The position numbers were made by a program, and so were the translations under genes. DNA of 51,223 bases from a virus (Duplodnaviria > Caudoviricetes). The notes below the pieces were generated by a model. The model did no database searches, was not told where the DNA came from, and was given only the letters and a program-made list of their open reading frames with translations. This document shows, piece by piece, positions 1 to 51,223 of the stretch (its first letter is position 1; the number at the start of each line of letters is the position of its first letter). The DNA is taken from the IMG/VR virus record IMGVR_UViG_3300044768_000011, positions 1-51,223 of that record; one strand, 5' to 3'.

Positions 1-25
1 CGCGGTGAAATTTTGGGGGTGTCGG

Positions 26-96
26 CGTCGTTGGCCGCGCGCACCAGTCACGCGGTGGGCGTGAAAGCCGTTACTGCGGGGGCGCGGCCAACGACG
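26..96. repeat. 15-bp perfect inverted repeat near the genome end
   Basis: cgtcgttggccgcgc (26-40) pairs with gcgcggccaacgacg (82-96); lies downstream of the terminal HNH gene. Confidence 0.8.
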
Positions 97-113
97 TGTT
101 GAGTGTGCCATGT

Positions 114-419
114 TCACCATTCGGGATCGGTGTAAGTGATCGCGATGGGTCCTTGTTTCATTCGTGCGCGTTGTTGTCCTCTCATCTTGTTGCCCTTGAT
201 CGCTCCTGCTCTTCTGTTGCAGTGGACGTGTTCGGGTCCGCGGTAGATGGTGTCGTCGTCGTCGTCGTGGCCGAGGTCCCAGGGTTGTCCGGCGCGGATG
301 AGCCGACGGCAGCGCCAGCAGGTGACACCGCCTGTGGCGACGAGTGGCGCGACGCTGGCTCGGGTGGCCTTGTGGCTGGCGCCGTAGCCGCGTTGCCCGC
401 TGTTGCCTGGTCTAGGCAT
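114..419 (-). CDS. HNH endonuclease, terminal packaging-associated type
   Basis: CWRC...WDLGH...GPEHVHCN motif; last gene of the genome, as in many cos phages. Confidence 0.85.
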   Translation of the reverse strand: MPRPGNSGQRGYGASHKATRASVAPLVATGGVTCWRCRRLIRAGQPWDLGHDDDDDTIYRGPEHVHCNRRAGAIKGNKMRGQQRARMKQGPIAITYTDPEW

Positions 420-422
420 GCT

Positions 423-469
423 GAAGCCCCGACGCTTGGGACCGGGGGGCCTGGTCGCGTCGGGGCTTC
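423..469. repeat. 13-bp inverted repeat immediately upstream of the HNH start
   Basis: gaagccccgacgc ... gcgtcggggcttc. Confidence 0.6.
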
Positions 470-556
470 GCCCACACCTGCGGACCGTTAGCCGGTGAGT
501 GCGCGGGTGGTGGGTTCATGCTCACATGGTCGCTGTTGGGGGGCAAGGAACGCTAG

Positions 557-589
557 AAGTGGTGGAGGGTTGTAGCCTCCACCACTTCA
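557..589. terminator. hairpin, putative terminator
   Basis: gaagtggtggagg-gttgtag-cctccaccacttc just downstream of gene 601..1059. Confidence 0.55.
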
Positions 590-600
590 CTTTCTGGGTG

Positions 601-1059
601 TTACGTCTTAGGTGCTGTCGAACCGGGAGACGGGCGGAACGAGCCGGGAACGATTGATAGGCCTGCATGGGGCGCGGCTGGCCCACCTCTGCCATAAGTG
701 ACCTTCTCCCAACCAGCTCCATTGCGATCGTCCAGATAGAGATGGGGGGTAGCTGGCCCTCCCTCGGCCATCTGACCTCGTACCTGAACAACAGCGATCC
801 GCCGGCCGATCAGATCCCTAGCCCAGTACTTCGGGAACTCCGGAGCATCAGCAACAACAGCCGTGCCCCGGAGGCACGGCGTCTCCTGGAAGTTCCAATA
901 GGTCTTCATGTCGTTCCCCGTTCCCCGTTCCCATGTGAGGGCCGCCTTGTCGATGATCGGCAAGGGGACGTCGCAGAAGCAGATGCCTTCTATTCCGTAC
1001 TCCCGGACGCTGGTTGGTGTGATCGCGCACCGGCGTAACCCGCACCGAGCGCACATCAT
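601..1059 (-). CDS. hypothetical phage protein
   Basis: ATGA overlap with the upstream gene; possible internal start at MKTYWN. Confidence 0.65.
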   Translation of the reverse strand: MMCARCGLRRCAITPTSVREYGIEGICFCDVPLPIIDKAALTWERGTGNDMKTYWNFQETPCLRGTAVVADAPEFPKYWARDLIGRRIAVVQVRGQMAEGGPATPHLYLDDRNGAGWEKVTYGRGGPAAPHAGLSIVPGSFRPSPGSTAPKT

Positions 1060-1292
1060 GGCTCGATGCGGATTGCGGTACTTGCGTTGGGGTCCTGGAT
1101 GTCGAGTTTCGCGAGCTCAGTCGCATCGAATTCACCGGCCTTGACGCCTTGGATGAATGCGTCCCATTCTTCCTTGTTGAATATGAGCATTATTGATGTT
1201 TCCTCGGTGGTGTCTTTTACGTAGAACATTCCGCGGAAGTGTTCTACGTAAACGCATCCGTTGTCGCCACTGTATGAGCTCTTCTTAAGCAT
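1056..1292 (-). CDS. DUF397 family protein
   Basis: KSSYSGDNGCVYV...VKDT...L.F..EEW.AF..GVKAGEFD signature. Confidence 0.85.
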   Translation of the reverse strand: MLKKSSYSGDNGCVYVEHFRGMFYVKDTTEETSIMLIFNKEEWDAFIQGVKAGEFDATELAKLDIQDPNASTAIRIEP

Positions 1293-1300
1293 GGCAGGGC

Positions 1301-1921
1301 TTATTCCATTTCGAGTTCATAGGTGATGCCTTTCCGGTTCTTCGGGAAGTCATCTGTTCCGGTAACGGAGGTGGTGACGGTTTGGTCGCTGTTGATGGTT
1401 TCGATGATCCCATCGGCTGTGGCGATCACGGTGTCGCCTCTGAGCGCAACGATTTTGATGGACACGTATTCGATATCTTCGGTGGCGAGGTTTTTCACGC
1501 GGAGGTCAACGTCCATCCACCCGAACACGTTACGGATCGGCTTGAATGATTTGACCTGGAGGAATTCGGCGTAGTCACCGGACACGGTGACCCCTTTAGG
1601 GGCCTTCGGGATGAGGGCTTCAGCGTCGGCTACCGCGTCGGCGTAGGCGTCTGCGGCGGCTTTCTCTGCGGCCTTCGCGTCCTGGGTGGGCGCCGGGTTC
1701 TGGGTGGCGGTGGAGGCCGGGGCGCCGTATGTGCCGTTGACGACAGGTGGAGTCGGTCCGGCCGGTTCGAGCAGTGCTGACACGGTGACCAGGACAACGA
1801 GTGCGCAGAAGATCCAGACGATGACATGGAGGGCCTTGCGGCGTGGCTTACGGGGCGGTGCTGGAGGGGTCGGGTCGGCGAAGGTGACGTAGGGGGTGTT
1901 CTTCTCGAACATGCTGGACAT
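1301..1921 (-). CDS. single-pass membrane protein with extracellular Ig-like (FxLYD-like) domain
   Basis: start moved to MSSMFEK because the longer ORF overlaps a tRNA-like element; TM helix VIVWIFCALVVLVTVSALL, Pro/Ala linker, beta-rich C-terminus. Confidence 0.7.
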   Translation of the reverse strand: MSSMFEKNTPYVTFADPTPPAPPRKPRRKALHVIVWIFCALVVLVTVSALLEPAGPTPPVVNGTYGAPASTATQNPAPTQDAKAAEKAAADAYADAVADAEALIPKAPKGVTVSGDYAEFLQVKSFKPIRNVFGWMDVDLRVKNLATEDIEYVSIKIVALRGDTVIATADGIIETINSDQTVTTSVTGTDDFPKNRKGITYELEME

Positions 1922-1960
1922 GATGTCTCCCTGGGTTCCTGGTGGTCGTGCTGGTTGTCG

Positions 1961-2036
1961 TGCTGGGAGCGGGACTCGAACCCGCACCTTCATCCGCGTC
2001 TCGGCGGTGACGCTCTGCCTGTTGAGCTACCCCTGC
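1961..2036 (-). ncRNA. tRNA-like element 1 (non-canonical anticodon arm)
   Basis: GCAGGGG-TA-GCTC AACAGGCA GAGC-G-[TCACCGCCGAGACGCGGATGA]-AGGT-GCGGG TTCGAGT CCCGC-TCCCAGC-A; D and T arms canonical, anticodon arm 21 nt with no U33 loop. Confidence 0.8.
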
Positions 2037-2040
2037 TTGG

Positions 2041-2074
2041 TGCCGGAACGGGGTGTCACGCCCCCGTTCCGGCA
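2041..2074. terminator. 13-bp hairpin between gene 2117 and tRNA-like element 1
   Basis: tgccggaacgggg ... ccccgttccggca. Confidence 0.55.
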
Positions 2075-2116
2075 GGTTCGATTGTGCTGGTTACTGCCCG
2101 GTTCTCAGAGTTCGGG

Positions 2117-2374
2117 TTAGGTCGACTTGAGAGCCTGGTTGAGTCCATCCCAGGTCGCTTGGGCGTACTCACGGGTTTCGCCGGCCGGGTGCATGTACCC
2201 GAACGCGAACGCGAGTGCCAGTCGGCGTCGTTCGGGTGAGCCGACGGGTGCGACATCCGCCGCAACTATCTCGATGAGCGCGTCGCGGGCCTGGTCGGCG
2301 TGCTTCTGTAGGTTGGTTCGGTAGTACGGCGCGAGCATTACCCGAAGATCATCAGCGGTTTCGATCTTCCTCAT
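2117..2374 (-). CDS. hypothetical protein lying between the two tRNA-like elements
   Basis: start MRKIETADD with GGAGG RBS upstream. Confidence 0.7.
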   Translation of the reverse strand: MRKIETADDLRVMLAPYYRTNLQKHADQARDALIEIVAADVAPVGSPERRRLALAFAFGYMHPAGETREYAQATWDGLNQALKST

Positions 2375-2418
2375 GATCAGTATTCCTCCATGGTGTCTCC
2401 TAGAAGTCGAGCGGGGAG

Positions 2419-2544
2419 TGGCCCTGGGAGGACTCGAACCTCCATACCGCCCATTCGTCGATCCGGGCGCGCTCCGGATCCTGCCCATTTACCCGTGGCC
2501 ACGGGTAACCAGGCTGGGTGCTCATCCTGTTGAGCTACAGGGCT
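2419..2544 (-). ncRNA. tRNA-like element 2 (126 nt; anticodon region replaced by two hairpins)
   Basis: AGCCCTG/CAGGGCC acceptor, GCTC AACAGGAT GAGC D arm, GGAGG TTCGAGT CCTCC T arm; insert has TTACCCGT-GGCC-ACGGGTAA and GATCCGG...CCGGATC stems. Confidence 0.8.
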
Positions 2545-2571
2545 ATCGGACTAGGTGAAGTTCCTCTCTAT

Positions 2572-2820
2572 CGCAGGGTGGTGGCCTCAGGCGACTCTTG
2601 CGAGGGGTCGCCTGAGGCGTTGATCCCCAGCTGGGTGGTGCCAGCCAGTAGCGGTCGGGTGATGCGTTACCACGGTCCCTCACCCGAGAGGGCCGCGTAT
2701 ATCCCGCTACCAGCTGTCGCCCTGACATCCCGCCATGGTCGGGATGCCAGCACTTGCCCACCTCGTATGCCTACGGGTTGGGCCCTGCGTGCCCCGGTGA
2801 CCGGCGAAAGTCACCGAGGC
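2572..2820 (-). ncRNA. putative large structured non-coding RNA, family unknown
   Basis: nested 7-11 bp stems; G-U pairs and a GCAA tetraloop work on the minus strand; no credible ORF. Confidence 0.65.
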
Positions 2821-2850
2821 TGAAAACTGTTGCTACGACTTGCCGGTTTT
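2821..2850. repeat. 30-bp direct repeat, copy 1
   Basis: tgaaaactgttgctacgacttgccggtttt; 27/30 identical to 3150-3179. Confidence 0.85.
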
Positions 2851-3125
2851 CAGGCAGGGGGTTTTTCGTCGGTCACCTCACTGACGTGCACGAGATGCCC
2901 GTAGTTGCCGATCTTCCCGTAGAGCACTTCGTTGTCGAAGGGCAGACGGGATGATGCATGGCGCATGGCGTATTGCAGGGCGGCGGGGTTCGAGGTTTGC
3001 GAGTCTTCCCAGCTTCGGCCGGTCACTCGATCCCAGTAGTCCTCGACTCGGTAGGGGTAGGTTTCGCCTTCTATGGTGACGGTTACGGTGTGTAGTGCCA
3101 GCGGGTGATGGTCGTTGTGGATCAT
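2850..3125 (-). CDS. hypothetical phage protein flanked by the 30-bp repeats
   Basis: AAGGA RBS; globular-looking 91 aa (EDYWDRV.G.SW...NPAAL.YA.R...VLYGKIG..GHLVH.SE). Confidence 0.8.
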   Translation of the reverse strand: MIHNDHHPLALHTVTVTIEGETYPYRVEDYWDRVTGRSWEDSQTSNPAALQYAMRHASSRLPFDNEVLYGKIGNYGHLVHVSEVTDEKPPA

Positions 3126-3149
3126 GGTGTGTCCTTTTCTTCGGGGGGT

Positions 3150-3179
3150 TGAAAACTGTTGGTACGACGTGCCGATTTT
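3150..3179. repeat. 30-bp direct repeat, copy 2
   Basis: tgaaaactgttggtacgacgtgccgatttt. Confidence 0.85.
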
Positions 3180-3552
3180 AGATCCTCGCTAGCTCTTCGA
3201 TCGGTGTCCCGGCGGCCAGCAGTGTTCCGCGTCCAGCGAGGAACTCCAGCACGGACTCGGGGATGTCGGCGATCGTGTCACGCCGCTGCACGCCGTTCGC
3301 TGACCGGTAGGCGTCCGAACGCCACGTGTGGTCACCTCGCTGGGTCGCGTGGGCGTTGCCGAGTACGGTGAGCGCCGGCCCGTAGCCGCGGACGATGTAG
3401 ATCGTTCCCGCGTGAGTGTTCTCGATCAGGGTTTCGGTGACCTCTGCGACCCGGAACGGCCGCTGGTTCGGGCGCTTGATCACGATCATCACATCCGCGG
3501 GGATCTTCACGGTCCGGACCGTTTCCCTGGTCGCGGTGATTGGGTCGCTCAT
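3178..3552 (-). CDS. hypothetical protein
   Basis: ATGA overlap with the upstream gene. Confidence 0.7.
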   Translation of the reverse strand: MSDPITATRETVRTVKIPADVMIVIKRPNQRPFRVAEVTETLIENTHAGTIYIVRGYGPALTVLGNAHATQRGDHTWRSDAYRSANGVQRRDTIADIPESVLEFLAGRGTLLAAGTPIEELARI

Positions 3553-3779
3553 GATCGGTGGTCCCTTCGGGGTGTCCAGCCCATGGCGTACAGGTCGGTG
3601 TAGTCGATCGATTGGGGTTGCTCGGGTGCGGTGGCCCCCGGGATGCCTCGCTGGTCGTGCCAGGCCCGCGGATGGGTCAGGTATTCGGGGTCGGTGATCC
3701 GGGCGCCGGGGCCGCGGATCAGGGTCACCGTGAACAGGCCGGCGGAGAAGGTGTTGAGTGTGCGCCAGAAACCGGCCAT
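3549..3779 (-). CDS. hypothetical protein
   Basis: TGATG and ATGA coupling on both sides. Confidence 0.6.
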   Translation of the reverse strand: MAGFWRTLNTFSAGLFTVTLIRGPGARITDPEYLTHPRAWHDQRGIPGATAPEQPQSIDYTDLYAMGWTPRRDHRS

Positions 3780-4081
3780 CAGCGGGGCTTGTCGCCGTCG
3801 ACGATCGCGTTTTCCAGGCCCCGGGCGACGGCCTGCACCTCGTCCAGGCTGGTCGCGGTCGAGGCGGTTATCGAGAGGTACCCGTACGCGTACGCGGTCC
3901 GCCCATACGTGGGCTGGTTCATGGCGTGCGCGTACGCGGCACGCTCCGCGCGGATCGCGGGGCCCGATGCCTCCGGTACCGGGATTGTGGGAGTCGCGGC
4001 CGGGTTGCAGTCGCCGGGCTGGAGGGTGACGCCACAGACGTCGCAGGTGGTGGGGGTGGCGATGGGGGCGAAGTACCTCAT
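3779..4081 (-). CDS. hypothetical protein with N-terminal CxxC
   Basis: AAGGAG RBS; first gene behind promoter 4124-4152. Confidence 0.7.
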   Translation of the reverse strand: MRYFAPIATPTTCDVCGVTLQPGDCNPAATPTIPVPEASGPAIRAERAAYAHAMNQPTYGRTAYAYGYLSITASTATSLDEVQAVARGLENAIVDGDKPR

Positions 4082-4123
4082 GATGATCGTGCTCCTTCGG
4101 GAAGCGGATCGGCTACAAGGGCC

Positions 4124-4152
4124 ACACTATACCCGAGTAGGCTCTCTGTCTA
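4124..4152 (-). promoter_or_regulatory. SigA/HrdB-like promoter
   Basis: TAGACA-17 bp-TAGTGT. Confidence 0.65.
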
Positions 4153-4175
4153 TTATCCAGGCTGTCAGATAGGAT
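4147..4175 (+). promoter_or_regulatory. divergent leaderless promoter for the plus-strand HTH gene
   Basis: -10 TAGGAT at 4170-4175, 6 nt before ATG 4182; the -35 position overlaps the opposite promoter's -35. Confidence 0.5.
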
Positions 4176-4181
4176 CTGAGC

Positions 4182-4412
4182 ATGAGACTCGCAGCCGCGG
4201 CCGAAGGACAGACGATCCTCGGCGTCAGCCACGCCCGGTATACCCAACTCGCCCGGACCCCCGGATTCCCGGCACCCGTCGCACGGCTGACCTGCGGGAA
4301 GATCTGGGACGCGGACGAATTGGCCGCGTACGCCAAGACCCGACTCACGGTCGCGAAACCGGCGCGCCGGGCCAGAGGGCAACGGGTGCCAGTGCCGCCG
4401 GTCGAGCAATAG
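4182..4412 (+). CDS. small AlpA/MerR-like HTH DNA-binding protein (only credible plus-strand gene)
   Basis: ILGVSHARYTQL...FPAPVARL..GKIWD..EL pattern; own promoter and terminator. Confidence 0.8.
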   Translation: MRLAAAAEGQTILGVSHARYTQLARTPGFPAPVARLTCGKIWDADELAAYAKTRLTVAKPARRARGQRVPVPPVEQ

Positions 4413-4424
4413 GCCCTTGAGCAA

Positions 4425-4456
4425 CAGAAACCCCCCGCCGCAGCGGGGGGTTTCTG
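4425..4456. terminator. bidirectional intrinsic terminator
   Basis: cagaaaccccccgc-cgca-gcggggggtttctg between convergent genes. Confidence 0.85.
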
Positions 4457-4463
4457 GGTTGGA

Positions 4464-4724
4464 TCATGCCAGCTTGCTTCCGTCCCGGTTGCGGTACCGG
4501 CGCATGAAGTGTGAGCAGTTGTCACAGCAGGCGCGGCCGGTGTGAGCGGGGGAGTCGCACCTCCAGCAATCGTGCAACTTCGCGAGCTCCGCGTCGGTGG
4601 GCTCCTCACAGGCTGCGCACGCCGGGGCGCTCGGGTCGACATCGGCGACGGCCACACCGTGCTCGCACTCGGCGAACTCAACGGCCCCGTCGCAGGTGGT
4701 GTAGGTCTTCCGTGTCGTTGTCAT
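4464..4724 (-). CDS. Cys/His-rich putative zinc-binding protein
   Basis: several CxxC/CxH motifs; leaderless start. Confidence 0.75.
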   Translation of the reverse strand: MTTTRKTYTTCDGAVEFAECEHGVAVADVDPSAPACAACEEPTDAELAKLHDCWRCDSPAHTGRACCDNCSHFMRRYRNRDGSKLA

Positions 4725-4730
4725 ACCTGT

Positions 4731-4759
4731 AGTCTAGTAGCCTACTTGGCTACTGTCTA
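4731..4759 (-). promoter_or_regulatory. leaderless promoter with a palindromic operator in the spacer
   Basis: TAGACA-gtagccaagtaggctac(17)-TAGACT, 6 nt before ATG 4724. Confidence 0.75.
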
Positions 4760-4815
4760 GCCTGAAAGGCGGCGCGCTATAACATTTTTCAAGATTCTTT
4801 ACCTCCCTGAACAGG

Positions 4816-4908
4816 TCACCGCCACATGATCACCGCGGCGTTCACCGCGGTGATCACCCACCCGGCGGCCAGGCCAGCGGCGAGCGGCCACGTGTTCACC
4901 ACGGCCAT
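4816..4908 (-). CDS. 30-aa membrane peptide
   Basis: MAVVNTWPLAAGLAAGWVITAVNAAVIMWR; AAGGA RBS; below the ORF-track cutoff. Confidence 0.55.
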   Translation of the reverse strand: MAVVNTWPLAAGLAAGWVITAVNAAVIMWR

Positions 4909-4912
4909 GACG

Positions 4913-5008
4913 TTATTTCCTTCCGTGGAGGCGGACGATGATGAATGCAAGGCAGACGATGCCCTCACCGGTTGCGATACCCCCGACGATCCATAACAAC
5001 AGGTTCAC
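4913..5008 (-). CDS. 31-aa membrane peptide
   Basis: MNLLLWIVGGIATGEGIVCLAFIIVRLHGRK; GTGA overlap with the upstream gene. Confidence 0.6.
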   Translation of the reverse strand: MNLLLWIVGGIATGEGIVCLAFIIVRLHGRK

Positions 5009-5247
5009 TCGACGCTCACATCATCCGTGTGCAGGACCTCGACCGTCACGCCCCACGGGGCGATGTCGACAAGAACATGGGTGCGGCCTGGGACGTACTC
5101 GTGGACGAGACTGTTCGGGCGAGTTGTGTCGATCATGTCGGTGTGGATTTTCCACCCCACCAGGGTGCCGCTGATCTCATACCCTTCAGCCCGGACAACG
5201 GTGATCCGTTTGAATACTTCGGCGTCACGTAACCATTCGTGGTTCAT
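5005..5247 (-). CDS. hypothetical protein (small beta-barrel-like)
   Basis: start MNHEWL with ATGA overlap. Confidence 0.65.
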   Translation of the reverse strand: MNHEWLRDAEVFKRITVVRAEGYEISGTLVGWKIHTDMIDTTRPNSLVHEYVPGRTHVLVDIAPWGVTVEVLHTDDVSVE

Positions 5248-6236
5248 GGGAGTGTGCTCCATAGTTCCTTGTAAAGGGCCCCCGCCTTGGGGTTTTGGCC
5301 GAACAGCAGATCTGATTTCAGGTACCCGGCGCCCTCGTTGAAATAGGTTTCCATGAGGAGATTCGGGGAGGCCTGGAAGAACTCCCACATCTTCCGGATG
5401 TAGTTCGGGTTGTCGCCTCCGGTATGACCGGCCCACTGGGTACCGGACGAAACCCCCCACTCGGGGACGATCAACGCCACGTCATGGTCGAAGGTCCAGT
5501 CCTGCCAGAAGTTCAGGCCTCCGGGCTGCTCGAAGAGTTTCGCGGTGTTCGCGTCGGAGGTCATCCCCGGCCAGCAGTCGTATTGGTCGGGGCCGGCCGC
5601 GTCGATCTTCCCGTCGACCCACACTTTCCGGATGTCGACCCCCGTCTGGTCGGGACCACCGTTCGGATTGAAACCGATCACCAGGCCGGGGGCCTCAGCC
5701 TTCATCACGTCGTAGCAGCGGGTCCACGCATCCCGCCACGCGCTCAGGTTCGAGGACGTGACCCGGTGAGCCCACCCGGGGAGGTTCATCTCCCACCCGG
5801 GGCAGATCAGGGCGTCCGGGTCGACCGCGGCGGCCTGCCGGGCGATCGTCCGCCACGTCGCGGACCGGTCCTTCTTCAGGTCGGTGTCGTTCTTCGGGAC
5901 CAACGGGATCCGCAACGACAGGCCGGTACCGCCTGGTACGCACGCCGCCCACCAGTTGTTCGTCAGTTTCGCCTCGTCCTGGTTGTGGGTGACGAACGCA
6001 CACACATGCCGCCACCCCTGCCCGGGGCGGCGCATGATGTTCGCGAACCACGCATCAGCGACCGTCTTCTTGTGCTCGGTGAAAGCACCGGTTGACCACG
6101 TGTTGATCGGGTTCGGTGGCGGAGGCGGCGTGTCGGGCCCCGTTTCGGGGAGCCCGGACGCCCATGTCACGAGGATGGTATCGATGGTGTCCCGCAGGAC
6201 GAGAAGGTCAGCGTCGGTGACGATTCGGGTGCTCAT
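5244..6236 (-). CDS. glycoside hydrolase family 26-like protein
   Basis: GWEMN acid/base motif, D.YD, PEWG nucleophile, GGDNP.YI; start MSTRIV. Confidence 0.75.
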   Translation of the reverse strand: MSTRIVTDADLLVLRDTIDTILVTWASGLPETGPDTPPPPPNPINTWSTGAFTEHKKTVADAWFANIMRRPGQGWRHVCAFVTHNQDEAKLTNNWWAACVPGGTGLSLRIPLVPKNDTDLKKDRSATWRTIARQAAAVDPDALICPGWEMNLPGWAHRVTSSNLSAWRDAWTRCYDVMKAEAPGLVIGFNPNGGPDQTGVDIRKVWVDGKIDAAGPDQYDCWPGMTSDANTAKLFEQPGGLNFWQDWTFDHDVALIVPEWGVSSGTQWAGHTGGDNPNYIRKMWEFFQASPNLLMETYFNEGAGYLKSDLLFGQNPKAGALYKELWSTLP

Positions 6237-6544
6237 GGGAGTGCCTTCCTGAATGCGGTCGGGTTCGGAATCTGAGTCCACGTGTACGGGTTCGCGGTGA
6301 GCATCTTTTCGAGGCGGACGCGACGGACGAAACCCTCGTCGCCGTCGGCCCATTTCCTCAGCTGCTCGTACTGCCACCAGGGATCTTCGTTGGGCAGGGT
6401 CTTCACCGTGTACCAGTCGGAATCGGGGATCCGGCTGTTCGGGGTCGTCTGGTACGCGCGCTGATCATGGCGGGGGTCAGCGGACATGTACCGCAGCAGC
6501 GACGACGTTTTCACGCCCTGAAAAACGATCCTGTATGTCGGCAT
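6233..6544 (-). CDS. hypothetical protein
   Basis: start MPTYRIVF; coupled on both sides. Confidence 0.7.
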   Translation of the reverse strand: MPTYRIVFQGVKTSSLLRYMSADPRHDQRAYQTTPNSRIPDSDWYTVKTLPNEDPWWQYEQLRKWADGDEGFVRRVRLEKMLTANPYTWTQIPNPTAFRKALP

Positions 6545-6717
6545 CAGAGGCACGGTCCCATCCGGTCGAGAGTCATCTCTAGTCCTTCCAGCCACCCGTG
6601 CTCACGGACCGCCGACAGACAGAACGCCGAACACGAGGGTATCTGACGGCATTTCGGTGTCCGCCGGGTCAACCATCGGCGGTACACCCAGAGCGCAGTG
6701 AGAGTCACCGCCTGCAT
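6544..6717 (-). CDS. YidD-like (membrane protein insertion efficiency factor-like) protein, 57 aa
   Basis: manual translation MQAVTLTALWVYRRWLTRRTPKCRQIPSCSAFCLSAVREHGWLEGLEMTLDRMGPCL fits the Y...CR..PSCS.....V..HG...G....R...C pattern; TGATG coupling; alternative GTG start at 6708. Confidence 0.7.
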   Translation of the reverse strand: MQAVTLTALWVYRRWLTRRTPKCRQIPSCSAFCLSAVREHGWLEGLEMTLDRMGPCL

Positions 6718-6833
6718 AACTTGCCGATCCTCACCACGAAACGCATCACGGCGATATACCGCATCGACTCGTTGTGAGTGGTGTAACCAGGCGCCTCTTT
6801 CGGGGCACCCTCTGACCTAGGAACGGTGCGCAT
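6705..6833 (-). CDS. 42-aa hypothetical protein
   Basis: strong GAAGGA RBS; GTGA overlap at its stop. Confidence 0.45.
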   Translation of the reverse strand: MRTVPRSEGAPKEAPGYTTHNESMRYIAVMRFVVRIGKLCRR

Positions 6834-7023
6834 GTGCTTTCCTTCCGTTGGCGTGACGGGTCTGATGGGTCCGCGGCGGACCATAGGCGGCAACCCCGGC
6901 GCACAGGCCAGCCGCGAACACGAACGCGGCGAACGCCCACCAATGCTGCCGGTCGGCGGCCACCGCGGCGAACACCGCCGGGAGAGTACCGATCGTCAAC
7001 CAGATCAGCGCGCGTTCGCTCAT
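6817..7023 (-). CDS. small two-TM membrane protein
   Basis: two hydrophobic segments; ATGA overlap. Confidence 0.65.
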   Translation of the reverse strand: MSERALIWLTIGTLPAVFAAVAADRQHWWAFAAFVFAAGLCAGVAAYGPPRTHQTRHANGRKAHAHRS

Positions 7024-7331
7024 GCCGGGCCCTCCGGTTCGGCGAAGTCCCGGGCCAGCAACGCAACCCGGTCGGCAATCTCCTCAGGGCTGTCACGCGG
7101 TGTACGGCGCGGCGGGATCGGCTGTGCCCTCTCCACCCCCAACGCCTCCAGCAACTCGGCACGGGTCCGGCGGGAGCCCGGGGCGTACGCCTTAGCCAGC
7201 TGGGCGTCCCGGGTTTCGATCCGCGCAACCAGCACCCGGACAAGCCGGTCCCGGGCCGGCAGCGGGGCATGCGGTAACTCAATGGCCAGCGCGGACCTGA
7301 TCACCGCGTCGAGATCCTCCGTCGGCATCAT
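7020..7331 (-). CDS. hypothetical protein
   Basis: start MMPTEDL with ATGA overlap. Confidence 0.6.
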   Translation of the reverse strand: MMPTEDLDAVIRSALAIELPHAPLPARDRLVRVLVARIETRDAQLAKAYAPGSRRTRAELLEALGVERAQPIPPRRTPRDSPEEIADRVALLARDFAEPEGPA

Positions 7332-8224
7332 TCGCTGAACAGGGTGGGGGCACCCATCTCCGCATCCAACTCCGTCAGATACTTCACAGCCTGCTCCCAA
7401 TACGACGGTTTCAACTCCACCCCAACCCCACGGCGGCCAAACTTCACCGCGGTATAGACCTCCGAACCGATCCCCGCGAACGGCGACAGAACCGTCTCAC
7501 CAGGGTTCGACCACAACCGGACACACCGCTCGATGAAATCCAACTGGAGAGGACAAATATGGCGCTCATCCGCGGACTCCCGGCCAAGCCTCGCGTTCAA
7601 CGTCCGGGTCTCCCGGATATTCCACCACACAGGCTGAGCCCACTCGATCCATTCGTCGTTGCTGACGTCATTCTTGATCGGTACCAGGTTGTCACCGGGC
7701 TTGCGGAACAGGAGGAGGTAATCAGCCAGGGCTGGCCTGGTCATCGCGGAGTCCCGGTTCTTCGTGACGAACATCAGCGCCTGCGCTTTCGTCCGGATCG
7801 CCTGCGCTTGGGGGTCTTTGTTGACTGTGACCTCACCATGGAAGATCCACCCGTTATCGATGTACGCCCGGATCACCTCACCCCGGAAGTCGGTAAGCCC
7901 GGTGTACCCGGCCATCGCCTTGGTGGTGGTGAGTTGCTGGACGTGGACGCACGCCACCCGACCGGGCATCGTGACCCGCAGCATTTCCCGGATGATGTAC
8001 CCGTAGTGGGTGAGGAACTCTTCCCGGTCATGCGCGTTCCCGAGATCCCGCACAGATGGTGAGTACGTGAACAGGCTAGCGAACGGCGGTGAATACACGG
8101 ACAGGCCAACGGAGTTCGGTTCGATCTCAGCTAGCCGCTCGCATGAGTCGCCGAGCATCATGTGCCAGTTTTTGCCGGTGGCGTCGTCAGTGGTGTACAT
8201 GTCGATGTCGAGTTCGGTGCTCAT
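7328..8224 (-). CDS. DNA N4/N6 methyltransferase (beta class)
   Basis: SPPF catalytic motif N-terminal, HICPLQ, VLSPFAGIGS SAM-binding motif. Confidence 0.9.
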   Translation of the reverse strand: MSTELDIDMYTTDDATGKNWHMMLGDSCERLAEIEPNSVGLSVYSPPFASLFTYSPSVRDLGNAHDREEFLTHYGYIIREMLRVTMPGRVACVHVQQLTTTKAMAGYTGLTDFRGEVIRAYIDNGWIFHGEVTVNKDPQAQAIRTKAQALMFVTKNRDSAMTRPALADYLLLFRKPGDNLVPIKNDVSNDEWIEWAQPVWWNIRETRTLNARLGRESADERHICPLQLDFIERCVRLWSNPGETVLSPFAGIGSEVYTAVKFGRRGVGVELKPSYWEQAVKYLTELDAEMGAPTLFSE

Positions 8225-8778
8225 AGTGTGCCTTTCGGGTTTCGGATGGTGTCGGCGATAGTTTTCAGTTCAGTCCGGGTCGGTAGCGGGCCACCCGCGT
8301 CGTACTCATCTGCCATCGTCATGTACTGGTCACGGCATGCTGTCGCATCTGCGAGGTCCCTAAACCATGGCTGGAACGGGCGACTTCCGGCGAACGTCAC
8401 CTGAACCTTGAACCCGGCGCGGTGGCCTGTGATTCCGCATCCGACATCGGACTGCGCATTCCTGTTTCCCGCGTTCTGGCGAGCAGTGCCGTCCACCAGA
8501 TTATCGCGTCGGCTGTCTCTGGTGTCCCCGTTGCGGTGGTCTACGTGGCGCGTGCTGCCACGCCCCGGATTCAGTCCCAACGACAGCCAATGCAACCGGG
8601 TTGATCCTGCATTGGGGATACGTGCCCGAGCGTAACCCCTGTATTCATGCCAGTTCAGCGACGCGACCAGCTCGTACAAGTCAGGGTCGAACCGGTGGGT
8701 ACCCTGACGACCATCCGGGTGAGACAACGCCAATACCCCATGCCGCAACACAACCTGGGACCACACACGATCGGCCAT
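8221..8778 (-). CDS. free-standing HNH homing endonuclease (AP2-like C-terminus)
   Basis: RLH...VDHRNGDTRDSRRDNL...T..QN motif. Confidence 0.8.
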   Translation of the reverse strand: MADRVWSQVVLRHGVLALSHPDGRQGTHRFDPDLYELVASLNWHEYRGYARARIPNAGSTRLHWLSLGLNPGRGSTRHVDHRNGDTRDSRRDNLVDGTARQNAGNRNAQSDVGCGITGHRAGFKVQVTFAGSRPFQPWFRDLADATACRDQYMTMADEYDAGGPLPTRTELKTIADTIRNPKGTL

Positions 8779-10118
8779 CAGAGTGTGCCTTTCGCGTGCG
8801 TGACAGCCATGGCCTGAACTAGGCCAGACGTCATCTGGTCGGCTTGGGATTCTTTACGGGCGATGTTCCCACCGATCTGCTGCTCAAGGTCGGACAGCAC
8901 AACGTGGACATCGACAACCCGGGTCTGCCCGTACCGGTAGCACCGGCGTATCGCCTGAAAGTATTGCTCCCATGAGTCGTTCAACCCGACGAACACCATT
9001 CGGGCGCAGTGCTGCCAGTTCAACCCGAGGGATGCGATGGATGGTTTCGTGATGAGTCTGGTGATGCCTCCGTCAGCGAAGGATAGGAGGGCGGCGGCCT
9101 TGTCTTCGGGTGACCATGCCCCGTGCACGTTCACCGATTTCGGGATCAGCTTCGCGAGTAGCTCGGCTTCGTCGTTGAGCCCGCACCAGATCACCCACGG
9201 CTCATCGGGTTCCGCGGCGATGAGGGCGGCGGCTCGCGCACACCTGGCGCCCATGGTTTGCCGGCGGACTTTCGCTCGGCCTCCGACTCCACCGAGGTCG
9301 GTGGGGAACAGTTGGCCCTCAGCTTCGATTTCCGACTCGACGGGCTGGGAAACGATGTTCAGCCCGGGGAGGTCGTACCCCTCATCGGAGTACCCAAGGT
9401 CGGATGGTTTACGCAGTGCCACCGCCCAGGACGACATCCACGTGTACATCGCCCCGGAGGCGTGGCCTTTCAGCCGCCATCCGTCGTTGTCGTGGATGAA
9501 GTATGCGGCGAGCATGTTGACTCGGGTTGACTGTCCGAGGAATTCGGCTTGGCTGGTGAGTTCTTCGGGGTCGTTGGGTGCTGGTGTTGCGGTGCAGGCG
9601 AGCCGGTAGGGGACGTCGGTGAATTGGTTGATGAGTGCGGTTCTGGTTTTCCCGTCGGCTTGCTTGAGGATTGACGACTCGTCGAGGACGACAGCCCGGA
9701 GGCCTTCGGTGTCGATCTTGACGGCCATTTCGTAGTTGGTGATCCAGATGCCGGGTCCGGGGATGTGTTCGCGGACGTATTCGACGACGATGCCGATCTT
9801 GCGGGCTTCGCGGATGGTCTGCTGGCACACGGCGAGCGGGGCGACGATGAGGGCGGTTTCGTCGCCGGTGACCAGGCGTGCCCATTCGAGCTGCATGAAA
9901 GTCTTGCCGAGCCCGGTGTTTGCCCAGACGGCGGCGCGGCCGACGCGGGCGGACCAGCGGACGATGTAGTTCTGCCAGTCGTGGAGCGTGGGGTGGACGG
10001 CCCCGGGGCTGATGGTGGGGCCTGCGTGGTGGGCGGTGGCTCGCTTGGATGCGAGGAATTCGTGGTATCCGCTGGTATCGGTGGGGGCGTGCGGGTGTGA
10101 TCTGAGTTCGGTGGGCAT
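8778..10118 (-). CDS. SNF2/SF2 helicase-like protein
   Basis: TGLGKT, LDESS, TATP, QAIRRCYRYGQ motifs. Confidence 0.9.
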   Translation of the reverse strand: MPTELRSHPHAPTDTSGYHEFLASKRATAHHAGPTISPGAVHPTLHDWQNYIVRWSARVGRAAVWANTGLGKTFMQLEWARLVTGDETALIVAPLAVCQQTIREARKIGIVVEYVREHIPGPGIWITNYEMAVKIDTEGLRAVVLDESSILKQADGKTRTALINQFTDVPYRLACTATPAPNDPEELTSQAEFLGQSTRVNMLAAYFIHDNDGWRLKGHASGAMYTWMSSWAVALRKPSDLGYSDEGYDLPGLNIVSQPVESEIEAEGQLFPTDLGGVGGRAKVRRQTMGARCARAAALIAAEPDEPWVIWCGLNDEAELLAKLIPKSVNVHGAWSPEDKAAALLSFADGGITRLITKPSIASLGLNWQHCARMVFVGLNDSWEQYFQAIRRCYRYGQTRVVDVHVVLSDLEQQIGGNIARKESQADQMTSGLVQAMAVTHAKGTL

Positions 10119-10194
10119 GTGAGGTTTTAACTTCCTTCGGGGAGGTTTGGCATGATGCTAGCTGAGGTCGAGGCCGCTACGGCTGGTTTTGGGT

Positions 10195-11478
10195 TCATAT
10201 CTGGAGTGCGGATTGCGGGGGCGGTGGTGGATCGACGAGAAGGCCTGGGGTCGACCAGGGCATCAGGCCTCCGGCGTGGAGTTCCCGGGGCCAGTGCCGG
10301 TCCCCGGATCGGTCGCCGCGCCAGGGCTTGAAATCGACTTTCCGGTTGAACGGGTCGTAGGCGACGTTCCCGCCGGTGTCGGTTTGCCGGACGAGGCCAT
10401 ACCCGAACTCGGGCCATCGCAGCCACAGCGACGATCCGATGGGGCGGACGTTGCGGACTCCGCCCTTGAGGTCGGCGTGTGGGCTGTGACCTTCGACGAT
10501 GACAGCGCAGTTCGCCGCGGACCGGCATCGGTCGAGGACTCTGGCCACGGCCCGGGCGGGTTCCTCGTCGTTCGGGTTCCCGGCGTGCAGGCGGTACACG
10601 GGGCCGATGACGAGGATCGCCGGCTGCAGGGTGGTCACGGTCCGCACTAGCCATCCCTCGTCCCCGGCCCTGGTCAGGTCCAGGCCCTCGGGCCTGCATT
10701 CGATCCTGAGCCGGCCGCCCATCCCGGGGGCACCGTAGGCGCGGGCGGCGGTCGCGAGTGCCCGGTACTCCCTCCGGGATTGGGTGGGGGTGTTTTCGCA
10801 GTCGATGACGAGGACATCAACGGGCGGGATGTGCTTCAGCGTGAACGGGTGCAGTCCGGCGGACCCGCAGACGGCGATTTGACGGATCAGAACGCTCTTG
10901 CCGAGCCCTTCCTCCCCGGTGATGATTGCGCGGTCGGACCGCTCCACCAGGCCCCGGACAGCCCAGTCGTAGGGTGCGTCGTCGGTCGCCAGGAACTCGT
11001 CGAGGGTCGGAACCACCGTTTCGGTGTCCGTCGCGGCGATGTCTACGACCGCGGTGAGCTCACCCACGGCTCGGCGGGCGAGAGCCACGGGATCTTGCTC
11101 CGGGGAAGCGGCGAGCGCGACCGTACGGGTCGCGATGGCCCAGACCCGGCGGCGGCGTACCGCGTGGGCGATTTCGTCGGTGTACGCCTCCAGGAGGGTG
11201 TGGTTCGGAAATTCAGCGATCAGCTGATGGAGGTACGCCAGGCCACCCGCCCGGCCGAGGGTGCCGCGGCGGGTCATCTCGGCGCCGATGAGGGTGAGAT
11301 CGAACGCGGAGCGTGCGATGCGCAGCGCGTGGATCGCTTCGGCGACCATGAGGTTGGATCCGGTGAAGTCGGCGACGGCGACTCGGGCGAACAACTGGGC
11401 GGCGAGATCGGGTCGCTCGATGACAACGCCGAGTGCTTGGCGCTCGGCGAGATCCGTGGCGCGCGTGGTTTCGGCCAT
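10195..11478 (-). CDS. DnaB-like replicative helicase (DnaB N-terminus plus RecA-like ATPase)
   Basis: AERQALG...GGLAYL N-terminal domain; GEEGLGKS Walker A. Confidence 0.85.
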   Translation of the reverse strand: MAETTRATDLAERQALGVVIERPDLAAQLFARVAVADFTGSNLMVAEAIHALRIARSAFDLTLIGAEMTRRGTLGRAGGLAYLHQLIAEFPNHTLLEAYTDEIAHAVRRRRVWAIATRTVALAASPEQDPVALARRAVGELTAVVDIAATDTETVVPTLDEFLATDDAPYDWAVRGLVERSDRAIITGEEGLGKSVLIRQIAVCGSAGLHPFTLKHIPPVDVLVIDCENTPTQSRREYRALATAARAYGAPGMGGRLRIECRPEGLDLTRAGDEGWLVRTVTTLQPAILVIGPVYRLHAGNPNDEEPARAVARVLDRCRSAANCAVIVEGHSPHADLKGGVRNVRPIGSSLWLRWPEFGYGLVRQTDTGGNVAYDPFNRKVDFKPWRGDRSGDRHWPRELHAGGLMPWSTPGLLVDPPPPPQSALQI

Positions 11479-11479
11479 T

Positions 11480-12271
11480 TCACCACCCTCCGTTGCTGAA
11501 TGTTGTCGGTTGTGTCGGTTGTATGGTTCGGCCGAATTTGACTGCGTTTTTCATCCAATTCCGGTATGCGGCATCCCAGTCACGCCATCGCGTGTCTTTC
11601 GCTAGCGCGCTGTTGCGGAACCGGTCGGCCTCGTCGTCGCAGTCGACGTGGAGCTCATGGGCCATCGACTTGTGAGTCGGCGACGGACACCAGTCCGGCG
11701 GGATCGGTACCGCCGGTTTCCGGCGGACTGGCTTGGGCTCGTCCGCTGGAGCGGACCCAAGGTTTAGTTCTTTGGTCTTAGTACTTACTAGAGGGCCTGG
11801 AAAACCGCCGCGGTTAACCAGCGCTGGTTTTCCGTTCTGGTTCTGACCTGCATCGATGTCACCGCCGACCCTAGATATGTCCGATAGGTCGCAGTCGACA
11901 GGCAATGTTTCTGCTACCCATTGCCCCGATTCGGGCGGTTTAACCAGCGCTGGAAATCCGCGCGGATGCGGTGAATCCTGGGGGCTATCGAAAACGATCA
12001 TGTCTGAGTCCCAAGTGCCCTTATCTGTCCTGAATTTATGGATGACGATGTAACCGGTTTCCTGAAGTTCGGCCAGGGCCGTCCGGATCGCGTCGCGGCC
12101 CTCCTTGCCGTCCATCGCCAGTTGTGGCGCGTCGGTCCGCCAGTGGTTCGGGCGCGACAGAATCGCGATAAGAACGCCCCGGGCCCGGTACGACAACCGG
12201 GAGTCCCGAATAATGGCGTTGCTCACAGTTGTGTAGTTCTGTTCCGGCCGGGGGGCCCGGATAATGCTCAT
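11480..12271 (-). CDS. HTH replication initiator protein
   Basis: NYTTVSN.IIRDSRLSYRARG N-terminus; DWDAAYRNW C-terminus; directly upstream of the helicase. Confidence 0.8.
   Translation of the reverse strand: MSIIRAPRPEQNYTTVSNAIIRDSRLSYRARGVLIAILSRPNHWRTDAPQLAMDGKEGRDAIRTALAELQETGYIVIHKFRTDKGTWDSDMIVFDSPQDSPHPRGFPALVKPPESGQWVAETLPVDCDLSDISRVGGDIDAGQNQNGKPALVNRGGFPGPLVSTKTKELNLGSAPADEPKPVRRKPAVPIPPDWCPSPTHKSMAHELHVDCDDEADRFRNSALAKDTRWRDWDAAYRNWMKNAVKFGRTIQPTQPTTFSNGGW
11762..11960. other. putative replication origin inside the initiator gene
   Basis: two gcggtt(t)aaccagcgctgg repeats (11810-11827, 11935-11953) next to an AT-rich tract (11762-11791). Confidence 0.5.
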
Positions 12272-12402
12272 GCCCGCATCCCCCCGCACCGGTGATCCGG
12301 GCGTGCCTGGTGTTCCCAGAGTTGCCAGCCGCATACCCAGCACACAGCGCCGTGGATGATCTCGTCCATGACCGTCGGGGCATCCGGCCGGTCACAGGTC
12401 AA
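12268..12402 (-). CDS. 44-aa Cys/His protein
   Basis: MTCDRP...CWVCGWQLWEH...HRC; TTGA and ATGA overlaps at both ends. Confidence 0.55.
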   Translation of the reverse strand: MTCDRPDAPTVMDEIIHGAVCWVCGWQLWEHQARPDHRCGGMRA

Positions 12403-12662
12403 GGCACCACCAGTCGGCGGTGGCTCGTTCCGCCGTTGCCAAGTCGCTCGATGTAGCCGGCCCTGGTCAACCCACCGAACGCGGTACGGACCGTGACGGG
12501 GTCGATCCCCAGCACTTCGCCGACTTCCGCGGAGGTCATCCGGGTTTCCATGCTTCTGTCAGCGGATCGGCGTAGAACGCACCAAACCCGCACTTCAACG
12601 TCCCTTAGCCACGGATCGCATAGGATGCCGACCGGGAGCCGTACGGGTGTTTCTGTAGGCAT
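12399..12662 (-). CDS. winged-HTH DNA-binding protein
   Basis: AGGAGG RBS; TSAEVGEVLGIDPVTVRTAFGGLTRAGYIER. Confidence 0.75.
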   Translation of the reverse strand: MPTETPVRLPVGILCDPWLRDVEVRVWCVLRRSADRSMETRMTSAEVGEVLGIDPVTVRTAFGGLTRAGYIERLGNGGTSHRRLVVP

Positions 12663-12715
12663 GGTTCCTCCTGCTGTACGGCCCCCGGACGTTGTGTAAT
12701 CGCGACAGGCTACAC

Positions 12716-13228
12716 CTATGCGTCGGCCCGCGGCGGCGGCACCCGCAGGTTCGTGTAGAACCACGTCGCGGTCTCGATGAAGTCCTTCCGCTGGTTGCCG
12801 GCGAGCACGGCCCCGGTGCACCCGGCGTGGATCGTCGCGGCCAGCCGGAGGGCCTCAACCCAGTCCGTATCGAGCGGGACCGTCGCCCCGGTCGGCGGCA
12901 CCTCCACCCATTCCGGTTCGGCGGGTGGCGGCCGGTGCTCGTCGATGATCGCCAGGATCTCCATCAGCGTCGTCGGATGCGTTGGATCGTGAAGACTGTC
13001 CAGGTACTGCCCAAGGCACTCGCTCAAGGCACTCGCTTCATCCGGGGTCGGCGCCGCCAGGTAGCCGTGCTTGCACAGGTCGTGGTCGTGGTCGTCGCGG
13101 TCTTCGGCGTAGCTCACCAACGGCTCGGGTCGGACCTGCGCTGCAGACCAGCGTTCCGCCCGGGCCGCATCCATCTCGGCCAGCAACCGGGCGGGGCGGT
13201 CTTCGGGGATGTCCGCGTCGGTGACCAT
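12716..13228 (-). CDS. hypothetical protein
   Basis: TGATG coupling. Confidence 0.65.
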   Translation of the reverse strand: MVTDADIPEDRPARLLAEMDAARAERWSAAQVRPEPLVSYAEDRDDHDHDLCKHGYLAAPTPDEASALSECLGQYLDSLHDPTHPTTLMEILAIIDEHRPPPAEPEWVEVPPTGATVPLDTDWVEALRLAATIHAGCTGAVLAGNQRKDFIETATWFYTNLRVPPPRADA

Positions 13229-13671
13229 CAGTACCCTCCCCTGTCGCAGTCTCCGCGGAGTTCACCGTGGACACAGAAACCGTGCGTACGGTCATGGTGG
13301 TTGGAGGCCGTGCTCGTAAGGTGATCGTGGGCCCTGTCGGCGACCTTCTCGATGTGCTGGAGAAGGTGCTCAATGGCCAGGCCGGTGTCGTGGTTCAGGT
13401 GCTCGTACGCGCCGAGCGCGGTAAGCGCGACGTCGAGTAGTTCTTTCTGGACGTCGCTGATGGAGTGGGTGACTCCCTTGCGTGGGTTCTGGCCGGTCGC
13501 GCCGATGTACGCGGCGACCACTTCCCCACCTTCCTCCATGATTTTCGCTATCCGTGCCCAGGCAATGACTTCCGGGTCTCGGCCGGCGAAAGCTGAGTCG
13601 ATCCACTGGCTCAGGAAAACCAGGTGCACTGACGCGCGGTAAATTTCAGGGTTCTTCGGGGGGTTCGTCAT
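13228..13671 (-). CDS. MazG-like nucleotide pyrophosphohydrolase
   Basis: KIMEEGGEV...GQNPRKG...ELLDV motif. Confidence 0.85.
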   Translation of the reverse strand: MTNPPKNPEIYRASVHLVFLSQWIDSAFAGRDPEVIAWARIAKIMEEGGEVVAAYIGATGQNPRKGVTHSISDVQKELLDVALTALGAYEHLNHDTGLAIEHLLQHIEKVADRAHDHLTSTASNHHDRTHGFCVHGELRGDCDRGGY

Positions 13672-14063
13672 CGAAAGTCCACATCCTCATTGGCTTCGAC
13701 TGCTGCACGCAGTCCGGTGATGAATCGCTCGGTTGTTCCACGCATCCCCAGTCGAGAGATGTGACCTCGCGCGTCGCTCTCGTTGACCTTCGGTAGGAGT
13801 TCTTCGAGCCGGTCGGCCAGCGGTCCGGCCTGCGCTGGATGGATCACCCCGTCGCAGTCGGAGTGCACAATCAGGAAGATCAGCGGGTCGGCGGGAATCC
13901 GGTTCCATTCCCCTGCGTAGTTCGCCGATACGTAGTCATCCCAGTCGATCTGGACGCCGCGGTCTACGACGGCGTATCCGGCGGCCTCGGCGACGTGGTC
14001 GCGCCACCGGTTGAACGCGCCATAGGCGCCGTGCCAGCAGTCGTGTGTTGTGTCTAGTCCCAT
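13668..14063 (-). CDS. conserved hypothetical phage protein
   Basis: MGLD...Y..F..WR...HSDCDG.I pattern. Confidence 0.8.
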   Translation of the reverse strand: MGLDTTHDCWHGAYGAFNRWRDHVAEAAGYAVVDRGVQIDWDDYVSANYAGEWNRIPADPLIFLIVHSDCDGVIHPAQAGPLADRLEELLPKVNESDARGHISRLGMRGTTERFITGLRAAVEANEDVDFR

Positions 14064-14064
14064 G

Positions 14065-14319
14065 CTATTTCGTGTCTCCCTGGGTTAGGTAGAGCGGTAC
14101 TTCTTGCTGGTACCGCAGCAGAACCCGCAGGAACGGGCGGGCTTCAGCCGCTATCTGTTCCGCCCACGCAGCGGCCTGTTCTGGCCGGTTGGTATCCGCG
14201 CCGCCGTGGTACGGGTACCTAGCCGGCCGTTCGGCCCACTTGGTGCCGCTCCACGCGAGGAGTAGCGCGTCACGCCACAACTCGTAATCCGTGGGACGGT
14301 GCGCTTCCTGGTTAACCAT
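14065..14319 (-). CDS. hypothetical protein
   Basis: fills the operon gap; TAATG coupling. Confidence 0.6.
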   Translation of the reverse strand: MVNQEAHRPTDYELWRDALLLAWSGTKWAERPARYPYHGGADTNRPEQAAAWAEQIAAEARPFLRVLLRYQQEVPLYLTQGDTK

Positions 14320-14720
14320 TATCGGGAATCCTTATCGGGGGTTGGGTTTTCGGTGCCGGTGAGATCGATGACGACCAGCCAGAGCCGGTTCGGTTGCCTG
14401 GTCGCCTCATGGACGACCGGGTTGGTCGGGGTGTAGTGGGCGGCGTCGTCCTTGCATCCGGTGGCGTCGCGGACACCATCAGCGCAGGCCTTGAGCGTCG
14501 GCGCGAGGTTGTCGAGGTCCCGCTCACGGTGGACGCGGGGCGCCAGGTGCAAGACCACCGTCCACCGGTCCATGCGGGGAATCTTCTCCCGCCGGGCCAG
14601 GACGTGCACGGCGTCGCGCCAGGGCTTGGTGAGCCGGTAACGCTTCTGCCAGACCATCCGGTCGTTGAGGGTCAGCAGCGACACGAACGGCAGCGGGAAC
14701 GACCACTCGCGGGCAGTCAC
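14319..14720 (-). CDS. RusA-like Holliday junction resolvase
   Basis: RDLDNL...K...DG...DD motif. Confidence 0.8.
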   Translation of the reverse strand: MTAREWSFPLPFVSLLTLNDRMVWQKRYRLTKPWRDAVHVLARREKIPRMDRWTVVLHLAPRVHRERDLDNLAPTLKACADGVRDATGCKDDAAHYTPTNPVVHEATRQPNRLWLVVIDLTGTENPTPDKDSR

Positions 14721-16102
14721 GATGGTTCCCCGAGGCCCAGATCAGCGCGGACCCATTCGGGTGCGTACCCCAGCAGGAACGCGACCGCAGAGGCCGCCTG
14801 CTGCGGTACAACACCGTTACCGAGCGCCTTCAGCTGGTCGTTGCGGGTCAGGCCTGGGACTCCGGTGACGTGGCCGGCCGGGAGTCCCATCATCCATTCG
14901 ACGAACACCGGTGCGAGTGCCTCTACGCCCTTGACGCTGGTCGCCGTTGGATCAGGTGCGGGCCGGCCTAGGATCCGTTCCCATTTGTGGATTGATTCGG
15001 CGAATGGTCCCCACTCGACAACGCCTCGACCACCGCCCGGGCGCCCGTCCCCATCTGGTCCGTTGGCGGTAGGTGTTCCGGGCGATGACCGGAGGCCAAC
15101 TGTGCTACTTCCTCCAATCCCAGCGGCCCCGAGTGCCCTCCGGTCGCCGTCCGCTGACCGCCCGGGGTGGCTGCTGAGCTGACCATCGTGCGGGTGCTTT
15201 TCCGGTTCGACGATGCCATCGGCGATGGCAGAAGCAACGTATCGATCTGTGTCCGAAGATCTATCCCGGACGTCCGCTTCCCCGGGCCGTGCGCTTCCGA
15301 TGTGGTCGGGGTCGGAAGTAGCGACGGTTGAACGGTTTCGGGGAGGTTCTTCCCGCCTTGACGGTTCGGCGCCGACCGGCCCTTGCCGTCCCTCGCCGTC
15401 GGTGTCGGCATCAGAACGTGTTCGGCCACGTCCTGCAGGTTCAGGGTGTGACCGGCCCGCCGATCCGGATGCTGCGACCCCCCCCGTGTCCCCGCGTACG
15501 CGTCCGGGGTCGGAAGCAGGCCAAGCGCAGACGAACACCCGTTCTCTACGGTGCGGTGCACCGACATCGGAAGCGCGTACGCAGCACCATGCCGCGTCAT
15601 ACCCGAGCTCGGCCAAGTCCCCAAGAACACGGCCGAGTGCCCGCAGATAAGTGTCTCTCTCGTCTCCCATACAGATCGGGCAGGGTTCCATTCCGCTATC
15701 CGCTTCGGCACTGAGTGCCCCTTTCACGTTCTCCCAGACAACCAGGGTCGGCTGATGATGTTCGATGGCATCGGCCATCGATGCCCAGATACCGGACCGT
15801 GTGCCGGTCCGCATCCCCTTGCGCTTACCGGCGTGGCTGACGTCCTGACATGGTGTTCCACCACAGATGATGTCGACGACCGGCGTAGTGTCCCAACGAG
15901 TTTCGGTGATGTCACCGAGGTTCGGGACGGCTGGCCAGTGGTGGGCGAGGATCCGCGCGGCGCCTTGTTTCGGCTTGGGGTTCTTGGTGGTAGGTGGGTC
16001 GTAGTCGGCGACCCAGGTGAGCGCCGTGCCCGGGACGGCACTCGCGATGCCGAGTTCGAGACCTCCGTACCCTGAGCAGATTGACCCGATCATCACGGTC
16101 AT
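14717..16102 (-). CDS. DNA cytosine-5 methyltransferase
   Basis: motifs I (CSGYGG), IV (GTPCQD), VI (ENV), VIII (HRRERVF), IX-X (FVEWMMGLP, LGNGVVP). Confidence 0.9.
   Translation of the reverse strand: MTVMIGSICSGYGGLELGIASAVPGTALTWVADYDPPTTKNPKPKQGAARILAHHWPAVPNLGDITETRWDTTPVVDIICGGTPCQDVSHAGKRKGMRTGTRSGIWASMADAIEHHQPTLVVWENVKGALSAEADSGMEPCPICMGDERDTYLRALGRVLGDLAELGYDAAWCCVRASDVGAPHRRERVFVCAWPASDPGRVRGDTGGVAASGSAGRSHPEPAGRGRTRSDADTDGEGRQGPVGAEPSRREEPPRNRSTVATSDPDHIGSARPGEADVRDRSSDTDRYVASAIADGIVEPEKHPHDGQLSSHPGRSADGDRRALGAAGIGGSSTVGLRSSPGTPTANGPDGDGRPGGGRGVVEWGPFAESIHKWERILGRPAPDPTATSVKGVEALAPVFVEWMMGLPAGHVTGVPGLTRNDQLKALGNGVVPQQAASAVAFLLGYAPEWVRADLGLGEPS
14968..15711 (-). CDS. nested out-of-frame methyltransferase partner with repeated LPTP modules
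   Basis: TWPSSGMTR.G..Y.LP lead followed by LLPTP, LMPTP, LLPTP and LLPSP repeats. Confidence 0.7.
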   Translation of the reverse strand: MPKRIAEWNPARSVWETRETLICGHSAVFLGTWPSSGMTRHGAAYALPMSVHRTVENGCSSALGLLPTPDAYAGTRGGSQHPDRRAGHTLNLQDVAEHVLMPTPTARDGKGRSAPNRQGGKNLPETVQPSLLPTPTTSEAHGPGKRTSGIDLRTQIDTLLLPSPMASSNRKSTRTMVSSAATPGGQRTATGGHSGPLGLEEVAQLASGHRPEHLPPTDQMGTGARAVVEALSSGDHSPNQSTNGNGS

Positions 16103-16428
16103 AGTTCCCCCCCCAGCATCAACGCGAGCGCGAGGGCGGCAGCCTGGGATGCGCGCATCGCTGCAACAGTGCATCGAACGTCGTTCACCAACGGTGTTGC
16201 GAGGGGATTGGTGCGGACGATGAACGCATCAACCGGCAGCCGTGCCCAGTCGGCCAGGGCGGCGAGGCTGTCGACGTCCGGGTGTTTTCCCTGCCGGATC
16301 ATCCGGTTGATGGTCGAGGGGGCGAGCCCGGCTTGCTCAGCGGCCTGCCGGTCTGAGATCCCTCGGGCAGCGATGACCGCGGCGATGGCGGCAGCGAACG
16401 CGGCCTGGTCGAACGATGCGCCGCTCAC
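16099..16428 (-). CDS. XRE-family HTH protein
   Basis: ISDRQAAEQAGLAPSTINRM...PDVDSLAALADW. Confidence 0.8.
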   Translation of the reverse strand: MSGASFDQAAFAAAIAAVIAARGISDRQAAEQAGLAPSTINRMIRQGKHPDVDSLAALADWARLPVDAFIVRTNPLATPLVNDVRCTVAAMRASQAAALALALMLGGEL

Positions 16429-16661
16429 CGCGGCCCCCCGAACTCTCGGGCGGCCCGGAGTGAGTCCAATGAGGCTTGTGCTTCAGCGATGAACTCTTCC
16501 ATCACGGCGACCGCATCGGGTAGGGGAACTCCGTGACCGAAATTTGTGTAAGTGATCTCCCAGTCATCGCACTGGTGCGGGAGATAGACCCGCCATCCGG
16601 GGTGCTTTCCGTCCTGGATGGATTCGACCCGGAATCGGAATCCTTGTTTCCCCGTGGTCAT
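16425..16661 (-). CDS. hypothetical protein
   Basis: start MTTGKQ with ATGA overlap. Confidence 0.6.
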   Translation of the reverse strand: MTTGKQGFRFRVESIQDGKHPGWRVYLPHQCDDWEITYTNFGHGVPLPDAVAVMEEFIAEAQASLDSLRAAREFGGPR

Positions 16662-16930
16662 AAAAACGGCCCCATTCCCGCTGTCGCCGGGTCGACCCGG
16701 GCGGAGCAGTCGATCCGGCGACCGACCCGGGTGAGCTCTGGTACCGGTGCTCCGTCGCCGAGGCACACCATGGCCAGGACGGGGCAGTTACCGCCCGGAC
16801 CGAACTCGCCGATGTCTGTGGCTGTTCCGGCGTTGATACAGCCGAGTACACAATTTGTGGCCTCGACGATCGGTATCAGGTCGCTGGCGTGCTCGGCGCC
16901 GAAGTCACCACGGCGGGGGACGTAGCTCAT
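16658..16930 (-). CDS. Cys-rich hypothetical protein
   Basis: coupled on both sides. Confidence 0.6.
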   Translation of the reverse strand: MSYVPRRGDFGAEHASDLIPIVEATNCVLGCINAGTATDIGEFGPGGNCPVLAMVCLGDGAPVPELTRVGRRIDCSARVDPATAGMGPFL

Positions 16931-17373
16931 GCCGGCGGCTCCTCGGTTGGTTGGAACAGGGTTGGGACGTGCACGAATTTCGTTATCTGTTGCTCGGTCA
17001 GTACTGGTTCTGTGACGGCGGCGATCTGGGTGATGAGCCGGTCGAGGACGCGGAGCTCACCTTCTTGCCGGTACCAGTCGGCGGTACCGATGAGGTGGTC
17101 TGCGCCGGAGCGGTCGGCGCGGAGTTGCTGAAGCATCACCGCGATCTCGATGGGTGACCGGAACCTCCCTCGCTGCTCCGCGAGAAGAACCACGTTCGCG
17201 CGGGACTTCGCCCCGGTCTTCTGAAAGATCCGCGAGAGGTGGGTTTTGATGGTCAAGGGGGAGAGGTGCAGTCGCTCACCGATTTCGGAGTTGGTCAGTC
17301 CCTCCCCAACCAGGGCCACGATTTGACGTTCCCGACTGGTCAACTCTTGACCAATGATCATGATGTCGACCAT
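16927..17373 (-). CDS. LuxR-type HTH regulator
   Basis: LTSRERQIVALVGEGLTNSEIGERLHLSPLTIKTHLSRIFQK. Confidence 0.85.
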   Translation of the reverse strand: MVDIMIIGQELTSRERQIVALVGEGLTNSEIGERLHLSPLTIKTHLSRIFQKTGAKSRANVVLLAEQRGRFRSPIEIAVMLQQLRADRSGADHLIGTADWYRQEGELRVLDRLITQIAAVTEPVLTEQQITKFVHVPTLFQPTEEPPA

Positions 17374-18143
17374 TCCAAGCAGGCAACGGGGTCATTCGTG
17401 ATGATCCCGGTAACCCCGGCCGCGGCCGCCGCATCCCACTCGGCCTCCGTGTCGATCGTCCATGTCTGGGTCGCCACCCCACGCCGGGCGTGGATGTCGA
17501 CGTCATCCGGTTCGAGGGTGGCGTAGTCCTGTACCCAGGTGGGCGCCTCCGTTGATTCGCTGAACGTCGACGACAGGTAACCGGTCCGGTACCCGTGTTC
17601 CTGTGCAGCCTGGATGGTCACCGGGTTGAACGATGTCAGTGTCACCCGGTCCTTGATCGGGTCCAGTCGTGACGCCAGCATCGTCCAGTTAGCTTCGGTC
17701 GGCACAGTTTTCAGCTCGAACTGGGCGAGGGTGGTTGGGCTGGCCAGCAGGAGTTGCCGCGCCGAGTACAGGCTGAATAGTTGCGCACCGGTCGCCGATA
17801 CATACGTCGGGCCGGTCGCCGTCGTCCCGGACACCGTTGACAGCGGAACCGTCGGGTGATCGAACAGGGTCAGGTTCGCGTCATGCAGCAGGTACGGGTA
17901 CCCGGTGCTGGTGAACCGGACATCGGACTCGATCTCAGGGACACCGGCCGCAATAGCCGCGGCGTACGACTCAGCCGTCTGCTCCGTCGTCGCCGGCGAC
18001 CAGGCGTTGCCTGCCCGGTGCGCGATACACCGGACGTCCGCCGGGGCCGTAGCGACAGCAGCCTGGCCACCCACCGACAGCAACACCATGACCGCGCCTA
18101 CGAGTAGCGCGACCGGCGGGACCATCACCGCTCGTAGTGTCAT
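17358..18143 (-). CDS. secreted glycerophosphodiester phosphodiesterase (GDPD)
   Basis: signal peptide; IAHR, E.DV, LLHD, ELK, WTID, GIITNDP motifs. Confidence 0.85.
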   Translation of the reverse strand: MTLRAVMVPPVALLVGAVMVLLSVGGQAAVATAPADVRCIAHRAGNAWSPATTEQTAESYAAAIAAGVPEIESDVRFTSTGYPYLLHDANLTLFDHPTVPLSTVSGTTATGPTYVSATGAQLFSLYSARQLLLASPTTLAQFELKTVPTEANWTMLASRLDPIKDRVTLTSFNPVTIQAAQEHGYRTGYLSSTFSESTEAPTWVQDYATLEPDDVDIHARRGVATQTWTIDTEAEWDAAAAAGVTGIITNDPVACLEWSTS

Positions 18144-18526
18144 AGCTTCCTCCTCCTGATAATGATGTCGGCGATCTTCTCAATCACCATGTCCTCAATA
18201 GGTTTCGGATCCGGCCCGTCCCCGCACAGATAGAGATTCTGCAGCCGGGTGAACGACTCATCCACCTTCGCCACGGATATCTCGTGGTGCCGTTGCATTT
18301 CCGGGACCAGAGTTTCAAGCTGTGTCCGGACGCAATCGTTAATGAGATCCGAGCATTGCTCGTTGATGTCGGCGCGTAGGCCAGCCCGAGCCTCATGGAC
18401 ATCCTTCAGTTCGGCGGCGAGTAGCTTCCGTTCGGCGCGCATGTCGGCCAGGACCTCATGGGCTTTCCGGGCGGCCTCGTTGAGGGCAGCGAACTCCCGC
18501 GCGAGTTCGGTGGCGGTGTCAGCCAT
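18140..18526 (-). CDS. coiled-coil hypothetical protein
   Basis: operon packing. Confidence 0.7.
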   Translation of the reverse strand: MADTATELAREFAALNEAARKAHEVLADMRAERKLLAAELKDVHEARAGLRADINEQCSDLINDCVRTQLETLVPEMQRHHEISVAKVDESFTRLQNLYLCGDGPDPKPIEDMVIEKIADIIIRRRKL

Positions 18527-18755
18527 TCTGGTCCCCCTGTATCACACTGTCCGCGTCAACCCAGACGCCGCCGACCTTGACGCGTCCACCGAGCGGGAGC
18601 CCGAGGGCTTCCCGGGCGATCTTCCGGGCCGGGGTGATGTTTTCCCACGCCAGGAGCCCGAGCCGGATCCGGACGTCACCGGGGTCGGTGACCCGCATGA
18701 TCGCGTGCAACGCGGCCTCCAGCTCGTTTACCCGCTTAGCGGTTGCCCGTGCCAT
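18519..18755 (-). CDS. hypothetical protein
   Basis: operon packing. Confidence 0.6.
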   Translation of the reverse strand: MARATAKRVNELEAALHAIMRVTDPGDVRIRLGLLAWENITPARKIAREALGLPLGGRVKVGGVWVDADSVIQGDQNG

Positions 18756-19648
18756 CAGTGACCCTCACCCTGCATCCGCGCCCACTCTTCAGCGGTCGGT
18801 TCCGCCGGGTCTCTGGGCTCCTCATCGATCACGCCCTCTTCGGCCTCCTGCCCCTCGTCCTCGATCACTGAGACCTCAGCAACGTCAGCCTTGGGCGACA
18901 GGTCGAAACGTGTGCTCCCGTCAACATCGAACGCCATCTGCAACTCAGTGCTGGCCGGGGCCAGGTTGAGCGCCTTGATCACGAGGGTCTTCTTCGCCAT
19001 CGCGTTGAAGTCGTCGACCCACGGGCCGATCACCACACCTTTCAGGTACGGGCCTGATTTGCCGATGGTGCCGAACTTGCGGCCCATCGCGAACCGGTCG
19101 CGATGTTCCTCCACCTCCGGCTTGCTCATCAGCTCCCAGTACTTCCCGCCGGTGTTCGTCCGCACCACGCTGTAGTAGGCGACCTCAGCCCCCCGGGGGC
19201 CATCCATGTACGGCTTGTGGAACAGCCGCTCATTCAGCCCCCACTCGTAGTCGAACTCATCGGCCTGCCGGACGATCCGGGCGGTGATGTCGCTGATGGC
19301 CGCCGTCCTCTGGGCCAACGCCGCATACCCCTTATAGCCGATGATGAGCACGCCCTTGCCACCCATCGGGAGCACCCACGCCTGCCCGAGAACGCCAGGA
19401 CGGAGCCCCAACTGGGAACAGGTCATCAGCGCACCGAGGATCGTTTTCGGGTCGCACTCCGCCAGTTTCGGGGTGTGCTGGAGGACGGTCATGAAGTCGC
19501 GAACCAACTGCTTGGCTTCCATGCCTTTTGGCATGGCCAACTGGAACTGGGCTTCCATCTTGGACACCATCGACCGCAGTTCGGCCGGGTCACGCTTGGC
19601 GACCTGGCCGCCGGACTTCCGTGCCTGGTTACGGAGGTTAGATACCAT
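18755..19648 (-). CDS. recT: RecT-like ssDNA annealing protein
   Basis: P.LAECDP.TILGALM...QLGL.PG.LG.A...IIGYKG...MAKKT. Confidence 0.9.
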   Translation of the reverse strand: MVSNLRNQARKSGGQVAKRDPAELRSMVSKMEAQFQLAMPKGMEAKQLVRDFMTVLQHTPKLAECDPKTILGALMTCSQLGLRPGVLGQAWVLPMGGKGVLIIGYKGYAALAQRTAAISDITARIVRQADEFDYEWGLNERLFHKPYMDGPRGAEVAYYSVVRTNTGGKYWELMSKPEVEEHRDRFAMGRKFGTIGKSGPYLKGVVIGPWVDDFNAMAKKTLVIKALNLAPASTELQMAFDVDGSTRFDLSPKADVAEVSVIEDEGQEAEEGVIDEEPRDPAEPTAEEWARMQGEGH

Positions 19649-19989
19649 CGGGTGTCTCTCTTCTTTCGGTTCCTAATATCAACTGGATCGTCATGCAGGG
19701 GTACAGTGCGTCCGGGTCGTCGCACCCGAGCCCGCTACGGGAGTGGCAGAGCGACTCGCAGTGGGTGCAGTACAGTCGCCCCTTGCGGTCCGGACTTGGC
19801 GCGTGGAGGGCGATAACCGCCTCTAAGCGCGGCTAAGTCGCCAGCGCGCATCGCCTCAGGGTCGGCGTAACCAGCGGGCATGTGCCCGTTGTGCCCTGGG
19901 TACATCGGGCCGACCGGGTGACCCTCCCGCAGGTCACACGGGCCGATCGGGGTCGGCTCGTTGCACGGCCGATCCAGATTACGTGACAT
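19638..19989 (-). CDS. hypothetical Cys-rich protein split by a +1 frameshift (programmed, mutational or assembly error)
   Basis: frame 0 MSRNLD...DLAAL, then +1 frame EAVIALHAP...YCTHC...YPCMT...DGI*; joined gene overlaps both neighbours by 11 nt. Confidence 0.6.
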
Positions 19990-20959
19990 TCTTGGATCCC
20001 TTCCCTGCCCTGAGGACACGGCTTGTGGTGGTGCTGACATGCCCACCTGCTAGCACCTTTTCGTACAGTTCGACGTCGTTGTCTTCGAGGTCCTTGAGGC
20101 TCACGGAGCTACGGGCCTGTTCCCGGTAGGTGAACAGTGGAGCGTCGTCACCGGCGTAGGTGAGGACTTCCGCTTCACCCAGTGCCAGCATGATCGCGGC
20201 TTTCGCAGAGTCCTTCTGTTCCTCGGCGAGCTTGGCGTTCAGTTGCGCGGCAGAGTAGTTCTTGACCAACTCGACAGCCTGACCGAGATCATCGAGTTCG
20301 CGGATGCCCGACCGGTCCGGGAACAGCCGATCCAACAGGTCGATGAGGACGGCGTCCATGTCGACCGGTGGGGGTTCGCCGGTCAGCACGCAATCCCATA
20401 CCCGCCACCCCGCCTCCGTGAGGTAGTCCTCCAACTGTGAATCCTTCTCGTACCGGTACGAAGTGAGTTGCTGCCCACCGATGAGACAGGCGACATCGAC
20501 GTAATCGAACTGGCCGACCAGGCGTTGCCACGCGACCTGCGCGAGGACGTCATCGGGGATGTCGTCGCGCCACTTCCCGGCAACGTACGCGGACCGGGTC
20601 TTGACCTCCAGGGCCGCGTTCCGCCCGTCTTGGATCCGGTCACACGACGCGCGCTGCCAGGGCTCTGTGAGGCTTCCCAGGACCCCGATACGGGACACGG
20701 GCTGGCAGTAGCGCCGGGACCATTCCTGCGCGACGACGTCTTCGAGGAGGTGACCCCACTGCCCAGCCTCCGACAGATCATCCTTGGGCAGTTCGCCGCG
20801 CTTGTCGTGCCACACCGAACGGGCGTTCCCGTACTTCGACAGTCCGAGGATCTGCGGGAGGTCGGTGGCGGTGATCCCGGATCGGCGAACCTTGTACCAC
20901 TCGGGGGTGTTCGGTTCCGCGTCCCCTAAATGCCAGGCTCGGATGATCGGGTTACTCAT
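19979..20959 (-). CDS. YqaJ-like (RecE-type) exonuclease
   Basis: EW...RR.GITATD, GH.LE, ASCD, LEVKT, Q..WQ motifs. Confidence 0.9.
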   Translation of the reverse strand: MSNPIIRAWHLGDAEPNTPEWYKVRRSGITATDLPQILGLSKYGNARSVWHDKRGELPKDDLSEAGQWGHLLEDVVAQEWSRRYCQPVSRIGVLGSLTEPWQRASCDRIQDGRNAALEVKTRSAYVAGKWRDDIPDDVLAQVAWQRLVGQFDYVDVACLIGGQQLTSYRYEKDSQLEDYLTEAGWRVWDCVLTGEPPPVDMDAVLIDLLDRLFPDRSGIRELDDLGQAVELVKNYSAAQLNAKLAEEQKDSAKAAIMLALGEAEVLTYAGDDAPLFTYREQARSSVSLKDLEDNDVELYEKVLAGGHVSTTTSRVLRAGKGSKNVT

Positions 20960-21243
20960 AGAGGTCCTCTTCTCTGGCGTGCCGCTTTACGCCGGGCGGC
21001 GTCCCGTTCCTCCTGGGTGGTGCCACCCCATATCCCCTCCGCGCGTGACTCATTCGCGAACGCCAGACACTCGGTGCGTACCCGATCCGGGCATTCCCAG
21101 AAACACACGTCTTTCGCTGCCTCGGTCTGGTTTGGGGATATCCCAATGGGGAAGAACAGTTCCGGATTGTGGTCCAGGCACGCGGCGTAATGCCGCCAGT
21201 CGTAATGGATTTCCGTGGATGTCCCGTACGTGATCGGTTTCAT
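20956..21243 (-). CDS. whiB: WhiB family transcription factor
   Basis: WR..AAC...PELFFP...AK.VC..ECP...ECL...GIWGG.T..ER; GGAGGA RBS. Confidence 0.9.
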   Translation of the reverse strand: MKPITYGTSTEIHYDWRHYAACLDHNPELFFPIGISPNQTEAAKDVCFWECPDRVRTECLAFANESRAEGIWGGTTQEERDAARRKAARQRRGPL

Positions 21244-21347
21244 GGATCCTCCGGTAACCCACGCATGATGTTCCGGGCGTCCCGGTAGACCTCCCACCAT
21301 TGCAGGCAGGTTCCGGTGATGATCAGCAACCACCCGATCATCATCAT
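21240..21347 (-). CDS. 35-aa membrane peptide
   Basis: MMMIGWLLIITGTCLQWWEVYRDARNIMRGLPEDP; ATGA overlaps at both ends. Confidence 0.55.
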   Translation of the reverse strand: MMMIGWLLIITGTCLQWWEVYRDARNIMRGLPEDP

Positions 21348-21676
21348 GGGAGGGCCCCGGGACGTTTCGGCCCCGGCCGGTCCAGGCGTAACCGGCCGGC
21401 CTCGTAGTCACGTCGCATCGCCAGCCACGGCGGTGTGGGGGGGTCGATGATCCGGTCGGGCAAAAGGACGGTCACCCGGCCTCCGATGGGCCCGTGGTCG
21501 AGGCGGAGTGTGACCCGCCCAAGGATGTGGGGTGCGAGGTCACGCCAGGGGCCCTCCGGTTCCAGCAGCATCGCCGCGATCAGCGGTGTGTCCGACCGGA
21601 TATGGGTGAACCCTGCGACCGGGGCGAACGAGGGGGTACCGGGGTCGGGGCCGTCGAGTTCATCCATGCCGTCCAC
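21344..21676 (-). CDS. hypothetical protein
   Basis: operon packing. Confidence 0.55.
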   Translation of the reverse strand: MDGMDELDGPDPGTPSFAPVAGFTHIRSDTPLIAAMLLEPEGPWRDLAPHILGRVTLRLDHGPIGGRVTVLLPDRIIDPPTPPWLAMRRDYEAGRLRLDRPGPKRPGALP

Positions 21677-21932
21677 CCCGGACCGCTTCCACGATCATGA
21701 CCGTGGAGATGCTGGCGACGTCGAGACAGACGATGATCTGGGAGACCTTGATCAGGTACCAGGGCGTGGTGAGCCCGAACAGTCCGGCCAGGGCCAGCCC
21801 GGACAGGGTCAGCAGAACCACCCCCGAGAACCCGAGCAATCGCCGGGCCCGCCTATCGCGGTGGTTGTGGCGCTCTCTGTGGGTCTGATGGAAGTAAGCC
21901 TCTACAGCGGCATCGTGCTCTGCTGAGTGCAT
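21660..21932 (-). CDS. two-TM membrane protein
   Basis: start MHSAEH with GAGGA RBS. Confidence 0.65.
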   Translation of the reverse strand: MHSAEHDAAVEAYFHQTHRERHNHRDRRARRLLGFSGVVLLTLSGLALAGLFGLTTPWYLIKVSQIIVCLDVASISTVMIVEAVRGGRHG

Positions 21933-21972
21933 GGGGGTTTCCTCTTCGGGAGGGTTCATGGAGTTGTGTGCC

Positions 21973-22149
21973 TTAGGCGTTGTGGTGCGCGGCGAGCGGG
22001 TGGTTGCGGTACCAGCGGTGGACAACGGGGTTGAGCCGGTACTTCAACCGGCAGAACGGTTCCGGGCACTCCCAGAGCATCCCCGCGGGGGTGTACCGAG
22101 GGCTGGTCGGGTCATCGCAGTACGGCGGGAGCGCGCACCGGTGTCTCAT
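21973..22149 (-). CDS. small Cys-containing hypothetical protein
   Basis: HRC.LP...G.LWECP..FC pattern. Confidence 0.5.
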   Translation of the reverse strand: MRHRCALPPYCDDPTSPRYTPAGMLWECPEPFCRLKYRLNPVVHRWYRNHPLAAHHNA

Positions 22150-22192
22150 TCTGGTGAGCTGCGAACGTGAATGGTGTGGCGCACGGGGAAAA

Positions 22193-22231
22193 CCCTTCCG
22201 TAGGGGGATCTCGGGAACCCCTACGGAAGGG
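22193..22231 (-). terminator. intrinsic terminator closing the DUF6745-like cassette
   Basis: 14-bp stem cccttccgtagggg/cccctacggaaggg followed by TTTT on the minus strand. Confidence 0.7.
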
Positions 22232-22263
22232 GGGGTCCAAGACCACATGCGGGGACAGGACGA

Positions 22264-22668
22264 TTAGTCGGCGACCTGACGGATCTCATCCGCCATCTCC
22301 CGCTTGCGGCGCAGCTCGTATACCCCAGCACCGATGCCGTTGCAACCATGCTCTTCCGTGTGCGTCAGGTACGCGGTGGCACCCTCCGGGACCGAAACGA
22401 TCCCGATGACCTGACCCCGATCCACCCGAGCCCAAGCGACACCAGCGTCGCCGTTCAGCCAGTGCGTGTTACCCGTCGCTTCACCATGGATGACCTGCAC
22501 CCCCGCCGCGACCGGCACCATCTGCACACCACCAGCCCCAGGGATGGGCCGACAGATGATGTCACCCTGACGCTGCAACCCCGTCAGTACGGGGACATCC
22601 ACCTGGTCGAGCAGGTGTGGGGGGATCTGCACGTTGTGCAGGGACAGCATTTCCTCGTACGTCTTCAC
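22264..22668 (-). CDS. small partner protein of the DUF6745-like gene (His-rich, beta-rich)
   Basis: RQGD, GEATGNTH, HTEEH, G.YELRR.RE...VAD motifs. Confidence 0.8.
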   Translation of the reverse strand: MKTYEEMLSLHNVQIPPHLLDQVDVPVLTGLQRQGDIICRPIPGAGGVQMVPVAAGVQVIHGEATGNTHWLNGDAGVAWARVDRGQVIGIVSVPEGATAYLTHTEEHGCNGIGAGVYELRRKREMADEIRQVAD

Positions 22669-22702
22669 GTGGATGGTTCCTCTCGGTTGGGTCGTGCAGT
22701 CT

Positions 22703-24064
22703 TTAGGTCGCTCTTTGCAGGGCCGCGTACTCGCTCGCGGGAAGGTCCCATGCCCATGCCTGTGCCTCCACCGCGGTACAGATCGACGCCGGGACTGTCT
22801 CTCCGTACCGGCGGACCGATCCGTCCCGGTCGGGGCTGGCGTTGACCATCAGCACGACCCGCACCCGTTCCCCGTAGATCTCGGCGGGGATGTCATACAG
22901 GCGCAGCTCGTTCGGGGCGTTCGCCGGGTCGGGCGCGGTGTCCACCAACTGGAGTCTCGCGTCAATAACGAAACGGTCCCAGCCCATCCGCTCGATCGCG
23001 CACCGCCGGATCTCCGTGTTCTCTTCCCGCATGATCCGGTTGGTGTCCCACCCGGTTTCGATCAGGTCGGCGGGGACGCGGACTCCGTGCCAGGAGTACA
23101 CGGCCCACCCGTCGGGCCAGACCATCGCTGGACCGTCGGGGTTGTGGAGGTTCCCTTCGGGGTCACGGTGCAGGGTCAGTGACCGGGGTGTCAGGACCGC
23201 GAAATCGCGGAAACACCACCAGAATCCCCCCCCCGCCTGGGCTATCTCCTGCTGCCCATGGATCGGCTCTAGTCCAGTGACACCGAGTTGTTCCATGGCG
23301 TCGAGATAGGAGTACCAGCCAGCGAGGTATTGGCCCCAGATGCGCCCGTTCCACCAGTTATTGATCCGGTCCTTGTATACCTGGGCGCCCACCTGGGCGC
23401 GCACCTGGGCGCGCACCTGGTCGCGCACCTGGGCGTCCACCTGGTCGTCCACCTGGGCGCCCACCTGGTCGTCCACCTGGGCGCGCACCTGGGCGCGCAC
23501 CTGGGCGCCCACCTGGGCGTCCACCTGGGCGTCCACCTGGTCGTACACCTGGTCGTACACCTGGGCGTCCACCTGGGCGCGCACCTGGTCGTACACCTGG
23601 GCGCGCACCTGGCCGTACACCTGGTCGTACACCTGGGCGTCCACCTGGGCGCGCACCTGGTCGCGCACCTGGTCGTACACCTGGGCGCCCACCTGGTCGT
23701 ACACCTGGTCGCGCACCTGGTCGTACACCTGGTCGCGCACCTGGCCGTACACCTGGTCGTACACCTGGGCGTCCACCTGGGCGCCCACCTGGGCGTCCAC
23801 CTGCGGTAGGCGGGCCAATGCTGCCGCAACAATCTCCGGAGCAACCGCCTGACCCAGGACCCCCGCCCCTGGCGAGTCCAGCCACATGATGAACGTGGGG
23901 GGCTGGAGGCCACCAGCCTTGTAGGCGGCGCGGACACCGTGCTCGGCTTTCACGCGGTCGGCGGGCCCGGTCGACAGGCCAATGCCTAACCATGTGTCGC
24001 GAGTGGTCGGGAGAACGGTTTCTTGCGCGACCGCGAGCTTGGTGATCGTGATCTTGCGTTTCAT
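22703..24064 (-). CDS. DUF6745-like protein with a central tetrapeptide repeat tract
   Basis: start MKRKIT (AAGGA RBS); LHNPDGPAM.WPDGW..YSWHGV, I..E.N.EIRR..IE.MG, VNASP..DG..RRY. Confidence 0.85.
   Translation of the reverse strand: MKRKITITKLAVAQETVLPTTRDTWLGIGLSTGPADRVKAEHGVRAAYKAGGLQPPTFIMWLDSPGAGVLGQAVAPEIVAAALARLPQVDAQVGAQVDAQVYDQVYGQVRDQVYDQVRDQVYDQVGAQVYDQVRDQVRAQVDAQVYDQVYGQVRAQVYDQVRAQVDAQVYDQVYDQVDAQVDAQVGAQVRAQVRAQVDDQVGAQVDDQVDAQVRDQVRAQVRAQVGAQVYKDRINNWWNGRIWGQYLAGWYSYLDAMEQLGVTGLEPIHGQQEIAQAGGGFWWCFRDFAVLTPRSLTLHRDPEGNLHNPDGPAMVWPDGWAVYSWHGVRVPADLIETGWDTNRIMREENTEIRRCAIERMGWDRFVIDARLQLVDTAPDPANAPNELRLYDIPAEIYGERVRVVLMVNASPDRDGSVRRYGETVPASICTAVEAQAWAWDLPASEYAALQRAT
23375..23803 (-). 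repeat. 35 tandem 12-bp repeats (Q-V-x-x)
   Basis: CAG GTG [GAC/GGC/TAC/CGC] [GCC/GAC/GGC]. Confidence 0.95.
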
Positions 24065-24105
24065 GGTGATCCTTCGGGGGCCGAACGGAGTAGCTGGCAT
24101 CGGGA

Positions 24106-24135
24106 ACGTTACATCGATATCACGCACCGTGTCTA
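24106..24135 (-). promoter_or_regulatory. promoter of the DUF6745-like cassette
   Basis: TAGACA-18 bp-TAACGT; same -35 hexamer as the promoters at 4152 and 4759. Confidence 0.6.
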
Positions 24136-24163
24136 CACTTCGTAGGTCATGCCCCCAAAACGA

Positions 24164-24198
24164 TGCCGACCCCCCCGCTGTCAGCAAGGGGGTCGGCA
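24164..24198 (-). terminator. terminator of the late/lysis operon
   Basis: tgccgaccccc/gggggtcggca stem followed by tcgtttt. Confidence 0.75.
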
Positions 24199-24238
24199 CA
24201 CCAACCGTTCCCGAAGAACACCGCGAGTATAACCCGCC

Positions 24239-24556
24239 CTAGATGACGTCCAGGAGAACCGCCAACGTGATCACGACAATGCACACCGCGGCCGCGATCA
24301 ACACGAGGGTCAGCTCACCGGCGCCCCGGTCGCCCTCCCCGACAAGGGACGGGGTGCCCTTGGTCTCGCCTACCTGCGAGGACGCCAGCGACGTCAGCAC
24401 CGACACGATGGCCGCTCCGACAGCCACCCCGACAGCCCTGCGCCAATCGACGGCGAACACGTCCGCGGCATCCGCGGCGAGGTACGTCGCGAGGACCTGC
24501 GCGGCCGTCTTGATCGACCGTTCGGCCGCGCCTTTCCAGAACTGGACAGTGAACAT
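24239..24556 (-). CDS. holin (r1t-like)
   Basis: MFT..FWK.AAERSIKTAAQ...VDW...VSVLTSLAS; extra C-terminal TM segment. Confidence 0.85.
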   Translation of the reverse strand: MFTVQFWKGAAERSIKTAAQVLATYLAADAADVFAVDWRRAVGVAVGAAIVSVLTSLASSQVGETKGTPSLVGEGDRGAGELTLVLIAAAVCIVVITLAVLLDVI

Positions 24557-24616
24557 GCGTGCCTCACTCTGTAGACGATGCCGGGCACCCCGGCGGGTCA
24601 CCACTAGTGCACCACT

Positions 24617-25063
24617 TCATCGGCCGATAACGGATATGACACCGAACACGAGCACCAACAGCACCGAAACGGCGCCGAGTACCGTTCCGGTCGTGAGCCG
24701 GGCATCGGTGAAACCATCCCGGCCGCCTTGTTGTTTCGACACAAAATCAGCGAGCGGTTTGACCGCGTTACTCATTTCCCGCAACGCCGCTAACAGCTGA
24801 TCCTGGGTGACGTAGATATTCCGTTCCGAGTTGATCTGCTCTCGCAGCTTATTCGCCTGCTCGTCCTTGTAGGTCTGGTCCGCGCGAGCCAATTGGAGGG
24901 CAGCCAGGTCAGCGGTTTCCTTGATCTTCAGGGCTTTCTCGCGTTCCACGGCGACCTCTGTGAGCCGCCGGTCCCGTTCGGCGTCGAACCTCTGATCGGC
25001 GTCCCGCAACGCCGCGAGATGTTCCTTCAGTGGTATCGCCAATGGTTCATCGCCGTCCGGCAT
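24617..25063 (-). CDS. lysis-cassette coiled-coil protein with C-terminal TM
   Basis: helical heptads, hydrophobic C-terminus. Confidence 0.7.
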   Translation of the reverse strand: MPDGDEPLAIPLKEHLAALRDADQRFDAERDRRLTEVAVEREKALKIKETADLAALQLARADQTYKDEQANKLREQINSERNIYVTQDQLLAALREMSNAVKPLADFVSKQQGGRDGFTDARLTTGTVLGAVSVLLVLVFGVISVIGR

Positions 25064-25506
25064 CAGGGTGCCCGCCCGAGCAGGTCACGGGACGCGTGGT
25101 CACCCAGATGCCGGGCGAGGTCGCGGCGTATCTCCCGTAGCTCGGTGGCCTGTGCGGTCTGCCCGGCAACGAGGGTGCTCATCCCTTCGCGGGTGTCGGC
25201 TGCGAAGTCCCGCATTTCCTCCGCGAACCCGTTACTCGTTGGCTTCGACCGTTCGGCGGCGAGCTCCGCGTTCTGACTGGCCGTGTCGGCATTCGCGGAC
25301 ACAAGATCGATTTTCTCGTCGGTGGCGGTGGCCCGGGCGTCCTGCTCGACGGCGCGGATCTTCGCTTGCCGGCGCCCGTCCGCCCAGAGGGCGGCCTGGC
25401 CGAGGATGAACGCAATAACCAACCCGGCGATCCCCTGATCTTCCACGGCGGGTCTCCCTTTCCCATGCGTAAACCCCCGTACCGGCTGCTTCGGTACGGG
25501 GGTCAT
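25063..25506 (-). CDS. lysis-cassette membrane protein
   Basis: N-terminal TM then coiled coil; start uncertain. Confidence 0.65.
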   Translation of the reverse strand: MTPVPKQPVRGFTHGKGRPAVEDQGIAGLVIAFILGQAALWADGRRQAKIRAVEQDARATATDEKIDLVSANADTASQNAELAAERSKPTSNGFAEEMRDFAADTREGMSTLVAGQTAQATELREIRRDLARHLGDHASRDLLGRAP

Positions 25507-25516
25507 TCTGTCGCGA

Positions 25517-26353
25517 CTATTCGGGGACTGGAGGCGGAACGTCCCCTGTGTCCGCTAATGCAGCCGTGAGCTTCCCGAGCGCGTCCATGAATTCCGCGTG
25601 GTGGACTGCTTCCGCTTTTTCGATCCGGGCCAGCGCGGACGTGTTCGCGTCCTGGGTGCGTTCGAGGTCGACGATCGAACCGGCCAGGCTGGAGGGGGCA
25701 CCGTCGGGGGCATCGGGGTTCTTGTTCGCGATCGGCAGGGCCCCGACCGCCTTCGCGATCTTCGTAACGTCCTTGTCATCGATCATGTGGGGGATCTCCT
25801 TCGGAGGCTGGGACAGGTCACAGCTGGCGACATCTCTACGGAACTCGGTCATGTTGAACGTGGGGTCGGACTTCCGGCCGGGGGGTGCAGCGGTTTCCTT
25901 GTGCCCTCGAACGTCGCGTATGAGCACTTTCGGGAACTCATCGACCAGGGCCCTGCATAGACGTACGTACGATTCTCGCTGGCGGGGGGGCCAGTCCTGC
26001 GGGTCTCCCGGTACCCCTTCGGCCTCAGCTTCAATACCAATCGCGTGCGGGTTGGTGTATTCGACACGGAGGGACACCCCGGCGTGGTTGCACTTCCCCG
26101 CGGCGACGACATAGATCGTGCCGTCGACACCGAGCCCGTACTGGGCGAGGGGCCCCGGCAGCCGCAACCGGCCATCGCGGACGACCCGCAGCGACGGGAA
26201 GTTGCCGGGCGCACCGCCGTTCGCGGTGTGGTGGACGGTGATGGTGCGGATGTCGAACATGCCCCCGGGCCGGCCGCGGGTTTTCCAGCCAGCCACCTCG
26301 ATCACGGGGTAGCCGGTGCGCCGAGCGATCGTCGCGAGCGACGTGAGCATCAT
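25517..26353 (-). CDS. endolysin, N-acetylmuramoyl-L-alanine amidase (Amidase_2)
   Basis: HHTA, PGPLAQ, NHAG, IGIEAE, GHKE...RKSDP motifs. Confidence 0.92.
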   Translation of the reverse strand: MMLTSLATIARRTGYPVIEVAGWKTRGRPGGMFDIRTITVHHTANGGAPGNFPSLRVVRDGRLRLPGPLAQYGLGVDGTIYVVAAGKCNHAGVSLRVEYTNPHAIGIEAEAEGVPGDPQDWPPRQRESYVRLCRALVDEFPKVLIRDVRGHKETAAPPGRKSDPTFNMTEFRRDVASCDLSQPPKEIPHMIDDKDVTKIAKAVGALPIANKNPDAPDGAPSSLAGSIVDLERTQDANTSALARIEKAEAVHHAEFMDALGKLTAALADTGDVPPPVPE

Positions 26354-26532
26354 CGGTCGTCCTCCGGCCAGTCTTCCGGGAGCAACGAGATCTCATCGGA
26401 CTCGTCGGTGAAGTCGACGGTTTCCGGGTCGATCAGCACGCCGTCCGGTTGCCCGTCCGGGGTTTGGATCGCGGCCACCTCCGCCGGGTCGTCCGGATCA
26501 TGAGCGAGCGTCCGGCCGGTCACGGTACCCAC
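26350..26532 (-). CDS. small acidic hypothetical protein
   Basis: ATGA overlap with the endolysin. Confidence 0.5.
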   Translation of the reverse strand: MGTVTGRTLAHDPDDPAEVAAIQTPDGQPDGVLIDPETVDFTDESDEISLLPEDWPEDDR

Positions 26533-26960
26533 ACCTTGAACTCAGCGAGGGTGACCGGCAGAGGCTCGGACCCGTTGTGGTTGACCATCACCGCCAGCGG
26601 TTGGCCGGCCCGGATCATCATCGGCCACGAGAACACATGGAACTGGGCACCCGGCGTCGGCGCCCGGTCGTTCGTGGCTGTCGAGTCGATGTCAGCGGTG
26701 AACGGGTCACGGGTGAACCGGTGCAGGTACTGCGTGGGGGGTTTCACCATGTCCGTCGGGGCGGCGCCCCAGAACACCAGAGCCGACAGGATCGCGACAG
26801 CTGTCTGGTCGGGGGTGATCAGGGCACTGCCTGGTGAGTCGAGGTTGTTGGTGTCGTGCCAGCCTGGTGAGTCCGTTGACTCTTCATCGAACCGGAGCGC
26901 GGTGTACGTGTTCGGTGGAATCAGCTGTGGTGTTTTCACTATCAACGATACGAACGTCAT
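26520..26960 (-). CDS. putative minor tail protein (beta-sandwich)
   Basis: GGAGG RBS; last gene of the tail module. Confidence 0.65.
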   Translation of the reverse strand: MTFVSLIVKTPQLIPPNTYTALRFDEESTDSPGWHDTNNLDSPGSALITPDQTAVAILSALVFWGAAPTDMVKPPTQYLHRFTRDPFTADIDSTATNDRAPTPGAQFHVFSWPMMIRAGQPLAVMVNHNGSEPLPVTLAEFKVWVP

Positions 26961-26992
26961 TCTGTCCTCCCTGGTTGAGTGCGACTAGCATC

Positions 26993-29407
26993 TCACCGCT
27001 TCCGCAGGCGCCGCGCTTTCAGGCTGGCCAGGGACCGGGCGACCGTCCGGGAGAAACTATCGAGCTCCAGGCTAGCGCTCGCATTCGACGTCGAGTACTC
27101 CATCGACACGACCTTGAACACGGTCACCCCGTCGCGGGCGGTCGGGTTCAGCGAGTCGATCCGGGGTGCGACCCCACCGACCCGGATCAGGTACCCGGGC
27201 AGGATCTCCCACGGTTGGACCATCCGCCCTGTGTCGTTGTCGAGGATCGGGCGGGCCACGGTCAAGGTTCCCGCGTTCGGGGGGTAGCGGTGCTCGGCCA
27301 GGAAGTTGTCGCCGACGTAGATCGCGTTCAGGGATGACCCGGTTTCGTCGGACAAGTCGATCCAGTACCCGCGGGTGATGCCCGCGGCGGTGAGTTCGGG
27401 TACGGACTGGGTACGGATCGTGTTGCGGATACGGCCTGTCTGGTCTCTCCACCGCACATGTACCCGGTTGTACAAGTCGGATGCGGACCCGGGGGAGTCG
27501 AACCCGTCAATGGTGGTCGCGTCGTACCGGACGGTCGTCGGCCAAGGCGTGTACTCGAACCGGTACTTGCCAGCCTCGTTTGATTCCCACGCAGCCCATT
27601 TGAAACCAGGGTCGTACACCATCAGGTCGTCCAGAACCTGATCCGGTGAAACGCCGTCAGGGTAAGCCAACTGGTCGATGTCAACCCCCGATCCGATGAG
27701 GACCGCGTTCGCGCCGTCGTACTTCGGGAGGAACCGGCCGAGCATGTCAGCGATGACCTCCACGGGGTCAACGTTGTTCACCAGGTACGACGATGACGAG
27801 GTGATCGTTGTACCGTCGGCGTTCTTCAGGACCGCCCGGACGATGACGTCCCAGAAGTGTGCCCTGGCGAAAGCATCAGCTGGAGTGGATGAAACGTCGC
27901 GTTGGGCGCGGATACTGACGACGTTGGTGGAGGTGCCCCACACGTTGACCCCGTCGTCGGTGTCACCGACCTGAGCACCGATGATCCCCGGGGTGGTGAC
28001 CCAGTTCCACGTTTTCCCCCAGTTCGCGGTCGCGTCGGCGACTCGCCCAAACACAGCAACATGGTAGTTGGAGGACGCTCCGTCTTCGACGTGGTCAGCG
28101 CGGACCCGGGCAACGAATTGGCCCGCGTAGTAGAGGCTTCGGTAAATCCAGTCGCCTTTCCATGACGTCGGGACAGTCACCCCTTCTTCAGCGTAGATCT
28201 CCAGGGCGGGGTCGGCCTCCGTGGTGTCCTCGGGGTACTCCCCGAGTTCGGTCTTCGCTGCCCTGGTCGAATACCGTGACCGGTGCCATCTTTCAAGGGA
28301 CCGGTCGACGATGATGTACGGGGCGAACGTGTCCCGGGTGTGAGCGGCCGGTCCCATCGCTGTAATTTCCCATGTCTCACCGGTTTCCGACGCACCCCTA
28401 CCCGGGTCCTCCAACCATCCTTCCCAGATGACCCCACCATGGCGGGTGTCGTAGATATACACGTTCGCGAACAGCATCACGTCATCGGGTTGCGCCGACA
28501 GGGGCCGGTCCAGGGTGAACGACGCGGACGCGAATCCCCCCGGGACAAGGGTCCGGAACGTCACGTCCCGGGTCTGCGTTTCGATGTGCACATCGGTGCG
28601 GGACGACTTGATCCGCACCGCCAGCGGGATCGCCTGGGTCCTCACCGCGGCGATCGTCGGGTCCGGTGGGATCGGGAAGTCGGCGTCCGCAGCAAATGCG
28701 GTACCGGTACCCGTGGCCACCCCCGCCGTAGCGACCCCCAGGGCGGGGGTGCGGCTGAGAACAACCATGGCCGCGCTGATCTGATCAGCGCTACCCGATG
28801 TCGTGGTCCACGTCGAGATCGTTGTGGCCGGCGCAGTGACCGAGGCTGAACCAACGTGAATGGCGGCGCCGCCTCCACCGTTTCCGGATGTCGAGGGTGC
28901 ATCGATTTGATTGGTGCAGGCCACTGACGTCCATGTGCCGGTGCTGATGTTCCCGGCGGAGTCGCACGCGATGCACGCCAGCGCCAGGCCGTCCCTGGTA
29001 GCGGCCCCCGTGGTCCCGGTGTTCGTGGTCGTGACGGTCGACTCTGACGTGATGTTCGTTGCTGTTGTTGCGGCCAAGCCCCACGCCCCCGACCCCGCCT
29101 CGGACAACTCGAACAGTGCTGACGTGTTCCCGTTGGTTCCCCCGGTCGAGGCGAGCGTTGCGGCGACGGATGTTTCACCACCGGCCGCGGTCCCAAACAT
29201 GACGTACAACGACACCGACGCGGACGTCAGCTCAACGGGTTTCGTCCACCCTCCCGGGGGTGTGCACGCACCTGTGTTCTTGTCCCCGGCGATGAAAAAG
29301 ACCAGGAGGTTCCCGGCTGTCGCCGCGGTGATCGTCGAGGACGTGACGGTGGTCGAGGCGGGGAAGTTGTTCGCGAACACCGCCTGGACGATCGTGGGAA
29401 CCGCCAT
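26993..29407 (-). CDS. minor tail protein (hub/Tal-like) with extra N-terminal Thr/Ala/Gly-rich domain
   Basis: PGGFASASF.L, WEG.LEDP, NRV.VRW hub-like segments; position after the Dit-like gene. Confidence 0.8.
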   Translation of the reverse strand: MAVPTIVQAVFANNFPASTTVTSSTITAATAGNLLVFFIAGDKNTGACTPPGGWTKPVELTSASVSLYVMFGTAAGGETSVAATLASTGGTNGNTSALFELSEAGSGAWGLAATTATNITSESTVTTTNTGTTGAATRDGLALACIACDSAGNISTGTWTSVACTNQIDAPSTSGNGGGGAAIHVGSASVTAPATTISTWTTTSGSADQISAAMVVLSRTPALGVATAGVATGTGTAFAADADFPIPPDPTIAAVRTQAIPLAVRIKSSRTDVHIETQTRDVTFRTLVPGGFASASFTLDRPLSAQPDDVMLFANVYIYDTRHGGVIWEGWLEDPGRGASETGETWEITAMGPAAHTRDTFAPYIIVDRSLERWHRSRYSTRAAKTELGEYPEDTTEADPALEIYAEEGVTVPTSWKGDWIYRSLYYAGQFVARVRADHVEDGASSNYHVAVFGRVADATANWGKTWNWVTTPGIIGAQVGDTDDGVNVWGTSTNVVSIRAQRDVSSTPADAFARAHFWDVIVRAVLKNADGTTITSSSSYLVNNVDPVEVIADMLGRFLPKYDGANAVLIGSGVDIDQLAYPDGVSPDQVLDDLMVYDPGFKWAAWESNEAGKYRFEYTPWPTTVRYDATTIDGFDSPGSASDLYNRVHVRWRDQTGRIRNTIRTQSVPELTAAGITRGYWIDLSDETGSSLNAIYVGDNFLAEHRYPPNAGTLTVARPILDNDTGRMVQPWEILPGYLIRVGGVAPRIDSLNPTARDGVTVFKVVSMEYSTSNASASLELDSFSRTVARSLASLKARRLRKR

Positions 29408-29752
29408 CTACCGCTCGTTCCGTTCCAGAACGACGATGTCCGCGTCGCTGACGTCACCGGACACGGTGAACGTGATCGACTGTGTCCCCGGGTCGGCGAG
29501 CCTGCCGACCAACGCGAAGAACCGGGCGGCCCCCGGCGGGACCTCGATCTCCATGACCCTCGGACCGAGCCCGTCCGGGCCGTTCTCCGCGTCCCCGACC
29601 GTCACCGCCAGCGACACCTCGAACGTTCCCCGGTTACGGATGTGCCCCATACCGGTCTTGGACGCCGGCAGCACCATTGGCCCCAACACCAACGGCACAT
29701 ATGGAACACCTACCCCGCGGGGGCTGACCTTCTCGGCCGCGATCTCAGCCAT
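29408..29752 (-). CDS. small putative virion protein
   Basis: GAGGA RBS; resembles 36434..36775. Confidence 0.65.
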   Translation of the reverse strand: MAEIAAEKVSPRGVGVPYVPLVLGPMVLPASKTGMGHIRNRGTFEVSLAVTVGDAENGPDGLGPRVMEIEVPPGAARFFALVGRLADPGTQSITFTVSGDVSDADIVVLERNER

Positions 29753-29761
29753 GATGTCCTC

Positions 29762-31156
29762 TCACGTTGATGTCGGGCGGACGGACAGATACCGGGGCCA
29801 GTAGAACGGGGACACGGTGACAGTGGCTGACACGAGATCGCTCGTACTGTTCTGCGGTGACACGTCGTTGATGTACACGACCCGGTTGGTGATCCCCGGG
29901 GTGATCGTTGGGGGCCCGCCAACGAAGCCGGCGCTGGTGATGTCCGCGACTCGCCCGGACGCGTCCAGCCCGTACACCGATCGGCTGATCCCGTTGAACA
30001 CGAACGCGCTGGGTGAGCTTGTTCCCCACTTCACAATGCCGAGGCTGTCATCGGCGGGGACGAACAGGAGGTAGTCGCTGATGAACGCCCCGGAACCGCT
30101 GATCCGCCGGATCAGAACCGACAGGGGGATCCCGTTGATCTGCAAGCCCACACCCGTGGGGCCGTCGCTGATCGGGTCGAACCCCTCCGGGATCTGCACC
30201 AGCCCCAGGTCGGCCATCGTCAGGTAGGTGCCCCCGATGAGCTGGGTGACCACGCATTCAGTGTTGTTCACCGCTCGGACCCCGTGCCGCAGGATGATCC
30301 CGAAGCTTGCCCCGGTGTTCGCTCCCCAGCATCGCAGGAACACCCGGTAGGTGCCGCGGGCATCGACGCTGGGCGACGCGGGGAACGTGGCGGTGGACAG
30401 GCGGATCGCGCTCGTGGTGACGGTCGAGAACGACGTCGACGATGAGTTGTTCCCCGACCCCGAATAGATCGAGTTGTTCGCCAGGGTCGCGGTATCGGTG
30501 CCCTGGGTCATCGCCTCCGCCTGCAGCAGGAACGGCGCCGCCCCGATCGTCCCGCGGCGACGGACCGCCATCAGCGCTTGCTTACCGGTGACGGACGCGC
30601 CGGGGACCTTGACCATCAGCGGTGTTTCGACATCCCCCTGCACGGAGGCGATGTCGAAGAACTTCCCGTTACTCCCGGCCGCCGGGTCATTCGACACCAC
30701 GATCGGTGTCACCGTCACCGGTAGCCCCAGGGCGAACGGTTCCGCGAGGACCTGGACGGTGAACTCGAACAGGTCCAGCCCATGATCTATCTGCGGGTCG
30801 TAGTCGGGGGAACGGAACGTCCGGAAGTAGACAGCCGGGATCAGCGGCTCCGGTTGCCACCGGAGGATATTCGTTTCCCGGTCCAGTTCCCGATTGAGGA
30901 CCTGCACCGCGGTCGCCGCCGCGGTCGCCGACGTACCGTCATGCTGCAACCGGAGCGTGAGGACACGATTGTCGTACGCGGTGGCAGGGATGAACGCCCC
31001 GTCCTGCAACAGGGTCTGAGCGATCGACCGGCGCAACGGAGGGGGAGGTACCGCCGTCCCATTGAAGATCACCCGCCATGGGCTGGTCGTCAGGGACAGC
31101 CGGACCGCAGCGGAAGCGGACACGCTGTCAACGAATTCGATGACTTCCCCGGCCAT
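29762..31156 (-). CDS. minor tail protein (distal tail-like)
   Basis: follows the tape measure; AEPFALG and C-terminal YWPRYL. Confidence 0.8.
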   Translation of the reverse strand: MAGEVIEFVDSVSASAAVRLSLTTSPWRVIFNGTAVPPPPLRRSIAQTLLQDGAFIPATAYDNRVLTLRLQHDGTSATAAATAVQVLNRELDRETNILRWQPEPLIPAVYFRTFRSPDYDPQIDHGLDLFEFTVQVLAEPFALGLPVTVTPIVVSNDPAAGSNGKFFDIASVQGDVETPLMVKVPGASVTGKQALMAVRRRGTIGAAPFLLQAEAMTQGTDTATLANNSIYSGSGNNSSSTSFSTVTTSAIRLSTATFPASPSVDARGTYRVFLRCWGANTGASFGIILRHGVRAVNNTECVVTQLIGGTYLTMADLGLVQIPEGFDPISDGPTGVGLQINGIPLSVLIRRISGSGAFISDYLLFVPADDSLGIVKWGTSSPSAFVFNGISRSVYGLDASGRVADITSAGFVGGPPTITPGITNRVVYINDVSPQNSTSDLVSATVTVSPFYWPRYLSVRPTST

Positions 31157-34101
31157 CAGCCAGCCCTTCCCAGTAGATCAGCCTGCCGGCCCTGCACACG
31201 CCCAAGAACCTGACCATCCAACACGACCCTCAGGTCACCGCGCCCGAGGGCCCTGATCAGGGTGTCACTGATCTGCTGAGCGGTGACACCGGTTGGGGTG
31301 GAGGCGGGTGCCCCCGTCAACGAGCGGCGATCCAAGACCCGCGTCAGCCGATCGAACGACCTGGTCTGCATAGGCGACAGCATCCGTTCCGGGTACCCCG
31401 AACGGTTGATCGCAGCCTCACCAGAACGGATCAGCCCGCCCCGGTCCGCCAGGAACATCTTCCGCACCCGGTCCCCGAGGTAGTCCTGCCCCGCCGGGTC
31501 GAGAAGATCATACGGGCCGTCCCCAACGACGGGTCCGCCCTTCGCGTACCCACGGAGGTGGTACAGGCCGGTGAACATCGACGACCGCGCGCCGCGCGCG
31601 GACCGCCCGACCCGGGGACCGGTTGACCCCGCCGATTCCACGTTGACACCGTTGATCGTCCCAGCCATGTGCCCCGGGTTCCCGCGGCGCGAACCAATCA
31701 TGAAACTGCCCGGTCCGGACACGAAACCAGCCGAGGGGAACGACCCGGTAGCGAATCGGCGCGAGTACGGCGAACGGCCTTGCACCACATTCAGCAGGGC
31801 ACTCATGAACCCGCTGCAGTCGTAGCCGCGCGGACCTACCCCACCCCAGATGTACGGTTTCCCCACCTGCGCGCGAGCGAAGTTCAGGGCACCGTTCAGG
31901 GACGGGTTGAACCCGATAGCCGCTGAAGCGATCTTCGCGATCCGGTCCGCCAGCCTGGACGACGTGCCCGAGGCGAGCTCACCCTCACCGCGCGCGAACG
32001 CCCGGGCCGAGAACACCGGCCCACCTGCAGCGAACCCGGGGCCGCGCACCGATCGGCGCATCGCCAGGACCGCGGCGTGCCCTCCGGCGGCGACGACTTC
32101 CCTCGCCGTCCACACGTGCTCACCGTGGGACAGGCGAGCCGAAATACTGTCCGACGTTCCGGTGCCGGCGCCGCGGACCGGGCCCCCTGTGGCGCCGGTG
32201 AACGTCACCCCGCCGCGTCCGCCGCCACCGATCCGTACCCCGTACAAGGTCCGCGGGATGTTGTTCTTCAATGCGAGGCTGATGGTGGAGGTGACCCGCT
32301 TAGGGATACCGAGCACTTCCCGGGCGTAGTCTTGCGCGGCCTTTTTCGACAACCCGAACCGGCGTCCCATCCGTACCAGCTCTTCGCGGCCTGCCTCGGT
32401 GATCGCCGTCTGGCGTTTCTGGGAAGCGCCGGCCGCGGTGGCCGCGTCGCGCCATTCCAGGGTCGAGGACGCCACCCGATCCAGGGCGGCCCGGTTGGTT
32501 CGGCCCTTCGCGGTGTGAACGTCGAGGGTTTTACCGTTGTCCTTCAACGCCTGTGTTGCGTCATCGATCGATGCTTCATAGTCGTTCTGGGATCCACGGT
32601 TCCGTAGCAGGGCGCGCGCGTTCTTCAGCAGAGCTTCGCGGTCTTCCTCCAGTGCACGCTTGTGTTTCTGGGTTGCCGCGGTGGCCGCGTCAACAGGTGG
32701 TTTCGACGCGGCCACCGCGGCGGTGTACTGAGGGAACATCTTCCGCAGGCTGGCCACCGGCAGACCGGCTTTCACGGCAGCGTCCTCGTACAGTTTGATC
32801 TGCTTCGCGGCGCCGTCGATGTTCCCGCCGGTGACCATTGCAGCGAACGCCGTGTCGAGTTTTCTGGTGCGATCCTCGAAGCTCTTCTGCCCCTTTCCCA
32901 TATCGTCCCAGCGGGCGATACGGGCGCTCCACCCCTTGTCGAGGGCATCATGCGCGGAGACACCGAACTTCTGTAACGCCTCGGCCGTCGTATCAACCTT
33001 GTTCCCGAACAGTTGCGCCTTGTTAGAGAACAACTCGATTTCCGCGCCGGACAGTTTCCCTTGGCCGGAAACATCTTTCATTCCCTGCGCAAGCTTGGAT
33101 ACTTCCACGTTCGCCATCGACCATTGGCGGAGCTTCTCATCCGCCCATACCGCGGCGACCGCAACGCCGAACACGCTCATGGATGCCGCTGCCAACCGCG
33201 CGGCGGAGGCAATCTGGATCATTCCCTGGATCGACGTCGCCCACGTCGCCGCAGCCATCGCGGCAGTCCACGCGGACTGTGCCGCGGCCACCGCGACCAG
33301 CGCCTTACGAACCGTCCACACCGCGACCCCGAACCCGACCACCGCGATCGTCGCGGGCTGCAGGACGTCCATGTTCTGCTCGATCACAGCAAGGAAGGCG
33401 AGCCCGCCCTCCGACGCTTTGATCAGCGCGGGGAGGAGTTTCTCACCGACGGTTTCCTGTAGCTCACCGAACTGGTTCGACAGGATCGCGGCTTGGCCGG
33501 CCGCTGTTTTCCCCTCCGCCTCCGCGAATCCCCCTACCTGGGTGCGCAGTCCTCCCATGATCTGCTCGAAGTTCCCGGCGGTCGACCCGGTGTCCTTGAA
33601 GTTGATCCCGATGCCCTTGAGGGCTTTCCCGTTGCCCATCATCGCTTTACCGAGGACGGTCGCGGCGGCGGGGAGGTCCTTCCCGGTCTTCGCGGCGTAG
33701 TCCTGCATCAGCGGTGTCAGCTGGGTGATCTGGGTACCGGTGAGCTTGAAATTCGCGAGGACCGCCTGCCCGGACGACGTCGCGTCATCGTCGAACTTGA
33801 CCTTCTTCGCGAGCTCACCGTTGAGTTCCTGCAACGCGGCCTGGTTGGTGTCGGCCAAGGCGGGGAATTTCTCGAACGCCTGCTGCAGCTTCAGCGACGA
33901 CTGTTCGGCTTCGACGTACGCCTTGACCGAGTCCGACCCGAATTTGAAGATCGCCGCAGCGGCAATCGCCGCGCCGGCCGCGGTGGCCGCGCTGAACCGC
34001 TCGGCGCGCTGGCGAGCCCGATCGGTTTCGTCACCAACCTCCCCCAGCCCCCGGCGGACACCGTGATCACGGAACAGCAGATCGAAGACCAGGGACGCCA
34101 T
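31156..34101 (-). CDS. tape measure protein with NlpC/P60 domain
   Basis: long Ala-rich helical protein; GPV.G.GTGTSDSI.ARLS.GE motif; GKPYIWGG...YDCSG...GH. Confidence 0.92.
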   Translation of the reverse strand: MASLVFDLLFRDHGVRRGLGEVGDETDRARQRAERFSAATAAGAAIAAAAIFKFGSDSVKAYVEAEQSSLKLQQAFEKFPALADTNQAALQELNGELAKKVKFDDDATSSGQAVLANFKLTGTQITQLTPLMQDYAAKTGKDLPAAATVLGKAMMGNGKALKGIGINFKDTGSTAGNFEQIMGGLRTQVGGFAEAEGKTAAGQAAILSNQFGELQETVGEKLLPALIKASEGGLAFLAVIEQNMDVLQPATIAVVGFGVAVWTVRKALVAVAAAQSAWTAAMAAATWATSIQGMIQIASAARLAAASMSVFGVAVAAVWADEKLRQWSMANVEVSKLAQGMKDVSGQGKLSGAEIELFSNKAQLFGNKVDTTAEALQKFGVSAHDALDKGWSARIARWDDMGKGQKSFEDRTRKLDTAFAAMVTGGNIDGAAKQIKLYEDAAVKAGLPVASLRKMFPQYTAAVAASKPPVDAATAATQKHKRALEEDREALLKNARALLRNRGSQNDYEASIDDATQALKDNGKTLDVHTAKGRTNRAALDRVASSTLEWRDAATAAGASQKRQTAITEAGREELVRMGRRFGLSKKAAQDYAREVLGIPKRVTSTISLALKNNIPRTLYGVRIGGGGRGGVTFTGATGGPVRGAGTGTSDSISARLSHGEHVWTAREVVAAGGHAAVLAMRRSVRGPGFAAGGPVFSARAFARGEGELASGTSSRLADRIAKIASAAIGFNPSLNGALNFARAQVGKPYIWGGVGPRGYDCSGFMSALLNVVQGRSPYSRRFATGSFPSAGFVSGPGSFMIGSRRGNPGHMAGTINGVNVESAGSTGPRVGRSARGARSSMFTGLYHLRGYAKGGPVVGDGPYDLLDPAGQDYLGDRVRKMFLADRGGLIRSGEAAINRSGYPERMLSPMQTRSFDRLTRVLDRRSLTGAPASTPTGVTAQQISDTLIRALGRGDLRVVLDGQVLGRVQGRQADLLGRAG

Positions 34102-34592
34102 CAGCTGGCCGCCTGATCAATCTGCGCGGCGACCGCATCGATCGCGGCCTTCGCTTCCACCCTCGCCTGCGGGGCGAGCTCTTCCGCCGGGCCGGTAAAC
34201 CAGCCGGGCGTGATGGCTTGTACGACCCAGGTCGCGTCCCGCCGGGATTGGTTGGGCCGCTGGAACACCGGATGCCGGACACTGCCCTGATCGAGGCGAT
34301 TCAGTTCCCGCAGCTTCGCCGACTTCACCACCAACCGGACACCGTTGCCGAACCGGTTGTCCGAGCGGCGCAACCCCGTCTTCAACGACGTAGCGACCCG
34401 TTCATTCAGCCCTCCACGACGGGGCAGGACCGCCCGCGCGGACTCCGGGAGCGAGCGTTTCAGTGGCAGCACCGCCCGGTTCAGCCCACGAGTGAGCTCG
34501 CGCTGCAACCCTCGGTTGCCGGCCTCCTTCAGCGCGCGGGTGAGGCGTGACAGTTGATCAGCTGTCTCCGGACCGATCTCGATCTCGCTCAC
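34101..34592 (-). CDS. HK97 gp10-like tail/neck protein
   Basis: basic helical protein with G.VRHPVF...WV.Q...PGWF motif. Confidence 0.6.
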   Translation of the reverse strand: MSEIEIGPETADQLSRLTRALKEAGNRGLQRELTRGLNRAVLPLKRSLPESARAVLPRRGGLNERVATSLKTGLRRSDNRFGNGVRLVVKSAKLRELNRLDQGSVRHPVFQRPNQSRRDATWVVQAITPGWFTGPAEELAPQARVEAKAAIDAVAAQIDQAAS

Positions 34593-35144
34593 CGAGTGCC
34601 TCCCGATAGTCGTCGATCCAATCGCACGCCGCGTCGTGCTCGGCGACTGACCAGCGGTCCTGTTCCCTCAGTGAAGTGTGCAGCAGGTGGGCTATGTCGA
34701 AGCGGTACCGGTCGCGCTGGTCGCGGAATCGTCCGGGTCGGGCCCGTCTCCATCCGTGTCTTTTGGGTCGATTTTCTCCTGCCGGTCGAGTTCATCCAAC
34801 AGGACCGCCCGGCGTTCGGGGGTCATGTCCGGGTCAGCTTCGATCTTCTGCCGGGTCCGCTCGATGTCGAGGTCGATCCGCTCCCACTCGACTGACAGTT
34901 CCTTCACCCGGATCACCAGGTGATGAAACCTCAGGTCGGGTTGCTCACCGCGGAGCATCACGTACAGAAGGGCCCGATGCGCTTTCCGGTTACCCGACCA
35001 GCACAACCGGGCCCACTCGTCGTAGGTTTCCCATAGGTCCCCGCCGCACTCTTCCAGCCAGTCAGACTGGAACGACATCAGCGCGCCGGGGTCGATGGCC
35101 CACTCTCGTCTGGGTTCACCCTCAGGGGTGTAGATCAGCTTCAT
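34558..35144 (-). CDS. tail assembly chaperone G (34692..35144) and -1 frameshifted G-T product
   Basis: slippery C CCA AAA at 34767-34761; -1 frame reads ...RYRFDIAHLLHTSLREQDRWSVAEHDAACDWIDDY... to TGA at 34558. Confidence 0.8.
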
Positions 35145-35568
35145 GGTCTCCCTGGTTCCTGTATTCGTCGGGCGTACGCCGCAGCGCCGACAGCAGCAGC
35201 GCCGACGGGTGCGGCCGGTCCTGGACAGCGTCCTGCGCGATGTCGAGGGCGGTGCAGCAATGGCACCGCGCTGACACCCCCACGTCATACCCTTCCTCCG
35301 CGTCCGGCGCGGTGGTCTCCTCCAGCGGGTGCCCGCACCCCTTGCACAACCCGGCCTCGTAGTCGAGCAACGCCATCGCCAGGCCGGTCTCGTCCATCGA
35401 CCACCCGGGCTCGGTAGACGACACCATCCGCCCACCCGGGTCGTACACGTGCATGGTGACCACTGGTTCCCCGGTGACCACCGACGGGCGCACCCCCCAC
35501 GCGCGAGCCACTTCCAGCATCCGCCGTAGCGCCGGATCGGAGGCGACCAGTTCATAGGGGGTGGCCAT
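35122..35568 (-). CDS. stand-alone protein resembling the T part of another tail-chaperone family
   Basis: ARAWGVRPS...W...LAMALL.YEA.LCKGCGHPL...CHCC. Confidence 0.65.
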   Translation of the reverse strand: MATPYELVASDPALRRMLEVARAWGVRPSVVTGEPVVTMHVYDPGGRMVSSTEPGWSMDETGLAMALLDYEAGLCKGCGHPLEETTAPDAEEGYDVGVSARCHCCTALDIAQDAVQDRPHPSALLLSALRRTPDEYRNQGDHEADLHP

Positions 35569-36047
35569 TACGCGGTTGTCGCCCTCAGGTTCGGCTGTGG
35601 GCTGATGAAGAACGGGACCTCGTACTTGTGCACCTCGTTGGGGGCCGGGTCGATGTTGCGGACCTCACCGCACTGCCCGGGGTACACCTCCACCGCCTGG
35701 GAGGCGGCCCACGCCGTGCTGGAAGTGATGTCCCGACGGATCACGATGTTCGTGGCGAACGTATTGATCAGGGTGTTGTACACGGTGTCCGTTCCGGACT
35801 GCTTCTTCAGCCGGAGCATGGTGCCGGAGAAGTCGGCCCGGCCGGGGAGCTTGGTGTTGAAGGTGGAGTTGAGCGCGGACGTGTCAACTGTGCCGGTGTC
35901 GGGCTGAAACCCGTTGATCCCGTCGGCGGTGACCAGACTCGACAGGTCCACGCCCGCGTTGAGTTCGGCCACGGTGGGTGCGGCGATGTTCGCGATGGTC
36001 GGCACCTGGTAAACCCTGGTGCGGCCATCGGTAAGGGAATCAGCCAC
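35568..36047 (-). CDS. major tail protein
   Basis: VPTIANIAAPTVAELNAG...VEVYP pattern of actinophage tail tube proteins. Confidence 0.85.
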   Translation of the reverse strand: MADSLTDGRTRVYQVPTIANIAAPTVAELNAGVDLSSLVTADGINGFQPDTGTVDTSALNSTFNTKLPGRADFSGTMLRLKKQSGTDTVYNTLINTFATNIVIRRDITSSTAWAASQAVEVYPGQCGEVRNIDPAPNEVHKYEVPFFISPQPNLRATTA

Positions 36048-36050
36048 GGG

Positions 36051-36428
36051 TCACTCTCCTTCGTCGGTGGCCGGGGTGGCCGATTCATTGTGCTTGGATG
36101 CCTTCTTGGCAGTCGACTTTTCAACCGGTACCGGGTCCGGTTCGGTCTTGGGCGGTGTCGCCTGCCAACCGGTTTCATATGCTCCCTGCACCGCGTCCGG
36201 GTGCGAGGGGAACCTGTGGGCGGCGTGGGTGACCGGATGGTACAGAGTGACCCAACCGTCTTCCTCGTTCGCCTCCACAACCTTCGGCGGAACGAACGGA
36301 CCCGCATCCGCCTCGGGGTCCGGGCCGACAACCCAGCCTCGGGCCTCGTAGGACTCCCGCACCCCTGGCTGATCGGGGACGCGCGTTGCACCCGCGTCCG
36401 GGTGACTGATATGCAGCCAATCCGACAT
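36051..36428 (-). CDS. hypothetical protein with an internally duplicated domain
   Basis: two W...HP......Y...GW units. Confidence 0.7.
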   Translation of the reverse strand: MSDWLHISHPDAGATRVPDQPGVRESYEARGWVVGPDPEADAGPFVPPKVVEANEEDGWVTLYHPVTHAAHRFPSHPDAVQGAYETGWQATPPKTEPDPVPVEKSTAKKASKHNESATPATDEGE

Positions 36429-36433
36429 CTCGC

Positions 36434-36775
36434 TCACATCCTCAACCATTCGCCGGTCACCCCGGTTAGGGCACCACTGAAAGCCACCGCGATGAGACCG
36501 GTGACAGGGCTCGCCAGCGACTGAGGAACCCAGATAAACCGCTCCTCTGTCGCTGCCATCGTCTGCACCACGGACGCAGCACCGGCCGGAATGACAGCAC
36601 CGGACGGCGTAGAGCCCGGATCGGTCCACGTGATCGTTGTGGCTGTTCCGGTCGTCTTGATGTGCAGCACCAAGTCGTCAGAAGGGGCCACGGTTTCGGA
36701 TGCGAGCGGAACGGCCATCGCGGCAATCGTTCCGCCGGGAAAGGCGTTGATCGCCTTCACTGCTGGTAGCGCCAT
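36434..36775 (-). CDS. small putative virion protein
   Basis: beta-rich; position before the major tail gene. Confidence 0.7.
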   Translation of the reverse strand: MALPAVKAINAFPGGTIAAMAVPLASETVAPSDDLVLHIKTTGTATTITWTDPGSTPSGAVIPAGAASVVQTMAATEERFIWVPQSLASPVTGLIAVAFSGALTGVTGEWLRM

Positions 36776-37107
36776 TAGTCTTCTCCAACCGCAATCGTAA
36801 CGACCAGACCGGCCAGAGGATCTGATCCCTTGTCTTGGGCTACGAGTGTGGCTCTAACCCGGGGGACGATATGGTCATGTACGGAGAAAAACCCGTAGTC
36901 GTCGGTCTCGACTAGAGAGATCCAGGTGTCTTCCCCGCCGCTGTTGATGTATGCCTCAAGTCGAACGGTGAAAGAGACCGGACTGTGGGTGGTGTTCGCG
37001 GATACACCCATGGTGAAGTTCCGGCGAGGTCCCTCCTGTATCTGCAATTCCCATCCCGGGCCCACAGGGTGACCTTGCAGACTCACGAACGGTGGACTAA
37101 TCGACAT
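36775..37107 (-). CDS. hypothetical protein
   Basis: GGAGAG RBS; TAATG coupling. Confidence 0.65.
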   Translation of the reverse strand: MSISPPFVSLQGHPVGPGWELQIQEGPRRNFTMGVSANTTHSPVSFTVRLEAYINSGGEDTWISLVETDDYGFFSVHDHIVPRVRATLVAQDKGSDPLAGLVVTIAVGED

Positions 37108-37119
37108 CGGTCTCTCTCC

Positions 37120-37566
37120 TCAGACTTGGGCTCGGTAGGTGACGATAAACGGGGCGAGCACACCCGACCCGGCCTCGTTTTGAAGCGGGAGCGGACCACC
37201 CGATGTGATGTGAGCGATCATCACCAGCCCAGACAAGTCGAGGTCAGCCACGAGTGCATTCTCCATCGCCGCCAACAGGACCTGCGCCCGATCGAACCGG
37301 TCCTGCATGACGTCGTCCCCGGACTGGCAGATCACCGCGCACGGGATCGTCCCCAGCTCGTACCGGGAGGTGCCACCGATGTTCGCCCACTCGTAATCCA
37401 CGGACAGCTCGGTTTCGGAATCCAGGCGCCCATCGTGGCCGACCAGGACCAGGTCCGGGTCGGCGGAATCGGTCACCGGAAGTGCCGTATACACGGGTAC
37501 CCCCTCCATCACCGGCAGCCCGGTGAACTTCGCGACCAGCGCGGCGATAACACTCCCAGCGATCAT
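37120..37566 (-). CDS. tail terminator-like protein
   Basis: position; E..AL.AD.DL.GLV motif; ATGA overlap. Confidence 0.7.
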   Translation of the reverse strand: MIAGSVIAALVAKFTGLPVMEGVPVYTALPVTDSADPDLVLVGHDGRLDSETELSVDYEWANIGGTSRYELGTIPCAVICQSGDDVMQDRFDRAQVLLAAMENALVADLDLSGLVMIAHITSGGPLPLQNEAGSGVLAPFIVTYRAQV

Positions 37567-38393
37567 CCCAGACCACCGCCGGGCCAGCGCAGAAACGGCC
37601 GCAGGTCCTGCTCCAGGCGCCACAACACCAATCCCATGCCGGGCATCTCAATGGGCTGATCCTGGGCGCCCTTCCACGGGAGCCCGGTCATTCCCCGTTG
37701 AGTCTCGAACGAGCCCTTGATGAAGTTCAGGGACGCCTCCCGCAGGCCGGCCGCGACAAGGCCACGGCCGCAGACATACGTCCACAGGTACTCACCGCTG
37801 GGTAGGCGGTACCCGTTCGCGTAACCGACCCGGCCGGCGTCCGGGTCGACGTCGAGATCAGCGACCGTGAGGGTGTTCGTACTGTCAACCGCCACAGCCG
37901 ATGTGACCGACACGACCGGGGCCTCATGCAACCAGACGACCCCCCGGTTGGGGCAGTGGCGTTCGTTGCTGATGGTCCGCTGGACCACCGGCCCGCACCG
38001 GTGCTCGATCTTCTCGGTCGCCGCGGCGATCATCCGTTCGATTTCCGGATCGGATGCGGCGGAGGTCAGCGGAATGTTCAGGTGAGCTTTCGCCTCGGCG
38101 AGGGACACGATCCCCGTGGATGCGGCCCCGGACACCACGAACGCATCCGCGAACTTCTTCACCAGGGCGCCCAGGACACCCCCGGTCGCCGTCACCACAT
38201 ACGAGTGCCGCCCGGGGACAGTCGTCAGGTAGTCGAACACGTAATCACCCAGAACCGGCGTGGTCACCGTCGGTGCGCTCGTTGTCCCATCGGGGAGGGT
38301 CACAAGGCATGTCACCGACGCGGCGCCCGGCGCCCCGGTCGAGTCCTTGATCTTGAACACGTTCGAGGAGAACGTCTCGCCTGGCTCGATCAC
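37563..38393 (-). CDS. head-to-tail adaptor fused to an N-terminal Ig-like domain
   Basis: VSLAEAKAHLNI...D.EI..MI.AAT..IE..CG (gp6/gp15-like) after a ~95-aa beta domain. Confidence 0.8.
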   Translation of the reverse strand: MIEPGETFSSNVFKIKDSTGAPGAASVTCLVTLPDGTTSAPTVTTPVLGDYVFDYLTTVPGRHSYVVTATGGVLGALVKKFADAFVVSGAASTGIVSLAEAKAHLNIPLTSAASDPEIERMIAAATEKIEHRCGPVVQRTISNERHCPNRGVVWLHEAPVVSVTSAVAVDSTNTLTVADLDVDPDAGRVGYANGYRLPSGEYLWTYVCGRGLVAAGLREASLNFIKGSFETQRGMTGLPWKGAQDQPIEMPGMGLVLWRLEQDLRPFLRWPGGGLG

Positions 38394-40033
38394 CGCTCCT
38401 CACCTCCACTGAGACTGCCGGTTCCGCGGACACTCACACTCATATCGGCGACAGTACGGGCACCCGCTGACATCAACGCCAGGGCCCGGACGCCGGCGAG
38501 GAGAACCGGGACCGGGCGGACACCTACCGTGATAGTCCCACCGAACGGGACCTGCGGGCCCGGACCGAAAGCCTCCCCCGTCCCCGCCGCGATACCCGCC
38601 AGCACGGCCACCGCGATCGAGGCCGCCATCGCGGCGCCCGACCCCGACGTCGTACCGGCCGGCGCGTCCGTCCCGACCGCCCCGGTACCCGACGCGTCCG
38701 GCGCCGTCCCCGACCCTGCCGCGAACCCGGCGAAGATCTGCACCGCCACCGCCGGGTCGAACCCGGTCCCGGTCCCGGTCGCTGGGTCGGCGGAGGTGGT
38801 GGTCCCCGCGGACGTCGTCACACTCGGGTCGGGGGCGACCCCGGTCCCGGAGGCGAGCTCAGCGAACACGGCCACCGCGATGCTCGGATCACCAGCGGCA
38901 CCGGTCCCGGTGCCCGGGGCGGGCATCACCCCAACGGAGGCACCCGCGTCCGCAGCCGTCCCGGACCCGGTCGAGGACCCCGCAGTCACGGTGACCGCTA
39001 CACCTGCGTCAGCCGCAGACCCGGTCCCGGATGTAGGGTCGGCTGCCGCGTTCGCCCCGGCCGCGGTACTGACGGCCGCGTCCGGGGCGGTACCGGTCCC
39101 AGATGTGGGCTCCGCTGCAACGAGGATGCCCACCAACGCATCGGGGGCGACCCCGGTCCCCAGCCCTACACCGGCGGTGACCACGGAAGCGACGGAGGCG
39201 TCCGCCGCCGTCCCGGACCCGGTCGCGACATTCGGTTGCGAACCCGCGGCCACGCTCGCATCCGGGCCCGACCCGGTACCCGTGGCGGGGCTGGGAAGAA
39301 TCCCCACCGGTGCCGTCGGGGTCGGGGCGGTCCCGGTCCCGGTCGCCTGGTCGGCGTTCGCGGTACCCGAGGGGGTGCTACCGGCCGGTTCGAGCGCGAC
39401 CAGGGCAGAAACGATGTCCGACGACACCGACACCGTTGCCCCGGACGCCGTGTACGGGCCCGCGGCGACCGGCAGGAAATACGCGTCCGTCGCACAGTCG
39501 ACGTCGATCTGCTCCGTGAACGAGGTCGGCGGGGTGTGAGTGCCTGGTGTGTCGTTGTACCCGTGCCACGCCAGGCCGGCGATGTAGGCGGGGCTGACCG
39601 AGGCTGACGGGAATGCCGCGCTGGCCCCGGTGGTCGTCTGGTAATTCCCGCCGATCGGATCCCCGGCCGTGGTCGCGCCCACGAAACACATGACGTTCGC
39701 CGTCGCGAACATTTCGGTGGTGCCCCACGTGAAGCTGTAGGTACCAGCGTCCGGCGAGCCGGTGACCCGCTTCCAGAAGCAGTACGCCTTGACACCTGTA
39801 CCGGCGCTGACCTTGTACTTCTGGGTGAACCCCGACGGCGGCGTCACCGTCGGGTCGGCACTGGAATCCCACAGGTCCAGGAACACCAGGATGATGTCGT
39901 TGACCTGGTTGCCCGCCGGGACCGCGGGGGCCCGTGAGGTAGCCGCCCCCACCGAATTACCGGTGTTCGACGACGACCGGAACGTGATCGACCCGGCCCC
40001 GGCCGGGGAGCGCAGCAGCAGGAGAAGGCTCAT
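38390..40033 (-). CDS. fibre-like virion protein with ~20-aa GTGTAxDA repeats
   Basis: N-terminal globular domain then repeated (A/P)TGTG(T/V)APD(A/P)SV units. Confidence 0.8.
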   Translation of the reverse strand: MSLLLLLRSPAGAGSITFRSSSNTGNSVGAATSRAPAVPAGNQVNDIILVFLDLWDSSADPTVTPPSGFTQKYKVSAGTGVKAYCFWKRVTGSPDAGTYSFTWGTTEMFATANVMCFVGATTAGDPIGGNYQTTTGASAAFPSASVSPAYIAGLAWHGYNDTPGTHTPPTSFTEQIDVDCATDAYFLPVAAGPYTASGATVSVSSDIVSALVALEPAGSTPSGTANADQATGTGTAPTPTAPVGILPSPATGTGSGPDASVAAGSQPNVATGSGTAADASVASVVTAGVGLGTGVAPDALVGILVAAEPTSGTGTAPDAAVSTAAGANAAADPTSGTGSAADAGVAVTVTAGSSTGSGTAADAGASVGVMPAPGTGTGAAGDPSIAVAVFAELASGTGVAPDPSVTTSAGTTTSADPATGTGTGFDPAVAVQIFAGFAAGSGTAPDASGTGAVGTDAPAGTTSGSGAAMAASIAVAVLAGIAAGTGEAFGPGPQVPFGGTITVGVRPVPVLLAGVRALALMSAGARTVADMSVSVRGTGSLSGGEER

Positions 40034-40048
40034 GCGGTGAACCTCCCG

Positions 40049-41815
40049 CTACTTGGACTTTTTGATCCCGACGTACGGGACGGTGCCCTGAACGGCAGCA
40101 CCGGTCGGGAACGACCCGGGCAGCACCCCCGTAGCCGCACCGGTCACCCGCCACCCCATATACCCGCCGGCGACCGGTAGCCCGGTCGTGGTGACGTTCG
40201 GCATCAGGTGGTTCGACCCGGTCAGGCCCCGGTACACCTGCCCGGTCCCGGTGGTGTCGACTTTCATCGCCAGCCAGTACAGGCCCGGGTCGGGGACGAA
40301 CGGTGTGGTGAACGTGGCCGAGACCTTCACCCCGGTAGCCACGGTGATCGTGAACGCCGCACCACTGCTGATATCCATCCCGGCCAGCAGTTCACCGGGG
40401 TACCCGTCCCAGTTGACGTCTTCGTAGATGCCCCACCGGATCGTCCCGGACACCGTCCCGGCGGTGGAGGTTTCCATGGCCAGCTGGTTGTACTGGTCCC
40501 GTGATTCGGTGATCTCGATAGGGATGGCGTAGAAGTGGCCGGCCACGGGCGTGTACGTCGCCGATGCGGCCTGGTATTCCGCGGTGTACCAGTTGTTGAG
40601 TACCCGCGGTTTCCTGCGGGCGGCAACCCTCGGGGAGGGCGGGTTGAACCCGATGCTGTAGGACGAGGCGGACACCGGTGCCGACAGCCGGGTGATGGCC
40701 CCGAGCATCGCATCGACGATCTCACCGGCACCGAGTTCGTTCGGGTGGATCCCGTCGGAGAACGACAGCGCGTCCTTACCGACGATGCTGTCGACGTCGG
40801 CGACCTGCACCATGGCGTCGAACTCCTGGGTCATTGCCAGGAGTGCCGCGTTGTACGACTGGACGTCACCATCGCGGGACGATTCGGTGCCCTGCCCGGT
40901 CCAGGTTGTGAAGAACGCATTCAGCGCTGTGTACCCGGCCGCGGTCGGCCGGGCGACGTTACAGACGATCACCGGGGCCGGTGTTTTCGACTCCAGCCAC
41001 CCGCCGTCGAAGAACCCGCTCCCGGTGCCTCCATCGCGGGCCGTGCAGGTCCCGATGATGGTCTGACCGGCGTTCGCCGACGTCAGCCCGGTAAACCGTT
41101 TCACCATGTACCCGAACGTCGCCATGGCGGCGGGTAGGCCTTGACCGGTGTTGAACGTTGTCCCGTTCGCAGGGTTGCCCGACAGGGCGGTACCCGACCA
41201 GGTGATCGTGACACCCGTGGTGTCCATGTTGTTGAGGAACGCGAGCGCGACGATCTCACCCTGGTAGTCCGCGGGGAGGGTCATCGTGATCGTGGCCGCG
41301 GTCGTTGTCGAGCACAACCGGTCGACTGTCCCCATCCCCAGATCCAGGCCGGACGCGTTGGACGTCCACCCCGCCCCGTACGCGAACCGTGCGTCCGTTG
41401 TTTCGTACCGGCGTGACGCCCTCAGGTACGAGATGACCGCCCGGTGCGTGTGGACCATCGTGGCCCGCACGTTCGTCAGGTGCCCCCCGTAGGCGGCCAT
41501 GTCGTTGATCCCGAAACAGATCAGGGTGCCGCCGCCGTCCGGGGCGTACGGGTACAGGCGACCGGCCGGAGGCTGGACCCGTTGCACGATTTTCGTCCAC
41601 CCGCCGAGCGAGCGGCCGCCTCCACAGATCCGGCCACCGCTGTTCGCGTAGTTCCGCCACGAGTTGTACTCAACATCCATCGCCGAGCGGAACAATGCGT
41701 CCACCCGGCCGGTCTGATCCCCGGAGGGGCCCGTCTGGTACTGCAGCCACGAATGCCCGAACGCTCTCCAGAAATCCACCTTCGGCTGGAGTTTCTGCGG
41801 CGTGACCCCCGTCAT
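40049..41815 (-). CDS. SGNH/GDSL hydrolase-domain virion protein
   Basis: FGHSW (block I), FGINDM (block III), DGIHPN (block V). Confidence 0.8.
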   Translation of the reverse strand: MTGVTPQKLQPKVDFWRAFGHSWLQYQTGPSGDQTGRVDALFRSAMDVEYNSWRNYANSGGRICGGGRSLGGWTKIVQRVQPPAGRLYPYAPDGGGTLICFGINDMAAYGGHLTNVRATMVHTHRAVISYLRASRRYETTDARFAYGAGWTSNASGLDLGMGTVDRLCSTTTAATITMTLPADYQGEIVALAFLNNMDTTGVTITWSGTALSGNPANGTTFNTGQGLPAAMATFGYMVKRFTGLTSANAGQTIIGTCTARDGGTGSGFFDGGWLESKTPAPVIVCNVARPTAAGYTALNAFFTTWTGQGTESSRDGDVQSYNAALLAMTQEFDAMVQVADVDSIVGKDALSFSDGIHPNELGAGEIVDAMLGAITRLSAPVSASSYSIGFNPPSPRVAARRKPRVLNNWYTAEYQAASATYTPVAGHFYAIPIEITESRDQYNQLAMETSTAGTVSGTIRWGIYEDVNWDGYPGELLAGMDISSGAAFTITVATGVKVSATFTTPFVPDPGLYWLAMKVDTTGTGQVYRGLTGSNHLMPNVTTTGLPVAGGYMGWRVTGAATGVLPGSFPTGAAVQGTVPYVGIKKSK

Positions 41816-42198
41816 CAGGCGCTCGTAAACAGGGTGGTCTGGAGGGTGCCCCCAGCGAACTGGCCGAGTACCGACACCGCTAGGGTCACCGCGTACTCGG
41901 GGACGTCGTACCGGTCACCCGCCTCCAGGAACCAATGGAACACGGTCCCGGTCGGCGCGGACGCATCGAACCGCAGATACACCCGGCCCGACCCCCCGTT
42001 GACCATCATCACGCCCAGCCGGGACGCGTCGGCCGCGATCTGCGAGGTTGATGCGGTCGTCGAAATAGTCCACGACTGCTCCGTCTTCGCGGTGCCCTTC
42101 GCCAGCCGGAAGACCTGCTGATGGTCGCCACCGCTGATCGCGAACGTGTCGATGTTCGTCCCGGCCCCAGCGGTGATCGCAACAGCGGAGTCGGCCAT
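41815..42198 (-). CDS. small putative virion protein
   Basis: beta-rich; TGATG coupling. Confidence 0.7.
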   Translation of the reverse strand: MADSAVAITAGAGTNIDTFAISGGDHQQVFRLAKGTAKTEQSWTISTTASTSQIAADASRLGVMMVNGGSGRVYLRFDASAPTGTVFHWFLEAGDRYDVPEYAVTLAVSVLGQFAGGTLQTTLFTSA

Positions 42199-42201
42199 GA
42201 C

Positions 42202-42690
42202 TCAGGTCATCGTCCAACGGTTGATCCCGTTCGCGTGCCACAGCACGGAGAACGTTCCGGCGGTGACGCCCTGCGCGCCACCGAAGTAGTGGTAGCTGAC
42301 ACCCTGGTCAACAACGGTGCCACCGCTGATGTTCCCGTCGTAGACGAGGGTGCCGAACGCGTTGGCGATGGTGACCGTGGCGGCCCCGGTGAGGTCGGCG
42401 GCGTCGAACATCATGATGTCCGCTGACGGTGACGTGAACGTCTTCGAGGCGAGCGCGCGGCCGCCGGCTACCCACTCGGAGGCTCCGGTGACCTCGTTCG
42501 CGACAACCCACGCTGACGTCGCAGCGTTGTACCCGGTCAGGGCGACAGCGGCGTCGTTGTCGGGGGTGGTGGTGTTGTTGTAGAGAGCCGCCAGGACCGT
42601 GTCCGAATCCAGGCCGGTGTAGCTGGTCCCGGATACCTGGTACATCTGGATCATCCACTGCACGAAACAATCTGAATCAGTCCACGCCAT
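42202..42690 (-). CDS. putative virion protein
   Basis: start MAWTDS; NEV.G..W.AGG..L, FDAAD, YFGG...T.GTF motifs. Confidence 0.75.
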   Translation of the reverse strand: MAWTDSDCFVQWMIQMYQVSGTSYTGLDSDTVLAALYNNTTTPDNDAAVALTGYNAATSAWVVANEVTGASEWVAGGRALASKTFTSPSADIMMFDAADLTGAATVTIANAFGTLVYDGNISGGTVVDQGVSYHYFGGAQGVTAGTFSVLWHANGINRWTMT

Positions 42691-43087
42691 GACTGCTTGC
42701 CTTCCCGGAACCGTCGGCGACACCTGCACGTGCCTCGCACTGCGGACGCTCGTCGGTTGCCTGGGTGTGAGGGGCCACCACCGGCCACGCGTAATGCCCC
42801 GGACCATCGCCCACGCTGCGACTGGTCACCCAGAGAGCATCGTTCCCGTCGAGGATCACCGCACCGTTGACGGAACTCTCCGGCGTCTCACCCCAGACAC
42901 GAACGATCAGCATCGGGCAGACCTGACCAGCCTCAGCCCGGTTGCCTACGTGGGCCTGAAACCCCGTGGCGGGTTGTGTGACGTAGCCGTTGGCCGTCCA
43001 GTCGTCACGACGCCGGTTGACCGCTTCTGCATCCGACTCACTCAACGTGTAGCGAACGATCCGGCCGATACTCGGAACCTGACTCAT
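42677..43087 (-). CDS. hypothetical phage protein
   Basis: PSIGRIV.Y...P.LIVRVW...VNG.V.LDGND..W.TS...WP. Confidence 0.75.
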   Translation of the reverse strand: MSQVPSIGRIVRYTLSESDAEAVNRRRDDWTANGYVTQPATGFQAHVGNRAEAGQVCPMLIVRVWGETPESSVNGAVILDGNDALWVTSRSVGDGPGHYAWPVVAPHTQATDERPQCEARAGVADGSGKASSHGVD

Positions 43088-43392
43088 CGTCCCACCTTCA
43101 CTTCGACGCACGGCGCCAGCACGGCACAGTCCGTGCCCTCATCGCGGGTCGTGACCACGGACATGACCGGTCGGCCTTCACCGTCAGTCTGAACCATGTC
43201 CCGACCGATGTAGTCCTCCCGCTCCCGGGCCTCCACCTTGCAGGAGGTACCGGACAAAACCATGGGGGCGTTCAGGCCCTTCAGGCCCTGGCACGCATGG
43301 AACCACGCACCCTTCGGGGTCCGCGTGGTGACCTCAGTGTGATCACAGTTCGGGCACCCCCACTCCTGCACTGGAGACAACATCACCGGCAT
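43084..43392 (-). CDS. hypothetical phage protein (CxxC, HxC)
   Basis: start MPVMLS; W.CPNC...FH.C.GL.GL.APM...EREDYIG. Confidence 0.75.
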   Translation of the reverse strand: MPVMLSPVQEWGCPNCDHTEVTTRTPKGAWFHACQGLKGLNAPMVLSGTSCKVEAREREDYIGRDMVQTDGEGRPVMSVVTTRDEGTDCAVLAPCVEVKVGR

Positions 43393-43414
43393 CCGGATCA
43401 CCTTCCGATCGTCG

Positions 43415-43486
43415 AGGCGGGGACAGGATTTGAACCTGCGTCTCCGGGTTATGAGCCCGGCATGGGGACCGCTCCACCACCCCGCT
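43415..43486 (-). tRNA. tRNA-Met(CAT), initiator-like
   Basis: full cloverleaf; CCGGG-CT CAT AA-CCCGG anticodon arm, GGTTCAAATCC T loop, A1:C72 mismatch, no encoded CCA. Confidence 0.85.
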
Positions 43487-43547
43487 AGGCCCGGAACGCG
43501 TGACCCGACCAGGGAGTCCGCAAGCACGCGTTCCGGGGGTAGAAGGG

Positions 43548-43835
43548 TTACAGAATCTCGTCGTCCTTCGACGACTTGTTCGCCGGGGCGTGCCCCATCT
43601 TGTTCGCCGGCCGTGCCCCCGACTTCGGGGGCTTGTCCGGTTCCGGGGCGGGGTCGGGCGTCGAGGCCGGATCCGGTTCCGGATCCGGATCGGCCAAACC
43701 CCACTTGCGTGCCTGCGCATCGGTCAAGTCATCGCCGGGCGCGAACGCGAGGAACGCCGCTTCAGGACTGCCCGCATCGACCAGCTCCGACTTGTCGGCG
43801 TTGAAAAACTTCCGGTCCTTCACCTTGTAGGTCAT
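43548..43835 (-). CDS. hypothetical protein (PANK-repeat tail)
   Basis: LV..GSPEAAFL pattern; TGATG coupling. Confidence 0.7.
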   Translation of the reverse strand: MTYKVKDRKFFNADKSELVDAGSPEAAFLAFAPGDDLTDAQARKWGLADPDPEPDPASTPDPAPEPDKPPKSGARPANKMGHAPANKSSKDDEIL

Positions 43836-44041
43836 CAGAGGGTGTCGATCCTCACCCAGACCGCGGCCTGACGTTCGTACAGGAACCCGGTGAGAACATT
43901 CTCAGCGAGCTGGCCGTTGGCGGCGGTAACGCCGATAGTGCCGTCGGTCGGCACCCCATTCGTCTTGTAAACGACGTTCTTCAAACCAGGGTTCGCGGCG
44001 GCCCCCGAAGGGATCACCAGACCGCCTGAGATGACTGCCAT
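43835..44041 (-). CDS. small head-decoration-like protein
   Basis: start MAVISGG with GAGGAG RBS; G.PTDG...G.LY...W. Confidence 0.65.
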   Translation of the reverse strand: MAVISGGLVIPSGAAANPGLKNVVYKTNGVPTDGTIGVTAANGQLAENVLTGFLYERQAAVWVRIDTL

Positions 44042-44052
44042 GATTTTCTCCT

Positions 44053-44373
44053 CTACCGGCCGACGACGGCCGTCAGATAGACCTTCGATTTGGTGGCATC
44101 GCCCACAGTCTGCGCCGTGCTCCACCGTAGGTAGGGACTGAGGACACTGAACTCTGTTCCGGACACGGGTGCCCCGTAAACGAAGTCCGCGTCCACGGTC
44201 ACCCCATCCCATGACCCTTGGATTGAGTGGGTCGATGTGCCGCCCGTGAACGCGAACCAGGGCATCACGCGAGCGATACCCCGGACGTCGAGCCAACCGC
44301 TCAGCAGTGGCGACGCTGCGACCGTGATCACAGGGCCGTTGTAGACGTACAGGCCGACACCAGAAATAGGCAC
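44053..44373 (-). CDS. small putative virion protein
   Basis: beta-rich; operon packing. Confidence 0.65.
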   Translation of the reverse strand: MPISGVGLYVYNGPVITVAASPLLSGWLDVRGIARVMPWFAFTGGTSTHSIQGSWDGVTVDADFVYGAPVSGTEFSVLSPYLRWSTAQTVGDATKSKVYLTAVVGR

Positions 44374-44374
44374 G

Positions 44375-44680
44375 TCAGTCTGCCTCGCAGATCTCTAGCG
44401 CGGTATCGACGGCGCCGCAGATGGCCCAGACTGTGAGGACAGTCGACTGTGATCCGCCGCTGACGTTCGCGGCAACCGCACGCCAACCGGTTTCGTCATC
44501 GACCGGGTACGAACCGGCGATCACGAATTGCCATGCGTTGCCGGGCGGCCTGGTCAGGCTGGCGCCGCCACCGATGACCTTCTTGCCCTCGGGGGCGGCG
44601 ACCGTCAGCACAGCGTCGAACTGCTGATTGGTCACCGTGAGAGTATCGGTGACGACTTCGTAACCTGTGATGACCGGCAT
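44375..44680 (-). CDS. small putative virion protein
   Basis: PEGKKVIGGG...SYP...W...VWAIC collagen/fibre C-terminal-like motif. Confidence 0.65.
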   Translation of the reverse strand: MPVITGYEVVTDTLTVTNQQFDAVLTVAAPEGKKVIGGGASLTRPPGNAWQFVIAGSYPVDDETGWRAVAANVSGGSQSTVLTVWAICGAVDTALEICEAD

Positions 44681-44716
44681 GGCTAAGTCCTAACTGAAAT
44701 CCTCATCGGTGACAGC

Positions 44717-44751
44717 CTGCGCAGGTGACGACGTAATCGCCACCTGCGCAG
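44717..44751 (-). terminator. hairpin after the major capsid gene
   Basis: ctgcgcaggtg/cacctgcgcag stem. Confidence 0.6.
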
Positions 44752-44763
44752 AGAAAAATGCGC

Positions 44764-46002
44764 TCACAGGCCGGTTACCAGGCAGAACGCGGTTGGGCGG
44801 TACACCACGAACGCGACCCGCATATCCGCACGGACGGCCTGCTGGCCACGGATGAAGTAATCGCTGTGCGAGTTGGAGATCTGGACGTCCATGCCCTTCC
44901 GGACGGCGAGCTCGCTGAAGTTCGCGAAGTCGCCGGTGATCGCGGTGCCGAGAGTCGCGGCCTGGGCGCGGACGACCTGCAACCCCCAGATCCGCTCCGG
45001 GCCGACATCGGAGGGGTTGCCCCAGATGTACAGACCGTCGGCGGTGCGCAGCAGGCGCACACCCTGCCAGTCGGTGGGGTTCATGATGACGACGTTCGCG
45101 ACGGCCTGGCCAATGGTTTCGACCTTGACCACGGCCTTGTAGATCGCATCCGGCACCGGGTCGGCGGCCTTGGCCTGTGTCTGCACACCCACGACGTTCA
45201 TCACTCCCCGAAGGTTCGGGGGGGTGCCGTTGCCGGAGATGATCTGAAGATCCAGGCGCTGCCGGATCATGAACGGGAGCCGGTTGTCGATTACCCCACG
45301 CATCCGCGGGACGTCCTCCAGCTGCTCATCCGTGACGGGAAGATAGACCGGGATCTTCCGGACTGCGCTGGTCTGCTCCGTGTACGCCAGCGCCGCTTCG
45401 AGGTACAGCGCACCTTCCGCCGTTTCCACAGCGGGGTTGGTGAAGGTCGTCTCTTCCATGTACTGCACAGCGGACTGCGTAGTGGTCGTCTGTGGGATGA
45501 CGTCGGCGACCTGGATCGGGCGGGTCGCGAACTCCACGAGGCGGTCGTTCCGCAGAACCTCCGGGGCGAAACCAGCGGCGGTTGTCATAACGGTCTTCAG
45601 GTCGATGTCAATGTTGACCTCAGGGCCAACATTTCCGGTGCGACCGGTGAACGCCTTCGACTCCACGAACAACTGCCCGAACGACTTCCGGTTGCGCGAC
45701 GGCAGTCCACCGTCGGCGTAGCCCTCGCCTTCGGCTGATCCGTCGTCGAGGTTCCGGTCCTCAGACGACTTCGCCCGGTCCGCGGCCTTCTGGACTGCCA
45801 GGAGGTTCGCGTACTCCTTCGATGCCTCGGTGATCTCCTCGTTCTTCTCCCGGATCCACGCAGCCTTGTCGTGGGTGGTGCCCTTCACGGACTTGACCTT
45901 CGCCAGGTCCATGGTCTCACCGGCCTCAGCGAACACGTCGCCGAGTTCCTTACGCTTGGCCGCGAGCTTCGCGGTGGCCTCTTCGAGCGCGGGAAACGTC
46001 AT
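44764..46002 (-). CDS. major capsid protein (HK97 fold)
   Basis: start MTFPAL; GNGT..NLRG, MNP.DW, RIWGL.VV, GDF, RP.AF motifs. Confidence 0.95.
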   Translation of the reverse strand: MTFPALEEATAKLAAKRKELGDVFAEAGETMDLAKVKSVKGTTHDKAAWIREKNEEITEASKEYANLLAVQKAADRAKSSEDRNLDDGSAEGEGYADGGLPSRNRKSFGQLFVESKAFTGRTGNVGPEVNIDIDLKTVMTTAAGFAPEVLRNDRLVEFATRPIQVADVIPQTTTTQSAVQYMEETTFTNPAVETAEGALYLEAALAYTEQTSAVRKIPVYLPVTDEQLEDVPRMRGVIDNRLPFMIRQRLDLQIISGNGTPPNLRGVMNVVGVQTQAKAADPVPDAIYKAVVKVETIGQAVANVVIMNPTDWQGVRLLRTADGLYIWGNPSDVGPERIWGLQVVRAQAATLGTAITGDFANFSELAVRKGMDVQISNSHSDYFIRGQQAVRADMRVAFVVYRPTAFCLVTGL

Positions 46003-47111
46003 GGCGTTGCCTCTCCTGATACATCGGTGTGGAGCAGGTGGATGAACCGCGCGTATTCGCGGTCCGCGTCCTCCTGCGGTGAATCCAGCAGAGACCGCAA
46101 CGCCTTCATGTCGTCGTACACCCATTCCAGGACGTCGACGGTGGCGGGGCTGATGGCCTTGCCTCGGGAACGCCGGAGAGCCATGACTTCCGACGTGCGA
46201 CCGATCAGGTTCTCAACCGCTGCGAGGACGTGCGCGGCCTCTTCGTGGAACTTCAGTTCCCCACCCGGGGTGGCCTTCAGATCAGGGACGTCACGATCCC
46301 CATCATCAAGGTGACTGGCCAGGTGAGCGTGAACGGCGGTCCGTTCCGCAGGCGTCATGCCCGCGCCCTTCGCGCCGTTCAGTTCGGCGATGCCGGCGAG
46401 GCAAGCCCGCAGGTTCGCTTCACCGCCTAGACCGGTGTGGTGGAGGAACCCGTACGACTTGAGGTCGCTCGGGTTCCCTTCCGCGTTCACGAACGCGTGC
46501 ACCGATCGTAGATCATCGATGGACATACCAGCGGGAAGCAACCCCTGTGCGGCTTTCAGATCCCACCGACGGGCGATGGTCTTGCTGTCGTGCGGGCGGA
46601 TCGCCGCGAGATAGGTTGCCGGGACAGTCACGACTGTCTCCTTTCGCTGTTTCATGTCGAGAGTACGGGTATTGATGCCCGCGCCGATCAAGACGGGACT
46701 GACCTCATGGACCTTGAGGGATTTGAGGAACTGGACCTCTTCGCCCTCGAACGTGCCCCGGTCGGCTTCGAGGACGTCGTACCCGTACGAGTACTCGGTT
46801 TGGCCGAGGGCTTTCAGGGTCCGCCACGTATCCAGGCCCGCCGTGGTGTCGAGGAAGAATTTTCCCTCAAGGATCGCCTCGGTATCGGTGGTGCGGATCT
46901 TTCCCTTCCCCACCGGGAGGGCACCGCCCCACACACCATGCTGGTAGGCCGAGATAACGACGTCGGCGCCGTTGGTGAACGCACCGGGGATCGTGACGTC
47001 CCTGTCGTGGTCGATGACATTGAACGTCGCGAACACCGCAGAAATCTCGCCCTTGTCCCCGGCCTTCACGTGCACCGGGCCGGCAGTGGTCTTCCGCTCC
47101 ATGTCAGGCAC
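45999..47111 (-). CDS. prohead protease (HK97 family) with C-terminal extension
   Basis: FNVID...DV..PGAF, YSYGY, HEVSPVL.GA. Confidence 0.9.
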   Translation of the reverse strand: MPDMERKTTAGPVHVKAGDKGEISAVFATFNVIDHDRDVTIPGAFTNGADVVISAYQHGVWGGALPVGKGKIRTTDTEAILEGKFFLDTTAGLDTWRTLKALGQTEYSYGYDVLEADRGTFEGEEVQFLKSLKVHEVSPVLIGAGINTRTLDMKQRKETVVTVPATYLAAIRPHDSKTIARRWDLKAAQGLLPAGMSIDDLRSVHAFVNAEGNPSDLKSYGFLHHTGLGGEANLRACLAGIAELNGAKGAGMTPAERTAVHAHLASHLDDGDRDVPDLKATPGGELKFHEEAAHVLAAVENLIGRTSEVMALRRSRGKAISPATVDVLEWVYDDMKALRSLLDSPQEDADREYARFIHLLHTDVSGEATP

Positions 47112-48519
47112 CTTCCTCTATCGCAGCGGGTAGTGCGGGAGGCCCGGCATGCGCGGCGCCGGGCGGCTGCAGCTGAACCGACAGCATCCCGGAGTGCACG
47201 AGTCGGGACACGTCAGATGTCGCCATGAACGCCTTGATTGATTCGGCTTCCCACCCGCCGTTGCCGAGCGCGACGATCGTCGCCGCGTCCTGGGATCGGA
47301 TCGCGGCCTGCTGGTCGGAGTCTTCCCGCAGGAACGGGATGTCCCGGCCGTCGGTGGCGAGCTCGCTGCCGTCCGCCGGGGGGGTGAGGAGAACCTCCAG
47401 CGAGGGCGCGACCTTTTTCCACAGGTCCTGAATGGTCCCGTCGACGAACAGTCTCTTCGCGGCCCGGAAGTTCCCCTCGTTCAGGCTGCTGCCGGCCAGG
47501 CCCTCACTGATCCCGAGGATCACCGCGGGCACCCCGGACGCGACGGCCATCCGTGTCTCGCCGCTGCCCGTCGTCGCCTTGTAGTCGAGGGCCCGCAGGT
47601 CAACGGTCAGGGGGGTGACATCGGCGCCGCCGCCCATGAACAGGGTGCCGTACGCGTTCTCCGCGCCGCCGTGCATGTCGTCGAACTTCTTCTTGTACAG
47701 GTCGAGGTCTTTCGGGGGGACCTCCTTATCGAACCGGACCATCAGCGACGGCGACGCGCCCTTCTGGAAGAACCGCATCTTGTGCGTCGCTGCGGCCTCG
47801 TCGGCGAGGACATCAGTGATGATCGGAGTCAGCCACGACATCCCCAGGAAACGCGCGGTCGGGTCCGGTTTCGGGGAGTAATGGCAGACTTCCTCCGGCA
47901 TCAGGATCAACGGTTCCCTGACGACACGAGTTGACCCCCAACCACTGTCCGGGCGCGGCAGAAACGAATACGCGAGGATCCTCGCGTCCAGGGCGTACGG
48001 GTCATCGGAGGGGCCACCGATGATCAGGGTCACCCAGTCCGGACGCATCCGGGCCATCCGCCGGGTCGGCCCACGAGCGGCTTTCCCGTAATGACCATCG
48101 TTGTCAACGGTCGTCCAATACGAGTTACCCGCACACGACCCATCGACCTCCAGGCGGGCCAGGAGTTCCCCGGTTGTCCCGTTCGGCCACGGCCGCTCCA
48201 GCAACCCCAGCTCGCTCGTCCCGAACATGTCCTGTGGGCGCCCGAGCCTCCACCGCTGCCACTGGAACCGGGCCTGACTGAAGACCTGCTGGCGGCGGTC
48301 GATCGCGGAGAACACCACCCCGTTTTTCTTGTACAACTGTTCGCAATAGGCGACGAACGAGTAGTCCAGGGTTTCCTTGTCAGGAGTGGTGTAAACGGTT
48401 GGCCAGGTGGACGCCAACTGGTCCTCAGCCCAGAACGGTGCCTGCGACCACGACTTAGACGCGCCCGGGCGGCGACCGGAAGGAGACTGCCGCTGACGGA
48501 TCCGGTCGAGGACACTCAC
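47104..48519 (-). CDS. portal protein
   Basis: LL.RP.PN, GNSY, V.H..P...GMS.L, GVP..ILG HK97-like motifs. Confidence 0.92.
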   Translation of the reverse strand: MSVLDRIRQRQSPSGRRPGASKSWSQAPFWAEDQLASTWPTVYTTPDKETLDYSFVAYCEQLYKKNGVVFSAIDRRQQVFSQARFQWQRWRLGRPQDMFGTSELGLLERPWPNGTTGELLARLEVDGSCAGNSYWTTVDNDGHYGKAARGPTRRMARMRPDWVTLIIGGPSDDPYALDARILAYSFLPRPDSGWGSTRVVREPLILMPEEVCHYSPKPDPTARFLGMSWLTPIITDVLADEAAATHKMRFFQKGASPSLMVRFDKEVPPKDLDLYKKKFDDMHGGAENAYGTLFMGGGADVTPLTVDLRALDYKATTGSGETRMAVASGVPAVILGISEGLAGSSLNEGNFRAAKRLFVDGTIQDLWKKVAPSLEVLLTPPADGSELATDGRDIPFLREDSDQQAAIRSQDAATIVALGNGGWEAESIKAFMATSDVSRLVHSGMLSVQLQPPGAAHAGPPALPAAIEEGA

Positions 48520-48794
48520 GGGTTGATCCTCTCGCTATTCCGCCAGGACATGCCTGCATCGTCCCAGCCCACAGCGATCGCGGCGAACATCCACCGGCAA
48601 CAGAAACCGATCGGGATCAGAACCGAACCCACCAACCAGCCCACCGAATACAGGGCGAGCGCGAAGGCATCGACCGGAACCAACCAGAGTTGACGTTTCC
48701 TGGCAGCACCACGCGGCCGGTCGTCGTCGGTCGTCGGGGGCCGGGGGACAGAATCAAGCGCGGCCACTAGGCACCCACCTCTAAGAGTTACCAA
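48516..48794 (-). CDS. small membrane protein between terminase and portal
   Basis: hydrophobic segment; GTGA overlap. Confidence 0.55.
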   Translation of the reverse strand: MVTLRGGCLVAALDSVPRPPTTDDDRPRGAARKRQLWLVPVDAFALALYSVGWLVGSVLIPIGFCCRWMFAAIAVGWDDAGMSWRNSERINP

Positions 48795-50439
48795 ACCACG
48801 GGACCATCGGACGCGGAATGGTCCGCAATCCCCATAACACCTCAGCCGCGGCGACCAGCGGGGCGATACCTATCTCGCCGCGCCGGTCGAACGCCCACCG
48901 GTCGCCCAACGTCCGGGTTGTCGACCCTTCCAGCGCGTTCGCTATGAGATCCACACCATCAAGGTTCTCACCCGGATACCGCCACCCCTTCGCGGTCGTC
49001 AGGTCCTGCAGGTGAGCGCACGCGTTACCCATCCCGGTCGCAGTGACGGGGGTGACCTTTACCGGGTTCCATGACCAGATATCGAACCCCATGGCCTCCA
49101 TCTCGTCCGTGAACTCCAACGCCTCCATGGTGGGGATCACCGCGCCGGCCGGGCCCGAGTCATTGACGACCCACGCGGCCGGATCCCACCGGGCGTGCAA
49201 CCTCTTGACCCGCCCCGGATCAGCCTCGGTCCCATCCGGGTTCAGCGTCGGGAACAACCAGGCCACCCCCTGGCGGTAGTCGATGACCTTCGCATGGAAC
49301 AGGCCGTCCTCGCGGTACCCACCCGCGACGATAGCGGCGGCCGATCGGTCCATCTCGATGTCCAGGGCGAACAACGGGCGCCCGACCAGCCGGGATCCGG
49401 GATCAACGCAGTCGGCGAGCGCATCCAGTTCGATCTTCAGAGGAACCATCGAGCGGACCCGCTCACACAGGACCTCCGTCCGGTACTTCACTAGCTGCTC
49501 ACCCCCGGCGGCCTTCGCCCGGCGGCCCTTGGCGATCAGATTGTCCAAGTCCAGGCGGCGGCCAAGGTTCGGGTTCGCCCACGCAATCTGCACCGGGTCC
49601 ACCGGGTCACACCCTGGTTCGCACGTCCACCCGAAATACCCGAGCCGTTCATCGCCGACGCCCGTCTTGACGAAGCTCAGAGCCTGATCCTGAAACGAAT
49701 TCAGCACCACTGACCGGTCATCACCAGCGTTGGAGATCATCCACGCCTGGAAGTCGCGGACCGCGTTGCCCGCGTTCTCCGCTGCCTCATGCGCCGACCA
49801 ATCCCGGTGCTGGCGCAACTCGTCCTCGACAAGCCGAGCCACCGTCAACGACCGGCCACCCTCCACATTCGCAGCAGCGATCTTGTACCGGGACGACTCG
49901 ATGACCTCCCCCGTGTCATCGTCCACCCGGTCAAGGGTCGGTAACTCCTGCTCACCATTCGCCGTCCGGATCCGGCCCGTCCGCGAAAACAATGCCGGAG
50001 TCCGCTCCACCAGCTTCTTCGCTTTCAGCCACGACTCACGCGAATAATCCAGTTTCGTGGACGTCCCCAGCACCAGGCCAACCTCGGCCATATACAGCCA
50101 CCACAGGCTCAGCAAAACCAGCAATTCAGTTTTGCCGTTCTGCCTGGCCACCAACACCAACAACTGCCGGAACCGCGGGCGACCGTCCGGGAGCAACTCC
50201 AGCCCGTGAATCGCGAGCCACCGCTGCCACGGATCCAACGGGCGATTGATCCACTCCACACAAAAATCCGCGAACGCGAACCCCTTCGACGTGAGATCAG
50301 ACAGAGCACACCCGCACCCGCACTCCCCCGGCTCACCGGTCACCAGAGGGCGAGTGAACTCCCGGGGGACAGTCGACCCCAGGATCGGGTCAGGACTTGG
50401 CGCGAGCACGAGCCTGAGCGAACTTCGAGGCAGCAGCAT
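48781..50439 (-). CDS. terminase large subunit
   Basis: LDPWQ, VARQNGKT Walker A, DELR, SNAG, ANPNLG, FALDI nuclease motif. Confidence 0.95.
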   Translation of the reverse strand: MLLPRSSLRLVLAPSPDPILGSTVPREFTRPLVTGEPGECGCGCALSDLTSKGFAFADFCVEWINRPLDPWQRWLAIHGLELLPDGRPRFRQLLVLVARQNGKTELLVLLSLWWLYMAEVGLVLGTSTKLDYSRESWLKAKKLVERTPALFSRTGRIRTANGEQELPTLDRVDDDTGEVIESSRYKIAAANVEGGRSLTVARLVEDELRQHRDWSAHEAAENAGNAVRDFQAWMISNAGDDRSVVLNSFQDQALSFVKTGVGDERLGYFGWTCEPGCDPVDPVQIAWANPNLGRRLDLDNLIAKGRRAKAAGGEQLVKYRTEVLCERVRSMVPLKIELDALADCVDPGSRLVGRPLFALDIEMDRSAAAIVAGGYREDGLFHAKVIDYRQGVAWLFPTLNPDGTEADPGRVKRLHARWDPAAWVVNDSGPAGAVIPTMEALEFTDEMEAMGFDIWSWNPVKVTPVTATGMGNACAHLQDLTTAKGWRYPGENLDGVDLIANALEGSTTRTLGDRWAFDRRGEIGIAPLVAAAEVLWGLRTIPRPMVPWFGNS

Positions 50440-50773
50440 CCGCCGAACCAGCGGGAACAGCCAACGACTGACGACCGGCAGGATTCAACCCCAACGCAGA
50501 CAACATCGCTGTGACCTGCGCATCCACTGCCCGCAACGCAGCCCGATCCTTCACATCCGGATCCGGGCCCATCACCCGCTCCCGCAGGACCTGGCGCTCA
50601 TCCACCGACTCACACAACAACGCCACATGCTCAAAATCCAAGCCCCGCTCAATCCACGGCGCCGGCCCAGCCCACAACCGGGCCCACATCGCCGACCCCT
50701 CCTCCCCCAATGGACGCGGAGGGTCCGGGACCGGACCCCGGATCGGCGACACGCTCACGCCGTCACGCAACAC
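50390..50773 (-). CDS. terminase small subunit
   Basis: PP..LG..G...W..LW...LCE..DER...L..LGL.PAGR pattern; directly upstream of terL. Confidence 0.75.
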   Translation of the reverse strand: MLRDGVSVSPIRGPVPDPPRPLGEEGSAMWARLWAGPAPWIERGLDFEHVALLCESVDERQVLRERVMGPDPDVKDRAALRAVDAQVTAMLSALGLNPAGRQSLAVPAGSADAAASKFAQARARAKS

Positions 50774-50897
50774 CTTCTGGGTGCTCGTCGAACCACTTCG
50801 CCTCAGCGTCGGTGAGCAGTCGATGGTTGCCCTCGAAGCAGCCCGCGTTGCAGTTCGGCTCGTGCACTGCCGCTATTTCTACCGTGGGCGGATTCAT
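50763..50897 (-). CDS. small hypothetical protein
   Basis: start MNPPTV with ATGA overlap. Confidence 0.45.
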   Translation of the reverse strand: MNPPTVEIAAVHEPNCNAGCFEGNHRLLTDAEAKWFDEHPEGVA

Positions 50898-51088
50898 TTC
50901 ATGTGCTCCACACTCGGCGTGCCGAGGGGCGCCGCGGTTTCCACCGCCAGAGCAGCCGCACGCCACGCCCGGAGGATCGGAACAGACTGATCAGCCCACG
51001 CCGGGAGCGACGCACCCGTTACCGCCGACTTACCACCCGTTGAATCGCAGTACGCCTCGTAAGCGACCTGCCCTAGCTCTTTCATCAC
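50894..51088 (-). CDS. hypothetical protein (first gene of the genome)
   Basis: GGAGG RBS; GQVAYEAYC...G.S...G..LP.W...W..AA motif. Confidence 0.75.
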   Translation of the reverse strand: MMKELGQVAYEAYCDSTGGKSAVTGASLPAWADQSVPILRAWRAAALAVETAAPLGTPSVEHMK

Positions 51089-51223
51089 GATGCCTCCCTG
51101 GCTCCCTGGTCAGTAGACGACTATTACACCCCGCCGCAGCACCACAACCGCAGCACAGTAACCACCCAACCACACCCCGTGATCAACGGTCACGCACCGT
51201 GGAGAGAGAGACACGCGAGGAAG

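Follow-up and report, generated by a model that had tools for sequence, protein, structure and literature searches.

A strongly folded, non-coding stretch beside a tRNA look-alike in an actinophage-like genome

Positions 2572–2820 of an uncultured phage genome hold an exceptional, non-coding structure, which likely represents one functional structured RNA read from the minus strand. The window, meaning the whole stretch of DNA that was analysed, is a linear IMG/VR record of 51,223 bases that is ~88% complete. Our best reading, which we hold tentatively, is that 2572–2820 encodes a stable phage RNA that would be cut on its 3′ side by RNase P at an adjacent tRNA-like element. Three lines of evidence carry the case, namely folding thermodynamics, strand bias and a pair of population variants, and as far as Rfam reaches the RNA family is undescribed.

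The genome has a GC content of 61–71%, and its minus strand carries all of the convincing genes of the phage. Family scans with Pfam and PHROG returned a tailed-phage layout in which terminase, portal, protease, capsid, tail and lysis genes are followed by genes for RecE/RecT, a sigma-like protein, two DNA methylases, RusA, a replication initiator, and DnaB-like and SNF2-like helicases, while small ORFs and an HNH endonuclease (114–419) occupy the contig end. By sequence, the phage is actinophage-like; the 53 records related to a 91-aa gene, none of which reaches 60% identity, come from Streptomyces, Gordonia and Rhodococcus phages, and some of the 24 homologues of a 377-aa protein encoded nearby lie on contigs labelled as a Propionibacteriaceae MAG. 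Four of these homologues (P0004–P0007) share 60–63% identity with the 377-aa protein, on contigs that reach 20 kb. It is also an orphan, since its capsid protein reaches a best identity of 44% in comparison with isolated phages. The structured stretch lies within a 475-nt gap (2375–2849) that has no coding periodicity and is bounded by the stop codon of the gene at 2850–3125 and by the start, at 2374, of an 85-aa gene. Together with its neighbours, 2572–2820 forms a small island rich in RNA genes.

Folding strength was measured against dinucleotide shuffles. On the minus strand, 2572–2820 folds at −144.5 kcal/mol compared with −108.5 ± 5.3 kcal/mol for the shuffled sequences (z −6.79), and none of the 200 shuffles folded as well, so the structured element of ~250 nt proposed in the preliminary description passed this test. 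Removal of the first hairpin left a core (2572–2789) with a z-score of −6.05 on the same strand. The plus strand of the full stretch gave −134.3 kcal/mol (z −4.74), and two flanking coding pieces of 249 nt that served as controls gave z-scores of −0.02 and −0.08. When 409 windows of 250 nt were folded across the genome at a coarse step and corrected for GC content, 2572–2820 ranked first with a residual of −34.7 kcal/mol, followed by a window with −29.1 kcal/mol. One pairing state has a probability above 0.9 at 194 of the 249 positions, and mean pair probabilities are at least 0.98 for the helices designated P0 (0.99), P1, P3, P4 and P6. Folding of the whole 475-nt gap reproduced the identical fold of 2572–2820.

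The predicted structure begins with hairpin P0 (2791–2820, minus), a 12-bp stem with 2 G·U pairs and a 6-nt loop, which stands outside the closed domain. The core domain (2572–2789, minus) is closed by P1 (2784–2789/2572–2577, 6 bp with a seventh pair possible), which encloses four larger hairpins and one 3-bp stem, all on the minus strand. These are P2 (2756–2783, present in the minimum-energy fold), P3 (2719–2753, with a core of 11 bp including 1 G·U pair at 2722–2750), P4 (2704–2716/2642–2654, 13 bp with 2 G·U pairs, bearing an inner hairpin at 2671–2697), the 3-bp stem P5 (2626–2635), and P6 (2584–2618), which has 12 bp and a 2-bp tip with a GCAA cap. Adjacent helices are joined by linkers of 1–7 nt. 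The P6 loop reads CCCCUCGCAAGA, and the C-rich unpaired segments are CACCACCC, which occurs two times, and a CCCCUC loop. P0, P3 and P6 are followed on their 3′ sides by ACGCAGG, GGGCGAC and CACCACC, respectively, with no U-tract.

Most helices of the preliminary description are present on the minus strand, and its stems are essentially right. The stem at 2722–2750 was described exactly as we find it. That at 2791–2820 had been given 11 bp with one G·U pair and is longer, and the hairpin at 2584–2618, correctly assigned its GCAA cap, divides into 12 and 2 bp rather than 11 and 3. The enclosing helix was placed at 2783–2789/2572–2578, one pair more than the fold retains, and the pairing 2704–2710/2648–2654 is present but forms part of the longer P4. 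Two other proposed pairings exist in the sequence but go unused by the minimum-energy fold: 2710–2716/2628–2634, which competes with the helices described above, and 2680–2687/2655–2662. In the latter, a perfect 8-bp match, the inner hairpin's loop would pair with the internal loop on the 3′ side of P4. Its pair probability in the nested ensemble is 0.002, and forcing it costs 3.5 kcal/mol (−141.0 versus −144.5 kcal/mol). Because it clashes with the inner hairpin (2671–2697) in just 2 nt, this pairing is geometrically a candidate for an H-type pseudoknot or a switch.

The predicted helices contain 82 pairs, of which 7 are G·U, and no A·C mismatch occurs within them; the sole 1 × 1 mismatch is G·G. 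Mirrored onto the plus strand, this structure loses 16.7 kcal/mol. The strand used by the neighbouring genes is thus the favoured one, as had been claimed, and these asymmetries argue, though only with moderate strength, for an RNA read from the gene strand, given that the helices were defined on the same strand.

Two open frames overlap the element, one on the minus strand (2543–2761, 72 aa) and one on the plus strand (2518–2823, 101 aa). Their GC content is 0.62–0.67 and flat across the three codon positions, compared with a GC3 of 0.73–0.91 and a lower GC2 in neighbouring genes. Neither ORF matched a Pfam or PHROG family, neither had a homologue among 5.8 billion proteins, and neither is recorded as a called protein. 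The earlier judgement that no convincing ORF covers the element agrees with this flat composition and with the lack of a family or homologue. It had been held that conservation of the ORF at 2543..2761 would speak against a structured RNA; the homologue search found none, and the claim was not refuted on this count.

A tRNA look-alike lies 27 nt downstream of the domain at 2419–2544 (minus), separated from it by the spacer at 2545–2571. It scores 35.0 bits with the Rfam tRNA model, for which the gathering score is 29, and was found in a local Rfam search; the whole-window gathering run, which uses faster filters, did not report it, and ARAGORN did not call it. Its minimum-energy fold is a cloverleaf (z −2.66) with an acceptor stem of 6 Watson–Crick pairs plus A1·C72, a D arm, and a canonical T arm with the loop region GGUUCGAGUCC. 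In place of an anticodon loop it carries a 63-nt insert of two hairpins, which forms a three-way junction and has the loops GGCC and AGCGCGC without U33. The acceptor, D and T arms of a canonical tRNA are therefore in place, and the 5-bp anticodon stem, 7-nt loop, U33 and anticodon are absent. Judged from these features, the look-alike cannot decode.

The 85-aa gene (P0001, 2117–2374, minus) starts ~45 nt past the look-alike with its own GGAGGA ribosome-binding site, and searches of Pfam, PHROG, phage genomes (tblastn) and Atlas found no family or homologue for it. Given this short distance, the RNA is most likely part of a longer transcript. Beyond the gene are a 13-bp hairpin (2041–2074, minus) and a second odd tRNA (1960–2036), which ARAGORN calls as Ser(CGA); it is 77 nt long without a long variable arm and folds with a 7-bp anticodon stem and a 6-nt loop. 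Two further look-alikes with long anticodon arms were found on high-GC phage contigs, at 1495–1609 in L095 and 1495–1607 in L096, to which the Rfam tRNA model gives 43.4 and 48.6 bits, respectively. The three look-alikes have inserts that cannot be aligned with one another, and a covariance model of the 250-nt domain found no match beside those of L095 and L096.

On the other side of the domain, a 33-nt element (2818–2850, minus) sits directly upstream of P0. A second copy, 88% identical, is found at 3147–3179, ahead of the 91-aa gene, so that direct repeats bracket this gene. The genome holds 2 copies, a number reached in none of 100 shuffles. We rejected the repeat as a general promoter on the grounds that it occurs only twice in the genome and that its copies share no convincing −10/−35 hexamers; a role as promoter or operator is hypothetical.

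Near-identical pieces of the stretch occur in three further sequencing runs from different studies. In all, four DNA runs contain the whole or part of it, one of them possibly its source, and no RNA sequencing run was found to contain it. A contig of run X4 joins position 2850 straight to ~3180, which implies that a 329-bp unit comprising the 91-aa gene and one 33-nt copy is absent in this variant. The upstream edge of the putative RNA is thus a recombination-prone cassette boundary. A contig of run X3 covers 2622–2830 with 3 differences, of which the 1 displayed, 2725 A>G, turns the only G·U pair of P3 (G74·U96) into G–C by a one-sided change. Run X2 has one extra nucleotide at 2496, where the first of the two hairpins in the tRNA-like insert has its loop. 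The X3 and X2 variants fit the fold, which we count as weak evidence for it.

We compared the window with the 4,227 families of Rfam 15 by cmscan, using gathering thresholds for its whole length and E-values up to 10 for both strands of 2200–3000. No family matched within 2572–2820 at E up to 10. The whole-window gathering run returned two tRNAs only, and the permissive run returned only tRNA and a sub-threshold mascRNA, both on 2419–2544. The raiA, Ms1 and ribozyme families, which the preliminary description had named for comparison, gave no match at E up to 10. Within the sensitivity that a scan of one sequence offers, this excludes raiA, Ms1, 6S, ROOL, GOLLD, HEARO, RNase P, and the known riboswitches and ribozymes, and nothing in the analysis supports either self-cleavage as a ribozyme or ligand sensing as a riboswitch. 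A tmRNA was rejected because there was no ARAGORN call and no Rfam match, and because both tRNA-like acceptor strands lie together downstream of the domain. An intrinsic terminator was likewise rejected, since 1800–3600 contains no minus-strand terminator-like site and no minus-strand hairpin here is followed by a U-tract; the sole terminator-like site in this region is on the plus strand at 2839–2858.

Relatives of the domain were sought by several routes. Queries with 2300–3100 and 2415–2825 against 50,697 phage records (blastn) returned nothing for the domain and matched only the tRNA parts of its neighbour. No close relative emerged when IMG/VR was scanned for exact peptides of the terminase and of the 91-aa and 377-aa proteins. 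The plus-strand ORF, used as a pseudo-protein in tblastn, found nothing in IMG/VR or the JGI metagenomes; the one match in GTDB genomes (L007) fell in a coding region of an Acidimicrobiales MAG, shared no more than a 12-nt word, had no Rfam match, and was put down to chance. A GGTCACCRGGGCACGCA pattern common to the window and L008 was present in 8 IMG/VR stretches, all of them chance matches by blastn and tblastx. A homologue profile of the 377-aa protein fetched 79 metagenome and 12 viral loci. A single-sequence covariance model of the RNA, R1, scores 307 bits on the window; elsewhere its best score was 17.3 bits, on short hairpin-like pieces (sets of 83 sources with 890,472 bases, of 11 searched unfiltered and of 12). 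R1 had no match in G001 or in any of the 151 Actinomycetota genomes sampled, which constitutes a sample and is not evidence of absence. Across the phage, viral, metagenome and genome collections searched, no homologue covering the domain was found; with no homologue there is no covariation to draw on. Selection could have acted on individual helices or on the DNA.

The closest relative found, L008, shares 76% identity with the phage where their proteins match best. The 33-nt element is conserved there, as are the first ~18 codons of the 91-aa gene, which is truncated; the sequence then enters the 3′ arm of P0, the only arm kept, followed by ...GCACGCA. The contig stops ~10 nt into the domain. 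Its last four bases differ from the 5′ strand of P1, which weighs neither for nor against this helix, because the partner strand lies beyond the contig and the ends of contigs are unreliable. The start of the domain (P0 3′ arm and GCACGCA) is thus kept despite a rearranged upstream gene, and judging by this segment a homologous element probably exists in L008. A more distant locus, L097 (53% identity), has a 320-nt hairpin-rich non-coding gap between convergent genes, ~2.7 kb downstream of its 377-aa homologue, with no match to R1.

Several known systems resemble parts of this arrangement. In MALAT1-mascRNA and MEN-beta-menRNA (RF01684), the 3′ end of a long non-coding RNA is made by RNase P at a tRNA-like element. 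Here, too, a structured RNA lies directly 5′ of a non-decoding look-alike that has acceptor and T arms, with the tRNA-like element directly 3′ of the domain across the 27-nt spacer, and by analogy this mascRNA-like layout suggests 3′-end formation by RNase P. No homology is implied, as the MALAT1 system is nuclear and vertebrate; RF01684 scores 14.9 bits on the look-alike compared with a gathering score of 42.5, and the look-alike differs from mascRNA in keeping a D arm and carrying the 63-nt insert. The stable RNAs of phages T5 and T4 are non-decoding, tRNA-shaped phage RNAs, and 2419–2544 similarly keeps the upper body of a tRNA with a structured insert in place of the anticodon loop. The 6C small RNA of actinobacteria uses C-rich loops to pair with G-rich sites in mRNAs. 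The P6 loop and the two unpaired CACCACCC segments are also C-rich and the phage is actinophage-like, but the architecture is much larger, and no Rfam family, 6C included, matched at E up to 10.

Among the candidate structured RNAs that a survey of IMG/VR (PMC10690425) presents, many are tRNA-like. GOLLD and ROOL are large, ornate RNAs of bacteria and prophages. According to Weinberg et al. 2017 (PMC5737381), GOLLD is often near tRNAs and in prophages, ROOL shares both properties and averages 581 nt, and both have conserved multistem junctions and pseudoknots. By context these are the closest described systems, being complex, multi-helix non-coding phage RNAs beside tRNA-type genes. The RNA reported here differs in its size of ~250 nt, under half of theirs, and in having no Rfam match at E up to 10.

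The mechanism that we tentatively favour starts with a stretch that would be transcribed together with its neighbours, because gene direction is uniform and a separate promoter would not fit ahead of the next gene. tRNAs serve as processing handles in polycistronic transcripts, and RNase P recognises acceptor, D and T arms. The look-alike at 2419–2544, with all three retained, may act as such a handle, and an RNase P cut at 2544/2545 would free an upstream RNA of ~250–280 nt, a step proposed by analogy with tRNA-containing operons and the MALAT1-mascRNA arrangement. The freed RNA would consist of the P1-closed domain as its body and a 27-nt 3′ tail (2545–2571). We speculate that this RNA, if as stable as predicted, acts in trans and that its most plausible partner is a protein or RNA of the host or the phage, with the unpaired C-rich segments (the two CACCACCC copies and the CCCCUC loop) as candidate contact sites.

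The chief alternative, a serious one though in our estimate somewhat unlikely, is that 2572–2820 holds a group of separate hairpins in the 3′ UTR of the upstream transcript, which serve in pausing, termination, protection from exonucleases or processing and have neither a joint fold nor a role in trans. Genome-wide, the minus strand has 26 uninterrupted hairpins of at least 10 bp, 9 intergenic and 3 inside 2584–2820, and several follow genes (4425–4456, 2041–2074, 556–588 and 44716–44752). Taken with the hairpin-rich gap of L097, which lies at an operon end, these suggest that phages of this kind may generally carry hairpin clusters where operons end. P0 begins 30 nt past the stop codon of the gene at 2850–3125, and it resembles P6 as if the two were variants of one hairpin (a search for them as repeated paralogous hairpins was negative, since the word is not repeated elsewhere and gave 30 matches versus 38.9 expected). 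P1 is short, and by a rough estimate a helix of only 6 bp could arise by chance in GC-rich sequence. Yet no minus-strand hairpin in 1800–3600 is followed by a U-tract, the four larger hairpins and the 3-bp stem are tightly packed with linkers of 1–7 nt, and the 13-bp long-range P4, which encloses a nested hairpin, exceeds what a stabiliser usually needs. Same-strand genes continue directly afterwards and would be silenced by full termination.

An origin at the DNA level, as palindromic protein-binding or recombination sites or as indel scars at a gene-cassette boundary, is improbable. It would account for the mobility of the upstream edge, where the 91-aa gene is missing in X4, truncated in L008 and bracketed by the 33-nt repeats, and for the fact that both strands fold well beyond chance. 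It would not predict 7 G·U pairs without any A·C in the helices or the penalty of 16.7 kcal/mol on the other strand; moreover, no integrase is among the 74 ORFs scanned with PHROG (an attP integration site was rejected for this reason), the replication initiator is ~9 kb away, and ~2.5 kb separate the element from the predicted cos end (HNH at 114–419, with the terminase genes at the other contig end). Less probable still is control in cis, in which the domain would be a riboswitch-like leader or an attenuator for the look-alike or the 85-aa gene, with the 8-bp alternative helix as its switch. That helix is perfect and only 3.5 kcal/mol above the minimum-energy fold, a second competing pairing involves CAGCUGG words, and inverted repeat I2 links the end of the upstream gene with P0. 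However, no riboswitch or leader of Rfam matches at E up to 10, no terminator or helix sequestering a ribosome-binding site is evident, the 126-nt tRNA-like element separates the domain from the next start codon, and the upstream partner in the P0 alternative is missing from the X4 variant. We regard a small protein gene, either the 72-aa ORF on the minus strand or the 101-aa ORF on the plus strand, as extremely improbable: both frames are open, but in addition to flat GC over codon positions and the lack of families, homologues and called proteins, the GTG at 2761 is directly abutted by GAGG, a poor spacing, and the plus-strand ORF runs against the minus orientation of all other genes and gave one chance match only in tblastn searches of three collections.

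Beyond a stable, RNase P-processed phage RNA, the element could be the founding member of an undescribed class of phage RNAs of ~220–250 nt that are released by RNase P with the help of a non-decoding tRNA handle and act in trans as decoys or sponges, a proposal that we consider rather doubtful. If it were true, the RNA might be a decoy or sponge for a host factor, for instance a nuclease of a defence system, an enzyme that handles tRNAs or a protein bound to ribosomes, the locus would be an RNA-only island that includes a second aberrant tRNA, and the element would be a small actinophage counterpart of ROOL and GOLLD. Phage structured RNAs beside tRNA genes, such as these two, have puzzled researchers for a long time. 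A much smaller example fused to a tRNA-like handle would be biochemically easier to dissect, and could link such RNAs to host systems that process or target tRNAs.

The 91-aa gene at 2850-3125 (phrog_18626) is flanked on both sides by 33-nt direct repeats (2818-2850 and 3147-3179) which are 88% identical to each other. A 329-bp unit, which comprises this gene and one of the repeat copies, is absent from a contig of sequencing run X4, and in L008, the nearest relative contig, the gene is truncated at approximately 18 codons and joined to the 3′ arm of P0, the hairpin just upstream of the core domain of the structured RNA. Together, the gene and its repeats look like a small cassette that is gained or lost via recombination between the repeats. 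The 3′ end of the same gene can be paired with the P0 region through an imperfect 32-nt inverted repeat (2796-2827/2846-2877, 78%), and three occurrences of the words GGUGACC/GGUCACC generate a pairing that is alternative to P0. The X4 variant lacks the upstream partner of this alternative pairing.

On the other side of the core domain, a tRNA look-alike at 2419-2544 (minus strand) scores 35 bits against the Rfam tRNA model and was not called by ARAGORN. Its acceptor, D and T arms are intact, and the anticodon loop is replaced by a 63-nt insert of two hairpins; the variant in run X2 carries a 1-nt insertion within a hairpin loop of this insert. Anticodon-arm inserts of about 40 nt each are also found in tRNA genes of two high-GC IMG/VR phage contigs, L095 (1495-1609, a member of a tRNA cluster; Rfam tRNA, 43.4 bits) and L096 (1495-1607; 48.6 bits); neither insert could be aligned with the one at 2419-2544. 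The 77-nt tRNA at 1960-2036 (minus strand), called as Ser(CGA), is without a long variable arm and shows an A·A mismatch near its ends, in the acceptor stem. The anticodon stem of its fold spans 7 bp and the loop 6 nt; this tRNA may be non-functional as a serine tRNA.

Strong hairpins are present elsewhere. A near-perfect 19-bp hairpin (32675-32721) lies within the 981-aa tape-measure-like gene, and an imperfect 80-nt palindrome lies within the 498-aa gene (23382-23535), in the segment that ranked second in stability in the genome folding scan. The phage contig L097, whose homologue of the 377-aa protein is 53% identical, has a 320-nt non-coding stretch (13531-13850) between convergent genes with at least 5 strong hairpins. 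One loop, ACCACCCCUCGGG, recalls the C-rich stretches of our structured RNA; the L097 stretch gave no match to the covariance model of that RNA.

The 85-aa gene is preceded by a 4-codon mini-ORF, MEEY (2375-2392, minus strand), which has its own GGAG site and stops 2 nt short of that gene's ATG. Since the phage encodes a sigma-factor-like protein (16927-17373, minus strand; phrog_3282, E = 4e-12), some of its promoters may differ from the host consensus.
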